A stretch of 64,000 nt of DNA, taken from positions 1,088,001 to 1,152,000 of the forward strand of contig OY970355.1 of the NCBI GenBank assembly GCA_963718525.1, given 5' to 3'. Of the stretch, positions 1 to 64,000 are shown piece by piece (positions within the stretch are counted from its first letter, which is position 1; every line of letters starts with the position of its first letter). Source of the stretch: Candidatus Dormiibacterota bacterium. Lineage in GTDB: Bacteria; Chloroflexota; Dormibacteria; Aeolococcales; Aeolococcaceae. A model generated the notes under the pieces. That model saw only the letters and a list, made by a program, of their open reading frames with translations. It searched no databases and was not told the origin of the DNA. Both the position numbers and the translations under genes were made by a program.

Positions 1-46
1 AGGTCTTCAGGCCCTCTATCTCGAGAACGTTGGTCGCGTTATCCAT
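1..46 (-). CDS. 5' end (partial, runs off window) of a probable oligopeptide/dipeptide ABC transporter ATP-binding protein
   Basis: Reverse strand from ATG at 46 reads MDNATNVLEIEGLKT, like the 'LLEVxxLKTxF' N-terminus of OppD/DppD. A GAGGAGG element lies upstream (minus strand, ~63-69). Only 15 codons are visible. Confidence 0.5.
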   Translation of the reverse strand, partial: MDNATNVLEIEGLKT

Positions 47-153
47 GGCGAACTGAGCAATACCTCCTCACGCCGCAGTGTATCAGCGCCACAGTGCCGG
101 TTTGGGTATTGTCGAGCGGCTGCGGATTGGCTAGGCTCCTCGCAGTGAAGGTG

Positions 154-1017
154 ATGGAGGGCGACCCGGGCACACAGGTCGAGGAGGACACATTCGCCGG
201 CGTCCGCGGCCTCCGCATCCACGTCAGGACCTGGCTCCCCGCAGGCGCGCCAACCGGGGTGGTGGTCGTCGCGCACGGGTTCGCAGAACATGCCGGCAGG
301 TACGCGACCCTGGCGGAACGGCTGGTCGCGGATGGGCTCGCCGTTCGCGCCGCCGATCATCGCGGTCATGGGCTGAGCGAGGGCAAGCGCACCAGTGTCG
401 TGCGCTTCCGTGACTACGTCGACGACCTGAACAGTGTGATTGCGCAGGCACGGGCTCGCTGGCCGTCTGAGCCCCTCGTCCTGCTCGGGCACAGCATGGG
501 CGGCCTGATCGCCCTCGATCTCGCGGTGCGGTCCAGCGACGCACTCGACGGCCTCATCGTCTCGGCACCTGCAGCGTGTCCCCGCGACGTGTCGAGGTTG
601 AAGCTCGCCATCGGACGAGCTCTGTCCCGCGTTGCGCCGGACACGGGTGTTCTGCGGCTTCCGCTCGACCGGATCAGCCGAGATCCCGCGGTGGTCGACG
701 CCTACAACCACGACCCGCTCGTGTTCCGCGCACCGATGCGCGCGCGGCTTGGTGCGGAGATGCTCGATGCGATGGACCGTGTCGACGCCGGGCTGCCGTC
801 GCTGAAGGTCCCGCTGCTGGTGATGCAGGGAACCGCCGACGGTCTGGTGGATCCGGGATGTGGACCGCACGTCTACGAGCGCGCGGGCTCGAAGGACAAG
901 ACCCTGAAGATGTATGACGGGCTCTGGCACGAGATCTTCAACGAGCCCGAGCGGGATCACGTGCTCGGCGATCTGATCGCTTGGTTGCGGACGCGTCTCG
1001 CCGCATCACGCGGCTGA
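154..1017 (+). CDS. alpha/beta hydrolase, monoacylglycerol lipase/lysophospholipase family
   Basis: HGFAEH, DHRGHG, nucleophile elbow GHSMGG, QGTAD and HEIFNEP motifs. Confidence 0.9.
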   Translation: MEGDPGTQVEEDTFAGVRGLRIHVRTWLPAGAPTGVVVVAHGFAEHAGRYATLAERLVADGLAVRAADHRGHGLSEGKRTSVVRFRDYVDDLNSVIAQARARWPSEPLVLLGHSMGGLIALDLAVRSSDALDGLIVSAPAACPRDVSRLKLAIGRALSRVAPDTGVLRLPLDRISRDPAVVDAYNHDPLVFRAPMRARLGAEMLDAMDRVDAGLPSLKVPLLVMQGTADGLVDPGCGPHVYERAGSKDKTLKMYDGLWHEIFNEPERDHVLGDLIAWLRTRLAASRG

Positions 1018-1037
1018 CAGCTAGAGTTCGTTGAGCG

Positions 1038-1841
1038 ATGCGTGACGTGTGGGCCGTCAAACCGGGATCCAAGGTCGACATCTCGACACTCGACCCGGCG
1101 GACACGCGTGCGCTGAAGGGCGGGCACAGAGAAGCCGACGCAGCACTCAACGCTGACAGGGCTGCGCTGATCGAATGGCAGACGCGCCTGTGGGCCGAGA
1201 GCAAGCGCTCGTTGCTGCTGATCGTCCAGGGCACCGATGCATCCGGAAAGGACGGCACGATTGCCCATGTGTTCAGCGGTGTCAACCCGCAGGGCACCCG
1301 CGTCACCGCATTCAAAGTGCCCACCGCGGAAGAGCTCGCGCACGACTTCCTCTGGCGCGTTCATCGAGCGGCGCCGCGTGCAGGAGAGATCGGCATCTTC
1401 AATCGGTCCCAGTACGAGGACGTCCTGGTGGCACGCGTGCGCAAGCTCGTCCCGAAGCATGTATGGAAGCAGCGCTACGACGACATCAATGCCTTCGAGT
1501 CGCTGCTCAGCGAAGGCGGCACGACGATCATCAAGTGCTGCCTGCTCATCTCCAAGGACGAGCAGCGCCGGAGGTTTGAAGAGCGCCTCAAAGATCCCCA
1601 GAAACGCTGGAAGTTTCAGCGCGGTGACCTCGAGGATCGAGCCCTCTGGAATCAGTACCAGACCGCATATTCCGAAGCGATCGAACGAACGTCAACGAAA
1701 GCGGCCCCGTGGTACGTGATTCCGGCGGATCTCAAGTGGTATCGCAACTGGGCGGTGAGCCGGCTCCTCATCGAAACGCTCAGCGAGATGGATCCGAAAT
1801 ACCCCGATCCGACCGACCTCGCAGGGCTGACGATAACTTGA
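1038..1841 (+). CDS. ppk2: polyphosphate kinase 2 family protein
   Basis: Walker A QGTDASGKDG, FKVPTAEE, FNRSQYE, WKF..GD, APWYVIPAD.KWYRN. Confidence 0.93.
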   Translation: MRDVWAVKPGSKVDISTLDPADTRALKGGHREADAALNADRAALIEWQTRLWAESKRSLLLIVQGTDASGKDGTIAHVFSGVNPQGTRVTAFKVPTAEELAHDFLWRVHRAAPRAGEIGIFNRSQYEDVLVARVRKLVPKHVWKQRYDDINAFESLLSEGGTTIIKCCLLISKDEQRRRFEERLKDPQKRWKFQRGDLEDRALWNQYQTAYSEAIERTSTKAAPWYVIPADLKWYRNWAVSRLLIETLSEMDPKYPDPTDLAGLTIT

Positions 1842-1864
1842 TCCGCTGCAGCTGACCGGTTGCG

Positions 1865-2413
1865 TCACGCGGGCCGATGGGCGATCCATACCATGTGGCA
1901 TCCGGTGCTCGCCGGCGAATCCGTCGCGGCCGGGATGACGCGGTCGAGCCGGAAACCAAGCCTTCGCGGAACGCCCGCACTCGCGATGTTGGCTTGGTCG
2001 CAATGGATTTCGACCCGATGCACGCCGGGAAGCGCGAATGCGGCATCGGTGAGCAGACGCGATGCGGCCGTGGCGATGCCACGACGCCGATATCCGGCGT
2101 GAATCCAGTAGCCGATCTCCAGCGCTTCCGGACCGATGCGGGGCATCAGGCCACATCCGCCCACGAAGAGACCGGAATCGCGCAGCGTGATCGCGTAGTT
2201 GGCGGCTGCGTCGCCGCCGAATTGCGCCACGGAGGGCCCGAGAAATGCCATGACCGACGCGTCCGTCGGTGCTGTCTGCGCCCAGGGCATCCATTGCCGG
2301 AGGCTGTCAAGGCTCGCCGCGATTGCGTCCTTGAGGGCTGCGCCGTCGGTGAATCGGTAACGGCGCAGCACCACCGTGTCACCGCGCAACGCTTCGGGAG
2401 GGTGGAACTGCAT
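1865..2413 (-). CDS. GNAT N-acetyltransferase, RimJ/RimL family
   Basis: LRQWMPWA, EIGYWI..YRRRGIA, N.ASAGVPRRLGF. The start was moved to 2413 because the longer ORF overlaps the tRNA. Confidence 0.88.
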   Translation of the reverse strand: MQFHPPEALRGDTVVLRRYRFTDGAALKDAIAASLDSLRQWMPWAQTAPTDASVMAFLGPSVAQFGGDAAANYAITLRDSGLFVGGCGLMPRIGPEALEIGYWIHAGYRRRGIATAASRLLTDAAFALPGVHRVEIHCDQANIASAGVPRRLGFRLDRVIPAATDSPASTGCHMVWIAHRPA

Positions 2414-2442
2414 ACGAGAGATTCTCTCGTTCCAGCCGCACG

Positions 2443-2521
2443 TGGCGACCCCGATCGGATTCGAACCGACGATCTCCACCTTGACAGGGTGGCGTGTTAG
2501 GCCAGGCTACACCACGGGGCC
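2443..2521 (-). tRNA. tRNA-Asp (anticodon GTC), CCA encoded
   Basis: Reverse complement GGCCCCG-TG-GTGT AGCCTGGCCTA ACAC-G-CCACC CTGTCAA GGTGG-AGATC-GTCGG TTCGAAT CCGAT-CGGGGTC-GCCA folds as a cloverleaf with G discriminator. Confidence 0.97.
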
Positions 2522-2545
2522 GCGAAGCACCCGATCATAGCAACC

Positions 2546-3022
2546 ATGCCTCGCCGCCCCATGCGCCCCAACGAGATCTCGTCCGGAGGCGTGGTGGTGC
2601 GACGATGCATCGACGGCTATGAGATCTGCCTTGTGAGCGATGGCAAGTACTGGGGGTTCCCCAAGGGCCACGTCGAGCCTGGAGAAACGCCGGAGGCAGC
2701 GGCGCTGCGCGAGGTCTCCGAGGAGACGGGCATCCCCATCCAATTGCTGGCTATCCGTTCCCCACTGCCCGCGACCGAGTATGTGTACCGGCGGCCGAAC
2801 CACGGTCCCCTGGTCTTCAAACGCGTCCATCACTTCATCGTCGAGGCGCCCGCCGACGCGGAGCTGAACCCCGATCCCGCTGAGATCGCTGAGGCCGTAT
2901 GGCTTGGGTTCGATGCGGCGAGAGCCCGGGTCAGCTTCAAGAGCAGCGTCGAGATCCTCGATGCGGCGCGGAGCGCCCTCGAGCCGGAGCCCCCGGAAGG
3001 GACGCGTTCGAGCGCGCCGTAG
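2546..3022 (+). CDS. NUDIX hydrolase
   Basis: Nudix box GHVEPGETPEAAALREVSEETG. Confidence 0.9.
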   Translation: MPRRPMRPNEISSGGVVVRRCIDGYEICLVSDGKYWGFPKGHVEPGETPEAAALREVSEETGIPIQLLAIRSPLPATEYVYRRPNHGPLVFKRVHHFIVEAPADAELNPDPAEIAEAVWLGFDAARARVSFKSSVEILDAARSALEPEPPEGTRSSAP

Positions 3023-3033
3023 AATCGGGCCGA

Positions 3034-4233
3034 ATGCAATTGTTCGACACCGCTCGCCGGGAGGTGGTGCCCTTCGAGCCGCTGGGCGGACGGGTCGGCA
3101 TCTACGTCTGCGGCATCACGCCCTACAACTCGGCGCACCTCGGCCACGCCTTCGTCTACCACGTCTTCGACGTCCTGCATCGCCGGTTTCGTGCGGCGGG
3201 CATTGGCGTGCGGAGCGTCCGCAACATCACCGATGTCGACGACGACATCCTTCGGGTCGCACGTGAGCGGGGCATGGACTTCCGAGAGCTCGCCACCGAG
3301 CAGGTGCGGATGTTTGACCACGACATGGCTGCGATCGGCCTCCTCCCCGTTGACGCAGCGCCGCGCGCAACCGAACACGTGGAGGAGATGGTCGAATGGA
3401 TCGCAAGGCTCGTCGAGGGCGGTTACGCGTATGCCGTCGACGGCTGGGTCTTCTTCGAGTCGGGCGTCTACCCCGACTACGGACGGCTCAGTCACCTGGA
3501 CCACGCGACCATGACTGCGCTGAGCCGGGAGCGCGGCGGAGACCCCGACGACCCACGCAAACGCCATCCCCTTGACTTCGTGCTCTGGCAGTCGTCGGCC
3601 CCGTCCGAGCCGAGCTGGCCGAGCCCATGGGGCCCCGGCCGCCCGGGCTGGCACATCGAGTGCACCGTGATGGCCACCGGCACGCTGGGACACCCCATCG
3701 ACATCCACGGCGGGGGTGAGGACCTGATCTATCCGCACCACGAGTCGGAGATCGCCCAGGCCGAGGCGGGCGGGGTGGCGCCGTACGTGCGCCAGTGGAC
3801 CCACGTGGCCATGGTCAACCTCGACGGCGTGAAGATGAGCAAGTCGCTGGGCAACCTCGTCTTCGTGCGCGACCTGCTCGGCCGCGTCCCTGGCCCCGCG
3901 GTGCGCCTCTTGCTCGCAGCGCATCACTACCGGCAGTCCTGGTCCTACAAGGACAGCGAGGTCGATACCGCGGCAGCGCGGTACCGTCGGTACCTGGCCG
4001 CGATGCAGGGTGGTGGCGCGCTCAGCCACGAGGCAGCGGAGGAGCACGAGCGCCGATTCTTCGAACGCCTCGACGACGACCTCGACACTCCCGGGGCGCT
4101 CAAGGAGCTCGACGCCATCGCGGACGAGCTCTCGGGCGACGGCGCCGCGGCCGCACCTGGTCCGGAGGGCCAGCAGCAACTCGGAAGGTTGCTGGGAGTC
4201 CTCGGCGCCGAGACCGAGGCAGTTCCTGTTTGA
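3034..4233 (+). CDS. cysteine ligase of the CysRS/MshC family (MshC-like; lacks the CysRS C-terminal anticodon-binding domain)
   Basis: CGITPY..AHLGH, NITDVDD, ERGGDPD, GWHIEC, GGGEDLIYPHHE and KMSKS motifs. About 399 aa, ending after a DALR-like segment (DDDLDTPGAL). Confidence 0.85.
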   Translation: MQLFDTARREVVPFEPLGGRVGIYVCGITPYNSAHLGHAFVYHVFDVLHRRFRAAGIGVRSVRNITDVDDDILRVARERGMDFRELATEQVRMFDHDMAAIGLLPVDAAPRATEHVEEMVEWIARLVEGGYAYAVDGWVFFESGVYPDYGRLSHLDHATMTALSRERGGDPDDPRKRHPLDFVLWQSSAPSEPSWPSPWGPGRPGWHIECTVMATGTLGHPIDIHGGGEDLIYPHHESEIAQAEAGGVAPYVRQWTHVAMVNLDGVKMSKSLGNLVFVRDLLGRVPGPAVRLLLAAHHYRQSWSYKDSEVDTAAARYRRYLAAMQGGGALSHEAAEEHERRFFERLDDDLDTPGALKELDAIADELSGDGAAAAPGPEGQQQLGRLLGVLGAETEAVPV

Positions 4234-4237
4234 GGGG

Positions 4238-4933
4238 TCAGCGGCCCCAGGGCGCGCGGTCGCCGCGAGCCCGGAAACGCAGCACTGCCGACGAGATGTT
4301 CTCCTCGAGGAACCGGTAGAAGAGCTGGCGCTGCGAAATGTCGATCGCAGCCTCGACCTCCTGGCCCTCGCGACGCCGTGCGATCCACGGCGGGACGCCG
4401 TCCGCGACCATCTCGGTACCGACGCGGACGTGCACCAGCGAGTCGTTGTCCTCGCTCACGTGCACGGTGACCTTGAGGATGAGGCCCGTGTGTTCGACGA
4501 TCCGCCAGCTCCGTTCCCAGCGAGCCTTGCGAGCCGGGTCATGAGCAAGACGGACGGATTCGTCGACGATGACGCTCTCGCCGCTTCGGGCTGCGCGGCC
4601 GAGGAGGCGCCGGATGCTCTGATCGAGATCGCGAGCGATCCAGTTGACGAGCGAGGGGGCGCGATCATTGAGGTCAGGAAAGCCGTTCGGATCCTTGGCC
4701 AGCTCGCCGATGGCCTGCACGGTGCCGGCATGACGGCGGCAGTAGCTGATCCCCGAGAACGCCACGCTGTGCGCCGGGCAGAACGACGCCGTACACGGCC
4801 GCCCGCGCCGGTCGCGGTACGCGCAGAGCTGGGCATTGCTGTTGGTGCATCCGCGCAGGCCGCAGGGTCGGGCCGTGGAAACGGAAATGCCATTGCCGGT
4901 GTTGTGCGGGCTGGGCTGGTACACGGTGGTCAT
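4238..4933 (-). CDS. hypothetical protein with N-terminal Cys/His-rich putative zinc finger
   Basis: Downstream of aroF. Pattern CGLRGC..C..C.ASFCPAH..YCRRH, followed by a globular-looking domain. Confidence 0.65.
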   Translation of the reverse strand: MTTVYQPSPHNTGNGISVSTARPCGLRGCTNSNAQLCAYRDRRGRPCTASFCPAHSVAFSGISYCRRHAGTVQAIGELAKDPNGFPDLNDRAPSLVNWIARDLDQSIRRLLGRAARSGESVIVDESVRLAHDPARKARWERSWRIVEHTGLILKVTVHVSEDNDSLVHVRVGTEMVADGVPPWIARRREGQEVEAAIDISQRQLFYRFLEENISSAVLRFRARGDRAPWGR

Positions 4934-4956
4934 CGGCGGAACTCCACGCGACGATC

Positions 4957-6009
4957 CTACCCCCCGCTTGCCGCCCTCACCGGTGACGGAGCTGTTGCGA
5001 CCTGTCGATCCAGTGCGACGGCCAGACGGCGAATCGATCCCATCAGCTCCGCGAACGCCGCCGGCGTCAGCGACTGGGCGCCGTCGCTCAAGGCCCGCTC
5101 TGGATCGGGATGCACCTCGATCATCAGGCCGTCGGCGCCTGCCGCGAACGCTGCCCGTGCCATCGGGGGGACGAGAGGGCGGTGGCCCGTGGCATGGGAG
5201 GGATCGACGATAACCGGCAGGTGGGAGAGCGACTTCACCACGGGCACGGCGCTCAGGTCGAGGGTGTTGCGCGTCGCCGCCTCGAACGTGCGGATGCCGC
5301 GCTCGCACAGCACCACGTTGGGGTTGCCGTGGGCGACCACATACTCGGCGGCGAGCAGCCATTCCTCGATGGTGTTGCTCAGTCCTCGCTTGAGCAGGAC
5401 CGGCCGGCGCGCGCCTCCCACCGCCTCGAGCAATGCGAAGTTCTGCGCGTTCCGCGTCCCCACCTGCAGCATGTCCGCATATTCAGAGACGAGGTCGACG
5501 TCCGCCGGCGTCAGCACCTCGGTCACCACCGGCAGCCCCGTCGCCTCACGAGCATCGGCGAGATGGCGCAGGCCGTCCAACCCGAGCCCCCGAAATGAGT
5601 ACGGGGACGACCGCGGCTTGAAGGCGCCACCGCGGAACATCGTCGCGCCCGCGTCGGCGACGTCGCGCGCTGTCGCAAGCACCTGATCGCGGCTCTCGAC
5701 GGCACATGGACCCGCGATGACGACCAGTGACCCGTCGCCGAACCGTACGCCGGAGGCATCGACCACCGTCGCCTCGGGGTGCCACTCGCGGGTGACCTGC
5801 TTGTAAGGCTTGCTCACAGGGATCGCGTCGACGACACCGGGAAGATCGCAGATGGCGTCCCGTATCGATCCCGGATTGCTGCCGAGGACGCCGATCGCGA
5901 GACGATCCGCGCCGGGCAGCTCGATCGGCTCGAAGCCACGTTCACGCACGTGCTTGATGACATTGGCAACCTGCTGGGGCGTTGCCTGCACGTTCATGAC
6001 GATCAGCAT
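4957..6009 (-). CDS. aroF: 3-deoxy-7-phosphoheptulonate (DAHP) synthase, type Ibeta, with N-terminal regulatory domain
   Basis: [57 protein letters not shown]. Confidence 0.95.
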
Positions 6010-6034
6010 CGCCTGATCCTACGAGAACCAGGGC

Positions 6035-6613
6035 TCACCCCCACGTCCAGGCGTTCAGGATTCCCTGCAAGCCGGCGCCGTCCAGGCTGAACGTGGCCTG
6101 GGGCGCGGTGAGAGCAATCTCGTAGGTGTTGCCCGCCTGATTCACCACCATGATCTCGTGCTCCAGCGCGACGCCGCCCGGAGTTCCGCTCGCAGGAACA
6201 CCGCTGACAAAGGTCACGAGCACGCCGGAAACACCATCGATGTCGACGGGCTCAGGCTGGCTGACGCTCGTCGAGCCGGCCGGTATCACGCTGGTCAGAT
6301 ACTGCGACAGCTGATCGTCGGCAACCGGCGTCGGCGCCGTCCTGGCAACCACGAGGCCGTGATCCGGTGCGGTCAGGATCATGAGCACGGTGCCGGCGCC
6401 GCTCGCCGCGGTGACGGCGCTCTGATTCGTGGTCTCGTCCTGCCACCCCGGAGGGATGTTGGTGCGAAATCCCGTTCCGGCAAACGGCGACGGTGCCACC
6501 GTGGGAGTCGATCCCGCCGATGTGCTCGAGCTCGGGGTCACGGTTGGCGTGCTCCCAGCGCACGCGCTCACCAGCAGCATCGCAGCGCATGCGCCCACCG
6601 TCAGGGCGTGCAT
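6035..6613 (-). CDS. putative lipoprotein (PsbP/DcrB-like fold possible)
   Basis: Signal peptide with lipobox LVSA-C, a Ser/Thr/Pro linker, 'F...IPPGW', and C-terminal 'ILNAWTW'. Confidence 0.65.
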   Translation of the reverse strand: MHALTVGACAAMLLVSACAGSTPTVTPSSSTSAGSTPTVAPSPFAGTGFRTNIPPGWQDETTNQSAVTAASGAGTVLMILTAPDHGLVVARTAPTPVADDQLSQYLTSVIPAGSTSVSQPEPVDIDGVSGVLVTFVSGVPASGTPGGVALEHEIMVVNQAGNTYEIALTAPQATFSLDGAGLQGILNAWTWG

Positions 6614-6696
6614 GGAGGCGGAGGGCAAGGTCACGTCTCCGAGGATAGCCGAGCGATCCCGCCTGAGCAGGTGCCGATGCGAGGAGAATCCCACGC

Positions 6697-7521
6697 ATGG
6701 CAACGAGCTCCGCCCTCCGTGTCACGCGGCTCGGACCTGCGCACGCACATCAGCTCACCTCGCTCATCGACCGCGAGCCGGTCACGAACGTCTACCTGCG
6801 CAGCGAGCTGCGGCTTGGTTTCGAGGCCGGCGACTGGTGGGGCGCATTCGACGACGGCGCGCTGACCTCCGTGGTGCTCGGCTGGTCGCTGGTGGTGCCG
6901 TACATCCCGGATCCCGGCGCCGCACCGGCGCTCGCGCAGGCGCTCACCAGCAGCGCGCAGCCGCGCATGGTCGTCGGCCACAGGTCATCCGTCATGGCTC
7001 TGCACAACGCGTTTCGACCGCCTCGTCCGGCGCGCGAACTGCGCGATCCCCAGCCGCTCATGGTCCTTGATCGCGGCGATCTCAACGGCACGCCCTCTGA
7101 AGAGGTCCGTCTCTCCACACCGAGCGACCTCGAGGCGCTCATCGTCGCAGCGGCGCGGATGCACCGTGAGGAGATGGGCGTCGACCCGCTCGTGGTCGAT
7201 GCGCCGGCGTGGCGGATGCGCATGCTCAGCCTGATTGATCGACGCTGGAGCTGGATCTGGATGCGCGATCACGAGGTGCTGTTCAAGGCCGAGCTGTCGG
7301 CATGGACGCCCGACGTGGTGCAGATTCAGGGCGTCTACACCGCTCCGAAGTATCGTGGCCAGGGAGTCGCACGCGCGGGCCTCGCCGCGGTGTGCACGCA
7401 CGTCTTCAAGGACGTGCCGCGCTGCAGCCTCTACGTCAATGAGTACAACGTGATCGCGCAGCGCGTGTACCAGCGGCTGGGATTCACATCCACGGACGTG
7501 TTCGCCACAGTGATGTACTAA
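6697..7521 (+). CDS. GNAT acetyltransferase (DUF4081/FR47-like)
   Basis: C-terminal QIQGVYTAPKYRGQG and SLYVNEYN..A..VY.RLGF. Confidence 0.85.
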   Translation: MATSSALRVTRLGPAHAHQLTSLIDREPVTNVYLRSELRLGFEAGDWWGAFDDGALTSVVLGWSLVVPYIPDPGAAPALAQALTSSAQPRMVVGHRSSVMALHNAFRPPRPARELRDPQPLMVLDRGDLNGTPSEEVRLSTPSDLEALIVAAARMHREEMGVDPLVVDAPAWRMRMLSLIDRRWSWIWMRDHEVLFKAELSAWTPDVVQIQGVYTAPKYRGQGVARAGLAAVCTHVFKDVPRCSLYVNEYNVIAQRVYQRLGFTSTDVFATVMY

Positions 7522-7535
7522 GCGGTAGAGCATCC

Positions 7536-7997
7536 ATGATCGAGACACGCGCCGACGTCACACTGCCCGTCACCCCCGAAGAAGCCTTCGCGGTGGTGGC
7601 GGACATCGAGCATGCTGACTGGCTTCCAGCCATCCGCCGGCTTCGACACATCGGGGGGCCGTCCGGCGGGGTTGGTGCGCGGTACGAGGTCGAGGCGGGG
7701 CTCGTGGGCCGCCACCTGCGCGGGGTGCTCGTCTGCACCGAGCTGACGCCGCCGATACGGATGGTGCTGACCCTCGAGGAGGGTTTGGATCTGACCCTCG
7801 AGGTCACCATCCGCAAGGTGACAGGCGGCTGTTCGGTGGTGATGGCGGCGCGATACTCGGTGAGCGGCCGCCCGTTTGCGGGTGCGGTCGAGCTCGCCTC
7901 TCAGGGCGCCGCGCGACGCGAGACCGCCCGTGCCTGCGAGCAGCTGGCGGCACGGTTTGGTCGCAAGAGCGGTAGCGTCGAGAGCGCCGCACGGTGA
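7536..7997 (+). CDS. SRPBCC/polyketide cyclase family protein
   Basis: 'V.LPVTPEEAFAVVADIE...W' start and GVGARY motif; 153 aa. Confidence 0.75.
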   Translation: MIETRADVTLPVTPEEAFAVVADIEHADWLPAIRRLRHIGGPSGGVGARYEVEAGLVGRHLRGVLVCTELTPPIRMVLTLEEGLDLTLEVTIRKVTGGCSVVMAARYSVSGRPFAGAVELASQGAARRETARACEQLAARFGRKSGSVESAAR

Positions 7998-8001
7998 TCG
8001 A

Positions 8002-8580
8002 ATGACCAAGAGCGAGCTGACCGACGTCGAGATCCTGGACACCAAGGTGCGCACGCTGCCGCCGCTGACCGAGGCGGCCACCGCGGCGCTCCTCGCCGAG
8101 GTCCGGGTCAACGGCCGTGGCCCGGCGCTCGATGAGCTGGTCGAGCATCAGCTCGCGGCCATCATCGCGCTCGCAGAGGCCCGGCGTGGCCAGGGCGTCG
8201 AGGTCGGCGACCTGACCCAGGAGGGGACGATTGCCGGCGTGGTCGCGGTCATGGAGTATGCCGGGCAGGGTGGTCCCGCCTCGGGGCTGGAGCGATTCGT
8301 CAGCCGCCTGGTCGCGTCCCATATGGACGACACCGTCGAGCTCGCTGCGATCGAGCGCGCGAGTGACGAGGCGTTCGTCCGCGACACCGAGATCTATGAG
8401 GCTGCGGAGATCCGCGCTCGTCACGAATTCGGCCGCACCCCGACGGTGCTCGAGCTCGCCGCGGAGCTGGGTTGGCCCGAAGAGCGCGTGGCCATCGTCG
8501 GCACGATCCTCAATGAGGCGAGAGCCCGCTACGACAGCGAGCTCGTCGAATACCTGGACGACGTCGACGAGGAGGAGTAG
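8002..8580 (+). CDS. degenerate, truncated sigma-70 (group 1/2)-like protein: regions 1.2, 2 and 3, no region 4
   Basis: LPPLT (region 1.2), ALDELVEHQL..I.ALA...GQG...DLTQEG (2.1-2.2), GRTPT..ELAAELG...ERV (3.1), acidic end. Confidence 0.75.
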   Translation: MTKSELTDVEILDTKVRTLPPLTEAATAALLAEVRVNGRGPALDELVEHQLAAIIALAEARRGQGVEVGDLTQEGTIAGVVAVMEYAGQGGPASGLERFVSRLVASHMDDTVELAAIERASDEAFVRDTEIYEAAEIRARHEFGRTPTVLELAAELGWPEERVAIVGTILNEARARYDSELVEYLDDVDEEE

Positions 8581-8642
8581 GCGCCGGCGGCGTCAGCTAC
8601 TGGCCGGCGAAGCCTGCTTCTGGGCGTCGATCGGACGCTGAC

Positions 8643-9851
8643 TCAACGGCGGAGATCGTCGCCACGCCAGTCGAGGTCGTGCAATCCGTCGCCGGCCCCG
8701 CGACGAATTGCGCCCTGTCCGAAACGTTCGCGCAGGCGGTCGAGCGTGTGATCGATGCGGTCATTCGCGGGCCGGTCGAAGAGGTCCAGCTGGGGCGCCT
8801 CGGCGAGCCCGCTGACACCGACGCCGAGCAGGCGGACAGCGTCACCGGACCAGGCAGCATCGAGCAATGCGAGCGCCGCGTCGCGGACGGTGGTGTCGGT
8901 CGCCGTCGACGACGCCAGCGTCTCCTGCCGGGTGATCGTCGTGAAGTCCGAGTAGCGGAGCTTCAGCGTCACCGTTCGCGCGGTCCAGCCGCCCGTTCGC
9001 AGGCGCGCCCCGACGTCTCCGGCGAGCTCGGCGACGCGGACGTGCAGGGCGTCACGCTGCGCGACGTCTCGCGCGAACGTCTCTTCGCGAGACACGCTCC
9101 GAGGAGCCCCCGGGACGCTGACCGGCGCGCTGTCGATTCCCTGTGCTCGTTCCCACAGCGAGCCACCGGACGCGCGCCCGACCCGGCGCTGCACCGTGTC
9201 GACCGGAAGGGCCGCGAGCTGCCCGAGCGTGGAGATTCCCAAGCCGCTCAACGCCCGTTCGGCGGCCGGGCCGAGGCCGGGCAATCGCCGGAGCGGCAGC
9301 GGCGCCAGAAAGGCAGCCTCGTCGCCGGGTTCCACGACCACGAACCCGCGTGGCTTGCGAAGGTCGGACGCAATCTTGGCAACGGTCTTGCAGGTCGCCA
9401 CTCCGAAGGACGCGTGGAGCCCGCTGGTGGCCAGGATCCGGTCGCGGATCTCCGCGGCAATGTGTTCTCCGGTGCCGAACCGGCGGGTGGAACCGGTCAC
9501 GTCGAGGAACGCCTCATCGAGGGAGAGCGGCTCGATCACCGGGGTGTAGTCGCGAGCGATGTCGAACACGGTTTTGGAAGCGTCGCGGTAGGCGCGGAAG
9601 TCGACCGGTACCACGATGGCCTGGGGGCAGATCCGGAGCGCGGTGCGGAGCGGCATCGCCGAGTGGACTCCGAACACTCGCGCTTCATAGGACGCGGCGC
9701 TGACCACGCCGCGGTTCAGCTGCGCGGTTCCATCGCCCGACGGCGCTCCGCCGACGATGACCGGGCGCCCGCGCAACTCCGGCCGGCGCAACTGTTCGAC
9801 CGAGGCGTAGAACGCGTCCAAGTCGAGGTGAATGATCGCGCGGTGCGTCAC
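8643..9851 (-). CDS. dinB: DNA polymerase IV (Y-family)
   Basis: HLDLDAFYASVEQ, SAASYEAR.FGV.SAMP, SLDEAFLD, AKIASD..KP.G, VRLLGVGVS. Confidence 0.95.
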   Translation of the reverse strand: MTHRAIIHLDLDAFYASVEQLRRPELRGRPVIVGGAPSGDGTAQLNRGVVSAASYEARVFGVHSAMPLRTALRICPQAIVVPVDFRAYRDASKTVFDIARDYTPVIEPLSLDEAFLDVTGSTRRFGTGEHIAAEIRDRILATSGLHASFGVATCKTVAKIASDLRKPRGFVVVEPGDEAAFLAPLPLRRLPGLGPAAERALSGLGISTLGQLAALPVDTVQRRVGRASGGSLWERAQGIDSAPVSVPGAPRSVSREETFARDVAQRDALHVRVAELAGDVGARLRTGGWTARTVTLKLRYSDFTTITRQETLASSTATDTTVRDAALALLDAAWSGDAVRLLGVGVSGLAEAPQLDLFDRPANDRIDHTLDRLRERFGQGAIRRGAGDGLHDLDWRGDDLRR

Positions 9852-9875
9852 GAGCGCACGCCACACGGCCCCGCG

Positions 9876-10127
9876 TCAGTTGCCCGTGTGCTGCCTCCAC
9901 TCATCGATGTCCGCCTCACGCACATAGCCTGCGCGAATCATCAGCTCCATGTACGGAACGGCGAGATGCGGTGCAGCTCGACGCAGCACCCACGGCGGCG
10001 GGTTGTCCTTGTTCTTGTTGACGCTCTGATAGAAGTAGATCTGATTCAGATCGCACAGAAGGGCAAGCCTGTGTAAGGAAATCCCCCTCTCCGCGCACCG
10101 TTCTTTGATGTATTCCTTGAACTCCAC
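9876..10127 (-). CDS. small XRE-like helix-turn-helix protein
   Basis: 83 aa; F..YIK....ERGISL..LA....P.P..L.R.A..L.V.Y.ELM..AGY is a typical XRE/Cro-C1 pattern; packed between the HAD gene and dinB. Confidence 0.75.
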   Translation of the reverse strand: MEFKEYIKERCAERGISLHRLALLCDLNQIYFYQSVNKNKDNPPPWVLRRAAPHLAVPYMELMIRAGYVREADIDEWRQHTGN

Positions 10128-10129
10128 GC

Positions 10130-10891
10130 TCAGACGAAGTATATGCCCATGTTCCGAAGCGCACCCGTCAATTCGCTAAGCGCCGCAATCACCGCATCGG
10201 CATCGCCGGATCCGCGTTCACCATTCCTGCGGAGCAGCACCGCGCGCATGCCGGCTGCGTGCGCGCCGGCGATGTCGGCGGTCTCACTGTCGCCGACCAT
10301 GACGGTGTTGGCGGCGTCCGTCCCGAGAGCCTCCATCGCCGCGTCGAAGATGTGGGGCGAGGGCTTGCGCCATCCGACCTCCGCGGAGAAGGTGATCGAG
10401 TTGAGGTGGCCGGCGAGCCCGACAAAGGCGAGCTGTGCGTGGAGCGACGCAACCCGGTAGGGCGCGTTCGAACACAGGCCGACGCGAAGTCCCCGGCCGC
10501 GCAGGGCATCGAGGAGCGGAATCGCCTCCGGGTCGAGACGCGCGCCGTGCCACCAGGCCTCCTGTTCGATCCGCAGCAGCTCATCGAGAAGGGCCGTATC
10601 GATGCTGACTCCGGCCGCCGTGTAGGCGCGGAGCGACGCGGCCGCAGGGTCCATCTCCTCGAGGGCTCCGCCGCGCTGATACTCGGCGACCTCACGCTCC
10701 ACGCGGTCGAGGACTCCACGAAGCGTTGTCGGTGACGGGGCCCCCTGGCCTGATGCCATCAGCACCTCGAGGATCCGGTGCTCGGCCTCGGCGAGCGCGG
10801 CAACGGGACGCGAGAATTCGACCAGGGTTTCGCCGTAGTCGAAGAGGATGCCGCCCAAAGGGCGTGGTGGCTCTTCCGCGGCGCGGGTCAC
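10130..10891 (-). CDS. HAD-superfamily hydrolase
   Basis: ILFDYGETL, LCSN, RKP.P.IF, MVGDS..ADIAGA. Confidence 0.9.
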   Translation of the reverse strand: MTRAAEEPPRPLGGILFDYGETLVEFSRPVAALAEAEHRILEVLMASGQGAPSPTTLRGVLDRVEREVAEYQRGGALEEMDPAAASLRAYTAAGVSIDTALLDELLRIEQEAWWHGARLDPEAIPLLDALRGRGLRVGLCSNAPYRVASLHAQLAFVGLAGHLNSITFSAEVGWRKPSPHIFDAAMEALGTDAANTVMVGDSETADIAGAHAAGMRAVLLRRNGERGSGDADAVIAALSELTGALRNMGIYFV

Positions 10892-11298
10892 CCGGGAGCG
10901 ACACCTCCGGCGCCGCCACCGCCGCCACGCCCGCCCCTGCCGCGGTGCTTGCGACCCCCTTGCCAGCGCCGCTTGGGGCGTTTGCCGGTGCTCCGCGGTA
11001 CAGGCGACAGTTTCTCCAGGTACGCCTCGCCGGGGCTCGGCTCCTTGGGGCGACCGGCACGGGCACCGGGTGCCGAGGCAACCCGAGCCTCGTATTCGGC
11101 GAGCACGGCCTCGAGCGGTCGTTTGTCACTCGCCGGCGGCGCGGCCGTTTCCGCCCACGGCTGGGACTTGGGACTTGCCTCGGCAGCGAGCATGTCGCCG
11201 CCGGGTATCTCGGGGACGGCATCGAGCACGGATTCAATGGCCCTCGCGATGAGACGGTCGGCCTCGACGGGGTCGTGAAGCGGTCGATCAGCCGGCAT
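10888..11298 (-). CDS. hypothetical protein with Arg/Gly-rich basic C-terminal tail
   Basis: Overlaps both neighbours (NUDIX stop at 11288, HAD GTG at 10891). Tail KRPKRRWQGGRKHRGRGGRGGGG. Confidence 0.55.
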   Translation of the reverse strand: MPADRPLHDPVEADRLIARAIESVLDAVPEIPGGDMLAAEASPKSQPWAETAAPPASDKRPLEAVLAEYEARVASAPGARAGRPKEPSPGEAYLEKLSPVPRSTGKRPKRRWQGGRKHRGRGGRGGGGGAGGVAPG

Positions 11299-11875
11299 CG
11301 CGGTTGACACTCCAGCCGGCGAGCCCCAGGCCCGCGATTGTCTTGACGTCCACCTCGCCACGGTGGACCAGCTCTTCAACGCCCGCCCGATCGAATCGCC
11401 GGACGTCCATTCGTTCATCGGCATCACGATTCGTCGGCCCCTCAGTGAGGTCGACGGCCATGAAGAAATGCATCACCTCCGTTGAGTAGCCCGGAGTCAG
11501 TGGTGCCGAGGCCAGCGGGGTGATCTGCGCGGTGCGCAGCCCGGTCTCCTCGGCGAGCTCACGCTCGGCGGTGCGAGCCGGTGCCTCGCCGGCATCGCGC
11601 GTGCCAGCAGGCAATTCCCACAGCGCGCGACCGATGGCGTGGCGCCACTGGCGCACCAGTACCACCTTCTCATCGTCATCGATTGCCACGATCGCGACCG
11701 CGCCGGGGTGAGCCACCACCTCACGTTGCGCCACCGTCCCGTCCGCGAGCCGGACATCGTCCTCGTAAAAGGTCAGCAGGCGCCCGGGGTAGATGATCCG
11801 CCGGGATGTCTGCGTTTCCCGAAGGTGTTCCGTGGCCTCGAGATCTTCGGGGCCGACGTCAGTGCCAGTGGTCAC
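11288..11875 (-). CDS. NUDIX hydrolase, ADP-ribose pyrophosphatase (NudF-like)
   Basis: REVVAHPGAVAI, VRQWR, ELPAG.RD.GE...TAERELAEETG, TPGYS.E. Start uncertain (11875 or 11935). Confidence 0.88.
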   Translation of the reverse strand: MTTGTDVGPEDLEATEHLRETQTSRRIIYPGRLLTFYEDDVRLADGTVAQREVVAHPGAVAIVAIDDDEKVVLVRQWRHAIGRALWELPAGTRDAGEAPARTAERELAEETGLRTAQITPLASAPLTPGYSTEVMHFFMAVDLTEGPTNRDADERMDVRRFDRAGVEELVHRGEVDVKTIAGLGLAGWSVNRDAG

Positions 11876-11903
11876 CCGCTGAGTTTGGGCCCCCAGAAGC
11901 GAT

Positions 11904-12473
11904 TCAGGCGCAGGACCACTCGTGGGACTGTCCATGGGCAAACATCTTCGCCGCGATGTTCGCCTGGGCAACGGGGTCCCAGATCGAAGCAGCGCTCCCG
12001 CCGTTGGCGATGAAGGTCGACATCAGGAACTGGAAAACCCCGATATAGGGCCCGCTCGGGTTGACCGAATTCCAGTGGAAGTGCGATTCGCAGTTCGCGG
12101 TCCGCAGCATCCATGCGACGTTCACGCCCCAGTGCTGCGCGGCGGCGGTGATGTCGGCCACCACCTGCGCCTGGCTAACCGACAGGCCGCTCGGGACCAC
12201 GAAACCCGGGTGCGAGACCCGGCGGCGTCGAGGCGCCACGTGCTTGGGGGCCGGCAACGCCACGCTGACGAGCGTCGCCGAGCGAACCCGAAGCATCATC
12301 GGATGCGCCGTCACGTTGGTGAGGCGGTCGATCTCCCCGATCGAGGACCGCACGAGGGACGCAGTCGCGACGGGCGTGGGCGCCGGCGCCGTGATGAGCA
12401 CAGCGGTCGCCGGTCCGGCCACCAACATGAGGCCACCGAGGACCAATCCGCGTGCCCGCTTGGGTAAATGCAA
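11904..12473 (-). CDS. secreted lytic transglycosylase / resuscitation-promoting-factor-like protein
   Basis: N-terminal signal/TM helix; C-terminal lysozyme-like motifs A.CES, N..G...GVFQF..STF, DP.AQ...A, W.C. SD AGGAG at 12481-12485 (minus) precedes the TTG start. Confidence 0.8.
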   Translation of the reverse strand: MHLPKRARGLVLGGLMLVAGPATAVLITAPAPTPVATASLVRSSIGEIDRLTNVTAHPMMLRVRSATLVSVALPAPKHVAPRRRRVSHPGFVVPSGLSVSQAQVVADITAAAQHWGVNVAWMLRTANCESHFHWNSVNPSGPYIGVFQFLMSTFIANGGSAASIWDPVAQANIAAKMFAHGQSHEWSCA

Positions 12474-12490
12474 GGCGCAACTCCTGTTTT

Positions 12491-12606
12491 GGTCGGGCTC
12501 CGGTCTCTCTCCCCTGACCGGGCTTGGAATGCGGCTCGACCTCCCACTGCCCCTCTGGAGACGTCTCGTCTCGAAGACAGCGTGGCGACCTGAGCCGGGC
12601 CGACCC
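12491..12606 (-). ncRNA. candidate structured 5' leader RNA (riboswitch-like, family not recognised)
   Basis: Nested helices GGUCGG/CCGACC, CGGCUC/GAGCCG, CCAC..UGUCUU/GGGGCAGUGG, GAGACG/CGUCUC and CCGGUC/GACCGG end just before the SD of the Rpf-like gene. Confidence 0.45.
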
Positions 12607-12659
12607 TACCACACCAGGTACTTGTGCCTGCAACCAGGCCAAACGAATCGATCGCCTCC

Positions 12660-13367
12660 CTACCAGCCGGTGGACGCCCCGAGTGCACAGGAGGAAGGCG
12701 CGGCGCTCAGCACGACGGGGACGTCGGCGGCAAGGCTGGATCCCGCCTGCCAGATGAATTGCTCCGAGCCCCCACCGACGATCACCCCCGCGCCGTTCTT
12801 GCAGACTGCGAAGGCCACCACCGCGACGCCTGCGGAGATCGCCGAGGATGGTGAAAGGCTCCCTTTGACATCGCCATAGCCGTGTCCGGAGTGGCATGGC
12901 TGGCACGCATAGGCGGCGGACGCGGTGGGGAAGACGGGTCCGATGCTGGTTGTCCAGGAGCCGACGGCGACGCTCACGCTCACGCTCGCAGCCCCTGTGC
13001 AGGCGTCGGTGCAATCGGCAGTCACAGCCAGGACCTCGCCCGGCGCGAGGTTGACCGGCACCGAGTTGAGCGAGCCGAGGGTCCTGCCGGCGCGATGCGT
13101 GACGAAATGGACCATGACCGAGGCCGCGGCGTGATACGTCGCCTCGTTCTTGAGGCTGGCGACGGGGAACGCCGCCAGATCGAAGGTGCCGATGCCGATC
13201 TCGAGCACGGCAACGGTCTGGGTATCGGGCGGCAGCGGCGTCGGGGATGGAGAGGGTGTGGCCGTCGGCGACCTGCTCGGCGCCGGCGTGGGCGATCCCG
13301 AACAGGCCGAGAGCATCACCACCACGATGCCGGCGAGCCAGCGGATGGCGGACGGCGGCTGAGGCAT
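12660..13367 (-). CDS. Cys-rich lipoprotein, hypothetical
   Basis: Lipobox MLSA-C, Pro/Ser/Thr linker, CTDAC and CQPCH motifs. TAGGAT -10 lies 7 nt before the ATG at 13367. Confidence 0.7.
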   Translation of the reverse strand: MPQPPSAIRWLAGIVVVMLSACSGSPTPAPSRSPTATPSPSPTPLPPDTQTVAVLEIGIGTFDLAAFPVASLKNEATYHAAASVMVHFVTHRAGRTLGSLNSVPVNLAPGEVLAVTADCTDACTGAASVSVSVAVGSWTTSIGPVFPTASAAYACQPCHSGHGYGDVKGSLSPSSAISAGVAVVAFAVCKNGAGVIVGGGSEQFIWQAGSSLAADVPVVLSAAPSSCALGASTGW

Positions 13368-13458
13368 CGTCATCATCCTAGGGTCCTTTCCCGCCCGCAA
13401 TCAGCGAGTGACAGAATTGACATCGACGTCAATGGCTCGGCCCAGGAGGCATTTGCTC

Positions 13459-14601
13459 GTGCGGTTCACGGCTGAGCACGACGCGCTTCGGGAGTCGGTA
13501 CGCGATTTCGTCGCCAGGGAATTGCGTCCCCACGCCGATGAGTGGGAAGCGGCTGAGGGTTTTCCTGACAGCGTGTTCCGGCGGATGGGTGAGCTCGGGC
13601 TCCTCGGCCTGCGCTACCCGGAGCGGTACGGCGGTCAGGGCGGCGACTATTTCAGCGCAATCGTCCTCGCCGAGGAGATGGCGCGCTGCGGTTCCGGTGG
13701 CGTGGGGATGGCCATCAGCGTGCACACGGAGATGGCGACGCCACCCATCCTCAAATGGGGTACTGAGGAGCAGAAGCAGCGCTATCTCGCGCCCGCGATC
13801 AGAGGGGAGAAGATCGCAGCGCTCGGAATCACGGAACCGGACGCGGGGAGCGACGTGGCGAGCATCCGCACCCGCGCCGATCGGGTCGACGGCCACTGGC
13901 GGCTGAACGGCAGCAAGCTCTACATCACCAACGGGGTGCGCTGCGACTTCATCCTGCTGGTGGCACGCACCGGCGCGCAGGAGGACGGCGCGCACGGGAT
14001 CACCCTTTTCCTCGTCGACAAGGGCCTCCCGGGCTTCACCGTCTCGCGCAAGCTCAAGAAGCTGGGGATGCACTCCAGTGACACCGCCGAGCTCTCCTTC
14101 AACGACGTCGAGGTGGGCGACGACGCCGTGCTCGGCGAGGTTGGCCAGGGCTTCTACAACCTCATGTGGGAGCTCCAGGGTGAGCGCCTGATCGGCTCCG
14201 CGGGCTCCATCGCAGGCGCCGAGGTCGCCTTCGAGGAGACCTTGAAGTGGTGCAAGCAACGTGAGGTGTTCGGCCGGCCGATCGCGAGGTTCCAGGTGAA
14301 CCGGCACAAGCTCGTCGACCTCTATACCGAGATCACCGTCGCCAAGAACTTCGTGTACAGCATCGCCGAGCGCTGGGATCGCGACGAGTACCCGGTGACC
14401 GAGATCTCGATGGCGAAGCTCGTGGTCGGGCGGGTGACGACGCTCGTGGCCGACACCTGCCTGCAGCTCCACGGCGGCATGGGCTACATGGCCGAGTCCG
14501 GCATCTCCCGATACTTCCGCAACTCGCAACTCATCCGGATCGGTGGCGGCACCGACGAGGTGATGAAGGAGATCATCGCCAAGACGGCGCTCGGGTTATG
14601 A
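13459..14601 (+). CDS. acyl-CoA dehydrogenase (long-chain-like)
   Basis: ITEPDAGSDV, LNGSK.YITNG, K.G..SSDTAEL.F, LQLHGGMGY, RIGGGTDE. AGGAGG lies 9 nt upstream of the GTG. Confidence 0.93.
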   Translation: MRFTAEHDALRESVRDFVARELRPHADEWEAAEGFPDSVFRRMGELGLLGLRYPERYGGQGGDYFSAIVLAEEMARCGSGGVGMAISVHTEMATPPILKWGTEEQKQRYLAPAIRGEKIAALGITEPDAGSDVASIRTRADRVDGHWRLNGSKLYITNGVRCDFILLVARTGAQEDGAHGITLFLVDKGLPGFTVSRKLKKLGMHSSDTAELSFNDVEVGDDAVLGEVGQGFYNLMWELQGERLIGSAGSIAGAEVAFEETLKWCKQREVFGRPIARFQVNRHKLVDLYTEITVAKNFVYSIAERWDRDEYPVTEISMAKLVVGRVTTLVADTCLQLHGGMGYMAESGISRYFRNSQLIRIGGGTDEVMKEIIAKTALGL

Positions 14602-14685
14602 GGCTGGGCAAACTCGTGGCCGGCGGCCGCCTGCGACGCATCCGGCCGCGAGTCCTGCCTGGTGGCCATGGTGATCGGTCCTGAG

Positions 14686-15033
14686 TCAGCGGTCCTCAAT
14701 CAGCCCCAGAACGTTGCCGTCGGGGTCCGTGAAGCTCGCCACCAGGCGCCCGCCGCCGACCTCGCGCGGGGCATCCTTCAACGTGCCGCCGGCAGCGGTC
14801 ACCTCGGCCAGCTTCGATTCGATGTTGGCCACGTGCCAGTGGGCCACGGGCGACGTCATGCCACTGTTCGGCACCAGCCCGATCTGCTGGCCCGCCGCGT
14901 CGTAGCCGACGTAGAAGGCGCTGTCGGCCATGGGCTCGACGCCAAGCAGCGCGGTGTACACCGGCTTCGCCTTCTCGAGGTCGGTGACGGGATGCAGCAC
15001 GGTCTTGATGCCCATCGTGGGAGCGGTGGTCAT
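14686..15033 (-). CDS. VOC/glyoxalase family protein
   Basis: PVTDLEKAK..Y, W.V.NI....AAGG, F.DPDGN.LGL; SD AGGAG. Confidence 0.88.
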   Translation of the reverse strand: MTTAPTMGIKTVLHPVTDLEKAKPVYTALLGVEPMADSAFYVGYDAAGQQIGLVPNSGMTSPVAHWHVANIESKLAEVTAAGGTLKDAPREVGGGRLVASFTDPDGNVLGLIEDR

Positions 15034-15076
15034 GGTTACTCCTGATGTCGTCGCGGTGTTGTCCATGACGCTCATG

Positions 15077-15520
15077 CTAGGTGCGGCTCACGGCCGTCGC
15101 TTCTCGATTCCTGATCGGCTTGGTCACCTGTTTGGCTACGCATGACGGCATCCCCGCCGTCGCACGTGACGTGTCCCGCCGGTAGGTGCTGGGGGGCACA
15201 CCGACCAGTTCGGTGAAGCGAGTGCTGAAGGTGCCCAGCGAAGAGCAGCCGACCGCGAAACAGACCTCGGTGACGCTGAGGTCGCCACGGCGGAGCAGCG
15301 CCATCGCGCGCTCGATGCGCCGGGTCATGAGGTAGCCGTAGGGCGCCTCGCCGTACGCGAGCCGGAACTCGCGGCTGAGATGCCCGGCCGACATGTTCGC
15401 CCCGCGGGCGAGCGCCTCGACGTCGAGCGGTTGCTCGTAGTCACGGTCGATGCGGTCGCGTACGCGTCGCAGCCGCGCGAGGTCGCGCAGATGCTGCGTC
15501 TCGGCAGACGTGATGGTCAC
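15077..15520 (-). CDS. AraC family transcriptional regulator (HTH-only)
   Basis: LAR...MS.GHLSR.F..AYGE.P..YL...RIERA..LL, V.EVCFAVG..SLGTFS.RF. A common partner of VOC genes. Confidence 0.9.
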   Translation of the reverse strand: MTITSAETQHLRDLARLRRVRDRIDRDYEQPLDVEALARGANMSAGHLSREFRLAYGEAPYGYLMTRRIERAMALLRRGDLSVTEVCFAVGCSSLGTFSTRFTELVGVPPSTYRRDTSRATAGMPSCVAKQVTKPIRNREATAVSRT

Positions 15521-15593
15521 CTCTGAGATCGTGCCACGTTGCGCCGGAGGAGCCTAGACTCCGCACGACACCGACAGCTCGGAGGACTACCTG

Positions 15594-16364
15594 ATGCAGG
15601 ACCGGATCATCGGCACCACCATGCCCGTGCTCGAGATCACGCTCGACCCGGGCGAGGCAATCTTCTCCGAGTCCGGAGAGCTCTCGTGGATGACGCAGTC
15701 GATCGTCATGCAGACCTCAACCCAGATGGGCGGCGGCGGTGGCGTGGGCGGCGTGTTCAAGCGGGCGCTCGGTGGGAGCTCGATCTTCATGAGCGAGTAT
15801 TCGGCGCAGGGAGCCCCTGGCATGGTCGCGTTTGCGGCGCGCCTCCCCGGCATGATCTTTCCGCTCGACGTTGCGCCGCAACCGGGTATGGGCTATCTCG
15901 GCCACCGACACTCGTTCGTCTGTGGTGTGCACGGCGTGCAGCTGTCGGTGGGATTCCAGCAGCACCTGGGCGCCGGATTGTTCGGTGGCGACGGGTTCCG
16001 CCTCGAAAAGATCTCGGGTCAGGGACGCGCCTGGTGCGAGCTCAGTGGCGAGGTGCTGACGTACGACCTCAAACCGGGTGAGAGCCTGCGCGTGCATCCA
16101 GCCCATGTCGGCCTGTTCCAGGACACGGTGCAGTTCAGCATCACGACCATCAAGGGCATCAAGAACAAGATCTTCGGCGGCGACGGCATCTTCCTCGCGC
16201 TGCTCACCGGACCGGGTCGCGTGTGGCTCCAGTCGCTCCCGCTGCAGAAGCTCGCGCAGGCGCTTGGTGAGTTCTCGCCTGGTCAGGCTGCCGAGGCCGG
16301 GGTTGCTGGCGGCGTTGCCGGCGGTGCCGCCAGCGGCGTCATGCGGGGGATTTTCGGGGGCTGA
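15594..16364 (+). CDS. AIM24 (TIGR00266) family protein
   Basis: L.I.L.PGE...SE.G...WM, KRALGG.S.F, LFGG.GF, IFGG.GIF...LTGPG.VWLQS; SD GGAGG. Confidence 0.88.
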
Positions 16365-16914
16365 ACTCGCTGCGCTGAAACAGCGCGTGCAGCGTGATCC
16401 CCGCCGCCTCGAGGGCTTCGCGTCCGCCCTCTTCACGGTCGACCACGCACAGCGCTCCCGCGATCGCGGCGCCGGTGGCGACAACCGCCTCCTGCGCCTG
16501 AAGGAACGTGCCGCCCGTCGTCATCGTGTCGTCCACAAGGAGCACGCGCATCCCCGGTCGCAGGTCCGGGCCCTCGATGGGCCGGCCCGTGCCGTGCGCC
16601 TTGACCTCCTTGCGGACGATGAACGCGGTGATCGGATGGTCGGTCTCCCCGCTGAGCGCCGCGGTGGCAGCGGCGATCGGATCCGCGCCGAGCGTCAAGC
16701 CGCCCACTGCATCGATGGCGTTGTCGCGGCAGTGTTCGAGCGTGAACCTCGCAACCAGATACAGCCCACGTCCGTCGAGCGTCACCTGCTTGCCGTCGAC
16801 GTAGTAGTCACTGGTGCGCCCACTGGTGAGCGTGAACGTGCCGTACTTGAACGCGCGTACCGCGACAAGCTCGCGGAGCTCCTCACGGAGATCGGTATCG
16901 ATCGCGGTGCTCAC
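16339..16914 (-). CDS. pyrE: orotate phosphoribosyltransferase
   Basis: [33 protein letters not shown] motif [10 protein letters not shown]. The GTG at 16914 overlaps the true gcvPB stop. Confidence 0.93.
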
Positions 16915-18399
16915 GGCGTCCAACGCAGGATGGGGTGACGCGCGGCGCGCACCTCGTCGACCCGGCTCACCGGCGTCTCGTGGGGCGCGTTCTGTACAAA
17001 TGCCAGGTCGCGTTCCGCCTCGTCGACGATCTCCGCGCAGATGCCGGCGAAAGCGTCGAGGCTCTGCTTCGAACTCGGTCTCGGTGGGCTCGAACATCAA
17101 CGCCTCGGGAACGGTCAGCGGGAAGTAAACGGTCGGCGCATAGACACCGTAGTCCAGCAGCCGTTTGGCGACGTCCATCGCGCGCAGCCCTTCGACGCGG
17201 CCGCCCTTGGTGCTTGCCACGAATTCGTGCATGCACGGCGTCTGTACCGCCATCGCGAACAGACCGGCGAGCTTCGCCTGCAGGTAGCGTGCGTTGAGAA
17301 CGGCATCACGCGCCACCCAGGGGAGATGATCGCCGTAGGCGCGGATGTACGCATACGCTCGGACAAGCATCCCGAAGTTCCCAAAGTACGAGCGCACTTT
17401 GCCGACGCTCTTCGGACGCGCGGCGTCGAGAAAGAAACGGTCGCCGTCGCGCTCGACGGTCGGTGTCGGCAGGAAGTCGACGAGCCGCTCGCCCACCCCC
17501 ACCGGGCCCGCTCCCGGACCGCCACCGCCGTGCGGGGTCGAGAACGTCTTGTGCAGGTTGAGGTGAACAACGTCGAACCCCATGTCACCGGGTCGCGCCA
17601 TCCCGACCAGCGCGTTGAGGTTGGCGCCGTCGTAGTACACGAGCGCGCCGGCCTCATGCGCCAGCCTGGCGATCTCCACGATGTCCTTCTCGAACACGCC
17701 GAGCGTGTTGGGGTTGGTGAGCATGACGGCGGCCACGGTGGCGTCGAGGTGGCTCGAGAAATCGTCGACGTCGACGGTGCCGTCGTGGTTGCTCTTCACC
17801 GTCACGACTTCGAGGCCGCACGCGGCGGCGGACGCGGGGTTGGTGCCGTGCGCCGAGTTGGGGATGAGCACCCGGGTGCGTGCTGTGTCGCCCCGATCGG
17901 CGTGGTAGGCCTGGATCATGCGCAGACCGGTCCACTCCCCATGCGCGCCCGCCGCAGGCTGGAGTGACATGCGCGCCATTCCCGTGATCGATGCGAGCAG
18001 GCGGTCGAGCTCCCACATCAGTTCCAGGGCGCCCTGTGTGTCCTCCTCGTCCTGGTACGGATGCAGCTGCGCGAAGCCGTCGAGCCAGGCGAGCTGCTCG
18101 TCGACCACGGGGTTGTACTTCATCGTGCACGAGCCGAGCGGATACATCCCTTCGTGGAGGTTGTGATTGCGACGCGCGAGACGCCCGAAGTGGCGCGCAA
18201 GCACGGCCTCCGGAACTGCGGGCACGGTGGGCGGCGCCTTGCGCAGCAGCGCCTCGGGAACCGAAGTGGCGCCGCCGGAGACCGGGACGCCGGCTGCGGT
18301 CACCGCGGGTCCGTTCGTGTAATCGGTGCTCAGCTCGAACACGAGCGGTTCGTCGACCGCCCACCTGGCTCCGCGGTTCACGTCGGGGATGCCGTTCAT
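16911..18399 (-). CDS. gcvPB: glycine dehydrogenase (decarboxylating) subunit 2, with an apparent +1 frameshift at ~17072
   Basis: [48 protein letters not shown] (PLP Lys). Removing one A at 17072/3 restores [33 protein letters not shown], with the stop at 16911. Confidence 0.9.
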
Positions 18400-19769
18400 G
18401 CGTGCGCCATCGCAACGCTGCGCTCCGCCGCGACCACCTCAGCCGCAGCGGCAGCGTACCGGTCGATCGCCTGCGGTGACGTGAGCTCTGTGCAGCAGAC
18501 GACGAGCTCGTGGTCTCGCGTCGCGTCAATGCGACCGAGCGGCAGACCAGCCACGATGCCTCGCCGGCGCATCGCCTTCGCGAACGCGGTTGCGCTGCCT
18601 GGAGTTCGCAGCACGAACTCCCAGAGAAACGGCGTCGCCGCGTGAGTCAGCGAGAGTCCGTCAATCGCCGTGAGCCGGTCCGCAAGGTGATGCGCGCGCT
18701 GCGCGCTCACCTCGGCAACGGCGCGCATGCCACCTGCACCCATGTGCGCCATGTACACGGTGGCGGCAAGCGCGATGAGCGCGTGGTTGGTGCAGATGTT
18801 GGACGTCGCATGCTCGCGGCGGATGTGCTGCTCGCGCGCCTGCAGGGTCAGTGTGTACGCGCGCCGCTCGTCGTGGTCCAGGGTCATGCCGACGAGGCGG
18901 CCGGGGATGCGCCGCATCTGCGCTTGCGCCACCGACATGAAGCCGACATGCGGTCCACCGAACGACGCGGGGATGCCGAGGGGCTGACCGTCGCCGACGG
19001 CGACATCGAAACCGCACTCACCGGGAGACGTCAGCAACGCGCACGCATGCAGGTCGGTGGCGCAGATGGCCAGTGCGCCGGCGTCGTGAGCGGCCTGCGC
19101 AAGTGGCGCGAGGTCCTGGATGGTTCCCGCAAAGCTCGGGTACTGCACGAGCAGGGCAGCGTGGTCAGCCGTCAGTGCAGAGCGCACGGTTCCGAGCGCA
19201 AGGATGCCGTCGCCGGTCGGGATGACATCGATGCTGATGCGCCGCCCTTCGCCGAAGGTGCGCAGCACCGCGATGGTTTCCGGGTGCACGGTGTCCACGA
19301 CCGCGATGCGGGTGCGACCGGTTGCCTGCACGGCGATGACCATCGCCTCGGCTGCCGCGGTTGCCCCGTCGTAGAGCGACGCGTTCGCCACGTCGAGGCC
19401 GGTGAGCGCGCAGATCATCGACTGGAACTCGAAGATCGTCTGCAGGGTCCCCTGCGAAGCCTCGGCCTGGTAGGGGGTGTACGCCGTGTAGAACTCGGGC
19501 CGCGAGATGGTGCCGCGAACGATGGCGGGACTGAACCTCCGGTAGACACCGGCGCCGAGAAAGCTGTCGTACGTGCTCAATGACCGGTTTCGCGAAGCAA
19601 GTCGCTCGAGCTCCGCGACGAGGTCCTGCTCGGACAGCGGCGACGGGAGGTCGATCTGAGGATTGCGGAGGGCGGCCGGAATCGTGGTGAACAGGTCCGT
19701 TTCCGACGCCGCTCCCACCGCATCGAGCATCTCGCGACGTTCGGCATCGGAGTTGGGGAGATACGCCAT
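18396..19769 (-). CDS. gcvPA: glycine dehydrogenase (decarboxylating) subunit 1
   Basis: [51 protein letters not shown]. Confidence 0.95.
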
Positions 19770-19877
19770 GCTCAAAGTATGCCGGGCAGTGGGAGGCGCC
19801 CGGGAGCCGCGCCGCCGTGAGCGGGCGGATCCACGGCCGAAGGTTTGCTCAGCCGAACCGTTGGTAGACTGCATGTG

Positions 19878-20093
19878 ATGTCCAAGCGCGCTTCCACCGT
19901 TTCGATCGAGGATCTCGTCGCGGCGATCGAGACCGCCCGCGACAAGGTGATGGCCGATGAGGTCAAGAGCCTCGTCAAGCTGGGCCTCCCCAAGACCGTC
20001 GCGTACAAGATGGTCGCCGACCGGTATCGCCAGCGGGCCGAGGGTGACGACGGAGAAGCAAACTCCGCGAGCCCCTGGCCGGACATGTCCTGA
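19878..20093 (+). CDS. small hypothetical helical protein (71 aa)
   Basis: GC3-rich codon usage; TAGACT -10 lies 7 nt upstream of the ATG (leaderless pattern). Confidence 0.6.
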   Translation: MSKRASTVSIEDLVAAIETARDKVMADEVKSLVKLGLPKTVAYKMVADRYRQRAEGDDGEANSASPWPDMS

Positions 20094-20100
20094 CCCGGCG

Positions 20101-20712
20101 CTAGGCGCCGGATCCCGGGGTTGACGCGTCGCGGCTCCGCCCGCGCAGATACCAGGCCACCACCACCACGACGACGACGACCGCGATGACGATCGCGGCC
20201 GTGCCGATCGGCCCGGAAACTTTGGTGTAGTTGGCCCCCACCTCGTATCCGAGGATCGAGAGGAAGGTCACCCAGACCGTCGACCCCAGGAGGGAGAGGC
20301 CGGCGAACCAGAGGGGCTGCATCCTCGCGAGTCCCGCCGGGAACGAGATGTACGTGTGGATGACGGGCAGCATCCTGCCGAAGAAGACCGCCGCCGGCCC
20401 GTAGCGGTGAATCCACTCGTCGGCGGAATCGAGGTGCCGCTCGGAGATCCCGACGCGCCGTCCCGGCCCGAGGAGCAACGGGCGGCCGAAGCGCCGAGCG
20501 AGCCCGTATGCCAGCAGCGCCCCGAGCCAGTTGCCGGCGACCCCGGCGATGATCACGACGACGATGCTGAAGTGGCCGGCAGCGGCGAGCAGGCCTGCCA
20601 CAGGCATGATGACCTCGCTCGGGATGGGCACGCCGCAGCTGTTGACGAGCATCAGCACGAGCACGATGAAGAGCCCACCGCTGGTCACCCATTGGCCGAT
20701 GACTCCGCCCAT
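20101..20712 (-). CDS. DedA/VTT family membrane protein
   Basis: P.PSEVI...AG, YG.AR..GR, F.GR.LP....IS.PAG..RM. Confidence 0.9.
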   Translation of the reverse strand: MGGVIGQWVTSGGLFIVLVLMLVNSCGVPIPSEVIMPVAGLLAAAGHFSIVVVIIAGVAGNWLGALLAYGLARRFGRPLLLGPGRRVGISERHLDSADEWIHRYGPAAVFFGRMLPVIHTYISFPAGLARMQPLWFAGLSLLGSTVWVTFLSILGYEVGANYTKVSGPIGTAAIVIAVVVVVVVVAWYLRGRSRDASTPGSGA

Positions 20713-20743
20713 CGCCGGGATTGTGGCCTACGCTGCCGCGAGC

Positions 20744-21592
20744 ATGCGCCGCACGCTTCGGCCAACCTCGATACCTCCGTGGCCGGTGCCCTTCGATTCC
20801 AGCGCCGAGCTGGACTGGGGACGCCCCGAGTACGCGCGCCGTCTCCTGCGCGAGCATCTCGACCAGGCGCACGACGGTGCGAGCCGGCGGCGCACGGTGA
20901 TCGCCGGGCAGCTGCGCAGGCTCGGCCGGCTCCTCCCGAAGCCACCCGCTCGGATCCTCGACGCGGCGTGTGGCCCCGGCCTCTACGCGGTCCCGCTCGC
21001 GCAACTCGGCCATGAGGTCACCGGTGTCGACGTGAGCGCTGCCGCCCTCAGGCATGCGCGTGGCCTCGCGCGGGACGCCCACGTGTCCGGCCGGGCTCGC
21101 TTCGTCAAGGCGGATCTGCGTGACCTTCCCCCGTCGGGTCCCTTCGACGCGGCGCTGCTCGTGTACTTCGTCCTCGAGGCCTTCTCACGCGCCGAACAGC
21201 CGAAGGTGCTCGGGCGCATCGCCGCGGCACTCGCGCCGGACGGCGTGCTCATCGCCGAGCTGCGGCTCCGGCCCGACCAGCCCCCCGGCCGCATCGACTG
21301 GTGGGACGTGGTGCCGAGCTCGCTGCTCGCGGAGCGGCGCCATCTGCTCCTCGGCGACGCGGTCTATGACGAGCGCCGCCATACCTACGTGCTTCGCGAG
21401 GTCGCGATCTTCGATGACGGCTCGGTGTCGGTGCAGCAGACCAGCGGGTGGCTCTGCCCCTTCGGATCGATACCGCGGCTCTTCGCTCGCGCCGGCCTGT
21501 CCGACGTCACGACGTTCGACGGGTGGAGTGGCGCCCCGGCGCACGCGCTCTCCGAAACGGTGCTCGTCGTCGCGCGCCGCCGCAAGCCCTAA
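20744..21592 (+). CDS. class I SAM-dependent methyltransferase
   Basis: ILDAACGPGLY, VTGVDVS, FDAAL, L.P.G.L. Start uncertain (20744 or 20786). Confidence 0.85.
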   Translation: MRRTLRPTSIPPWPVPFDSSAELDWGRPEYARRLLREHLDQAHDGASRRRTVIAGQLRRLGRLLPKPPARILDAACGPGLYAVPLAQLGHEVTGVDVSAAALRHARGLARDAHVSGRARFVKADLRDLPPSGPFDAALLVYFVLEAFSRAEQPKVLGRIAAALAPDGVLIAELRLRPDQPPGRIDWWDVVPSSLLAERRHLLLGDAVYDERRHTYVLREVAIFDDGSVSVQQTSGWLCPFGSIPRLFARAGLSDVTTFDGWSGAPAHALSETVLVVARRRKP

Positions 21593-21666
21593 GGCGCCAA
21601 GACCCACGGTGCGAGCGGCTACCATGCGTTCTTCGGTCCGGGAGTCCTGTCTGGAGTTGATTCACC

Positions 21667-23742
21667 ATGCCGACGCCCACCCCTGATCACATCCGCACTG
21701 TCGCCGTCGTGGGACACAGCCACGACGGGAAGACGACACTGTGCGAGGCGTTGCTGCACACCGCCGGAGCAACCCAGCGCATGGGTTCGACCGAGCAGGC
21801 GACCTCGCTCTTCGACCACGAGCCCGAAGAGCAGCGCCACTCGATGAGCATCGGGCTCTCGGTCGCGCATTGCGACTGGAACGGATACCGCGTGAACCTC
21901 ATCGACGCACCAGGGTTCCAGGACTTCGCCGGCGAGGTTGTCGAGGGCCTCGCCGTCGCCGACGCGGCGGTCCTGGTGATCGCGGCCAGCGGGACGGTAC
22001 CGGTCGGCGCCGAGATGGCCTGGGAGATGATCCAGGCCGCCGGTGTTCCCGCGCTGATCGTGATCAACCGCATGGACAAGGAGAACGCCGCGTACGAGGC
22101 GACCGTTGATGCGCTTCGCGAGGCGTTCTCGCGCAAGCCGATTGCTGTCGCGGTGCCGATCGGAGCAGCCGACGGGTTCCGCGGCTACGTCGACCTGGTT
22201 GACGACCGTGCGCACGCCTTCGACGAGCATGGCAGCGCCACCGACACAGCGTTGCCCGACGAGATGAGCGCAGAGATCGAACGCGCGCATGCCGCGCTTG
22301 TCGATGCCGCCGCGGAGAGCGACGATGCGCTGCTCGAGAAGTACCTCGAGGGCACCGAGCTCACCGACGAGGAGGTGCGCACCGCGCTCCACGCGGCGAC
22401 GGCGCGGGGGTCGCTCATACCGATCGTGTGCGCATCGGCGGCCATGGAGAATGGCGCGGGTCTGGTGCTCGACAGCATCGTCCGGTATCTCCCAGGCCCG
22501 ACGGAGCGGACGCGCACGGGCCTGGATCCGAAGGGCAACGACACGACCCTCGCGTGCGACCCGGACGGGAAGCTGTGCGCGTTCGTCTTCAAGACGACCG
22601 TCGACACCTTCGGCAAGGTCTCGTTCTTCAAGGTCCTTCGCGGCACCATGCGCGGCGACAGCCATCCGATCAACCCGCGGCTTGGTCAGGACGAGCGATT
22701 CGCGCAGCTGGGACAGCCCAACGGCAAGGCGATCGTGACTGCCACCGAGGTCGTGGCGGGCGACATCGGGGTCGTCACCAAGCTCAGTCACACGCAGACC
22801 GGCGACACGCTCTGTGCGAAGGAGGTCCCGGTCGTGATGCCGCCATTGCCGTGGCCCGCGCCAAGCGCGTCCGCAGCGATCTTCGCTCGCACCAAGGGCG
22901 ACGAGGACAAGATCATGAGCGGTCTTGCGCGGCTCTCCGAAGAGGACAAGACGTTCTCGACGGATCGAGACCCGGTCACCAACGAGGTGCTCGTCCACGG
23001 CCTGGGTGACGTCCATCTCGACGTCGCCCTCGAGCGCATGAAGCGGAAGTTCGGCGTCGATGCCGAGTTGCATCCGCCTAAGATTCCGTATCGCGAGACC
23101 ATCACTGGCACCGCGCGTGTCGGCCACAAGTACAAGAAGCAGTCGGGCGGCTCCGGTCTGTACGGCGACGCGACGATCGAGATCGAGCCACTCCCCCGTG
23201 GCGGCGGCTTCGAATGGGAGGACAAGATCTTCGGCGGCTCGATCCCGCATCAGTTCCGCCCATCGGTGGAGAAGGGCGTCCGCCAGACCATGGAGCAGGG
23301 AGCGGTGACCGGCAATCCCATCGTTGACGTCAAGGTTCGTCTCGTGGACGGGTCGACCCACAGTGTCGACGGCAAGGACATCGCGTTTCAGATCGCCGGC
23401 GCCATGGCGATGCGGGAGGCGGTGCAGAAGGCGTCGCCGGTGATCCTCGAGCCGATCGTGAACGTGAGCGTCGTCGTCCCCGAGCGCTTCACCGGCGACA
23501 TCATGGGACTGCTGAACTCGAAGCGCGGTCACGTCGGCGGGGTGAACCCGCTCGGAGACGGCCGCGCTGAGGTCAACGCGCACGTTCCCCAGGCCGAGAT
23601 GTACACGTTCCCCGTCGAGTTGCGTGCCATGACCCAGGGTCGCGGCCGGTTTTCGATGGCGTTCGCCAGCTACGAGGAGGTGCCGGCGCACGTCGCTCAG
23701 AAGCTCATCGATGCACACAGCAACGAGCATCCGGCAGCATGA
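21667..23742 (+). CDS. fusA: elongation factor G-like protein (EF-G2 type paralogue)
   Basis: 691 aa five-domain EF-G architecture: GHSHDGKTT, DAPGF, NRMD, G.GDVHL, YRETI, KKQSGG.G.YG, DGS.HSVD, ILEPI, LRAMTQGRG. Located outside an rpsL-rpsG-tuf context. Confidence 0.9.
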   Translation: MPTPTPDHIRTVAVVGHSHDGKTTLCEALLHTAGATQRMGSTEQATSLFDHEPEEQRHSMSIGLSVAHCDWNGYRVNLIDAPGFQDFAGEVVEGLAVADAAVLVIAASGTVPVGAEMAWEMIQAAGVPALIVINRMDKENAAYEATVDALREAFSRKPIAVAVPIGAADGFRGYVDLVDDRAHAFDEHGSATDTALPDEMSAEIERAHAALVDAAAESDDALLEKYLEGTELTDEEVRTALHAATARGSLIPIVCASAAMENGAGLVLDSIVRYLPGPTERTRTGLDPKGNDTTLACDPDGKLCAFVFKTTVDTFGKVSFFKVLRGTMRGDSHPINPRLGQDERFAQLGQPNGKAIVTATEVVAGDIGVVTKLSHTQTGDTLCAKEVPVVMPPLPWPAPSASAAIFARTKGDEDKIMSGLARLSEEDKTFSTDRDPVTNEVLVHGLGDVHLDVALERMKRKFGVDAELHPPKIPYRETITGTARVGHKYKKQSGGSGLYGDATIEIEPLPRGGGFEWEDKIFGGSIPHQFRPSVEKGVRQTMEQGAVTGNPIVDVKVRLVDGSTHSVDGKDIAFQIAGAMAMREAVQKASPVILEPIVNVSVVVPERFTGDIMGLLNSKRGHVGGVNPLGDGRAEVNAHVPQAEMYTFPVELRAMTQGRGRFSMAFASYEEVPAHVAQKLIDAHSNEHPAA

Positions 23743-23817
23743 CGCATGCCGGCAGTCGCGACTACCCGCGCTGACCTGCGGACGGCAGCGAATTTGAATC
23801 CCGCGAAGGAGTACACC

Positions 23818-24522
23818 ATGGGCGAGACGGTCGAATTTCCCAGCAACGGACATACATGTGGCGGATATCTCGCGACGCCACCGAGCGGCAGAGGCCCCGG
23901 GGTCGTGGTCATCCAAGAGTGGTGGGGCGTCAACGCGCACATCCGCGACCTCTGTGACCGCTTCGCCACCGACGGATTCGTGGCACTCGCTCCCGACCTG
24001 TATCACGGCAAGGAGACCAAGGAGCCCGACGAGGCCGGCAAGTTGCTCATGGAACTCGATCTCGCGGAGGCCGCGCGCGACATGCTCGGTGCGGGCAAGT
24101 GGCTTGCGCAGAGCGAGCGCACGGCCGGGGATCGGGTCGGCATCGTCGGCTTCTGCATGGGCGGGGCGCTCGCCCTCTACGCCGCAACGTTGAGCGACGT
24201 CTTCGCTGCGGTTGTTCCCTTCTACCCGTACATGGGTGTGACCGCGGCGGCCAAGCCCGACGTGACCAAGATCAAAGGCGCGGTCCTCGGCCATTTCGCG
24301 GAGAAGGACGAGGCGTACACACCCCAGCAGGTCGAGGCGCTCGAGGCAGAGCTGCGCGGCGCCGGTGTCGACGTCGAGTTCTTCTGGTACCAGGGGGCCG
24401 ACCACGCGTTCTTCAACGACACCCGCCCGGAGGTCTACGACCCCGATGCTGCGCGGCTCGCGTGGGACCGCACCAGGGCGTTCTTCCGGACCCACCTGGC
24501 CACCACCGTCGCTCCGGTCTGA
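23818..24522 (+). CDS. dienelactone hydrolase family protein
   Basis: QEWWGVN, ALAPDLY, GFCMGG, HAFFND; SD AAGGAG. Confidence 0.92.
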   Translation: MGETVEFPSNGHTCGGYLATPPSGRGPGVVVIQEWWGVNAHIRDLCDRFATDGFVALAPDLYHGKETKEPDEAGKLLMELDLAEAARDMLGAGKWLAQSERTAGDRVGIVGFCMGGALALYAATLSDVFAAVVPFYPYMGVTAAAKPDVTKIKGAVLGHFAEKDEAYTPQQVEALEAELRGAGVDVEFFWYQGADHAFFNDTRPEVYDPDAARLAWDRTRAFFRTHLATTVAPV

Positions 24523-24633
24523 GCAGGTCCGAGGGAGCGCGACCGTCGCGGGGCGGGCTTGTTCGGACCGCGCCCCTTCGGAGCCCTTAGACCGCCCCGC
24601 CAGGGCCTTTTCCACCGCCTCCGGCGGAGGCCC

Positions 24634-24675
24634 GGCCTGAATTCGGCTCCAATTCAGGCCCGATGTGTCTAGAAT
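24634..24675 (+). promoter_or_regulatory. perfect 10-bp inverted repeat (putative operator) upstream of a TAGAAT -10 element for the DUF5679 gene
   Basis: GGCCTGAATT-N7-AATTCAGGCC at 24634-24660; TAGAAT at 24670-24675. Confidence 0.5.
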
Positions 24676-24733
24676 GCCCGCAACCTGCCTCCGAGCAGTC
24701 GCAGATCCACCCCCCCACCCACCGGAGGAGCAC

Positions 24734-24880
24734 ATGGCCACTGGCTATTGCCTCAAATGCAAGGAACAGCGCGAGATCAAGGGCGCTGAGGCGATCACGA
24801 TGAAGAACGGCAAACCGGCCACCACCGGGACCTGCCCCGTCTGCGGCACCAAGATCTTCAAGATCGGCAAGGCCGCCTGA
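24734..24880 (+). CDS. DUF5679-like small basic zinc-ribbon protein (48 aa)
   Basis: YCLKCK..RE......MKNG.PA..G.CPVCGTKIFKIG; strong GGAGGAG SD. Confidence 0.85.
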   Translation: MATGYCLKCKEQREIKGAEAITMKNGKPATTGTCPVCGTKIFKIGKAA

Positions 24881-25005
24881 CGTTCCTCCGCCAGGCGCCG
24901 CTTGTGGTGTCCGGCCCTGGCGAATTCGGACTGGTGACGGGGTGCATGTGCGCCCCCAAACCAACCTCGCTCTGATCCAGTACCCGCCGCCACGCGCCGG
25001 TAGGG

Positions 25006-26679
25006 TCAGGCGGCTCCGAGCAACTCCTGCTCGAGGAGATCGAGCGGCATCGAGCCCAGGTTCAGCGCATCCATGTGGAATCGCTTGAGGTCGAACCGCG
25101 ATCCGAGCCGCGCCCTGAGCTGACTGCGGATGTCCAACCAGGCTCGCTCGCCGACCTTGTAGCTGATCGCCTGGGCAGGCATCCCGCAATATCGCTCGAG
25201 CTCGCTGCGTGCGAAGCCCGGTCCCGCAAAACCGCAGTACCGGGTGACGAACGGGAGCGCCGTGTCCCAGTCCCAGACACGGCCGGGGTGGTATGCCTCG
25301 TTCTCGGGGATCGCAAGCTGGAGGTGGAGGCCGATGTCGACCACGACCCGCATGGCGCGAAACGCCTGGGACGCGAGCATCCCGAAGCGGTAGTCGGGGT
25401 TCTCGACGTAGCCGAGCTCGTGCATGAGCCGCTCGGCGTAGAGGGCCCAGCCTTCCCCGTGGCCCGAGTACGTTCCCAGCTGGCGCTGGAAGGTGCTGAG
25501 GCGCTCCTGGAACGTCATGCAGAGCCCGATCTGCAGGTGGTGGCCGGGCACCCCCTCGTGATACGCCACCGTGATCTCCGACCAGAGCGGAAACCGCGTC
25601 CGACCCTTGGCGGGATACCACGTGCGTCCGGGGCGGCTGAAGTCCGCCGAGGGTGCGGTGTAGTACATCGCAGCCGCAGTCCCGGGAGGCGCTTCACAGC
25701 ACTCGATCCGGCGTATCTGCTCCGGGATGTCGAAGTGGGACCCGTCGAGATCGGCGATGGTCCGATCAGTCAACTCCTGCAGGTGGGCGAGCAGCTTGTC
25801 GATCCCTTCGATGCTCCGGGCCGGGTCATCCTGCAGCACCTCCCGGGCGCCGTCGACACCCGCGCCGGGCGCGATCTGCTCGGCGGTCGCGGCCATCTCG
25901 GCCTCGATGCGGTGCAGCTCATCCCAGCCCCAGGCGTAGATCTCCTCGGGATCGCGGTTCATACCGAGCCACCTGCGAATCCCGATGGCGTACAGCGCAC
26001 GGCCGACCGCGTCCGTTTCGGGGGCCTGTGGCGCGTACTCGTCGCGTAGGAATCGAGCCATGGCGGCGTAAGCATCGGTGGCTACCCGGGCGCCCTTGCG
26101 GAGCCGCTCCCCGAGCGCATCGTCGTGCGCTGACTGCGCCGCGATGCGCGCGAAGTACGGCGTCTCACCGTCGCCGAGACCGGCCAGGGTCGCAGCTTGC
26201 TCGGCGCAGACCAGCGCCTGGCGGCGCGGAGCGATCCTTCCGGTCGCCAGGCCGTACCGAAGCGATGTCGTGAAGCCGTCGAGCGAGTCGGGCACCTTGC
26301 TCATTCGGGTGGCGATCCGTTCCCAGTCGTCCGGATTCTCGCCAGGACCGAGGTCGAAGGCCATCCGGATGAACGAGAGTGGCGAATCGAAGTTGGACAG
26401 CTGCCGCCACGGCGCTCCGGCCTGATACCCCTCGAGCTCGGCATCCAGGCGGTCACGCATGACGGCCGCGGCGATCCGGTCGGCGTCGTTCTCAACAGCG
26501 GCGCTGTCGAGGGCGCGGATGGTCCGGCGAGCGAGGTCGGCCCTCGCATCCACGCCCTCCGGCGAGAAGTCGGTCACCTCGTCATCGTGTCCCGGCAGCC
26601 CAAGGTCCGTGGCCGTGAAGGGGTCAAGGGCGCAGAGCTCGTCGACGTACGTGTCGGCGAGGCGGAAGACCTCGGTCAC
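25006..26679 (-). CDS. DUF885 family protein (putative metallopeptidase)
   Basis: [35 protein letters not shown]. Confidence 0.9.
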
Positions 26680-29135
26680 GCCTCGAGCGCAACCACCGCG
26701 CCCACCCCGGCGATCGACGCGACCCGGTCACCGTCGTCAAGCCGCATGATGATCACGCCCCGGGTCTGGCGCCCGGAGACCCGGACCTGGTCGAGCGGGA
26801 TGCGGATCACCTGACCCGACGTGGAGATCACCATCAGCTCCTCGGACAGGTCTTCGACGACGCGCATGCCGACGATCTCGCCGATCTTCGGAATGGCCGT
26901 CTGGTCGACGGTGTAGACGCCCTGGATGTTCCGGCTCTTGACCGGGTAATCACTCATCGGCGTCAGCTTGCCGAAGCCGTTCTCGGTGATCACGAGCACA
27001 TGACCCTCCGGATTGACGATGTCGAAGCCGGCGACCTCGTCGCCCTTGCGCAGCCGGATCGCCCCGACACCCATGGTGTCACGGCCCATCGGGCGCACTT
27101 CCTTCTCGGTGAATCGCGAGCCCTTGCCCCGGCGGGTCACCACCAGCACCTCGTTGCCGCCGGATGAGCGGCGCACCCAGTTGAGCTCGTCGTCGTCCTG
27201 CAGATTGATGGCGATGAGACCGTTGCGACGCACCGCAGCATAGGCGGCAGCCGGGGTTTTCTTGATCTGACCGAGCTTCGTCACCATCACCAGGTACTGC
27301 TCGTCGCTGAAGACCTCCATGTCGATGAGCGCGGTGACCTTCTCGCCCTGGTCGACCTCGATGAGGTTGATGATCGGGATGCCCTTGGCCTGGCGCTTGA
27401 CGTCGGGAATCTCGTGCGTGCGCAAGCGGAAGACGCGACCCCGATTGGTGAAGAACAGCATGTCGCTGTGCGTGCTCGCGGTCGTCGAGTGTTCGATGTA
27501 GTCCTCGTCAGTCGAGCGCCGCGCACCGACCACTCCCTTGCCGCCGCGATGCTGCGCGCGGTAGTTGTCGAGCGACATGCGCTTGATGTAGCCCCGATGC
27601 GTGAGCGTCACGAAGACCTGCTCCTGGGGAATGAGGTCTTCCTCGTTCATCTCGAGCTCGTCGTGACGGATCTCGCTGCGTCGCGGATCGGCGAAGCGCC
27701 GGCGGAGGTTGGTGACCTCGTCCTTGATCACGCCGTCGATGAGCCGCGGATTGGCCAGCAGGTCCTCGAGCTGCGCGATCTTCTTGATGAGCTCTTCGTA
27801 CTCCTCGCGGAGCTTGCCGCTCTCGAGCCGGGTCAGGCGCCCGAGCCGGAGGTCGACGATCGCTTTGGACTGCCGCTCGGTGAGGCTGAACCGCTGTTCC
27901 AGGGCGGTCTGCGCGGACTTCTCGTCCTGCGCCCCGCGGATGATCGCGATCGTCTCGTCGAGGTTGTCCAGGACGATGGTGAGGCCTTCGAGGATATGCG
28001 CGCGTTCGCGCGCGGTGGTCAGCTCGTGGCGGGTTCGCCGCGTGACCACGGTGCGCCGGTGCGTGATGTAGTGCAGGAGCATCGCCTTGAGGCTCAGCAC
28101 TTGAGGGCGCCCGTCGACGATGGCGAGCATCAGCGCTCCGAAGGTCATCTGCAGCTGGGTGTGCTTGTAGAGGTTGTTGAGCACCGTGTGCGGCCGCGCA
28201 TTCGACTTCAACTCGATGACGATGCGCACCTTGTCCTCACGCCCCAACTCATCGTGCAGGTCGGCGATGCCGTCGATCTTGCGGTCGTTGACGAGCTCGG
28301 CGATGGTCTGCATCAACCTGGACTTGTTCACCTGATACGGCAGCTCACGGACGATGATCTGTTCGCGCCCCGACTTCGACTCTTCGAAATCGACCTGCGC
28401 GCGCATCACGATCCGGCCGCGCCCGGTGCCATACACGTTGGCGATGTCGCGAGTGTAGATGATGCCGCCGGTCGGGAAGTCAGGGCCCTTGACGATTCGG
28501 ATGAGATCCTCGGTCGTGGTTTCCGGGTCGTCGATCAACCGGACCACCGCGTCGCAGATCTCACCCAGGTTGTGGGGTGGGATGTTGGTGGCCATGCCGA
28601 CCGCGATCCCGCTCGCCCCGTTGACCAGGAGGTTGGGGAGCAGCGACGGCATGACCGAGGGTTCGCGCACGCCGGGGACGTTCGCGAAGTTTGGGCCGAA
28701 GTCGACTGTATCCTTCTCGATGTCGTCGACGAGGCTCATGGCCACGGCGGTCATGCGCGCCTCGGTGTACCGGTAGGCGGCGGGCGGATCGCCGTCGACG
28801 GACCCGAAGTTTCCCTGGCCGTCAATGAGCGGGTAGCGCATCACCCACGGCTGCGCCAGCCGGACGAGGGTGTCGTACACGGCCGAGTCACCGTGGGGGT
28901 GATACTTCCCGAGCACTTCGCCGACGACCGCCGCGCACTTCTGGTACCGCGCTCCGGCGGTCATCCCGGTGTCCAGCATCGCCCAGAGGATGCGGCGCTG
29001 CGCCGGCTTCAACCCATCGCGGATGTCCGGCAGCGCGCGGCTGATGATGACGCTCATCGCGTAATCCATGTAGGACGCGCGCATCTCCGCTTCGAGTTCG
29101 ATGGGATGAATCTGTCCGGGCTCGAACACCGCCAT
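26676..29135 (-). CDS. gyrA: DNA gyrase subunit A
   Basis: [27 protein letters not shown], GyrA-box QHRGGKG, C-terminal beta-pinwheel repeats. Confidence 0.97.
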
Positions 29136-30148
29136 TACGCAGTCACCTCCGCCGGGCTGCGTACCGCGCCCGCGATCACCTTGCTGACACCCTGCTCGGC
29201 CGCGCGCGCAGCTACGCGAATCGCGTTCATGGTTGCCTCTGCGTCCGACCGGCCGTGGGCGATCACCACCTCGCCGGCAACACCGAGCAACAGCGCGCCG
29301 CCGGTCTTCCTGTAATCGACTCGATCCCTGAGCGGCCGCAGCTTCGGCTTGAGGAGCGCTCCGCCGACCTTGCCACCGATGCTTTTGCGAGCCTCACGGG
29401 CGATGCTGGCAAAGAGGAAATCGCCGATGCCCTCGGCAACCTTGAGCACGACGTTGCCAGTGAATCCATCGGTGACCACCACGTCGCAGCCGCCGCGGAA
29501 GATGTCCTTGCCCTCGACGTTACCGGCGAAGTTGACCGGGAGCGCGGCGATGAGCGGATGCGCCGCCTGGACCAGCTCCGATCCCTTTTCCAACTCCTCG
29601 CCGTTGCTGAGCAGCGCGACCCGCGGACGCTCGATACCAAGCATGGTCCGGGCATACACGTCGCCCATCACGGCGAACTGCGCAAGCCATTCCGGCTTGC
29701 AGTCGGTGTTGGCGCCGACGTCGAGGATGAACGTCTGGCCGCCTTCACTGGGGAAGGACGCGCCGATCGCGGGCCTCGAGATGCCGGGAATGCGTTTGAT
29801 GGTGAACAGCGCCGCGGCCAGCATCGCGCCGCTGTTTCCCGCGCTGATCACGCCGCGCGCCAGGCCCTCGGCGACCAGTGCGCAGCTGCGCACCAACGAC
29901 GAGTCGCGTTTGGCACGAACCGCGTTGGCCGGATGCTCGTGCATCTCGATGACTTCGCGTGCATCGACGATGTCGATCCGATCGCCGCTCGCCGCTCCTG
30001 CGCTTCCGAGCTCTGCTTCGATCGCCTCGCGCTTGCCGACCAACGTCACCGTGATGCCATGCTCGCTGGCGGCACGCACTGCGCCGCGTACGATCTCTCC
30101 TGGGGCATGGTCGCCGCCCATCGCGTCGACCGCAATCGGGAGCGGCAT
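29135..30148 (-). CDS. plsX: phosphate acyltransferase PlsX
   Basis: [50 protein letters not shown]. Confidence 0.95.
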
Positions 30149-32259
30149 CAGATGTCGAGGTTGCGCACGCTCGTGGCGTGGGTCTGGATGAAGCGCTTGC
30201 GAGGCTCGACGTCGGAGCCCATCAGGCGATCGAAGATGTCATCCGCCTTGAGTGCGTCCGCAACACCGACCTGCAGCAGGACTCTGCGGTCGGGATCCAT
30301 CGTCGTTGCCCAGAGCTCCTCGGACATCATCTCGCCGAGTCCCTTGTAGCGGGACACTTCGGTGTCGCGCCCCATCGACTTGACCTTGTCGTCACGCTGG
30401 TCGTCGCTGAAGGCGTATTCGGTCTGCCGGTTCTTGCCTCTGCCCTTCTCGAGCTTGTACAGCGGCGGCTGGGCCAGATAGAGAAAGCCACCGTCGACGA
30501 GCGGACGCAGGTGGCGCCAGAAGAACGTGAGCAGCAGGGTGCGGATGTGCGAACCATCGACATCCGCGTCCGCCATGAGCACGATGCGGTGATAGCGGAG
30601 CTTGTCCACGCTGAACGTCTCGCCGAACCCGCCGCCCAGCGCCATGATCAGGTCCTTGATCTGCTCGTTGCCGAGAATCTTGTCGGCTCGCGCCTTCTCC
30701 ACGTTGAGGATCTTGCCGCGGAGCGGAAGGATTGCCTGGTTGCGGCGTTCGCGTGCCTCCTTCGCCGTGCCGCCTGCCGACAGACCCTCGACGATGAAGA
30801 TCTCGCAGTGCGCCGGGTCGCGCTCGCTGCAGTCAACCAGCTTGCCCGGCAACGTCGCCGACTCGAGCAATGACTTGCGCTGCACCAGGTCGCGCGCCTT
30901 CGCCGCGGCCTGGCGGGCGCGCGCAGCCGTCAGTGACTGGTCGATGATGCGGCGACCGTCGGCCGGGTTCTCCTCGAGGTACTGCATGAGTGCCTCGCTC
31001 AGCACCGTCGAGACCTGGCCGGCGACTTCGCTGTTTCCCAGCTTGGTCTTGGTCTGACCCTCGAACTGCGGCTCGCGCAGCTTGACGCTGATCACGGCGG
31101 TCAGCCCGTCGCGCACGTCGTCGCCACTGAGGTTGGGGTCCTGTTCCTTGAGGATCGCAGCCTTGCGCGCGTACTTGTTGAGCGTTGCCGTGAGCGCGCT
31201 GCGGAACCCGGTGACGTGGGCGCCGCCTTCCTCCGTATGCACGTTGTTGGCAAAGGCGAGAACATGCTCGGTGAAGACCGTGTTCTGATACTGGAGCGCG
31301 ATCTCGACCACGTTGCCATCGATCTCCCGTTCCACGTACATCGGCTTCTGGTTGATGACGTTGCGGTTTGCGTTGAGATACCTGACGAAGGACTGAATAC
31401 CGCCCTCGAAATGGAAGGTGTACTCCTGGTCATCACGCTCGTCCGCGAGCTGAATCGTGATGCCCTTATTGAGGAACGCGTAGCTACGCAGTGACGTGGA
31501 CACTGTCTCCCAGGAGAACTCGATCTCCTCGAAGATCTCCGGGTCGGGCCAGAAGCGCACGAAGGTCCCCCGGCGGTCGGTGGTGCCGATCACCGTCACA
31601 GGTCCATCGGGCACTCCTCGCGTGTACTCCTGGTGGTGCGTCTCGCCGTCGAGGTACACCTCGACCACCAGACGCTCACTGAGTGCGTTGACGACCGAGA
31701 GACCGACGCCGTGGAGTCCACCGGAAACCTTGTAGCCGCCGCCCCCAAACTTTCCACCAGCATGGAGCGTGGTGAGCACCACCTCGAGCGCGGACTTCCT
31801 GGCGGTCGGATGCATGCCCACAGGGATGCCGCGCCCATTGTCCAGAACAGACACCGACTTGTCCGCGTGGATGACGATCTTGATGGTGTCGCACCAGCCG
31901 GCGAGCGCCTCGTCGATGCTGTTGTCGACGAGCTCGACGACGAGATGGTGCAGACCCCGAAGATCCGTGGAGCCGATGTACATCCCGGGCCGCCGCCGCA
32001 CGGGCTCGAGGCCCTCGAGGATCTGGATCTGGTCAGCCGAATACGTGTCCTTGCCTACCCGCCCGGCGCTCTCCGGACTGGGGTCCGGATTGCCGTCTGA
32101 ATGGGTCGTGGCGGGGCTCGTCTCTGTCTCGATCGCTACCTCATCGGGGCGTTCGGGGCGTGCGGTGTCGGTTATGTGTGCTGCTCCGGTTGTGACGTGA
32201 CTGAGGGAGAGTGGGCCAAGGGTGAAACCGCTCGATTGTTCCAGCGGGGGACCGCTCAA
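30148..32259 (-). CDS. gyrB: DNA gyrase subunit B (extended N-terminus, start uncertain)
   Basis: Y.A.QIQ.LEGLE.VR.RPGMYIG, LHAGGKF, SGGLHGVG, Toprim EG.SAGG and MADADVDG.HI, RYKGLGEM. Confidence 0.96.
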   Translation of the reverse strand: MSGPPLEQSSGFTLGPLSLSHVTTGAAHITDTARPERPDEVAIETETSPATTHSDGNPDPSPESAGRVGKDTYSADQIQILEGLEPVRRRPGMYIGSTDLRGLHHLVVELVDNSIDEALAGWCDTIKIVIHADKSVSVLDNGRGIPVGMHPTARKSALEVVLTTLHAGGKFGGGGYKVSGGLHGVGLSVVNALSERLVVEVYLDGETHHQEYTRGVPDGPVTVIGTTDRRGTFVRFWPDPEIFEEIEFSWETVSTSLRSYAFLNKGITIQLADERDDQEYTFHFEGGIQSFVRYLNANRNVINQKPMYVEREIDGNVVEIALQYQNTVFTEHVLAFANNVHTEEGGAHVTGFRSALTATLNKYARKAAILKEQDPNLSGDDVRDGLTAVISVKLREPQFEGQTKTKLGNSEVAGQVSTVLSEALMQYLEENPADGRRIIDQSLTAARARQAAAKARDLVQRKSLLESATLPGKLVDCSERDPAHCEIFIVEGLSAGGTAKEARERRNQAILPLRGKILNVEKARADKILGNEQIKDLIMALGGGFGETFSVDKLRYHRIVLMADADVDGSHIRTLLLTFFWRHLRPLVDGGFLYLAQPPLYKLEKGRGKNRQTEYAFSDDQRDDKVKSMGRDTEVSRYKGLGEMMSEELWATTMDPDRRVLLQVGVADALKADDIFDRLMGSDVEPRKRFIQTHATSVRNLDI

Positions 32260-32281
32260 ATCGGCCGTTCCAAGTGCTTCT

Positions 32282-32290
32282 ATTCTACCA
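32282..32290 (-). promoter_or_regulatory. extended -10 promoter element (TGnTAGAAT) for the gyrB operon
   Basis: Minus strand reads TGGTAGAAT ~23 nt upstream of the TTG at 32259, in an AT-richer gap. Confidence 0.5.
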
Positions 32291-32401
32291 GCCTGACGGC
32301 CCAGTTCGCTCTATTGGAGTGGTTCGCTGCACTAGCATCAACGGCGTGAAGGACACTGTCCGTTGTGCGCCGATCCGGCCTGGTCGAGGGGGTCGATAAC
32401 G

Positions 32402-35236
32402 GTGCCCACATCCACCCTTGAAGAGTACCGCCGCAAGCGCGATTTCAATCAGACCCCGGAGCCCAGCGGCGACCCGATCCCGCGTTCCGGTACGGACACT
32501 TCGGCGTGGGAGGGCCTGCCCCATGGAACGCGCTTCTGCGTCCAGAAACACCGGGCCACACGACTGCATTTCGACTTTCGCCTGGAGCATCAGGGCGTGC
32601 TGCTCTCGTGGGCGATCCCGAGGGGTCCCAGCCTCGATCCGGCCAAGAAGCGCCTGGCAGTGCAGACCGAGGACCATCCGATCGACTATGGCGAATTCGA
32701 GGGTGTCATCCCCTCCGGGTACGGCGCCGGCACGGTCATGCTCTGGGACATCGGCACGTACGAGTGGATCAAGGAAACCGCCGAGGATTACGAGCGTTCG
32801 CTGCAACGAGGCGACCTCAAGTTCCGCCTTCAGGGCACCAAGCTCTCGGGCGAGTTCGCGCTGATTCGTATCGGTGATCGTGGACGTCAGTACGGTGGCA
32901 GCAACGACGGAGACAGGAACTGGCTGTTGATCAAAAAGCGCGACGCCTCCGTGGTGGAGGGATACGAGGCAAGCGACTACGACGTTTCAGTCAAAACCGG
33001 CAGAAGCCTGGCTCAGATCGCTCAGGAAGGAGGTGGTGATCGTCGCGAGATGCGCCGCGCCGCTCGTGTCCGTGGTGCTCCCGCCCCGGCACAGCCCACC
33101 GTGCCCACCTCGACGCTCGCTCAGGCGCCCTCGCCGATGCTGGCCACGCCGGTCGACAAGCCGTTTTCGCGGGATGGCTGGCTGTTCGAGCTGAAATACG
33201 ACGGCATTCGCGCCATGGTGACCGTCGCCGGTGACCTGATACGCATCACGGGCCGGCGCGGCGGGGATGAGACCGCTCGCTACCCGGAGGCCACGGCGAT
33301 ACGTTCGGGAATACGAGCTGGGCAGGCGATCGTCGACGGCGAGCTGGTGGTGCTCAACGCCGACGGCCGTCCGTCGTTCGAGCGGATGCAGCAGCGGATC
33401 GGCGTCAGCCGCGAGCCCGATGTCCGCCGAGTCTCGGCCGAACATCCAGTGACCTTCATCGCGTTTGACCTGCTCGAGTTGGACGGCCGCGACCTGCTCA
33501 ACACCGAGCTGCGCATTCGCAAGAAGACGCTTCGCGAAACCATCGTCAACTCGCCCCACATCCTGTTCGCCGAACACGTCGAGCGCGATGGAACATCGCT
33601 CTTCGAGGTTGCTCGTTCGTCCGGCATCGAAGGCATTGTCGGCAAGCGCGCCGATTCCCTGTACCACCCAGGAATTCGCAGCCCCGATTGGGTGAAGATC
33701 AAGTCGTGGCTCAGCCAGTCGTGCGTCATCGTCGGCTACACCGCAGGACGCGGACGCCGGGCAAACCAGCTCGGCGCACTCATCCTGGCCGTGCGCGACG
33801 GAGGGCATCTCGTCCACTGCGGACAGGTCGGCACCGGCTTCGATGACAAGACCCTGCGCGATATCAGGGACCGCCTCCGACCCCTCGAGGTGAAGACCTG
33901 CCCGCTCGACGTCACGCCGAAAACCGCAGAGCCGGCGACCTGGGTCAAACCCGAGCTCGTCTGCGAAGTCCGTTTCGCCGGATGGACGCGCGACGGCATC
34001 CTCCGCCACCCCGCCTACCGCACCCTCCGCCTCGACCAGCGCCCCGAAGACACCGTCCGCGAAGTCTTCCTGAAATCTGAGCCGGCCAACGCGCCCCGGC
34101 CTCGAAGGGAGGGGACTAAGGCCAGCATCCGTTCGAGGCGCACAGCAAAGGGCGTACGCACGCCCACCAGGGACTCGCGACCGGGTGGCGGGGTGGGGGA
34201 TGGCGCCACCGGAGCGCTGGGCGACGAGGATGCGTCGCCCACAAGAAAAACCGACACGCCAAAGGAGACCCGGCGCGCAGGTGGCGAGGGCCCCCCACCC
34301 CGACAGGACCCGGAGGATCATGCGGCGCTCAGCACGCTGAGAACCCTGCACGGCAATGCGCATTGGGAAATCGCAAGCCGAAGACTTCCGCTCACGAATC
34401 TCCAAAAGGTGCTCTGGCCGGCGGACGGCATCACCAAGCGGGACATGATCGAGTACTACGTCCGAATGGCACCGTACATGCTGCCCTACCTGCGCGACCG
34501 TCCCCTGTCGATGCAGGTGTTCCCCGACGGTATCGACGGAAAGTCCTTCTGGCGCAAGGATAAACCCACGCATGCTCCGGCATGGATCGAGGCGTGGACA
34601 TACCACGGTGAGAAGACCAAGACGTACATCGTGGTCAACGAGGTTGCCACGCTCGCCTGGGTCGCCAACGCCGGTGTCATCGATCTGCATCCGTGGCACT
34701 CGCGCATCGATGCGCCGGAGCAACCGGATTGGGCGGTCTTCGACCTGGATCCATTCGAGCCCGCAACGTTCCAGGACGTCATCGATATCGCCAAGCTGGT
34801 CAAGGCGGCGCTGGACCACTACGGCATGCATGGCGTGGTGAAGACGAGTGGGCAGACGGGGTTGCAGATCTACGTGCCCGTTCGCCGAGGCCCCGACTAC
34901 TCGGCGGTGCGTCACTGGGTGGAGGAGGTGGGCAGAGCGATCGATCAGGCGGCGCCCGGGCGCGTGAGCTGGGAGTGGTCGGTTGCGAAGCGGACGGGAC
35001 GTATCCGGATCGACTACACCCAGAACATCATCAACAAAACCCTTGCGGCGCCTTACTCTCTCCGCCCAGCGCCCGGCGCCCCGGTATCGACGCCGATCGA
35101 GTGGGCGGAGCTCGACGACCCGGACCTGAGACCCGATCGATGGAACATCGCAACCATCGCGGAGCGCGTCGCGGAGAAGGGGGACCTCTTCGCGCCAGCC
35201 CTGCTGGCAGACCAGGACCTTCCGAGCCATCCGTAG
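32402..35236 (+). CDS. ligD: multifunctional NHEJ DNA ligase D (phosphoesterase-ligase-polymerase)
   Basis: PE domain: QKH.A.RLHFDFRLE, LAV.TEDHP. LIG domain: ELKYDG, DGEL, FDLL, EGIVGK, WVKIK. POL domain: LTN..KV.WP, DLDP, KTSG..G.Q, IDY.QN. Confidence 0.96.
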   Translation: MPTSTLEEYRRKRDFNQTPEPSGDPIPRSGTDTSAWEGLPHGTRFCVQKHRATRLHFDFRLEHQGVLLSWAIPRGPSLDPAKKRLAVQTEDHPIDYGEFEGVIPSGYGAGTVMLWDIGTYEWIKETAEDYERSLQRGDLKFRLQGTKLSGEFALIRIGDRGRQYGGSNDGDRNWLLIKKRDASVVEGYEASDYDVSVKTGRSLAQIAQEGGGDRREMRRAARVRGAPAPAQPTVPTSTLAQAPSPMLATPVDKPFSRDGWLFELKYDGIRAMVTVAGDLIRITGRRGGDETARYPEATAIRSGIRAGQAIVDGELVVLNADGRPSFERMQQRIGVSREPDVRRVSAEHPVTFIAFDLLELDGRDLLNTELRIRKKTLRETIVNSPHILFAEHVERDGTSLFEVARSSGIEGIVGKRADSLYHPGIRSPDWVKIKSWLSQSCVIVGYTAGRGRRANQLGALILAVRDGGHLVHCGQVGTGFDDKTLRDIRDRLRPLEVKTCPLDVTPKTAEPATWVKPELVCEVRFAGWTRDGILRHPAYRTLRLDQRPEDTVREVFLKSEPANAPRPRREGTKASIRSRRTAKGVRTPTRDSRPGGGVGDGATGALGDEDASPTRKTDTPKETRRAGGEGPPPRQDPEDHAALSTLRTLHGNAHWEIASRRLPLTNLQKVLWPADGITKRDMIEYYVRMAPYMLPYLRDRPLSMQVFPDGIDGKSFWRKDKPTHAPAWIEAWTYHGEKTKTYIVVNEVATLAWVANAGVIDLHPWHSRIDAPEQPDWAVFDLDPFEPATFQDVIDIAKLVKAALDHYGMHGVVKTSGQTGLQIYVPVRRGPDYSAVRHWVEEVGRAIDQAAPGRVSWEWSVAKRTGRIRIDYTQNIINKTLAAPYSLRPAPGAPVSTPIEWAELDDPDLRPDRWNIATIAERVAEKGDLFAPALLADQDLPSHP

Positions 35237-35270
35237 CGTGGAGCGCGGATTGCGGGTACCCTGCGACGCG

Positions 35271-35903
35271 ATGCGACGGGTGCTCCTTCCGGCTGTGCTC
35301 CTCGCGGCCGCGACTGCCATCGCGTGTGGTTCGGGGTCCCCGACGGTGACGAGCACCGAGCCGACGCCCTTCACCGTGGCCCCGACGCCGGTTCAGAGCC
35401 AGACACCCCTGGCATCACCGACCGCCACTTCGACCGCCACGCCGACGGTGACCGCAACCGGGCCGTGCATGCCGGGTCAGTTCCAGGTCGCAATCCTGAA
35501 CACCCAGGGCGCCGCGGGCACCATCTACGCCACCTTCGAGGTTCGCAACGCTTCGACGAGCGACTGCACCGAGAACGGCTACGCCAGGCTGCAGCTGCTC
35601 AACTCCGGCCACGGTCTGCTGAGCACGAGCTGGTCGAACGACAACTCAATGGCCACTCCGAGCCCGGTCGACCTGCCCGCGGGCACCCAGCCGCTCGGAG
35701 TCACCGGCGCGACGGGACACGGCTATTTCCTGGTCTCGTGGACCGACGCGACCTGCTCCGCCGCGCAGTCCGAGATGCCCAAGTTCTGGCGGGTCACCCT
35801 GCCGACATCGCGGTTCCAGACGGATGTGGCCGATATCGACTCGAGCATGGTGTGCGGGGGTGCGATCAAGGTCGGCCCGATCAAGTCAGCCCCCTACGTC
35901 TGA
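35271..35903 (+). CDS. DUF4232-like secreted lipoprotein
   Basis: Lipobox AIA-C, Thr/Pro linker, C.......GAAG......F.VRN....C...GY. Confidence 0.7.
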   Translation: MRRVLLPAVLLAAATAIACGSGSPTVTSTEPTPFTVAPTPVQSQTPLASPTATSTATPTVTATGPCMPGQFQVAILNTQGAAGTIYATFEVRNASTSDCTENGYARLQLLNSGHGLLSTSWSNDNSMATPSPVDLPAGTQPLGVTGATGHGYFLVSWTDATCSAAQSEMPKFWRVTLPTSRFQTDVADIDSSMVCGGAIKVGPIKSAPYV

Positions 35904-35944
35904 CTGACCCCGGGGATCCTCGCTTCCCAATAGAATTCGGGGCC

Positions 35945-36466
35945 ATGGCAGTGTTGCTGCTCAACGCCTCGATGCAACCGCTCAACGTGATCAGTCACCG
36001 GCGGCTGGTGGTGCTCCTGACCAAGGAACGAGTCGCGTTCGTGGACGAGGCGGCGGAACGAGCTGCTGCGGAGGCGCTCGCGGGGCGCCGGCTGCCGGAA
36101 GGCGTCGTCATCGTCCGCCTGCTCCGGACCATCCACGTACCGCGCCGGTTGCTTCGACCCAACCGCCGCAACCTTCTGCTCCGCGACGATCACACGTGCC
36201 AATACTGTGGGCGCCTCGGCACCGCCGCCGAGCTCACCGTCGACCACGTCGTCCCGGTGTCTCGAGGGGGCGCTCCGGATCGCTGGGACAACGTCGTGAT
36301 CGCGTGCAGGAAGTGCAACTGGCGAAAGGCGAATCACCGTCCCGAAGAGGTCGGGCTCGTGCTCCGGCGTAAGCCGGTGCCGCTGACGCAGGAATACGCG
36401 CACATCATCTTTCTGCGCTACCCCGAGCTCAAGGCGGCGTACGACAGGCTGCTCGCCGCTGCCTGA
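35945..36466 (+). CDS. HNH endonuclease (McrA-like)
   Basis: VLLLNAS..PL, RD..TCQYCG, TVDHVVP.SRGG...WDNVV.AC..CN..K. Confidence 0.92.
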   Translation: MAVLLLNASMQPLNVISHRRLVVLLTKERVAFVDEAAERAAAEALAGRRLPEGVVIVRLLRTIHVPRRLLRPNRRNLLLRDDHTCQYCGRLGTAAELTVDHVVPVSRGGAPDRWDNVVIACRKCNWRKANHRPEEVGLVLRRKPVPLTQEYAHIIFLRYPELKAAYDRLLAAA

Positions 36467-36528
36467 ATCGCGCCACGCCGATCCGACGATCGTCCAAGCC
36501 GATCCCGCGCGCCTATACTCGGGGGGCC

Positions 36529-37389
36529 ATGCCTCGATCCATGTGGCGCGGCGCCATCAGCTTTGGCATGGTGGCGATCCCCGTGCGGCTGTACCTGGCG
36601 ACCGAATCGAAGAGCGTTTCGTTCCGGCTTCTGTGTCCGGCTGACCACACGCCTGTCCGCAACAAGCGCTGGTGCCCGGAGGAGGACCGCGAGATCGGCT
36701 GGAGCGAAGCCGTTCGCGGGTACGAAGTGGGCAAGGACGAGTACGTGGTCGTCACCGATCAGGATCTCGACAACCTGCCGCTGATCACGACGCACACCAT
36801 CGACATCGTCGAGTTCTGCCCGGATTCGGAGATCGAGGCTGGCGTGTACCTCAAGAGCGCGTACTACCTGGAACCCGAGGCCGTCGGCGTCAAGCCCTAC
36901 GCGCTGCTCCGGGAGGCACTCGAGAAGACCGGCACGGTCGCCATCGGCAAGATCGCCCTTCGCGACCGCGAGCACCTCTGCCGCCTTGCACTGCATGAGC
37001 AGGGGCTGCTGCTCAACACGCTGCACTGGCCCGACGAGATCCGCTCCGCCGCCGAGCTGGCGATCCCCGAGCAGGCTCCTGACGTCGCCAAGAAGGAGCT
37101 GGACATGGCGGTGATGCTCGTCGAGAACATGAGCGCGCATTTCGACCCGGCGCGCTATCACGACAACTACCGCGAGGCGGTGATCCAGGTTGTCGAGGCC
37201 AAGCTGGCCAACAAGCCGATCGAGCGCCCGGAGGTGCAGGAACCCGGCAAGGTAACCGACCTCATGGCCGCGCTCAAGGCGTCTGTCGAAGCGGCGAAAA
37301 CGCGGCGGGCGGAAGGTGGTGCCTCCGAGGAATCCGAGGCCGACGACGCCGAGTCCCTGGAACCGGCCCGCCGTCGCCGGGCCTCCTGA
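36529..37389 (+). CDS. ku: NHEJ end-binding protein Ku
   Basis: W.GAISFG.V.IPV.LY.ATE, GYE......V, YYL.P, Y.LL.EAL, L.W.DE.R, DLMAAL..S, basic tail. Confidence 0.96.
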   Translation: MPRSMWRGAISFGMVAIPVRLYLATESKSVSFRLLCPADHTPVRNKRWCPEEDREIGWSEAVRGYEVGKDEYVVVTDQDLDNLPLITTHTIDIVEFCPDSEIEAGVYLKSAYYLEPEAVGVKPYALLREALEKTGTVAIGKIALRDREHLCRLALHEQGLLLNTLHWPDEIRSAAELAIPEQAPDVAKKELDMAVMLVENMSAHFDPARYHDNYREAVIQVVEAKLANKPIERPEVQEPGKVTDLMAALKASVEAAKTRRAEGGASEESEADDAESLEPARRRRAS

Positions 37390-37406
37390 GGCTTCACGGG
37401 TCACGC

Positions 37407-38516
37407 GTGGCTGGAAGACCAAGCCTGTCTCGTGCCGCCCTGGAGGCCTGCGGCGACCCTCTGCCCTTTCGATCGCCGGTACCGCCCCGGCTCCCGGGCT
37501 ACATCCCGTTTGAGACCTCCGTCCCGTGCGCGGAGGCGTTCGATGACCCCGACTGGCTGTTCAGCGTCGACTGGGATGGAGCAAGAGCGCTGCTCTTCAT
37601 CGACGCGGACGGATCGGTGCGCATCCAGGGCGAAGTGCTCCGTGACCTCGCGCGGCGTTTCCCTGACATCCCTGCGGCCGCGGCCATCCCCAATGGCCGG
37701 GGCGCTGTCCTCGACGGTGTCATCGGAGTGCTCGACCGGGAAGGCCGTCCGGACCTGGCGGGCTTCGGCCGTCGCCTCGCCGCCGGGCCGGCCGCAGCAG
37801 CAGAGCTTCCGGCGGTGTACCTCTGCTGTGACGTGCTGCACCTCGACGGGCGCTCGACGATGGGATGGCCCCTGGATCGTCGCCTCGATGCGCTCAGCGA
37901 TCTCACCCGCCGGAGTGACGTCCTCCAGGCGCCGGACCACGTGCGCGGACGCGGCGAGGCGCTCGCGGCCGCAGCAGCCGGACGGAGCCTGCCGGCGCTG
38001 CTCGCCCGGCGGGGCGCGGCTTGCTACCGGCCGGGCGTCGCCTCCCCTGATCGACTGCGCATCGGGCTCGCCGATCAGACGACCTGCGTCATCGCAGGCG
38101 TGGTTCCGCGCCGGGCTGGCACGAGGCTCATTCTCGGAGAGCATGTCGACGGTCGCCTCACCTTCGCGGGACAGGTCGAGGGACCGCGTGACCCGCTTGT
38201 GGCCGCGTGGCTCGCGCGGCACATCGCCGACCTGACGGTCAAAACCGCATCACTCGACGGCGTGCAACCTGTCAACGCGACCTGGCTGCGACCCGCGCTC
38301 ACCGCGACCGTCCGGCACCACGGCCGCAGCGCTGCCGGCGCGCTCCTGCGCCCGGCGCTCCTCGCGGTGCGCGACGACGTCGATCCGCGCTGGTGCGTGC
38401 AACGACCCGCGGTCGCCGGCCCGGTCGAGCTGCACGCCGGGACCCGCTTCTCGCCGACACTCCTGATACCGCTCCCTCTCGGCGATCTTTCAGGGCTCCC
38501 TCAGGCAAGTCGATGA
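37407..38516 (+). CDS. ATP-dependent DNA ligase-like protein, predicted catalytically inactive
   Basis: Colinear with the LigD LIG+OB domain, but motif I reads SVDWDG (vs ELKYDG), III DGVI, IV PALLAR, V RLRIG. Confidence 0.8.
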   Translation: MAGRPSLSRAALEACGDPLPFRSPVPPRLPGYIPFETSVPCAEAFDDPDWLFSVDWDGARALLFIDADGSVRIQGEVLRDLARRFPDIPAAAAIPNGRGAVLDGVIGVLDREGRPDLAGFGRRLAAGPAAAAELPAVYLCCDVLHLDGRSTMGWPLDRRLDALSDLTRRSDVLQAPDHVRGRGEALAAAAAGRSLPALLARRGAACYRPGVASPDRLRIGLADQTTCVIAGVVPRRAGTRLILGEHVDGRLTFAGQVEGPRDPLVAAWLARHIADLTVKTASLDGVQPVNATWLRPALTATVRHHGRSAAGALLRPALLAVRDDVDPRWCVQRPAVAGPVELHAGTRFSPTLLIPLPLGDLSGLPQASR

Positions 38517-39352
38517 CCGCTTCGGTCCTCATGTGCCGGCCCGATCACTTCGGGATCGAGTACGAGATCAACCCGTGGATGCACGTTGCGGTCGAGGTCG
38601 ATCACGCGCTGGCGGCGTCGCAGTGGGACGCGCTGTACCGCAAGTACGTCGATCTCGGCGTGGTTGTGGAGTTGGCGACATCCGTCGCGGGTCTGCCCGA
38701 CATGGTCTTCACCGCCAACGCGGCCGTGCTCTGGGACGACCGTGCGGTGCTGAGCAACTTCCATCATGCCGAACGGCAGGGCGAGGAGACGCACTGGCGC
38801 GAGGAACTCGAGCGCCTCGGCTTCGATGTTCACGAGCTGCCGCGATCGCTGTCCTTCGAGGGCGCCGGCGATGCCCTGTTCGTCGGTGATCGCCTGTTCT
38901 GCGGTTACGGGTTCCGGACCGACCGCGAGGCGCACCACCCGGTGGCGCGCATCCTCGAGGTCGAGGTCGTGTCACTCCAACTGGTCGACCCGCGCTTCTA
39001 TCACCTGGACACCTGCTTCTGCCCACTCGATGCCACCAATGTTCTCGCGGCCCCTGCCGCATTCGCCCCGGAGTCGATGCGCTTGATTCGCGAGCTGGTG
39101 CCGAATCTGATCGAGGTGCCGGTCGAGGTGGCGGCGGGCTTTGCGTGCAACGCCATGCCGCTCGGGCGGCACTTGCTCTCCTCGCTGACGATCTCGCAGT
39201 TGGAGACTCCTCTGAAGGCCGCCGGGTACACTCCGATTCCGCTGCCTATGGGGGAGTTCCTCAAGGCCGGTGGTGGGGTCCGCTGCCTCTCGCTGCCACT
39301 CGGTGAGCGAGGTCGCGCCCGCACCCAGGATGCCGCCCAAGGCTCAGGGTAG
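38513..39352 (+). CDS. amidinotransferase / dimethylarginine dimethylaminohydrolase family protein
   Basis: LMC.P.HF...YEINPWM, LPDMVFTAN, FEGAGD, FYHLDTCF, EF.KAGG.VRC. ATGA overlap with the upstream gene. Confidence 0.9.
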   Translation: MTASVLMCRPDHFGIEYEINPWMHVAVEVDHALAASQWDALYRKYVDLGVVVELATSVAGLPDMVFTANAAVLWDDRAVLSNFHHAERQGEETHWREELERLGFDVHELPRSLSFEGAGDALFVGDRLFCGYGFRTDREAHHPVARILEVEVVSLQLVDPRFYHLDTCFCPLDATNVLAAPAAFAPESMRLIRELVPNLIEVPVEVAAGFACNAMPLGRHLLSSLTISQLETPLKAAGYTPIPLPMGEFLKAGGGVRCLSLPLGERGRARTQDAAQGSG

Positions 39353-39363
39353 ATCCAACAACC

Positions 39364-39381
39364 TCTGAGCGTTTTCCCAGA
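39364..39381 (+). promoter_or_regulatory. OmpR/PhoP-type direct-repeat box upstream of the response regulator (putative autoregulation)
   Basis: TCTGAGC-GTTT-TCCCAGA, the same heptamer and 11-bp period as the boxes at 44391-44472. Confidence 0.5.
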
Positions 39382-39402
39382 CTTCCGCGCGAAGATGGTC
39401 CG

Positions 39403-40128
39403 GTGACCACCCCCACCCCTGGACAGCCGAGCCGGCTGCTTGTCGTTGACGATGAGCGTGCCATCACCGATCTTGTCGCGATGGCCCTCAAATACGAGGG
39501 CTTCTCGGTGCAGACCGCCGCCACCGCGAAGCAGGCCCGTCACGCGGTGATGGACTTCCGTCCGGACCTGATGATCCTGGACGTCGGGCTGCCGGACGAC
39601 GATGGATTCACGCTCGTCCAGCGCCTCATCACCGACGGCATCAAGGTGCCGGTGATCTTCCTCACCGCTCGGGATGCCACCGAGGAAAAGGTCCACGGGT
39701 TGACCATCGGTGGCGACGACTACGTGACCAAGCCCTTCAGCATCGAGGAGCTCGTCGCGCGGATCCGTGTCGTGCTCCGGCGCCACAATCCCGACGGCGC
39801 GGCGGCGAACGCCAAGCTCGTCCTCCACGACCTGGAGCTGGATGACGAGACGCACGAGGTCTTCCGCGCCGGGGAAGCGGTGGAGTTGACGCGCACCGAG
39901 TTCCGTCTGCTCCGCTATCTCATGATGAACAGCGGCCGCGTGCTGTCGCGCTCGCAGATCCTCGATCACGTCTGGGACTACGACTTCGGCGGCGACGCCA
40001 GCGTGCTCGAGACGTATATCAGCTACCTCCGCCGCAAGGTCGACAACGTCGACCCGCCGCTCATTCACACGGTCCGCGGGATCGGCTACGTCATTCGCCT
40101 CCCGCGCACCGCATCGGCGCATGCGTAA
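39403..40128 (+). CDS. OmpR/PhoB family response regulator (PhoP/TcrX-like)
   Basis: VVDDE, LDVGLPD, FLTAR, GGDDYVTKPFS, winged helix YISYLRRK, HTVRG.GY. Confidence 0.95.
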   Translation: MTTPTPGQPSRLLVVDDERAITDLVAMALKYEGFSVQTAATAKQARHAVMDFRPDLMILDVGLPDDDGFTLVQRLITDGIKVPVIFLTARDATEEKVHGLTIGGDDYVTKPFSIEELVARIRVVLRRHNPDGAAANAKLVLHDLELDDETHEVFRAGEAVELTRTEFRLLRYLMMNSGRVLSRSQILDHVWDYDFGGDASVLETYISYLRRKVDNVDPPLIHTVRGIGYVIRLPRTASAHA

Positions 40129-40158
40129 GCGGCGCGGGTGATGTTCTCAGGACGATAG

Positions 40159-41559
40159 ATGTCTCTTCGACTCCGGCTGCTGCTGACCCTGGCGCCGCTG
40201 TTCGTCCTCGGGCTCGCAGCCGCCGACGCCGGGACGTACGTGGCGTTGCAGAGCTCGCTGCTGCAGAACGTCGACAATCAGCTGGTCGCACTCCGCGACG
40301 GCGCAGAGAACGCCCTCGGGCATTCCGGGCCACCTGGCGGGCAGTTTGACAACGGCGGAGGCAGCGGCCAATTACCGCCGGGCACCTATGGCGAGCTCGT
40401 CGACGCATCCGGGCCTCTGAGCGGCGGCGGCCTGTACGGCGGCTACGTCCAGTCGACGCCATCGCATCCCGTGTTGCCCGCAACGATCTACAAAGACGCG
40501 GGCACGACGCTGTTGACGGTTCCCGGAGTCGGGACGTGGGATTCGTACCGAGTCCTCGTGACTCCGGACTCGAGTCAGCCCGGCACCGATCTGGTGGTCG
40601 CGCTCCCGCTCGACGGCGTCGACACCACCCTCGGCACGCTCCTGCTCTTCGAGATCGCCATCAGCAGTGGCATCACGATTGTCGTCCTGGTCGTCACGTG
40701 GTTGCTGGTACGCCGCGGGATGCGCCCCCTCGAACGCATGGGTGCCACCGCGCGGTCGATCGCGGCGGGTAACCTCGGTCGCCGGGTATCGCCGTCAAAC
40801 GAACGCACTGAGGTCGGCCAGCTCGGCCTCGCCCTCAACGGGATGTTGAGCCAGATCGAGCGAGCCTTTGCCGAGCGCGACGTCACCGAGCAGAAGTTGC
40901 GCCACTTCGTCTCCGACGCCTCGCACGAGTTGCGCACCCCGCTCACGTCGATGCGCGGCTACGCGGAGCTGCTGCAACGAAACCCCGACATGACGCGTGA
41001 CGATGTCCTGCTCGCGGTGCGGCGCATCGAGGACGAGACCCGGCGCATGGGCCTGCTGGTCGACGACCTGCTCCTGCTCGCGAGACTGGACCAGGGACGC
41101 CCCCTGGACAGGGCACCGGTCGATCTCACGTCGATGGTCAACGACGCCGTGAGCGACGCCCGGGCGGCCGACCCGGGGCGCTCGGTCAGCGCCCGGATCG
41201 AGGCGCCGATCGTGGTCACCGGCGACGACCTTCGCCTCCGACAGGCTGTGGCCAACCTCGTCCGAAACGCGCTGGTGCACACGCCGGCGGGGAGTCCTGT
41301 GGAGGTTGCGCTGCATCCCGAGAACGGGCACGTCGAGATCGACGTCATCGACCACGGTCCGGGCGTGCCAACCGCGCAGCGCGAGCGCATCTTCGAGCGT
41401 TTTCATCGTGCGGATCCTCTCCGCAGTCGCGACCAGGGCGGCAGCGGGTTGGGTCTGAGCATTGCGACGGCGGTGGTGACCGCGCATGGGGGAAGTATCA
41501 GCGTCACCGACACACCCGGCGGCGGCGCCACCTTCCGGATCGCGCTTCCGGCGGCGTGA
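40159..41559 (+). CDS. HAMP sensor histidine kinase
   Basis: Two TM helices, HAMP, H-box DASHELRTPL, NLVRNA, DHGPG, GSGLGL. Confidence 0.95.
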   Translation: MSLRLRLLLTLAPLFVLGLAAADAGTYVALQSSLLQNVDNQLVALRDGAENALGHSGPPGGQFDNGGGSGQLPPGTYGELVDASGPLSGGGLYGGYVQSTPSHPVLPATIYKDAGTTLLTVPGVGTWDSYRVLVTPDSSQPGTDLVVALPLDGVDTTLGTLLLFEIAISSGITIVVLVVTWLLVRRGMRPLERMGATARSIAAGNLGRRVSPSNERTEVGQLGLALNGMLSQIERAFAERDVTEQKLRHFVSDASHELRTPLTSMRGYAELLQRNPDMTRDDVLLAVRRIEDETRRMGLLVDDLLLLARLDQGRPLDRAPVDLTSMVNDAVSDARAADPGRSVSARIEAPIVVTGDDLRLRQAVANLVRNALVHTPAGSPVEVALHPENGHVEIDVIDHGPGVPTAQRERIFERFHRADPLRSRDQGGSGLGLSIATAVVTAHGGSISVTDTPGGGATFRIALPAA

Positions 41560-41571
41560 GGATGGGGCCTG

Positions 41572-42159
41572 ATGTCTAGTCAACTGCTCTGGTACACCAC
41601 CCGCGGCGCGGGCGCCGTCAGCATCGTGCTGCTGAGCGTGGTCGTCGTCCTCGGCCTGCTCGCACGCGTGCGCTTCGAGACACGTGGCTGGCCGCGGTTT
41701 CTGAGTGCGGCCGTCCACCGTGATCTTGCGCTGATGACGCTCGTGTTCCTGCTCCTGCACATCGTCACCGCAGTGGTCGACCCGTTCACCCATCTTGGCC
41801 TCGTGGCCGCGCTGGTTCCGTTCGGCTCGTACTACCGAACGTTCTGGCTCGGCCTCGGGACGATCGCCTTTGAACTGCTCATCGCGATCGTCGCCACCAG
41901 CCTGCTCCGGAAGCACATCGGTGCGCGTGTGTGGCGGTCGATCCACTGGCTTGCCTATCTGAGCTGGCCTGTCGCGGTGGTGCATGGCATCGGCACCGGC
42001 ACCGATGGGACAGCGCGATGGATGCTGACCATCGATGCGGTATGCGTCGTCGCAGTTGGGGCGGCGCTCATGTGGCGGCTGGTTGCGGCTCCCCCGGATC
42101 CGCTCGCCGACGAGCGCCGCCTGGCCGCGGAGCGCGCGTCGTTCGGCACCGATCGATGA
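41572..42159 (+). CDS. ferric reductase-like / MsrQ-like heme b membrane protein
   Basis: WY.TR..G, VHR.L, LHI, W..IH.LAY..W.....H; about 5-6 TM helices. Confidence 0.85.
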   Translation: MSSQLLWYTTRGAGAVSIVLLSVVVVLGLLARVRFETRGWPRFLSAAVHRDLALMTLVFLLLHIVTAVVDPFTHLGLVAALVPFGSYYRTFWLGLGTIAFELLIAIVATSLLRKHIGARVWRSIHWLAYLSWPVAVVHGIGTGTDGTARWMLTIDAVCVVAVGAALMWRLVAAPPDPLADERRLAAERASFGTDR

Positions 42160-43383
42160 GCATCGCGCTGCTGGCCGGCAAGCCCGCCGTCGAGGGGATG
42201 GAGCATCTCGCCGAGCATCGGCAGCGTCTCGGAGCGCTCCCACCCCCGTCGTCCGCACTCGTCGATGCGATCGAGCGCAGCACCCTGCGTGGTAAGGGCG
42301 GCGCAGGGTTTCCCGTTGCCACCAAATGGCGGTCGGTAGCGGCGCAGCGCTCGGGGACTCCGGTCGTCCTCGCCAACGGCGGCGAGGGCGAGCCGTTGAG
42401 CCAGAAGGATCGCATGCTCATGGAGCAGCGGCCACACCTCGTCATCGACGGCGCCCTGCTTGCTGCGGATGCCGTCGGCGCGGACGAGGTCATCCTGTAC
42501 ATCGGTGCGGACCACGCCGGCGCCGTCCAGGCGATGCACCGGGCTGTCGCGGAGCGTCCGGTTTCCGAGCGTGGCCGGCTTCGCCTTGTGAGCGCCCCGG
42601 TTCGCTACGTCTCCGGAGAGGAGACCGCGGCGGTGCATTTCGTCAATGACGGGATCGCGCTCCCCACGTCGATCCCACCCCGGCCGTTCGAACGCGGAGT
42701 CGACGGTCGCCCCACACTCGTGCAGAACGTCGAGACACTCGCGCACGTCGCGTTGATCGCCCGCTTCGGCGATGAGTGGTTCCGCTCCCTCGGCGATGGC
42801 AAGGCGTCGGGGACCACGCTGGTGACGGTGGGTGGCGCGGTGCCGCAGAGTGTCCTCATCGAGATCCCGCAGGGCATCGCGCTTGCCGATGCCGTCAACG
42901 CGGCCGGTGGCCTCACGTCGGACAGCGACGCGGTGCTCCTCGGCGGTTATTTCGGCGGGTGGGTCGAACTCGGGCACAGCCTGGGGCCTCCCTCTGGACG
43001 CCGATCCGTTGCGGCAGCGCGGTTACTCGCTCGGCTGCGGGGTGATCGCAGTGCTTCCATCGACCCGATGCGGCGTGATCGAGACCGCGAGAATCGTGTC
43101 GTACCTTGCGCACGAGAGCGCGCGACAGTGCGGGCCCTGCACCTTCGGATTGCGTGCCATCTCGGCGGCCACAGGCCGCATCGCCGGGCTCGCGGCGACC
43201 GCCGGTGACCTCGAGCATGTGCAGCGGTGGGCGGGACTGCTTGCCGGGCGCGGCGCGTGCCGGCACCCGGACGGGGCCGCCGGGCTGCTCGCCTCCGCGC
43301 TGCGAGTCTTCGCAGGCGAATTCCAGCTCCACGATGACGAGCGGCGTTGCAGTGTTGCGCGCGTCGCGGCGGCGGTGTCATGA
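42156..43383 (+). CDS. NuoF-like NADH-oxidising FMN/4Fe-4S protein, with an apparent +1 frameshift at ~42967
   Basis: LRGKGGAGFP...KW, N..EGEP..KD, YVSGEE, NVETL in the first frame; ES..QCGPC..G and GRGAC.HPDG in the next frame. Deleting one A joins them as GGWVDSGTAW. Confidence 0.85.
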
Positions 43384-43601
43384 GCGATCGCGTCACGCTC
43401 GCCATCGATCGCATCAAGTGCGATGGTCACGGCGTGTGCGCCGACCTGGTCCCCGAGCTCATCGAGCTCGACGACTGGGGATACCCGATCATCCGAGCCG
43501 GTGCGATCCCGCCGTCGGTCGTTCCCCATGCGCGCAGGGCTGTCTCAGGTTGCCCGACGCTTGCCTTGCGCCTCCAGGCACTGGTCAATTCGCGCCGCTG
43601 A
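43380..43601 (+). CDS. small ferredoxin (3Fe-4S/4Fe-4S type)
   Basis: ID...CDGHGVC...PE....DDWGYP.....CP..AL; ATGA overlap. Confidence 0.88.
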   Translation: MSDRVTLAIDRIKCDGHGVCADLVPELIELDDWGYPIIRAGAIPPSVVPHARRAVSGCPTLALRLQALVNSRR

Positions 43602-43612
43602 CGTACGCCGCG

Positions 43613-44356
43613 TCAGCCGTGCTGCAACAAGAGATCGAACTCCATCGTGGCCGTGTTGTCGACGGTGACGAAACCCCCGACGTTTGGCGCCTGCATGTTG
43701 AACTCGCTCCACGGGAACGAGATCGACCCGACCACCTCGATCTGCGAGCCTGAGAGCCGCGCTTTCACGGGAATGGTGACGGTCCTGGCCGTCCCATGGA
43801 TCGTCAGCTTGCCCGTCAACGACACCTGTATCTGCGCCCCCGACGTCGCATTCGCGGGCAGGGTCACCGGCGATGACAGCACGAACGTCGCCTTGGGAAA
43901 CTGGGCGCTCTCGATGCCGAGGGTCTCGAGATGGCTGTCGCGCATCGACTGATCACTGGTCAGCGATTGCACGTTGACGGTGAACGATCCGGCGCTGACC
44001 GTCAATGCTGACGCCGACCCCGCGATGGTCACGCTTCCGGTGATCTGCGAAGTTCGCCCAACGGCATCGCTTGGTGCCGAAAGAAACGCGAGCTTCTCGC
44101 GAACGCGGTATCCGGCGACGGACTTCGAGGCAACGCTCCAGATTCCGGGAATCGCAGTCGAGGTGAGCGCCGGCGATTGCGCGGTTGCCGCCGGCGACGT
44201 CAGGGCCAGCGGCGCCGGTGCCGAGTGGCTGAACAGCACGAAGTAGACGAACAGCACGCCCGTGGCCCCAAGGGCGACGACAGCTCCGAGTCCGGTGAGG
44301 AGCCAGGCGCGCATGCTTCGTGGGCGAGGGAATGAGCCGGATTTGGTCTGGGGCAT
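43613..44356 (-). CDS. membrane-anchored YceI family (polyisoprenoid-binding) protein
   Basis: N-terminal TM, S.AGYRV.E, SL.SD...RD, FP.ATF, G.LTIHG. Confidence 0.85.
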   Translation of the reverse strand: MPQTKSGSFPRPRSMRAWLLTGLGAVVALGATGVLFVYFVLFSHSAPAPLALTSPAATAQSPALTSTAIPGIWSVASKSVAGYRVREKLAFLSAPSDAVGRTSQITGSVTIAGSASALTVSAGSFTVNVQSLTSDQSMRDSHLETLGIESAQFPKATFVLSSPVTLPANATSGAQIQVSLTGKLTIHGTARTVTIPVKARLSGSQIEVVGSISFPWSEFNMQAPNVGGFVTVDNTATMEFDLLLQHG

Positions 44357-44390
44357 CGGGCCTCCTTGCCTGGGAACGGTAGAGGCGCCG

Positions 44391-44430
44391 GCTCAGAGGC
44401 CGGCCTGAAATCGCTATGAGTCCGCTCAGA
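44391..44430 (-). promoter_or_regulatory. four heptamer direct repeats at exact 11-bp period upstream of the yceI-like gene
   Basis: Minus strand: TCTGAGC-GGAC-TCATAGC-GATT-TCAGGCC-GGCC-TCTGAGC. Confidence 0.6.
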
Positions 44431-44443
44431 GATCGCCCCGACT

Positions 44444-44472
44444 TCACAGCGGCCTCCCAGCTTCCTCGGGGC
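44444..44472 (+). promoter_or_regulatory. PhoP-like box upstream of the GT2-apbE operon
   Basis: TCACAGC-GGCC-TCCCAGC-TTCC-TCGGGGC; resembles the M. tuberculosis PhoP consensus TCACAGC-N4-TCACAGC. Confidence 0.6.
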
Positions 44473-44505
44473 TGGTGTCAAGGAGCGGGCGCCAGCCTTG
44501 ATCTC

Positions 44506-45288
44506 ATGAACGATCTTCGCGGAACAGCGACCGCACCGGTCCTGGATATCGCCATTCCCGTCTACAACGAGGAGCGAGTCCTGGAACGGAGCGTGCTCCA
44601 GCTCCACAATCACCTTCGCGCCGAGATCCCGTTCGCAACGAGGATCACCATCATCGACAACGCGAGCGAGGACGGCACGCGCTTGATCGGCATGCGGCTC
44701 GCGAACGCGCTCGACGGGGTGCGTTTCCTCCACCTGCCTCAGAAGGGGCGCGGTCGGGCTCTGCGCAGCGCGTGGACGGCGAGCGACGCGCGCGTCGTCG
44801 CGTACATGGACGTCGACCTCTCGACGCAACTCGATGCGCTGACAGCGCTGATCGCCCCGATTCTCTCGGGCAGCTGTGACATCGCCATCGGCAGCCGGCT
44901 CGCCGCGGGCGCGCGCGTGGTTCGGAGCCCGTGGCGTGAATTCATCTCGCGCGGGTACAACCTTCTCCTCCGCGCGCTGCTGCACACCTGCTTTCGCGAC
45001 GCCCAGTGCGGGTTTAAGGCGATGCGCGCACAGGTCGCCCACGAACTCGTGCCGATCGTCCGGGATCAGGGGTGGTTCTTCGACACCGAACTGCTCGTCG
45101 CGGCGCAGCGTGCCGGCATGCGCATCCAGGAGGTTCCCGTGGAGTGGGTCGAGGATCCGGACTCGCGCGTCGACATACCGGCAACGGTGCTCACCGATCT
45201 TCGCGGCGTGCTGCGGCTGCTCCGCGAGACACCGCATGCACGTCATGCCGTGCTTCCGCAACCGGCACCTTCCCAGGAGCACGCGTGA
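44506..45288 (+). CDS. GT2 polyprenol-phosphate glycosyltransferase (DPM1/ALG5-like)
   Basis: IPVYNEE, DNAS.DGT, KGRG, YMDVDLS, IGSR, DAQCGFKA, WFFDTE. Confidence 0.9.
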   Translation: MNDLRGTATAPVLDIAIPVYNEERVLERSVLQLHNHLRAEIPFATRITIIDNASEDGTRLIGMRLANALDGVRFLHLPQKGRGRALRSAWTASDARVVAYMDVDLSTQLDALTALIAPILSGSCDIAIGSRLAAGARVVRSPWREFISRGYNLLLRALLHTCFRDAQCGFKAMRAQVAHELVPIVRDQGWFFDTELLVAAQRAGMRIQEVPVEWVEDPDSRVDIPATVLTDLRGVLRLLRETPHARHAVLPQPAPSQEHA

Positions 45289-45599
45289 TGCAGTCCCCCA
45301 AGCGGCGAATCACCGTCGAGCAGCGCGACCGTGCTCTCCGCCTGCGCGGCAGGCTCACCGCGTCATTCGGTGTCATCGGGACAGCCGCCGTCGCAGTGCT
45401 GGCGGTCACAGCGGCGCACACCCACGCCGGAACATCCACAAGCGCTGCATCGTCTTCGGCTATCAAGTCGTCCACCTCGACCACGACGACGCCGGCGTCG
45501 TCGTCCGCGTCGAGCAGCACCGGCTCGTCGTCGCTGTCCACCGGATCGGCGAGCACCGGAAGCTCGTCCTCTGCGAGTACCGTCAGCGGCGGCTCATGA
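45288..45599 (+). CDS. small membrane-anchored Ser/Thr-rich protein, putative ApbE flavinylation substrate
   Basis: 103 aa: basic N-terminus, one hydrophobic helix, long S/T/G/A linker, C-terminal TVSGGS; overlaps both neighbours (TGATG, ATGA). Confidence 0.7.
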   Translation: MQSPKRRITVEQRDRALRLRGRLTASFGVIGTAAVAVLAVTAAHTHAGTSTSAASSSAIKSSTSTTTTPASSSASSSTGSSSLSTGSASTGSSSSASTVSGGS

Positions 45600-46531
45600 C
45601 TCTTGCCACCTATCGTGGAACCGCGCTCGGGACATCGATGCACGTGGTGGTGACAGACCCGGGCAGCCTCGACGCGGCGACGGCGCGTGTCCAGGGAGTG
45701 GTCGATGCCATCGACCTGGCGTGCAGCCGGTTCCGGGACGACAGCGAGTTGAGCCGCCTGCAGGCAGGTACCGGACCGCGGGAGGGCGCCGTCTCGCCGC
45801 TTCTGGCCCAGGCGCTGGCCACGGCGCTTCGAGCGGCGGAGCTGACCGACGGGGCAGTCGATCCGACAGTCGGTGAGGCGATCCGCTCAGCCGGGTACGA
45901 CGTGGACTTCAACTCGCTACCCGCCGAAGGTGAGGCGCTGATCCTTGCGGTCACGCCGGTGCCGGGGTGGCGGCGGATCCGGCTCTTTCCAGCTACCCGG
46001 CGCGTGGAGATCGATGCCGGCGTCGAGGTCGACCTCGGGGCAACCGCGAAAGCGCTCGCCGCCGATCTCGCCGCCACAGCCGCACTCGAGGCGATGTCTG
46101 CCGGCGGCGTCCTCGTGAGCCTGGGTGGCGACGTTTCCGTGGCCGGCGTTCCTCCGGAGGAGGGATGGCACATCCAGATCGCCGAGAACAGCCGGGCCGC
46201 CATCACCACGGACGGGGAGACGATCGCCATACGTGCCGGCGGCGTCGCCACCTCGAGCACGACCGTGCGCCGCTGGCGGCGTGGCGGAGTCGAGTTGCAT
46301 CACATCATCGATCCGGCCACCGGACTTCCGGCTGCCGGCCCCTGGCGGACGGTCAGCGTCGTTGCCGGAAATTGCGTCGACGCCAATATCGCTGCCACCG
46401 CTGCAATCGTTCGGGGTTTGACGGCGGCGGCGTGGCTCCACGAGGCCGGCCTGCCGGCGCGGCTGGTCGATGCGAGCGGCGCCCTGACCCGAGTCGGCGG
46501 CTGGCCTGAGCCGGGCGCTCAGCCGTCCTGA
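45596..46531 (+). CDS. apbE: FAD:protein FMN transferase
   Basis: ALGT, SRF..DSELS, TDGAVDPTVG, DLGATAKA..AD, SLGGD, ATSS, HHIIDP.TG. Confidence 0.92.
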   Translation: MTLATYRGTALGTSMHVVVTDPGSLDAATARVQGVVDAIDLACSRFRDDSELSRLQAGTGPREGAVSPLLAQALATALRAAELTDGAVDPTVGEAIRSAGYDVDFNSLPAEGEALILAVTPVPGWRRIRLFPATRRVEIDAGVEVDLGATAKALAADLAATAALEAMSAGGVLVSLGGDVSVAGVPPEEGWHIQIAENSRAAITTDGETIAIRAGGVATSSTTVRRWRRGGVELHHIIDPATGLPAAGPWRTVSVVAGNCVDANIAATAAIVRGLTAAAWLHEAGLPARLVDASGALTRVGGWPEPGAQPS

Positions 46532-47319
46532 GCGATGAGCTCCTGGACCTGGCGCTGATAGCGTCGCGTGTCGTCATACACGCCATGGCTGGCGACGCTC
46601 GCATCTCCCTGGTAGTAGCCGGCGAGCGTGGCGGGGATATCGGCCTCGTGCTTGGTCATCAGATGGCGCAGCAGCATCGCGCCGGCGACGACGTTGTCCT
46701 GCGCGCGCCAGATGTCAAGGTGCGTCCCTGCCAGGTGACGCGACACCCACTCACCGGTGAAGGGCTCGAGCTGCATGATCCCCACGGCCCCGGTTGGTGA
46801 GACGCGCTCCTGACGCCACCCCGACTCCGCCCATGCGACACCCCGCAACAGTCGACCATCGACGCCGACGTCCGCCGCAACGAAGCTCACCAGCGCGTTC
46901 ATGCGTATCAGTCGTCCCGGCACCACCAACTCGTCGCCCTCGGCGATCGGGGCGTTGACGCCGATCCCGTTGGTACGAGCGAGCGCGGTCGGATCGACGC
47001 CGAATCGGCGAGCCGTCTCAAAGACGCCCTCACCGCGCCCGACGCGATAGGTCTCGGTGTCGTCTCCACCTCGCGCATAACCGGGGAGCGCCAGGGAGGC
47101 GTCGGGGATCCGAAGCATCTGGCCGACCCGGATCAGCTCCGGAGCCGCCATGCGATTTGCGTCGAGCAGTGCTGCCACGGTGGTCCCATGGCGGACCGCG
47201 ATATCGGACGCCGTGTCGCCTGGGCGCACCACGTACGAGGTCGCGAAAACGGCGGAGGGGATCGTGGCCACCGCGGTGGCGCCGAGCGCAGCAGCGGCAA
47301 GACGAGACCTTGTCGGCAT
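46519..47319 (-). CDS. secreted LysM x2 + SLT lytic transglycosylase
   Basis: Signal peptide, YVVRPGDT..IA and Y.V..GE....A.RFGV LysM repeats, W.ESGW, GA.GIMQL, N...G, A.YYQG. Confidence 0.9.
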   Translation of the reverse strand: MPTRSRLAAAALGATAVATIPSAVFATSYVVRPGDTASDIAVRHGTTVAALLDANRMAAPELIRVGQMLRIPDASLALPGYARGGDDTETYRVGRGEGVFETARRFGVDPTALARTNGIGVNAPIAEGDELVVPGRLIRMNALVSFVAADVGVDGRLLRGVAWAESGWRQERVSPTGAVGIMQLEPFTGEWVSRHLAGTHLDIWRAQDNVVAGAMLLRHLMTKHEADIPATLAGYYQGDASVASHGVYDDTRRYQRQVQELIAQDG

Positions 47320-47429
47320 TGGGTTCCTCGTGTGGTGGGACGTGGGGGGATGTGGGAACCGGCCGCGCGATCGCGGCACCAGGCAGCGTAGGCACAGTAG
47401 ATCGCGCGCGTCAAGCGTTGCAAGCCGCC

Positions 47430-47445
47430 GTAACGGTTTCGTCAC
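47430..47445. promoter_or_regulatory. GTnAC-N6-GTnAC box (GlnR/MtrA-type) upstream of the LysM-SLT gene
   Basis: GTAAC-GGTTTC-GTCAC, immediately upstream of a TTGCAA/TACTGT promoter-like pair on the minus strand. Confidence 0.4.
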
Positions 47446-47509
47446 AACCAGGTCGCCTCTGTGTGAAGCGTCGTCCTGTCGGCGTGAGTGCTACGCTGCG
47501 ACCAAAGCC

Positions 47510-47863
47510 ATGCGACTCCCGAGCCTGCCGCGGACCTCGCTGCCGACCACGTTTCTGGCCGCTTCATGCGGCGCGGGCCTGGGCATCGTCACGTTCATCC
47601 TGAGCGCATGGCTGCACGCCGTCGGCGCCACCGGCGCCGCAGCTCTCCTCGCAGAGTCGGCGCTCCTCATCGCGCTGGCATGCGTGGCTGCGTTCGCGCT
47701 CTTTGACGGCAACACGCGGCTGCGCGGAGCCCGGGTGCCGATCAACCGGGCACTGCCCCCCGCGTGGTGGCCTCGTGACCCGGATTCCGTCTCGCTGCTT
47801 GCAGCATGCGTTGGCGGTCCGCTCGTGATCGGCGCCGGGGCGGCGGTCCTCCTCTTCCGCTGA
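47510..47863 (+). CDS. small hypothetical membrane protein (3 TM)
   Basis: 117 aa with three hydrophobic segments; fills the gap between divergent/convergent neighbours. Confidence 0.55.
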   Translation: MRLPSLPRTSLPTTFLAASCGAGLGIVTFILSAWLHAVGATGAAALLAESALLIALACVAAFALFDGNTRLRGARVPINRALPPAWWPRDPDSVSLLAACVGGPLVIGAGAAVLLFR

Positions 47864-47878
47864 AGGCACCGGCCGCGT

Positions 47879-48970
47879 TCAGCCGGTCAGCCGGTTGATC
47901 GCCCACCCAGCGGCCTCGCGAACGACCTCGTCCGGGTCGAGCTGCGCGCTTCGCCGGAGCGATGGCAGCGCGGCATCATCCCCGGCGTTGCCGAGCGCGA
48001 TCGCACAGTTGCGGGCCAGACCGGCACGTCCGGTCCGCGACACCGCTGTCCCGTTGAATCGTGCCGCGAACTCTGCGTCGGTGAGATCGAGACATTCGAT
48101 GAGGTCCGGGTGCGGCACGGGGCCGCCCGCGGTGGTCGCCATCCCAACGTCGAGATGCTGGGGCGCGAGGCGGTGGTTGATCGGGCATGCCTCCTGGCAG
48201 AGGTCGCAGCCGAACGCCCAGGTTCCCATCAGCGGTCGCAGGTCGTTCGGAATCGGGCCCCGATGCTCGATGGTGAGGTACGAGATGCAGCGCCGGGCGT
48301 CGATCACACCGGGTGCCACGATCGCACCGGTCGGACACGCCGGAAGGCACGCCATGCAGCGGCCGCACCCGCGCCTCGAGGCACCGTCGACCGGCAGCGG
48401 CACCGACACGGCGATCGCTGCGAGAAGCACGTAGGATCCGGCGCCGGTGGTGATCACCGACGCGTGCTTCCCCGCAAATCCAATCCCGGCTCGCTCGGCG
48501 ATGGCGCGGTCGAGTGCCCAACCGTGATCGACGAAACGCTTTGCCCTGACAGGGTGAACCCGTTCCTGCAGCCACGCGACGAGGGCGTCGCAGCGCTCGG
48601 CGAGCAGGTCGTGGTAATCGATGGGGCGTCCGCCATCCTCGGTGCAGGCGTACGCAGAGAACCGTCCCCGGACGGTGCCGTCGGCAGCTGGGATCGGGCC
48701 TCGAACGGGGGCGGGTCGATACGGCCACGCCAGCGCGATGATCGATCGCGCCCACGGGTAGCGGCCGCCGATATCGGCAGACGCCGCAACGCGGTTCCGC
48801 GTGTACCAGGACATCCCATCCATCCGCCCGGCGTCGATCGCCTCGAGCGCTCGTGTGCGCGCCTCGGCGAACGGACGCACCGAGGTCACGCCACATGCCG
48901 CGAATCCGAGGCCGCGCGCCTCGACGCTCAACGCATCCTTGAGCGCAGCCATATCGGTGGATTGGGCCAT
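47879..48970 (-). CDS. queG: tRNA epoxyqueuosine(34) reductase
   Basis: DYH, FVD, A.RAGIG..GK, CG.C..C...CPTGA, DA.RCISYLTIE, FGCD.CQ.ACP.N, HEAT-like tail. Confidence 0.93.
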   Translation of the reverse strand: MAQSTDMAALKDALSVEARGLGFAACGVTSVRPFAEARTRALEAIDAGRMDGMSWYTRNRVAASADIGGRYPWARSIIALAWPYRPAPVRGPIPAADGTVRGRFSAYACTEDGGRPIDYHDLLAERCDALVAWLQERVHPVRAKRFVDHGWALDRAIAERAGIGFAGKHASVITTGAGSYVLLAAIAVSVPLPVDGASRRGCGRCMACLPACPTGAIVAPGVIDARRCISYLTIEHRGPIPNDLRPLMGTWAFGCDLCQEACPINHRLAPQHLDVGMATTAGGPVPHPDLIECLDLTDAEFAARFNGTAVSRTGRAGLARNCAIALGNAGDDAALPSLRRSAQLDPDEVVREAAGWAINRLTG

Positions 48971-49016
48971 TTCCTTCGATGATGGTTGCACGGCCCGCAC
49001 ACCGTAGGATCGAGCA

Positions 49017-50315
49017 ATGAATGCCGCCGAAGACGCAGCCCGGTTGCCGCGCCTGCTCTGCATCATGGGGTCCGGCGAGACCACGCCGACGATGGTGTCC
49101 GTCCACCAGGATCTGCTCTCGAGGCTCGGGCCGCGGCCGGTGCCCGCGGTGCTCCTCGACACGCCATTCGGCTTTCAGGAGAATGCCGCGGACATCAGCG
49201 AGCGCACCGTGGCGTACTTCCGCGATCGCGTCGGATTTCCGATCAGCGTGGCGTCCTTTCGGAGTCGCGAGCGGGCTACCCCCCTCGAGTACGAGACCAT
49301 GCTCGCTCGCGTTGCTGAAGCGCGCTACGTCTTCGCCGGCCCAGGGAGCCCGAGCTACGCGCTCCGCCAGTGGGTCGGCACCGCCGTCGCTGACCTGCTC
49401 GGGGGGAAGCTGCGAGATGGCGGCTGCGTGACTTTCGCCAGCGCAGCGGCCGTCGGCCTCGGCGTGTGCTCGCTTCCGGTGTACGAGGTCTACAAGGTCG
49501 GCGAGGAGCCGCGATGGCTTGAGGGCCTCGACCTGCTGAGCGCCACGGGGATTCGCGCGGCGGTGGTGCCGCATTACAACAACGCAGAGGGCGGAACCCA
49601 CGACACCCGCTACTGCTACATGGGCGAGCGCCGCCTGCGCATGCTCGAAGAACTCCTTCCGGACGGTGTCGACATCCTCGGGGTCGACGAGCACACGGCG
49701 GCGATCTTCGATATCGATGCGGGGTCCGTCTCGATACGCGGGCGCGGCGGGGTGACGTGGCGCCACAGGGGGGAATCGCAGCGATTCGAGAACGGCTTGA
49801 CGATGCCGATCCGCGCCCTTGCATCCGGCATGTCGTCGCCAGGCGATGCCGTCCCTGTCGAGCGTGGCGGTGCATCCGGCGATCTCGAGGACGCGCTACC
49901 GGCCGGGGCGGCATCGCCATTCCTCGAGGAGGTGACCCGGCAGTCGGACGCGGCCGACGTCGCGCTCGCGACCCGAGACGTCGACGGCGCAGTCGGTGCG
50001 GTGCTGGCGATCGACACGCAGATCCACGATTGGGCTGCCGACACCCTCGACTCGGATGAGCAGGACCGGGCACGCGAAGCGTTCCGCCGCTACGTCGTGC
50101 GCCTCGGCGACCTCGCGCGCAACGGAGCCACCGACCCACGCGATCTGGTGGGTCCGGTCGTCGACAGGATTCTCGACCTCCGCGTGCAGATGCGCGGCGC
50201 CGGACAATACACGCTCGCCGACAAGCTGCGCGATGCGCTCGTGGAAGCCGGGGTCGAGGTGCATGACACGCCGGCAGGATCCACCTGGGAGTTCGCGCCG
50301 GTGGCCGCCGGCTGA
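49017..50315 (+). CDS. peptidase E/cyanophycinase-like (class I GATase fold) protein fused to a CysRS-type C-terminal anticodon-binding domain
   Basis: N-terminal MGSGET, VFAGPGSP, FASAAA (Ser elbow), VVPHYNN, GVDEHTA; C-terminal LDLR...R....Y.LAD.LRD.L...GVEV.DTP.GS.W. Confidence 0.75.
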   Translation: MNAAEDAARLPRLLCIMGSGETTPTMVSVHQDLLSRLGPRPVPAVLLDTPFGFQENAADISERTVAYFRDRVGFPISVASFRSRERATPLEYETMLARVAEARYVFAGPGSPSYALRQWVGTAVADLLGGKLRDGGCVTFASAAAVGLGVCSLPVYEVYKVGEEPRWLEGLDLLSATGIRAAVVPHYNNAEGGTHDTRYCYMGERRLRMLEELLPDGVDILGVDEHTAAIFDIDAGSVSIRGRGGVTWRHRGESQRFENGLTMPIRALASGMSSPGDAVPVERGGASGDLEDALPAGAASPFLEEVTRQSDAADVALATRDVDGAVGAVLAIDTQIHDWAADTLDSDEQDRAREAFRRYVVRLGDLARNGATDPRDLVGPVVDRILDLRVQMRGAGQYTLADKLRDALVEAGVEVHDTPAGSTWEFAPVAAG

Positions 50316-50326
50316 TCGAGCGAGGG

Positions 50327-52645
50327 TCAGGCGGTGGCCTCGCCACGCTCCTCGGGAGCGAGCTCCATGTGACGTGGGCGGCCGAGCCAGTATCCCTGTC
50401 CGGCCGTCACCCCGAGCGCGGCGAGCCGATCAGCGGTCGCCTCGTCCTCGATCCCCTCGGCGATCACGGTCGAGCCGGAACTCCGCGCGTAGGCAACCGT
50501 CGCCTCGATGACGGCACGGGCTCCACGCTCGACGCAGGCCTGGGTGATGCTCTTGGCCACCTTCACGAATTCCGGGACGGCCGCGGCGAGCAGCTCGAGC
50601 GTGGAGTGGCCTTCGCCGATGTCATCGAGCGCGAACTGAAAGCCGTGCTCGCGATAGCTGGCGAGCACCAGCTTGAGGCGCTGCTGGTCGGCGATTGACT
50701 CGCGCTCGGTGATCTCGAGCACCATGGTCTCCGGGTCACGACCAGCCCAGCGGGCGAGCAGGAGCATGTGATCGACGGGATGAAGTGGATCCAGGAGCAT
50801 CGCCGCCGAGACGTTGAGGAACAGCGGATCAGACGCCGGGAGCCCGGACGCGGCCGACATGGCGATCCGCCTGCAGATCCAGTCGATCTCCTTGGTCACC
50901 CCGCGCCGGTGAGCCAGCGCGAACACGTCCTCGACGCCGTCGACGGGGTCGCGCAGGCCGGGGACGCGCGCGAGAGCCTCCCATCCGATCGCCTTGTGAT
51001 CGCTGAGGAGCACGATCGGCTGGAACACCGCCTGGATCACGCGCCGCTTGCCGAGGATGGCGTCCAGCATTGCCCCGGCGTCACCGCCGCCGCGCACGAG
51101 GCTCGGGAGCGAGCGGTCGCTCGCGACGACGACCCGATCGCGCCCGTCCTTCTTCGCCTTCGAGAGAGCTTCGTCGGCCGCGATCCAGAGCGCGTGCACG
51201 CCACCACCCCCCGCGGCGACGCCGGCGCTGATCCGGGCCTTGCCATGAGGGAGGGCTACTCCATGCAGCGAGGTGCGCATCCGCTCGGCGATCGCCACCG
51301 CCTCGGCCTCGGTGGTTGCATCCATGATTGACACAAACTCGTCACCGCCGATGCGGAGCAGCTGATCGCCCGCGCGCAGCTGCGCGCGCAATGTCCGGGC
51401 AACCTCGATGAGCAACATGTCGCCGGCTTCGTGACCGAACTCGTCGTTGATCGGCTTGAGGTGGTCGACGTCGATGGCGACCACCGCGGTTGCGCCGGTC
51501 AGCTCCCCGAGGCGCTCCTCGAATGCCCGCCGGTTCCCGACCTTCGTCAGCGGATCGGTGGTGGCGTGCAGCGCCTTCTCCTCGAACAGCCCGGCACGCG
51601 CCACGGCCACCGCGGCCTCGTCGGCGATCGCCTGGACGACTGTCAGGTCGTGCGTATCCCACGCGCCGCGGCGGGCATGTGAGATGAGCACGAGGACGCC
51701 GATCACGCGTCCGCCCGCGGCGCGCAGCGGCGCGGCGACGACGCTTCTCGAGCGGCGTCCACCGCCGAGGCTCTCGAGCTCGGCGAGATTCGATCCCGGC
51801 ATCGACGCGTACGCCTGCTTGATCTCGCGAGGTGTCCTGAGCATGCAGGGTTCGCCGGTTGAGAACACGCGCCCGATGACCCCCTCGCCCGGCGCCATGA
51901 CCACAATCGGTCCCGCTGCCGGTGAGACGCCGGCCGGCCCCAGGATCAGTGGGAGCGTTGCGAGGCCCCCCGAGGCCGAATCGAACAAGAGGACCCGGCC
52001 CCACGTGGCGTCCGGGTACGTCTCATGGCAGCCGCCGAGCACAGCGGCCGCGACCTCTCCCGAGTTGGTGGTCAACCCGAGGCTCCGGGCCACGTCCGCA
52101 ACCGCGCGGAGCCGGCGCGTCTGCGCCTGGTAGTGGCGGTCGGTCAACGACCAGTTGGAATAGGCAAGCACGACGACGCCCACCATCAGCGCAAGCACCT
52201 GGATGAGCTGGCTGACGCCTACTGTGTGAAACAGACCCGCCCACCACCAGACCGTGGTCAGCCCACCGCAGGAGGCCACCAGGATGGTCCAGAGCGCCGG
52301 CGCTCGTGCGGACGGGTCCACCGTGAGCAGCACGGCGACAAACCCAAGCACGATGAGCGGCAACGGGTGGGTCAGCCGTGGCGCCGAGAGTCCGAGGATC
52401 AACGTGCACAGGGCAACGCTGGTCAACCCCTGCACCAGCGCTGCAATCGATGGGCTGACCCGGGCACCACGACGCAGCCGGATGGTGATCTCGAGCATCA
52501 CGGCCGCCACGACCACGACCTCGATCTCGACGAAGACGATGCGAGAGGGGAGCGACGAATCGATCAGCTGCCAGCTGGTGATACCGAGCAGTACCGCTGT
52601 CGCGAATATCGGCAGCCAGCGCCGCGCGGCGCTCTCGTTTTGCAT
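50327..52645 (-). CDS. membrane GAF-GGDEF-EAL diguanylate cyclase/phosphodiesterase
   Basis: About 6 TM helices, GAF, D.LT...NRR, ND.FGH..GD, I-site RAGD, GGDEF, EAL, LEITE, DDIG.G, IAEGIE, GQGY. Confidence 0.92.
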   Translation of the reverse strand: MQNESAARRWLPIFATAVLLGITSWQLIDSSLPSRIVFVEIEVVVVAAVMLEITIRLRRGARVSPSIAALVQGLTSVALCTLILGLSAPRLTHPLPLIVLGFVAVLLTVDPSARAPALWTILVASCGGLTTVWWWAGLFHTVGVSQLIQVLALMVGVVVLAYSNWSLTDRHYQAQTRRLRAVADVARSLGLTTNSGEVAAAVLGGCHETYPDATWGRVLLFDSASGGLATLPLILGPAGVSPAAGPIVVMAPGEGVIGRVFSTGEPCMLRTPREIKQAYASMPGSNLAELESLGGGRRSRSVVAAPLRAAGGRVIGVLVLISHARRGAWDTHDLTVVQAIADEAAVAVARAGLFEEKALHATTDPLTKVGNRRAFEERLGELTGATAVVAIDVDHLKPINDEFGHEAGDMLLIEVARTLRAQLRAGDQLLRIGGDEFVSIMDATTEAEAVAIAERMRTSLHGVALPHGKARISAGVAAGGGGVHALWIAADEALSKAKKDGRDRVVVASDRSLPSLVRGGGDAGAMLDAILGKRRVIQAVFQPIVLLSDHKAIGWEALARVPGLRDPVDGVEDVFALAHRRGVTKEIDWICRRIAMSAASGLPASDPLFLNVSAAMLLDPLHPVDHMLLLARWAGRDPETMVLEITERESIADQQRLKLVLASYREHGFQFALDDIGEGHSTLELLAAAVPEFVKVAKSITQACVERGARAVIEATVAYARSSGSTVIAEGIEDEATADRLAALGVTAGQGYWLGRPRHMELAPEERGEATA

Positions 52646-52724
52646 AACCCTCTCGAGCAAGAGCGTACGTGGAGCCGTGCCGCGAGAAATGGGCGTGACA
52701 ATCTTGTGTCCGGTTCCTCAGAGG

Positions 52725-53216
52725 TCAGGGGTTGCGCACGGATATGGATCCGGTGAGCGCCTGGCCGATCACCTGCGAACCGTTGATGGGGGACAGCACC
52801 AGCTGCGCCGTCGCCGGGGATCCAGCGTCGAACAGGAGCTGGACCGGGGCGCTCGACTGGCTGGTGAGCTCGCCGCCGCACGCCTTCCAGCCACCCGCGT
52901 CCGCGATGAACGGCTCCTTGTCGACGTTCTGGAAGATGGCCTCAACCGGCGTGAGCGGCCCCTGCACCAGGGCTCCGACACAGAGCTGTCCGATCACCGC
53001 GTCACCGACGTTGTCGATGGAGACGTCGATCTCCACTCGCTTACCGGCGGCTGCGCTGGTCGGCAGTGCCCCGCTGATGTCCGCCATCGGGGGTCCCGCG
53101 GTTGCGAAGAGGGGCGTGATGACTCCGAGGAAGAGACCGAGGAGCACCACGCCGACGACGACCAGGAACACGGTTCGAGGGTTGGCTCCGAGCCAGCGTC
53201 GGACCGAAGCGAGCAC
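52725..53216 (-). CDS. hypothetical membrane-anchored protein with a beta-rich extracellular domain
   Basis: N-terminal TM, two Cys; directly follows the mutase gene. Confidence 0.6.
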   Translation of the reverse strand: MLASVRRWLGANPRTVFLVVVGVVLLGLFLGVITPLFATAGPPMADISGALPTSAAAGKRVEIDVSIDNVGDAVIGQLCVGALVQGPLTPVEAIFQNVDKEPFIADAGGWKACGGELTSQSSAPVQLLFDAGSPATAQLVLSPINGSQVIGQALTGSISVRNP

Positions 53217-53221
53217 GCCTT

Positions 53222-54931
53222 TCAGATCGTGGCCGGCGGCTGGTATTCACCGAACACGGATCGCAGCGCGCCACAGATCTCACCGAGGGTCGCTTCCGCT
53301 CGAACCGCGTCGAGGATTCGCGGCATCAGCGTTCCGTCGGACGAGGCGGCGTTCCTGACCGCGACGAGCGACGATTCGACAGGCCCCGGGTCGCGCAGGG
53401 TGCGATAGCTCGCCAGCCGCTCGGCCTGTTCCGCCATGGCGCGGACGTCGGGCCGGAACAGCAGTGGCGGTTCGCCCTCCTCGGTCTCCGTGTATCGGTT
53501 CACGCCGACGATCACCTTGTCGCCTGAGGCGACCGCTCGCTCGGATCGATACGCCTCATCCTGGATGCGTTGCTGCATCCACCCCGCCTCGATGCACGCC
53601 ACCGCGCCGCCGAGCTCGTCGATCTCATCAAGCAGCCGCGTGGCGTCACGCTCGAGCTCGTCGGTGAGCCACTCGACGAAGTACGAGCCACCGAGCGGGT
53701 CGACGGTGCTCGTCACGCCGGTTTCCTCGGCGATGATCTGTTGGGTTCGAACCGCGATGCGCTGCGCCTTCTCGGTGGGGATGGACAGCGCCTCGTCGTA
53801 GCACGAAAGTGCCAGTGACTGGACGCCGCCGAGCACCGCCGCGAGCGCTTCGATGGCCGCGCGCACGATGTTGTTCTCCGGCTGCTGTGCTGTCAGCGTC
53901 GAACCGCCGGTCTGCGTGTGCGTCCGCAGCATCAGCGAGCGTGGGTCACATGCGCCGAACCGCGTGCTCATGATCCGCGACCACATGCGCCGCAGCGCCC
54001 GGTACTTCGCGATCTCCTCAAAAAAATCGATGTGCGTGTTGAAGATCCACGACAGCTTGGGAGCGAAGTCGTCAACCCCGACACCTCGATCGACAGACGC
54101 CTGCACGTACGCGCATGCATTCGCGATGGCAAACGCCATCTCCTGCGGGGCGGTGCTGCCCGCTTCGCGGATGTGGTATCCGGAGAGCGATATCGGGTTG
54201 AACTTCGGGGTGTTGACGGTGCACCAGACGATCAGATCTGCCGCGAGGCGCAGCGACGCCCTCGGTGGATAGATGAAGGTGCCCCGAGCGATGTACTCCT
54301 TGAGCACGTCGTTCTGGACGGTCCCCATGACCGAGGCCGCGTCGAGGCCCTGACGTTCCGCGGCGACGACATACATGGCGACGAGCACGGGCGCCGGTGC
54401 GTTGATGGTCATCGAGGTGCTCACCGCGCTGAGCGGAATACCCTCGAAGAGGTCCTCCATGTCGCGCACCGAGTCAATCGCGACCCCGACCTGGCCGACC
54501 TCCCCAAGGCTGCGCGGATCATCGCTGTCCAGGCCCATCTGCGTCGGGAGGTCGAACGCCACCGACAGCCCCGGCTGACCCTGCGCGAGCAGGTAGCGGA
54601 ACCGTGCGTTGGCATCAGCAGCGGTGCCGTATCCGGCGTACTGGCGGATGCTCCAGACGCGACCGCGGTACATCGTCGGCTGGATGCCACGGGTGAAGGG
54701 CGGCACGCCCGGGAAACCCTCGTGACGAAGCGAGTCGTGGCGTGCGAGGTCGGCCTCCGTGTAGAGCGGTTCCACCGGGATGCCGCTGCCGGTTTCGAAG
54801 ACATCCCTTCGCTCACCGCGCGCGCGGGCAGGGGCGAGCACCGTGTCCTGCCACTCGATGAGGGCCTCGATGAAGTCCGGCGCCCCTTCCTCCACCGTCA
54901 CGGACGACGCAGCATCCTCCTCGGCGGCCAT
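53222..54931 (-). CDS. methylmalonyl-CoA mutase family, substrate-binding (large) subunit
   Basis: PG.PPFTRG, RQYAG (Tyr specificity residue, MCM-like), SVAFDLPTQ, GTVQND.LKEY, SGYH.REAG. No B12-binding DxHxxG domain. Confidence 0.93.
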   Translation of the reverse strand: MAAEEDAASSVTVEEGAPDFIEALIEWQDTVLAPARARGERRDVFETGSGIPVEPLYTEADLARHDSLRHEGFPGVPPFTRGIQPTMYRGRVWSIRQYAGYGTAADANARFRYLLAQGQPGLSVAFDLPTQMGLDSDDPRSLGEVGQVGVAIDSVRDMEDLFEGIPLSAVSTSMTINAPAPVLVAMYVVAAERQGLDAASVMGTVQNDVLKEYIARGTFIYPPRASLRLAADLIVWCTVNTPKFNPISLSGYHIREAGSTAPQEMAFAIANACAYVQASVDRGVGVDDFAPKLSWIFNTHIDFFEEIAKYRALRRMWSRIMSTRFGACDPRSLMLRTHTQTGGSTLTAQQPENNIVRAAIEALAAVLGGVQSLALSCYDEALSIPTEKAQRIAVRTQQIIAEETGVTSTVDPLGGSYFVEWLTDELERDATRLLDEIDELGGAVACIEAGWMQQRIQDEAYRSERAVASGDKVIVGVNRYTETEEGEPPLLFRPDVRAMAEQAERLASYRTLRDPGPVESSLVAVRNAASSDGTLMPRILDAVRAEATLGEICGALRSVFGEYQPPATI

Positions 54932-55008
54932 GACCGCAGCATATCGTTGTGTCACGAGCGCGCGAACTCGTTCGCGGCCGTCCTGAACCTGTGCAACACT
55001 CCGCCGGG

Positions 55009-55851
55009 ATGGCGCTTCCTGTGACCACGTCGCTCGTCGAGGACTCAGCGGCCCGGCTTGCAGCCGGGGGCTGGCACTTCACTCGCCGTCAGCTGTACTA
55101 CGCCACGTGCGCTCGCGCGGAAACCACCCCCGGCAACGCCGCATCCAATGGCGAGATCGGTCTCGGGGTGCTGATGATCCTCATCGGATTGATCCTCGTC
55201 AGCATCAAGGGGCTGTTCGCGCTGTTCGTGACCCTGGGGGTGGCGCTCATCCTCACCGGAATCCTCGGGAGACTGCGCCGTCCGAGGCTGAGCGGGCGGC
55301 TCCTCGCGCTCTCGTTCGACGAATTCCGTGCGCGCTTCGCATCACTCGACCTGGACGGCCTCATCCCTGATGCCGGCCCGGCTGCGCCCGCAGACGCGGC
55401 TGCGGAGACCATCATCGTCACCGACACGGCGGATACCGCGGCGCTGATCGCCGCGAACGCGGTCCGCGCGGAGCTCGGTGCGGTCAAGGCTACCGTGGCG
55501 AACGGTGGGCAGACTCCCGACCGCGGGACCCGAGTGATCGTGCTCCACGATGCGTCCCCGCGCGGATGCGCCCTGGTGATGGACCTCGGGGACGCCGGCG
55601 TCGAGGTGGTCGATGCGGGGCTGCGTCCTCGCGAGGTTGACGGGCCGTCGCATCAGGTGATCGAGGGTGCCCCCGCCCGGCTGCCTCGAGATCTGAGCGC
55701 CCTCCTGGACGTTGACGAGATCAACTGGCTCCTCAGTGGCCGGCGAGTCGAGCTCGCGACGCTCCCGCCCGAGGTCGTGATGGACCGAGTCCGCGCCGCC
55801 GTCAGCGAAGCTCCACGGCTTCGCGGCGATGCCCCGCAGCCAGCTCGCTGA
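55009..55851 (+). CDS. hypothetical membrane protein with Spo11/TopoVI-A-like motifs
   Basis: TRRQLYY, two TM helices, VLHDASPRG, AGLRP, RVELATL. Confidence 0.6.
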   Translation: MALPVTTSLVEDSAARLAAGGWHFTRRQLYYATCARAETTPGNAASNGEIGLGVLMILIGLILVSIKGLFALFVTLGVALILTGILGRLRRPRLSGRLLALSFDEFRARFASLDLDGLIPDAGPAAPADAAAETIIVTDTADTAALIAANAVRAELGAVKATVANGGQTPDRGTRVIVLHDASPRGCALVMDLGDAGVEVVDAGLRPREVDGPSHQVIEGAPARLPRDLSALLDVDEINWLLSGRRVELATLPPEVVMDRVRAAVSEAPRLRGDAPQPAR

Positions 55852-56803
55852 GCACCTCGGGCGACAGCTCGCTGCCCGACGCCGCGGCAACGCGGCACAC
55901 CGTCACCGCCCTGAGCGTTGCGGTTCGCCGGCCACCTTCGAGCAGCGCGCGCTCGCCGAGCACGGTCCCCGGTCCGACCTGAGCCACCGGCTTCCCGTCG
56001 ACCTCGACCGCGAGCACGCCGTCGAGGAGCAGGTACATGTCCTTTCCCTCGTCGCCCTGGGCCACAAGGGTCGCGCCCGCCTTGATCGTCTCGATGCGCG
56101 GTCTCACCCCGCCCCGCATGATGCGAAGCGACAGTTCGCGCTCGAGCGCGGTTTCGACCTCCGTGACCAGCGCCGGCGAATCCTCGTCGCCCCACGGCGT
56201 GTGCCTGCCGAACGCGTGCTGGTACCAGCGCTTGAAATCCACCAACCCGGACTTCTCCGCGAGGTTGCCGTCACGGTCGTAGACCCAATGGCGCGGAAAC
56301 GGACTGGCGCCGCTGAGCTCATGGTGTGACGTCCCGTCCGAGGCGATCGTGAGCGTCAGGCTCGTCCACGCGAGGGGTGCCGCGAGCTGGACGAAGGGAG
56401 GCCGATTCACCTTGCGTGGTGCTGGAACGCCGGTCCGTCCGCCGGCGGTCTGCGTGAAGCGAACCCAGCCGTCGCCCACGACAGGCGCCTGGCGCTTGTC
56501 GGGGAACGCAACCGCGGCGATCGTCATACCGCGACCGCCGAGATTGATCGTCGTCGCGCCGATCTCCCCGGCGCCGCTCTGGCCGTGGTCGACGATGCGG
56601 CCGTTGTCTACCTCGATCCACGCACTCAATTGGTTGGCAAATCGAAAGCGGTCCGCTTCCCGGAGCGCTGTCAGCGACTCGATGTGATCCGGCGGCGGGT
56701 CGTCGTAATGCGCCAGGCCAATCTCGAATGGGAGCTTGGTGGTGCCCTTGACGGCCTCGGAAGGAATCCACGAGATGGTCGTGACTGACGATTCGATGCG
56801 CAT
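55802..56803 (-). CDS. cyclic-nucleotide-binding protein with an unrecognised N-terminal domain
   Basis: C-terminal cNMP cassette QGD.G..MYLLLDG.L.V, G.VLGE.ALL...RTAT.RA; SD GGAGG; no HTH. Confidence 0.85.
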   Translation of the reverse strand: MRIESSVTTISWIPSEAVKGTTKLPFEIGLAHYDDPPPDHIESLTALREADRFRFANQLSAWIEVDNGRIVDHGQSGAGEIGATTINLGGRGMTIAAVAFPDKRQAPVVGDGWVRFTQTAGGRTGVPAPRKVNRPPFVQLAAPLAWTSLTLTIASDGTSHHELSGASPFPRHWVYDRDGNLAEKSGLVDFKRWYQHAFGRHTPWGDEDSPALVTEVETALERELSLRIMRGGVRPRIETIKAGATLVAQGDEGKDMYLLLDGVLAVEVDGKPVAQVGPGTVLGERALLEGGRRTATLRAVTVCRVAAASGSELSPEVLSELAAGHRREAVELR

Positions 56804-56949
56804 GTCGTACCTCCGTTGGCGCGAATCATGGCGTGCGTGTGACAACGTGGTCGAGGGTGCCGGGACCACAGGTGACAGTGAGGATGACCCCCGCACACCG
56901 TGGTGGCTGCCCCCATGTGCTTCGCCCAGTCGCTGACTACAGTTGATCC

Positions 56950-58266
56950 ATGCCATCGGAGCCGTCGATTCGCGTGGTGCTCGCGGATGACAACCTGATC
57001 GTGCGCGAGGGAGTGCGTGCGCTCCTCGCGGTATCCGGAGACGTCGAGGTGGTCGGAGTCGCCGGTGATTACGACGAACTTCTCGCCGGGGCTGCGGAAC
57101 ACGTTCCCCAGGTGGTGGTGACCGATATCCGTATGCCCCCGGATTTCACCGATGAGGGGATCCGCGCCGCACGCATCGTGCGCAAGCAGTATCCGGGGAC
57201 GGGGGTGGTGATCCTCTCCCAGTACGACGAGCCCGAATACGCCATCTCGCTGCTCAGTGAAGGTGCGGCCGGGTATGCGTACCTCCTCAAGGATCGAGTT
57301 GCGGAGGGCGATCAACTTGCCCGCGCAGTACGCGAGGTGAGCACCGGCGGATCGATGCTCGACCCTCGCATCGTCGACGCGCTGACGCAGCCCGTCAGTG
57401 CCGAGGGAGGCTTGAACACCGTCGAGGAGCGGCTGCTGCGCATGGTGGCCGAGGGGAAGCCGATCAAGGCGATCGCCGCGTCGCTCCATTCGACGCCGGC
57501 TTCGGTCGCCGACGATGTCGAGCAGCTCTTCCTCAAGCTCGCGCAGCAGGCGAGTGCCGGGACCCAGGGCGCGCTCGAGCGGCTGCGCCTGCTGCACAAG
57601 GTGATCATCGATCGCGAGGAGCAGGGCGAGAGCTTGAGCCGGATGCTGCCCGGCGGCGTTGCGCAACAGATGCGCGAGAACGGGGTGCAGCCCGGCAAGA
57701 CGGAGCGGCTCACGGTCACGGTGCTGATGTCCGACATCCGGGCCTATTCGACGATCGCCGAGGTGTCGGATCCGTCAGTGCTGGCGGGCCAGCTCAACGA
57801 GCATCGCGCCGCGATGAATCATGCGGTGCTCAACGAGGGCGGAACCGTGATGCAGTTCGTCGGTGATGCGGTGATGGCGGTCTTCGGCGCGCCCTTTCCG
57901 CAGCCCGACCATGCGCAACGAGCGCTCGCCTCGGCTCTTGCGATGCACGCCGGACAGCACGAGGTCAACGAGCACTGGAAGCAACGGAACCTCCCCCCGT
58001 TCTTTCTCGGCATCGGCCTTTCCACCGGTGACGTCGCCGCGGCATTGCTGGGGTCAGAGGAACGGCTCGAGTATTCGCTGGTCGGCGATGCGGTGAACCT
58101 TGCGCAGCGCCTGCAGCAGTGGGGCGAGGGCGGCCAGACGGTGTTGAGCGAACCAACATATGACGCGCTGGTTGAGAAGCCCGACGCCGAGCGTATCGAG
58201 CCGGCGCTGGTCAAGGGACGTCACACGCCGGTCGGCGCGTATCGACTGGGCGCGGCAACGGCATGA
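56950..58266 (+). CDS. response regulator (NarL-type REC + degenerate HTH) fused to a class III adenylate/guanylate cyclase
   Basis: LADDN, TDIRMPP, YLLKD; cyclase SDIRAYS, QFVGDAVM, GIGL.TG, VGDAVNLAQRL, VKGR. Confidence 0.9.
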   Translation: MPSEPSIRVVLADDNLIVREGVRALLAVSGDVEVVGVAGDYDELLAGAAEHVPQVVVTDIRMPPDFTDEGIRAARIVRKQYPGTGVVILSQYDEPEYAISLLSEGAAGYAYLLKDRVAEGDQLARAVREVSTGGSMLDPRIVDALTQPVSAEGGLNTVEERLLRMVAEGKPIKAIAASLHSTPASVADDVEQLFLKLAQQASAGTQGALERLRLLHKVIIDREEQGESLSRMLPGGVAQQMRENGVQPGKTERLTVTVLMSDIRAYSTIAEVSDPSVLAGQLNEHRAAMNHAVLNEGGTVMQFVGDAVMAVFGAPFPQPDHAQRALASALAMHAGQHEVNEHWKQRNLPPFFLGIGLSTGDVAAALLGSEERLEYSLVGDAVNLAQRLQQWGEGGQTVLSEPTYDALVEKPDAERIEPALVKGRHTPVGAYRLGAATA

Positions 58267-60401
58267 CTGCCAGGACCGCGTCGCGGCTGGCCTGGGGCAT
58301 TGCCGCGTTCGGGGTCGCTCTTGGTCTCAGTTGCGGGGCACTGGCGGTTGCGAACGGCGCATCGATTCACGCTGTCGACGCCGCCAACCCGCTCGAGATC
58401 GTCATGGCATTGACATTTGCGATCGTCGGCGGCCTGATAGCCTCGCAGCGGTCGCGCAACCCTGTCGGCTGGCTCTTTCTGTTCATGGCGATCGTCATGG
58501 GTGTCGGCGGCGTGGCCGCGCAGTACGCCCGCTTGGCTGCGATCACGCACCCGGGGCTGCCCGGGGCGCAATGGGCACTGTGGTGGTACATCTGGTCGGA
58601 GCAACTCGTCTATCCGGCCGGTGGCGCGACCGTCACTCTCCTGCTGATTCCCGACGGACGGCTCCCCTCCCGTCGATGGCGACCCGTGATCCCGGTCGCA
58701 ATTGTCGTCACGCTCGTCGTAACGGTCGTGATCGATGCGCTCGGCGCCTCACCGCTGCAGGGTCCGGAAAATCAGCCGCAACTCCCCAATCCGGTCGGCG
58801 TCCGGAGTATCGAGGTGCTCACCCAGGGGCCTCTTGGGTTGGTGTGGGTGATCGCGCTTGCGCTGCTGCTGATCGCCGCAACAGCGCCGTTTGTGCGTCT
58901 GCGCCGGGCTCGAGGCGAGGAACGCGAGCAACTGAAGTGGATCGCGTACGTCGTTGTGTGTACGGCGTTGGCGACCATCGCCGTTTACGTCGCGCAGCTG
59001 ATAGCACCCCAGAGCGTGGTTGCAAGCGCTGACGGCTGGCTGTTCGTCAACCTCCTGGGGTTCGGGATCGCCCTCCCAGTCGCCATCGGAATTGCGGTGC
59101 TCAAGTATCGCCTGTACGACATCGACATCATCATCAGTCGGACGATCGTCTACGGCGCGCTCGCCGTGTTTATCACCGCGGTGTACGTCGGTATCGCCGT
59201 CGGGATCGGAGCTCTTGTGGGCGGCGGAGGCAAACCCAACCTGGCGCTGTCCATCCTGGCCACGGCGATCGTCGCTCTCGGTTTCCAACCGGTGCGCGAG
59301 CGGATGCAGCGAGTCGCGAACCGGCTCGTCTACGGCAAGCGCGCGAGTCCGTACGAGGTGCTGAGCGAGTTCTCAGGACGGCTCGCGGAAACATACGCGG
59401 CCGACGAGGTGTTGCCGCGCATGGCCCGGGTGCTGAAGGAGGGGACCGGCGCGGAGTTCGCGACGGTATGGCTGCGGGGCGGCGCGGATCTGCGGCCGGC
59501 GGCGACATTCCCTGATGGAATCGCTGCGCACGAGTCGCTTCACACGTCCAACGTTGCGCTGCCGTTATTGCCAGAGGCAACGCGAACCGCTGAGGTGCGC
59601 CACCAGGGCGAACTCCTTGGCGCGTTGAGCGTCACCAAACGTCGCGGCGAATCGCTGACGCCGATCGAAGAGAAGCTCGTCGACGACCTGGCCCATCAGG
59701 CGGGGCTGGTGCTCAAGAACGTCGGCCTGAGCGCAGATCTGCGAGCCCGGCTCGACGACCTGCGCGCATCTCGGCAACGGTTGGTGCACGCGCAGGATCT
59801 CGAACGCCGTCGCCTGGAACGCAACCTGCACGACGGTGCGCAGCAGCACCTCGTGGCGCTCAAGGTGAAGCTGGGCTTGGCGGAGATGCTCCTCGGGCGC
59901 GACCCGACCAAGGCGATGGCGACCTTGGAACAGCTCAAGGGCGATGCCGACGAGGCGCTCGAGACGCTGCGTGACCTGGCTCGCGGCATCTACCCGCCGC
60001 TCCTCGCCGACAAGGGACTGGTGGTTGCGCTGGAATCGCAGGCTCGTAAGGCGACCGTTCCAGTGACCGTGCGCACCGATGGCGTGGAGCGCTATTCACA
60101 GGATGTTGAGGCGACGGTGTACTTCTGCGTACTCGAGGCCTTGCAGAACGTGCAGAAGTACGCACGGGCATCACACGTCGGGGTGCGCCTCCACGGGCAA
60201 GGTGAGAGCTTGACCTTCGAGGTCTATGACGACGGCGTCGGGTTCGACAGCGCGATCGCGAAGAAGGGTGCCGGACTCACCAACATGGCAGACCGTCTTG
60301 ACTCACTCGGCGGGTCACTGAAGGTGACGTCAAGCCCGAACGGTGGAACCACGATCAGCGGGACGTTGGCCGTCGATGGTGCAGCCCTGGTGGCGGTTTG
60401 A
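58263..60401 (+). CDS. multi-TM GAF sensor histidine kinase (HisKA_3 type)
   Basis: About 10 TM helices, YRLYDID, GAF-like segment, ERRRLERNLHDGAQQ, EALQN..K, DDG.GF, G.GL.NM.DR. Confidence 0.92.
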   Translation: MTARTASRLAWGIAAFGVALGLSCGALAVANGASIHAVDAANPLEIVMALTFAIVGGLIASQRSRNPVGWLFLFMAIVMGVGGVAAQYARLAAITHPGLPGAQWALWWYIWSEQLVYPAGGATVTLLLIPDGRLPSRRWRPVIPVAIVVTLVVTVVIDALGASPLQGPENQPQLPNPVGVRSIEVLTQGPLGLVWVIALALLLIAATAPFVRLRRARGEEREQLKWIAYVVVCTALATIAVYVAQLIAPQSVVASADGWLFVNLLGFGIALPVAIGIAVLKYRLYDIDIIISRTIVYGALAVFITAVYVGIAVGIGALVGGGGKPNLALSILATAIVALGFQPVRERMQRVANRLVYGKRASPYEVLSEFSGRLAETYAADEVLPRMARVLKEGTGAEFATVWLRGGADLRPAATFPDGIAAHESLHTSNVALPLLPEATRTAEVRHQGELLGALSVTKRRGESLTPIEEKLVDDLAHQAGLVLKNVGLSADLRARLDDLRASRQRLVHAQDLERRRLERNLHDGAQQHLVALKVKLGLAEMLLGRDPTKAMATLEQLKGDADEALETLRDLARGIYPPLLADKGLVVALESQARKATVPVTVRTDGVERYSQDVEATVYFCVLEALQNVQKYARASHVGVRLHGQGESLTFEVYDDGVGFDSAIAKKGAGLTNMADRLDSLGGSLKVTSSPNGGTTISGTLAVDGAALVAV

Positions 60402-62602
60402 TGTCTGCGGTCGCGACGCCAAACAGCGAGCCTTTAGCCACGCGGCGGCTCGCGAGGCCGGCAACCGCGTGGTTGTTCCTCTCCGTCGTCGTTGCGATGT
60501 ATGTGGCTTTCGGAGTGGTCTTCTACTCCCCGCTGACGTCGCCGGCACTGTTCCGCGCCTTGGGTGGTCTGAGCGCGGCGTTTGTCTTCCCCTTCTGCTC
60601 GTTTGCGATCGTCGGCGCCGTCATCGCGACGCGCCGGCCGGCCAACCCGGTGGGCTGGTTGTGCATCGCGGGATCCGCTGTCCTCGTCATCGGGTCGCTG
60701 GCGGCGCTCGTGGGTTCCATCCTCATCGACGCGCATAACGGTTTCGGCCGCTATGTTCTGCTCCTCTCGGCGTTCTGGAATAGCCCGGGCGGGAATGCGG
60801 CGATGCTGTTCCTGGTCATGCTGCTCGTCTTTCCCGACGGGCGGTTGCTGTCGCCGAAGGTGCGCTGGCTGGTATATGCAGTGGTGGGATTTGGACTATC
60901 GGGGCTCATCCTGGGGGTCATCAATCCAACTCCCGGAACGCTGAGCGCTGTGTCGACCACCCAGCCCGGCGTCGCCATCCCCGTCAGCGTTCTGGCCATC
61001 CCCGGTTCAGCGCCGGTGGTAAACACGCTGAGCACGCTCTGGAACGTGATCTCGAATGTGCTCACCGCAGGTGTGATCGTGGCCGTCTTCCTCCGCCTGC
61101 GTGGCGCCGATTCCGACACGCGCCACCAGATCAAATGGGTCGCGTCGGCAGCCCTGTTCTTGACGGCGACGATCCTTCTTTCGAACTTCCTTCCTATCAC
61201 GGTGTTCACCGATCCCGGTCCAGTGGTTGGCCCGGCGGCCGCACTGCTGGTGTCACTTGCGGTGCTCAGCGTGCCAGTGGCGATTGGCGTAGCCGTCTTG
61301 AAATACCGCCTCTACGACATCGACCTGATCATCAGCCGAACCCTTGTCTACGGCGTCCTCGCGGCATCCATCACCGCCGTCTACATCGGTATCGCGGTGG
61401 GCATCGGCACGCTGGTTGGCAGTGGCGGTCAGCCGAACCTCTGGCTGTCGATCGTCGCGACGATCATCGTCGCGATCGGGTTTCAGCCGGTCCGTGAGCG
61501 TGTGCAGAAGATCGCGAACCGGCTCGTGTACGGCAAACGTGCCACTCCGTACGAGGTGCTCACCGCCTTCTCGGATCAGGTGGCCGAAGCGTACGCGGCC
61601 GATGAGGTGTTGCCACGCATGGCGCGGGTGCTCCAGGAGGCGACTGGTGCTCAGTCTGCGACGGTGTGGCTCAAGGGCCCAACAACGTTGCGTGCAGCGG
61701 CGACGCATCCGAATGTTGAGGCATCGACCCCCGTACTGCTGCCGATGTCCAACGGCTCGCTCCCCGAGATCCCGGGCGCGACGACCTCAGTACCCGTCGA
61801 GCATCAGGGGCGTCTGCTCGGCGCGCTCAGCGTCGTCAAGCGCAGGGGTGACCCCGTGACCCCCACCGAGCAGAAGCTCATCGACGACCTTGCACACCAG
61901 GCGGGGTTGGTATTGAGAAATGTGGGTCTCACCGCCGAGTTGCATCAGCGCCTCGACGAGCTGCGCGCCTCCCGTCAGCGACTCGTGCGCGCCCAGGACG
62001 AGGAGCGTCGCCGCATCGAGCGCAACCTGCACGATGGTGCCCAGCAACACCTCGTGGCGCTCAAGGTGAAGCTCGGGCTCGCGCAGATGCTTGCAGCCAC
62101 GTCGCCGGAGAAAGCAAAGGTGACGCTGGTGCAATTGAAAGCGGATGCTGATGAGGCGCTTGAAACGTTACGAGATCTGGCGAGAGGCATTTACCCGCCT
62201 TTGCTCGCCGACAGAGGATTGGTTGCGGCGCTCGAGTCACAAGTGCGCAAAGCGATGGTGCAAGTCCGTGTTGACGCCGAGGATGTGGAGCGCTATGCCC
62301 AGGATGTGGAAGCAACGGTGTACTTCTGCGTGCTCGAGGCGCTTCAGAACGTGCAGAAATACGCCAATGCGTCCCAGGTTGTGGTGCGCCTTCGTGGTCA
62401 GGAGGCTGGGCTGACGTTCGAGATCGAGGACGACGGCACCGGCTTCGACACCTCGGCAGTGACGAGAGGTGCGGGACTCACCAACATGGTCGATCGAGTC
62501 GAGGCCCTCGGCGGCAGCGTCGACGTGACTTCGGCTCCGGGAGCGGGGACTCGCGTGTCCGGGAACGTCCCCGCACCGGCTCGCGAAGCCGTCCTCGCCT
62601 GA
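60401..62602 (+). CDS. multi-TM GAF sensor histidine kinase (HisKA_3 type), tandem paralogue
   Basis: Same architecture and near-identical kinase core to 58263-60401; TGATG overlap. Confidence 0.92.
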   Translation: MSAVATPNSEPLATRRLARPATAWLFLSVVVAMYVAFGVVFYSPLTSPALFRALGGLSAAFVFPFCSFAIVGAVIATRRPANPVGWLCIAGSAVLVIGSLAALVGSILIDAHNGFGRYVLLLSAFWNSPGGNAAMLFLVMLLVFPDGRLLSPKVRWLVYAVVGFGLSGLILGVINPTPGTLSAVSTTQPGVAIPVSVLAIPGSAPVVNTLSTLWNVISNVLTAGVIVAVFLRLRGADSDTRHQIKWVASAALFLTATILLSNFLPITVFTDPGPVVGPAAALLVSLAVLSVPVAIGVAVLKYRLYDIDLIISRTLVYGVLAASITAVYIGIAVGIGTLVGSGGQPNLWLSIVATIIVAIGFQPVRERVQKIANRLVYGKRATPYEVLTAFSDQVAEAYAADEVLPRMARVLQEATGAQSATVWLKGPTTLRAAATHPNVEASTPVLLPMSNGSLPEIPGATTSVPVEHQGRLLGALSVVKRRGDPVTPTEQKLIDDLAHQAGLVLRNVGLTAELHQRLDELRASRQRLVRAQDEERRRIERNLHDGAQQHLVALKVKLGLAQMLAATSPEKAKVTLVQLKADADEALETLRDLARGIYPPLLADRGLVAALESQVRKAMVQVRVDAEDVERYAQDVEATVYFCVLEALQNVQKYANASQVVVRLRGQEAGLTFEIEDDGTGFDTSAVTRGAGLTNMVDRVEALGGSVDVTSAPGAGTRVSGNVPAPAREAVLA

Positions 62603-62608
62603 CCTCCG

Positions 62609-62992
62609 CTACGCCGTTGCGGTCGCCGAGGCCCACGCCTCCGCGAGCCGGTCGGGACTGAAGTCGGACTTGGAGATGAACCCTGCGGCGCCCGCCTCGG
62701 CGGCGCGGGGGGCATACTCGTCAGCCTCGTACGTCGACAGGACCAGCACCACGACAGGCCTGGTTTCCTCAACGCCCGCAAGGATCTGGCGAGTGGCGTC
62801 GAGCCCGCTGATCCCCGGCAGGTTCACATCCATCAGGACCAGGTCAGGGCGCAGATCGCGAGCCGACGTCACCGAATCCTCGCCGGTTTCAACCTCACCG
62901 ACCACCTCGAAGCCATCGGTGAGCTCGACGACGGTACGCGCGACATCGCGAAACGGCGCCTGATCGTCGACGATCAACACTCTCACACTCAT
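62609..62992 (-). CDS. single-domain response regulator receiver
   Basis: LIVDDQ, LMDVNLPG, LST, FISK; SD GAGGTG. Confidence 0.9.
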   Translation of the reverse strand: MSVRVLIVDDQAPFRDVARTVVELTDGFEVVGEVETGEDSVTSARDLRPDLVLMDVNLPGISGLDATRQILAGVEETRPVVVLVLSTYEADEYAPRAAEAGAAGFISKSDFSPDRLAEAWASATATA

Positions 62993-63096
62993 CTCACCTC
63001 GCACGGTATCCCGATGTGCGTCGCCTGGCAAGCGTATCTGCCTCACCTGTTCGGTGATGCAGGCACCCGGCACCTGTTCGCGCCTATTCTCTGGGC

Positions 63097-63762
63097 GTGG
63101 CGATTCGCGTGATCCTCGCCGAGGACAACTACCTCTTGCGGGAAGGCATCCGGCAACTGCTGGAGACGTCCAACGAGATCGAGTTGCTCGCCACGTGTGT
63201 CGACCTTCCCTCGCTGGAGCGCGCGATCGAGGAGCACAGCCCAGAGGTCGTGATCACCGACATACGGATGCCACCGATGGGGACCGACGAGGGGCTGCGC
63301 GCCGCCGAGCGTTTGCGCGCTGAGCGTCCGGGGGTCGGTGTCGTCGTGCTCAGCCAGTACGCCGAGCCGGAGTACGCGCTCGCGCTGCTCGAGAAGGGTG
63401 CGAGCGGTCGCGCCTACCTGCTCAAGGAGCGCGTGTCGGACATCGACCAGCTCGTCGGGGCGGTCCGCGAAGTCGCCCGCGGTGGATCGGTGATCGACCC
63501 GCGCGTCGTCGAGGTGCTCGTCGCCGCCCGCAGCGCGGTCCGGGACTCGCCGATCGCGCAGCTCACGCCCCGTGAGCGTGATGTGCTCCAGCAGGTTGCC
63601 ATGGGGAGGAACAACGCGGGCATCGCAACCACGCTGTTCCTGACCGAGCGCGCCGTTGAGAAGCACATCAACGCAATCTTCTCCAAGCTCGAGCTCTCAG
63701 AGGAACCGGACGCGCATCGTCGCGTCAAAGCGGCGCTCGTGTACCTCGCCGCGCAGCACTAG
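63097..63762 (+). CDS. NarL/LuxR family response regulator
   Basis: LAEDN, TDIRMPP, YLLKE, LTPRE..VL..VA.G..N..IA..LF...AVEKH. Confidence 0.93.
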   Translation: MAIRVILAEDNYLLREGIRQLLETSNEIELLATCVDLPSLERAIEEHSPEVVITDIRMPPMGTDEGLRAAERLRAERPGVGVVVLSQYAEPEYALALLEKGASGRAYLLKERVSDIDQLVGAVREVARGGSVIDPRVVEVLVAARSAVRDSPIAQLTPRERDVLQQVAMGRNNAGIATTLFLTERAVEKHINAIFSKLELSEEPDAHRRVKAALVYLAAQH

Positions 63763-63763
63763 A

Positions 63764-64000
63764 TCAGTCGCGCTGCTCGGGATCGGTCGCGCCGACGAGG
63801 ATGGACATGTTGCCCATCGGGTGCTTGTTCTCGCGCATGAGCTGATGCGCGAGTCCCACCTCCTCGAACCCGAACGTCCGTGACAGGCACGGGTCGACAG
63901 CGCCGCTCGTGACCATGGCGTTGTAGGCGGCGCATTCCGCGTCGTTGGCGAAGTGCGAGCCCTGCAGGCGTTTCTGACGCATCCAGAGGTAGCGCAGGTC
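63764..64000 (-). CDS. ccr: crotonyl-CoA carboxylase/reductase, 3' end (partial)
   Basis: Frame open to the window edge: [19 protein letters not shown]...DPCLSR.F....AHQLM..N.H..GNM.ILVGA. Confidence 0.85.

Follow-up and report, generated by a model that had tools for sequence, protein, structure and literature searches.

In ATP-dependent DNA ligases, the lysine of the motif I sequence KxDG forms the enzyme–AMP adduct. The stretch of Candidatus Dormiibacterota DNA analysed here (64,000 nt, hereafter the window) carries, directly behind ku, a gene for a ligase-like protein of 369 amino acids with an aspartate in place of that lysine. We call this protein PsLig and asked what a ligase fold lacking the residue that carries AMP might be doing next to ku.

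Gene layout and ligase fold

The PsLig gene (P0001; 37407–38516, forward strand) runs uninterrupted from a GTG start to a TGA stop. It lies 17 nt downstream of ku (36529–37389, forward strand; 286 aa; PF02735, E 3.7e-42; TIGR02772, 291 bits against a cut-off of 150), and its stop codon shares ATGA with the ATG (38513) of a gene for a dimethylargininase or arginine-dihydrolase-like (DDAH-like) protein (38513–39352, forward strand; PF19420, E 9.7e-15; NF045659, 277 bits, below the cut-off of 300). Further upstream on the same strand are ligD (32363–35236), encoding a three-domain PE-LIG-POL protein of 957 aa (Pfam and NCBIfam domains) with an intact motif I, and, between ligD and ku, a gene with an HNH-endonuclease domain (35324–36466; PF01844, E 1.7e-13 at residues 292–337). 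The HNH gene is retained between ligD and ku at the loci of the genus and at four other-genus loci of the window's Dormibacteria family (f1). Motif I has lysine in all 28 of the LigD ligase domains that were aligned, and the window's LigD is presumed from its sequence to be an active NHEJ ligase. A contig of a 92%-identical relative (1767 nt, from a sequencing run of uncertain RNA or DNA kind) covers the 3′ end of ku, PsLig and the 5′ end of the DDAH-like gene.

BLASTP aligned PsLig with the window's LigD at 30% identity over 333 aa (E 2e-30), covering both the nucleotidyltransferase (NTase) and the OB parts, so that at the sequence level the homology to ligases is far above what chance would give. 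The preliminary description of this locus had claimed such a length-wise match to the ligase and OB regions of LigD, together with an intact frame that overlaps the next gene; the alignment and a reading of the open reading frame at 37407–38516 bear out both. Profile scores were lower: PF01068 gave 26.6 bits, barely above its cut-off of 26.2, while PF04679 (23.1 bits, cut-off 27.5) and TIGR02779 (112.3 bits, cut-off 227.75) fell under theirs. The AF2 model (pLDDT 85, pTM 0.81) and Foldseek agree on a two-domain NTase and OB ligase fold. The top Foldseek matches, 6nhx, 6nhz and 1vs0, are all M. tuberculosis LigD structures (E 7e-24 to 2e-22), and the best PDB match is the ligase domain in 6nhx (E 6.7e-24, TM 0.75 on the target).

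From the LigD alignment, the motif table and the secondary structure of the model, the NTase-like domain spans approximately residues 30–222 (37494–38072, forward strand), and its motifs I, III, IIIa, IV and V are degenerate. The OB-fold domain follows at approximately residues 223–335 (38073–38411, forward strand; PF04679 match at residues 239–324, alignment and motif table), with motif VI partly kept. The C-terminal tail, residues 342–369 (38430–38513, forward strand), is predicted to be disordered (pLDDT <50); F348, L356 and P357 are nonetheless invariant in a 60-sequence alignment (A1), and the segment, which was compared across families, is a candidate short docking motif. At the other end of the protein, residues 1–19 are of low confidence in the AF2 model and some database homologues are annotated 20–25 aa shorter; for these reasons the true start of PsLig could lie slightly further downstream.

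The aligned part of PsLig has a net charge of only about +3, compared with about +6 for LigD ligase domains, a point that counts against the proposed binding to DNA. The protein has almost no lysines, and 54 of 109 family proteins have none at all. We considered lysine depletion as a signal particular to PsLig and rejected it as not clearly special: the neighbouring histidine kinase has 2 lysines in 466 aa.

Catalytic motifs and selection

Relative to the window's LigD, motif I changes from ELKYDG to SVDWDG, motif III from DGEL to DGVI, motif IV from EGIVGK to PALLAR and motif V from WVKIK to RLRIG. These are the four changes given in the preliminary description, and each is present in the LigD alignment. 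By direct reading of the sequence and by alignment column, the position of the adenylated lysine is occupied by Asp55 (GAC, 37569–37571, forward strand).

A motif table comparing 31 PsLig copies from f1 with 37 active ligases showed the replacements to be general. In all 37 active ligases, the motif I lysine, the glutamate two residues before it (−2), the motif III glutamate, the motif IV lysine and the motif V arginine and tryptophan were invariant. In the f1 copies the lysine column held aspartate (29 of 31) or glutamate (2 of 31), and serine replaced the −2 glutamate throughout (31/31; S53 in the window). The motif III glutamate was valine in 30 copies and serine in one (V105 in the window), and arginine replaced the motif IV lysine in all 31 (R201 in the window). 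In motif V, alanine stood for arginine and arginine for tryptophan in every copy; the Lys-x-Lys element, which is R218 and G220 in the window's PsLig, had arginine at the first position in 30/31 and A, P, G or S at the second. Most of the replacement residues are themselves invariant or nearly so, with S53, V105, R201, A212, R216 and R218 each found in 30–31 of the 31 copies.

Of the 42 positions that are near-invariant in the 37 active ligases, f1 keeps only 20. The structural parts of the motifs persist: motif I retains D-G-x-R, motif III its D-G, motif IIIa its aspartate and motif VI its R-x-D, and Y-x-P-G is present as well; in the window's PsLig, R322 and D324 of motif VI are kept and the first arginine is leucine. 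Lysine was absent from the motif I site in every one of the 111 motif-covering sequences among 121 database homologues, and all aligned f1 copies have aspartate or glutamate there; retention of KxDG in close relatives, which the preliminary description would have taken as refuting its idea, was thus seen in none of them. The replacing residue is not strictly fixed: among representatives at 50% identity aspartate dominates, and glutamate, asparagine and glycine also occur. The aspartate at the former lysine site may have no special role. On the evidence of these motifs we infer that PsLig would be unable to self-adenylate or to seal DNA.

A gene with this pattern could be a decaying pseudogene or a mis-called open reading frame. 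The DNA is 70% G+C, in which spurious long open reading frames are frequent; the curated ligase models score PsLig at or under their thresholds; and split copies occur in a few assemblies (G003, G022 and G005). The preliminary description had pictured decay as dN/dS near 1 with disrupted copies. We found intact copies and a median within-genus dN/dS of 0.138 (pairwise NG86, 21 sequences, 209 of 210 pairs usable), which compares with 0.118 for Ku, 0.118 for the DDAH-like gene, 0.146 for LigD and 0.156 for HK. PsLig is therefore under purifying selection of the same strength as Ku and LigD. We relied on the within-genus values because the between-genus estimates in f1 (0.52 for PsLig, 0.35 for Ku) are unreliable, the apparent dS reaching a plateau near 0.7–1.0. 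Full-length homologues range from 99% down to 44% identity, and the fold is confidently predicted. Neighbouring genes are also split at the loci L021, L031 and L032, the last two of which carry split PsLig too, and the assemblies G003 and G005 have split neighbours beside their split PsLig copies; this suggests indel errors in the assemblies. Four apparent stops inside PsLig matches proved to be natural stop codons. We consider decay or mis-calling extremely improbable.

Linkage to ku and origin of the family

ku lies directly upstream of PsLig at all 35 f1 loci examined (22/22 in the genus, 9/9 in other f1 genera and 4/4 extra loci). The adjacency to ku reported for the window thus extends to every one of these loci, and with the aspartate or glutamate at the lysine site and the low dN/dS it supports the earlier proposal of a pseudoenzyme held under selection in a ku operon. 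Adjacency across related genomes could in part reflect inherited synteny rather than functional coupling. The presence of the two genes is also correlated. Among the 84 f1 genomes with a completeness of 80% or more, 78 had a family-level PsLig match; five of the six others had no Ku domain (0/5), and in the sixth ku runs off the end of the contig. Within f1, PsLig was seen solely in Ku-bearing genomes. LigD is frequently encoded at another locus, with ku still adjoining PsLig.

Ku does not need such a partner, since f2 has Ku and LigD and a search there with the PsLig query found no ku-linked ligase homologue. Besides PsLig, ligases with an intact KxDG were present in all genomes checked; G000, for example, has LigD and three other ATP-dependent ligases, all with KxDG intact.

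The preliminary description had called PsLig a paralogue of the LigD ligase. The homology to ligases stands, but a recent duplication of the window's LigD was rejected by the phylogenies. In a first tree, PsLig grouped with ku-adjacent standalone ligases (UFBoot 95 / SH-aLRT 92), a result to which a long-branch warning was attached. When sequences from f3 and f5 were added (tree 2), that particular warning disappeared and the grouping was unchanged: PsLig falls into one clade with the ligases encoded beside ku in f3, f4 and f5 (UFBoot 96 / SH-aLRT 91), apart from the LigD domains, those from f1 and f2 grouping by themselves. The PsLig stem branch is long, at 1.17–1.37 substitutions per site.

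Within this clade, the f4 ligases are catalytically intact in all nine cases, with a motif I of EVKWDGLR. In f3 the lysine is replaced by alanine or serine (14/14) and in f5 by arginine (9/9), and each of f1, f3 and f5 has its own pattern of further residue losses. The order of the families in tree 2, f1 | (f4, (f3, f5)), has weak supports (84/75 and 76/42) and favours neither a single loss nor repeated losses of the lysine. The orthologous ku-adjacent genes of f3 and f5 have likewise lost the catalytic lysine, which suggests that selection maintains a non-catalytic role rather than sealing. It is quite possible, although we stop short of calling it probable, that the primary function of the ku-adjacent ligase in Dormibacteria is independent of ligation (it could bridge ends together with Ku, protect them or pass them on to LigD) and that on two or more independent occasions the gene was released from catalysis (D/E in f1, A/S in f3, R in f5), each time under selection.

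The same gene neighbourhood might be read as inherited gene order, with PsLig serving a function unrelated to end joining, for instance one recruited together with the DDAH-like gene. The overlap of the PsLig stop with the DDAH-like start would fit such a function, as would the position of the DDAH-like gene, which is directly after PsLig in the genus and direct or nearby at 7 of 9 other-genus f1 loci. However, the DDAH-like gene was not seen beside the ku-linked ligase at the f3, f4 and f5 loci examined, where ku was always present; f1 genomes without a PsLig match proved to be without Ku too; and ku stays adjacent where LigD has moved elsewhere. A role outside end joining is accordingly very improbable in our judgement.

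Possible roles in end joining

On balance, we think it reasonably probable, though by no means assured, that PsLig descends from a standalone, ku-linked NHEJ ligase, has lost its catalytic activity and acts as a non-catalytic subunit of the end-joining machinery of Ku. As to what such a subunit does, PsLig is most likely a Ku-associated factor at DNA ends. It would dock on Ku through a surface of the ligase domain, through the conserved disordered C-terminal tail, or both, and would bind broken or nicked DNA in the manner of a ligase, holding or aligning the ends; LigD or another ligase would then heal and seal the ends so held.

A co-fold of Ku2 with PsLig weakly supported contact between the two, with an ipSAE of 0.41 (0.39, 0.41 and 0.42 in the individual runs), where the best control scored 0.00; contacts agreed between runs to at least 49% and the partner pLDDT was at least 73. 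In the calibration of the tool, 58 of 80 solved complexes passed the mark, as did 2 of 110 mismatched pairs, but values of 0.60 or below comprised only 7 of the 80 solved complexes plus both passing mismatches, so that a weak pass will mislead more often than not except where the interaction was already likely. The Ku2 and PsLig run also departed from the calibration set-up in using three chains and alignments made for this analysis. The modelling with Ku that the preliminary description had called for therefore lends the complex weak support, and the scaffold or regulator role suggested there is one that we still infer. In M. tuberculosis, the LigD ligase domain is a docking site for the Ku C-terminus, involving D522, K579 and L580 (PMC13717202). 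Aligned by hand, K579/L580 correspond to D161/A162 of PsLig, in a conserved helix in which L156 and R159 are invariant. As evidence for a Ku contact this helix was rejected as not diagnostic, being conserved in all ligases.

The features that suggest a subunit would equally suit a negative regulator or decoy, which would occupy the docking site on Ku or the DNA nick or end and so delay or restrict end joining, perhaps so that ends are processed or recombined instead, or so that mutagenic NHEJ is confined to dormancy. The ligase fold is kept and its chemistry lost, the linkage to ku is strict, the Ku co-fold has the weak support just described, and a dead ligase that binds substrate would be an intrinsic competitive inhibitor of live ligases; docking of the Ku C-terminus on the LigD ligase domain in M. 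tuberculosis (PMC13717202) makes competition for the site plausible. Nothing in the present evidence separates a decoy from a positive scaffold. However, the f4 gene, which resembles the ancestor, encodes an intact ligase at this position; a productive role in assembling Ku and ligase that was simply retained accounts for this more easily than an inhibitor invented three times, so we consider a decoy unlikely. PsLig might alternatively be an enzyme or ligand sensor with new chemistry, whose pocket, formed by Asp55 and the invariant Arg60, Arg201, Arg216 and Arg218, would take a nucleotide, a 5′-phosphate or a 5′-adenylated end, and which would act on this ligand (e.g. by deadenylation) or signal its presence. 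The near-invariance of the six replacement residues points to new constraint rather than mere relaxation, and D-G-x-R of motif I and D-G of motif III are kept. Yet the IIIa aromatic that stacks on adenine is variable (F10, S7, T7, C4), as is the motif IV glutamate position (P, V, A, S), which speaks against conservation of a nucleotide-binding pocket; the dead copies of f3 and f5 have different pocket residues, so that no common chemistry is evident; and profile searches matched no known family of such chemistry. This makes new chemistry distinctly improbable.

Returning to the non-catalytic subunit, its closest known relatives are the LigD ligase domain and the standalone NHEJ ligases (TIGR02779; 1vs0, 6nhx, 6nhz). 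PsLig has their NTase and OB fold (Foldseek E 6.7e-24, sequence E ~1e-13), the ku linkage and the structural parts of the motifs in common with them, and differs in lacking the lysine nucleophile and all the other residues with which active relatives carry out adenylyl transfer and in having an extra conserved C-terminal tail. The f4 ku-adjacent ligases share its place after ku, its length class and its clade, but keep 42 of the 42 near-invariant positions, against 20 in PsLig, and are on that basis presumably active.

The kind of role proposed has an analogue in vertebrates, where DNA-end binding by DNA ligase IV is needed for the short-range synaptic complex (PMC10858965). Lig4, a live enzyme, combines the structural role with the sealing role and has XRCC4, XLF and Ku70/80 as partners, whereas PsLig would be a separate dead paralogue with a structural role only, and the comparison implies no homology between the two other than the ligase fold. 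In Mycobacterium smegmatis, Aniukwu et al. (2008, cited in PMC7719229) reportedly engineered a ligase-dead LigD, with LigC as the back-up sealer. The likeness to PsLig lies in taking part in NHEJ without ligase chemistry of its own while another ligase seals; that protein, however, is a laboratory point mutant with three domains, and PsLig is natural, long-conserved and of a single module.

The preliminary description knew of no bacterial NHEJ component of this sort, and our search of the openly accessible literature, at the level of titles and abstracts, likewise found no description of a natural lysine-less, ku-linked ligase. Proteins of the PsLig type are annotated in databases as "LigD", "DNA ligase" or "hypothetical", and counts of NHEJ systems made at the level of domains probably take them for functional LIG domains; the two published NHEJ surveys that we compared make no mention of lysine loss or inactivity.

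The textbook bacterial NHEJ pathway is a minimal two-protein system of Ku and a multifunctional LigD. If the ku-adjacent ligase does have the ligation-independent primary function considered above, bacterial NHEJ is not always two-component and can possess a third subunit that is dedicated and non-catalytic, comparable to Lig4 in its structural role or to accessory factors of the XRCC4/XLF type. The structural and sealing roles of NHEJ ligases are now studied through engineered ligase-dead mutants in mycobacteria and vertebrates; a conserved dead ligase beside ku, if it originated in parallel in related families, would put the same distinction to the test in nature. Dormibacteria are abundant in dry, cold, nutrient-poor soils, and a specialised form of break repair could bear on their survival through long dormancy.

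The ku locus and the ligase-like protein

The open frame encoding PsLig, a ligase-fold protein that lacks the motif I lysine, runs from 37407 to 38516 on the + strand (GTG start, 369 codons, TGA stop); the position of its start codon is uncertain by about 20 residues. Domain models placed two genes ahead of it on the same strand, a three-domain LigD gene (PE, LIG+OB, Prim-Pol; 32363–35236) and a 380-aa HNH-endonuclease-domain gene (35324–36466) that lies between ligD and ku (36529–37389, +; TIGR02772, 291 bits). PsLig begins 17 nt after the end of ku. The gene that follows (38513–39352, +) is dimethylargininase/arginine-dihydrolase-like (DDAH-like), with NCBIfam scores below the equivalog cut-offs, and its ATG overlaps the PsLig stop as ATGA, confirming the overlap reported in the preliminary description. 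Response regulator and histidine kinase genes are further same-strand (+) neighbours of PsLig, and gyrB lies upstream in divergent orientation. The DNA carrying PsLig has a G+C content of 70%.

The preliminary description had also aligned the frame along the LIG+OB part of the LigD in the window, which was borne out by BLASTP (30% identity over 333 residues, E 2e-30). Curated ligase models recognise PsLig only weakly: PF01068 scored 26.6 bits (just above its cut-off of 26.2), PF04679 23.1 bits (below its cut-off of 27.5) and TIGR02779 112 bits (below 227.75). A sequence search of the PDB gave significant matches solely to the Mycobacterium tuberculosis LigD ligase domain (1vs0, 6nhx and 6nhz; ∼1e-13). 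An AF2 model built on an alignment of 60 family members (pLDDT 85, pTM 0.81; confident from residue 30 to ∼340) consists of an NTase domain followed by an OB domain. Its best PDB match was 6nhx, the M. tuberculosis LigD ligase domain with ATP (E 6.7e-24, TM 0.75 on target), followed by archaeal and human ligases. Residues 342–369 are predicted to be disordered, yet F348, L356 and P357 are invariant; the ku-adjacent ligases of family f4, which have an intact active site, carry a different conserved tail ending in LTRFPF.

PsLig contains one lysine and 42 arginines in 369 residues; of the 109 family proteins that reach 320 aa, 54 lack lysine entirely and 39 have one. Within the window, lysine makes up 4–5% of LigD, Ku and GyrB and 0.4% of the histidine kinase, so the depletion is notable without being unique.

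Several features of the surrounding genes vary. Across the genus, the C-terminal HNH half of the HNH protein is ∼93% identical and the N-terminal half just 40–60%; in other genera, four loci likewise have the gene between ligD and ku, and its product may be an NHEJ-associated end-processing nuclease. The HNH gene is separated from ku by ∼3.7–3.8 kb of extra DNA in three genus loci (L021, L030 and L031, from genomes G006, G019 and G003), and by 50–90 nt in the others. The DDAH-like gene directly follows PsLig in every genus locus whose contig extends there and in three other genera of the window's family (f1), is close by in four more, and was not seen beside the ku-ligase pair in the f3, f4 and f5 loci examined. 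After a conserved VTDLMAALKASVEAAK segment, the Ku tail (37150–37389) is acidic in the window's genus, with E/D/S runs and then a final RRRRAS; the corresponding tail in f4 (L042–L050), where the neighbouring ligase is live, is Lys/Arg-rich. At one locus (L032, G005:C2:1–20000), the gyrB-ligD-HNH-ku-PsLig block occurs twice, inverted, with the junction at PsLig, and both PsLig copies are broken or diverged, with pieces at 46–63% identity; either an assembly artefact or a genuine palindromic rearrangement could account for this.

Replaced and retained active-site residues

We compared the motifs of 31 f1 copies with those of 37 ligases in which KxDG is intact (28 LigD ligase domains, nine ku-adjacent f4 ligases). 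At the adenylyl-transfer site, every residue that is invariant in the 37 active ligases is replaced in f1. Against the LigD of the window, ELKYDG becomes SVDWDG, DGEL becomes DGVI, EGIVGK becomes PALLAR and WVKIK becomes RLRIG; these motif I, III, IV and V substitutions had been listed beforehand and each is present in the BLASTP alignment, with Asp55 encoded by GAC at 37569–37571. Across the family, the motif I Glu at −2 is Ser in 31/31 copies and the Lys is Asp in 29 and Glu in two. The motif III Glu is Val in 30 and Ser in one, and the motif IIIa aromatic position (Phe in active ligases) is variable (F10, S7, T7, C4). In motif IV, the Glu is variable (P, V, A, S), the Gly is Ala in 30 and the Lys is Arg in 31. 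In motif V, the Arg is Ala in 31, the Trp is Arg in 31, the first Lys is Arg in 30, and the second Lys is Ala, Pro, Gly or Ser. The first Arg of motif VI is Leu in 17, Arg in eight and Val in three.

The 37 active proteins show no more than one exception in 42 columns, and 20 of these are retained in f1. Retained residues include motif I D-G-x-R, motif III D-G, the IIIa Asp, Y-x-P-G and motif VI R-x-D. Many of the f1 replacement residues are themselves invariant, which argues for new constraint and not simple drift. The loss of the lysine extends to relatives: family representatives at 50% identity have mainly D, also E, N or G, and none of 111 homologues covering the motif has a lysine there (alignment with the query; 10 others were fragments). 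Judged from these residues, PsLig would be unable to adenylate itself or seal DNA.

Distribution, selection and linkage to ku

A word-indexed homologue search, in which 8000 candidates were scored, returned 147 proteins at E ≤ 1e-3; the 120 listed range from 99% down to 45% identity and, where named, are labelled ‘hypothetical protein [Candidatus Dormibacteria bacterium]’ or, automatically by JGI, ‘LigD’. PsLig was present in all 24 same-genus genomes among the GTDB species genomes scanned and, when 284 class genomes were scanned, in 78/84 f1 genomes with completeness of 80% or more (75/81 without the unpublished genomes G213, G311 and G439). A scan of 401 phylum genomes found it in 14 of the 17 sampled f1 genomes, and nothing at the family score level outside f1. 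Unpublished genomes are also counted in the 24/24, 401-genome and f3/f5 tallies; none of their sequences was aligned.

Codon alignments of coding sequences from 21 genus genomes gave a median pairwise NG86 dN/dS of 0.138 for PsLig (209/210 pairs usable), compared with 0.118 for Ku and the DDAH-like gene, 0.146 for LigD, 0.156 for the histidine kinase, 0.067 for the response regulator and 0.064 for GyrB. For the closest genus pair (90% protein identity), the values were 0.196 for PsLig and 0.200 for LigD. The gene is therefore under purifying selection. A decaying copy is ruled out by the conserved family, which is Lys-less throughout, and by a dN/dS similar to that of Ku and LigD. The gene is split in G003, G022 and G005. 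Among the fetched loci, a set that does not include that of G022, neighbouring genes are likewise fragmented at L021, L031 and L032, and L031 (G003) and L032 (G005) hold split PsLig copies, which points to indel-prone assemblies. Four ‘stop inside’ matches do not mark broken genes, since each extends past the gene's own stop codon; the four genes are intact and encode D or E at the lysine site.

The adjacency to ku is also conserved, with ku directly upstream in 22/22 genus loci, in 9/9 loci from nine f1 genomes of other genera (LigD being near in just four of these) and in four extra f1 loci. The conservation, adjacency and dN/dS checks thus support the pseudoenzyme reading of the preliminary description. 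Five f1 genomes without an adjacent LigD were checked and four have a full LigD elsewhere. In the G195 genome, the LigD homologue is a 576-aa open frame (G195:C4:151833–153530) matching LigD query residues 17–257 (PE) and 642–955 (POL) alone, and hence a PE-POL protein without a ligase domain; G195 still carries ku and PsLig, plus other ligases. Of the six f1 genomes without PsLig, five (completeness 84–98%) gave no match to the Ku domain PF02735, and in the sixth, G447, ku meets the contig end exactly where PsLig would come next. Within f1, therefore, PsLig is found solely alongside Ku. The converse does not hold, since the PsLig query found no ku-linked ligase homologue in three f2 genomes with Ku and LigD.

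Besides a single ku and LigD, the window's own genome (G000) encodes two standalone POL proteins and three more ATP-dependent ligases whose motif I is intact (ERKFDG, EPKWDG and EDKYDG); the extra ligase and POL genes lie at C1:790930–791841(−), 1434807–1435691(+), 1512619–1513554(+), 286567–287355(−) and 3109455–3110309(+). This is a rich ligase/AEP complement for a 3.3-Mb genome. Sealing capacity is thus not missing, and the intact KxDG ligases indicate that a Lys-poor composition alone does not remove catalytic lysines.

Related ku-adjacent ligases and a proposed role at DNA ends

The gene after ku in nine f4 genomes encodes a standalone ligase of ∼350 aa whose motif I reads EVKWDGLR and whose other catalytic residues are all intact; a separate PE/LIG/POL cluster is present as well. 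These LigD parts lie in a row (G105:C80:56718–59055; similar in G405, G222, G287 and G428), and stop codons or frame changes interrupt the run of matches in several f4 genomes, where LigD may therefore consist of separate genes.

Searching 1.84 billion representatives with a profile yielded 20417 matches at E ≤ 1e-3, of which the best 150 were classified: ∼30 belong to the D/E family, ∼102 have the lysine, and a further 18, ligase-like and full-length, have L, A, R, S, N, D or I in its place, two of these clusters being named ‘[Chloroflexota bacterium]’ and ‘[Candidatus Dormibacteria bacterium]’. Lys-less representatives including P0143, P0147, P0157, P0210, P0256 and P0263 have xEVLWDG or xEVIWAG (Leu/Ile at the site) and may form another dead lineage. 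Using P0204, one Lys-less representative, as a query through the class revealed ku-adjacent orthologues in two further families. The f5 orthologues (9/9 genomes) have Arg for the lysine in motif I (FEVRWDGLR) and have lost the Glu of motif III along with both lysines of motif V. In f3 (34/35 genomes, including three unpublished), all 14 fetched copies have A or S for K and lack both motif V lysines, while the Glu of motif III and the Lys of motif IV remain; Ku is upstream in 13 of them and the remaining locus ends at a contig edge.

In a tree of 46 sequences (IQ-TREE, LG+C20+F+G4), the ku-adjacent ligases of f1, f3, f4 and f5 form one clade (UFBoot 96/SH-aLRT 91), from which the LigD ligase domains of f1 and f2 stand apart (93/91), and each family is monophyletic (100/100). 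The f1 stem is the longest (1.17–1.37 substitutions per site). Branching inside the clade, f1 | (f4, (f3, f5)), has low supports (84/75 and 76/42); an earlier tree of 48 sequences joined f1 and f4 at 95/92. Should the intact site of f4 be ancestral, the simplest reading would be at least two independent inactivations, and the differing replacement residues in f1, f3 and f5 agree with this. Within families, dN/dS of the dead copies (0.233 in f5, 0.158 in f3) is within the range of the live f4 copy (0.215).

A ligase-dead LigD in Mycobacterium smegmatis reportedly still supports NHEJ, with LigC sealing. Co-folding a Ku dimer with PsLig gave an ipSAE of 0.41 (runs 0.39, 0.41 and 0.42), with each of the three controls at 0.00; runs shared at least 49% of contacts, and partner pLDDT was at least 73. 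The calibration mark was reached by 58/80 solved complexes and 2/110 mismatched pairs, although passing scores of 0.60 or lower came from just 7/80 solved complexes plus both mismatches, and the set-up here (custom alignments, three-chain job) differed from that of the calibration. The co-fold lends weak backing to a predicted Ku–PsLig contact. In M. tuberculosis, both the ligase and the polymerase domain of LigD serve as docking sites for the Ku C-terminus (PMC13717202). PsLig probably acts as a non-catalytic Ku partner at DNA ends; a remodelled ligand pocket is a lesser possibility. As a Ku partner, it could be a positive scaffold or a negative decoy, and the data here fit either.

No description of a natural Lys-less ku-linked ligase was found in searches of the openly available literature, nor in passages of a LigD structural review (PMC8656161). 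The terms ‘lysine’ and ‘inactive’ are absent from the available text of two NHEJ distribution surveys (PMC7719229; bioRxiv 10.1101/2023.09.30.560322), in whose supplementary tables such proteins may be entered as ordinary LIG domains. Lys-less ku-adjacent ligases span three families (f1, f3 and f5) of one bacterial class. PsLig has the fold of a ligase but not its chemistry; selection has retained the gene, which always lies beside ku in genomes with live ligases, and its function is inferred.
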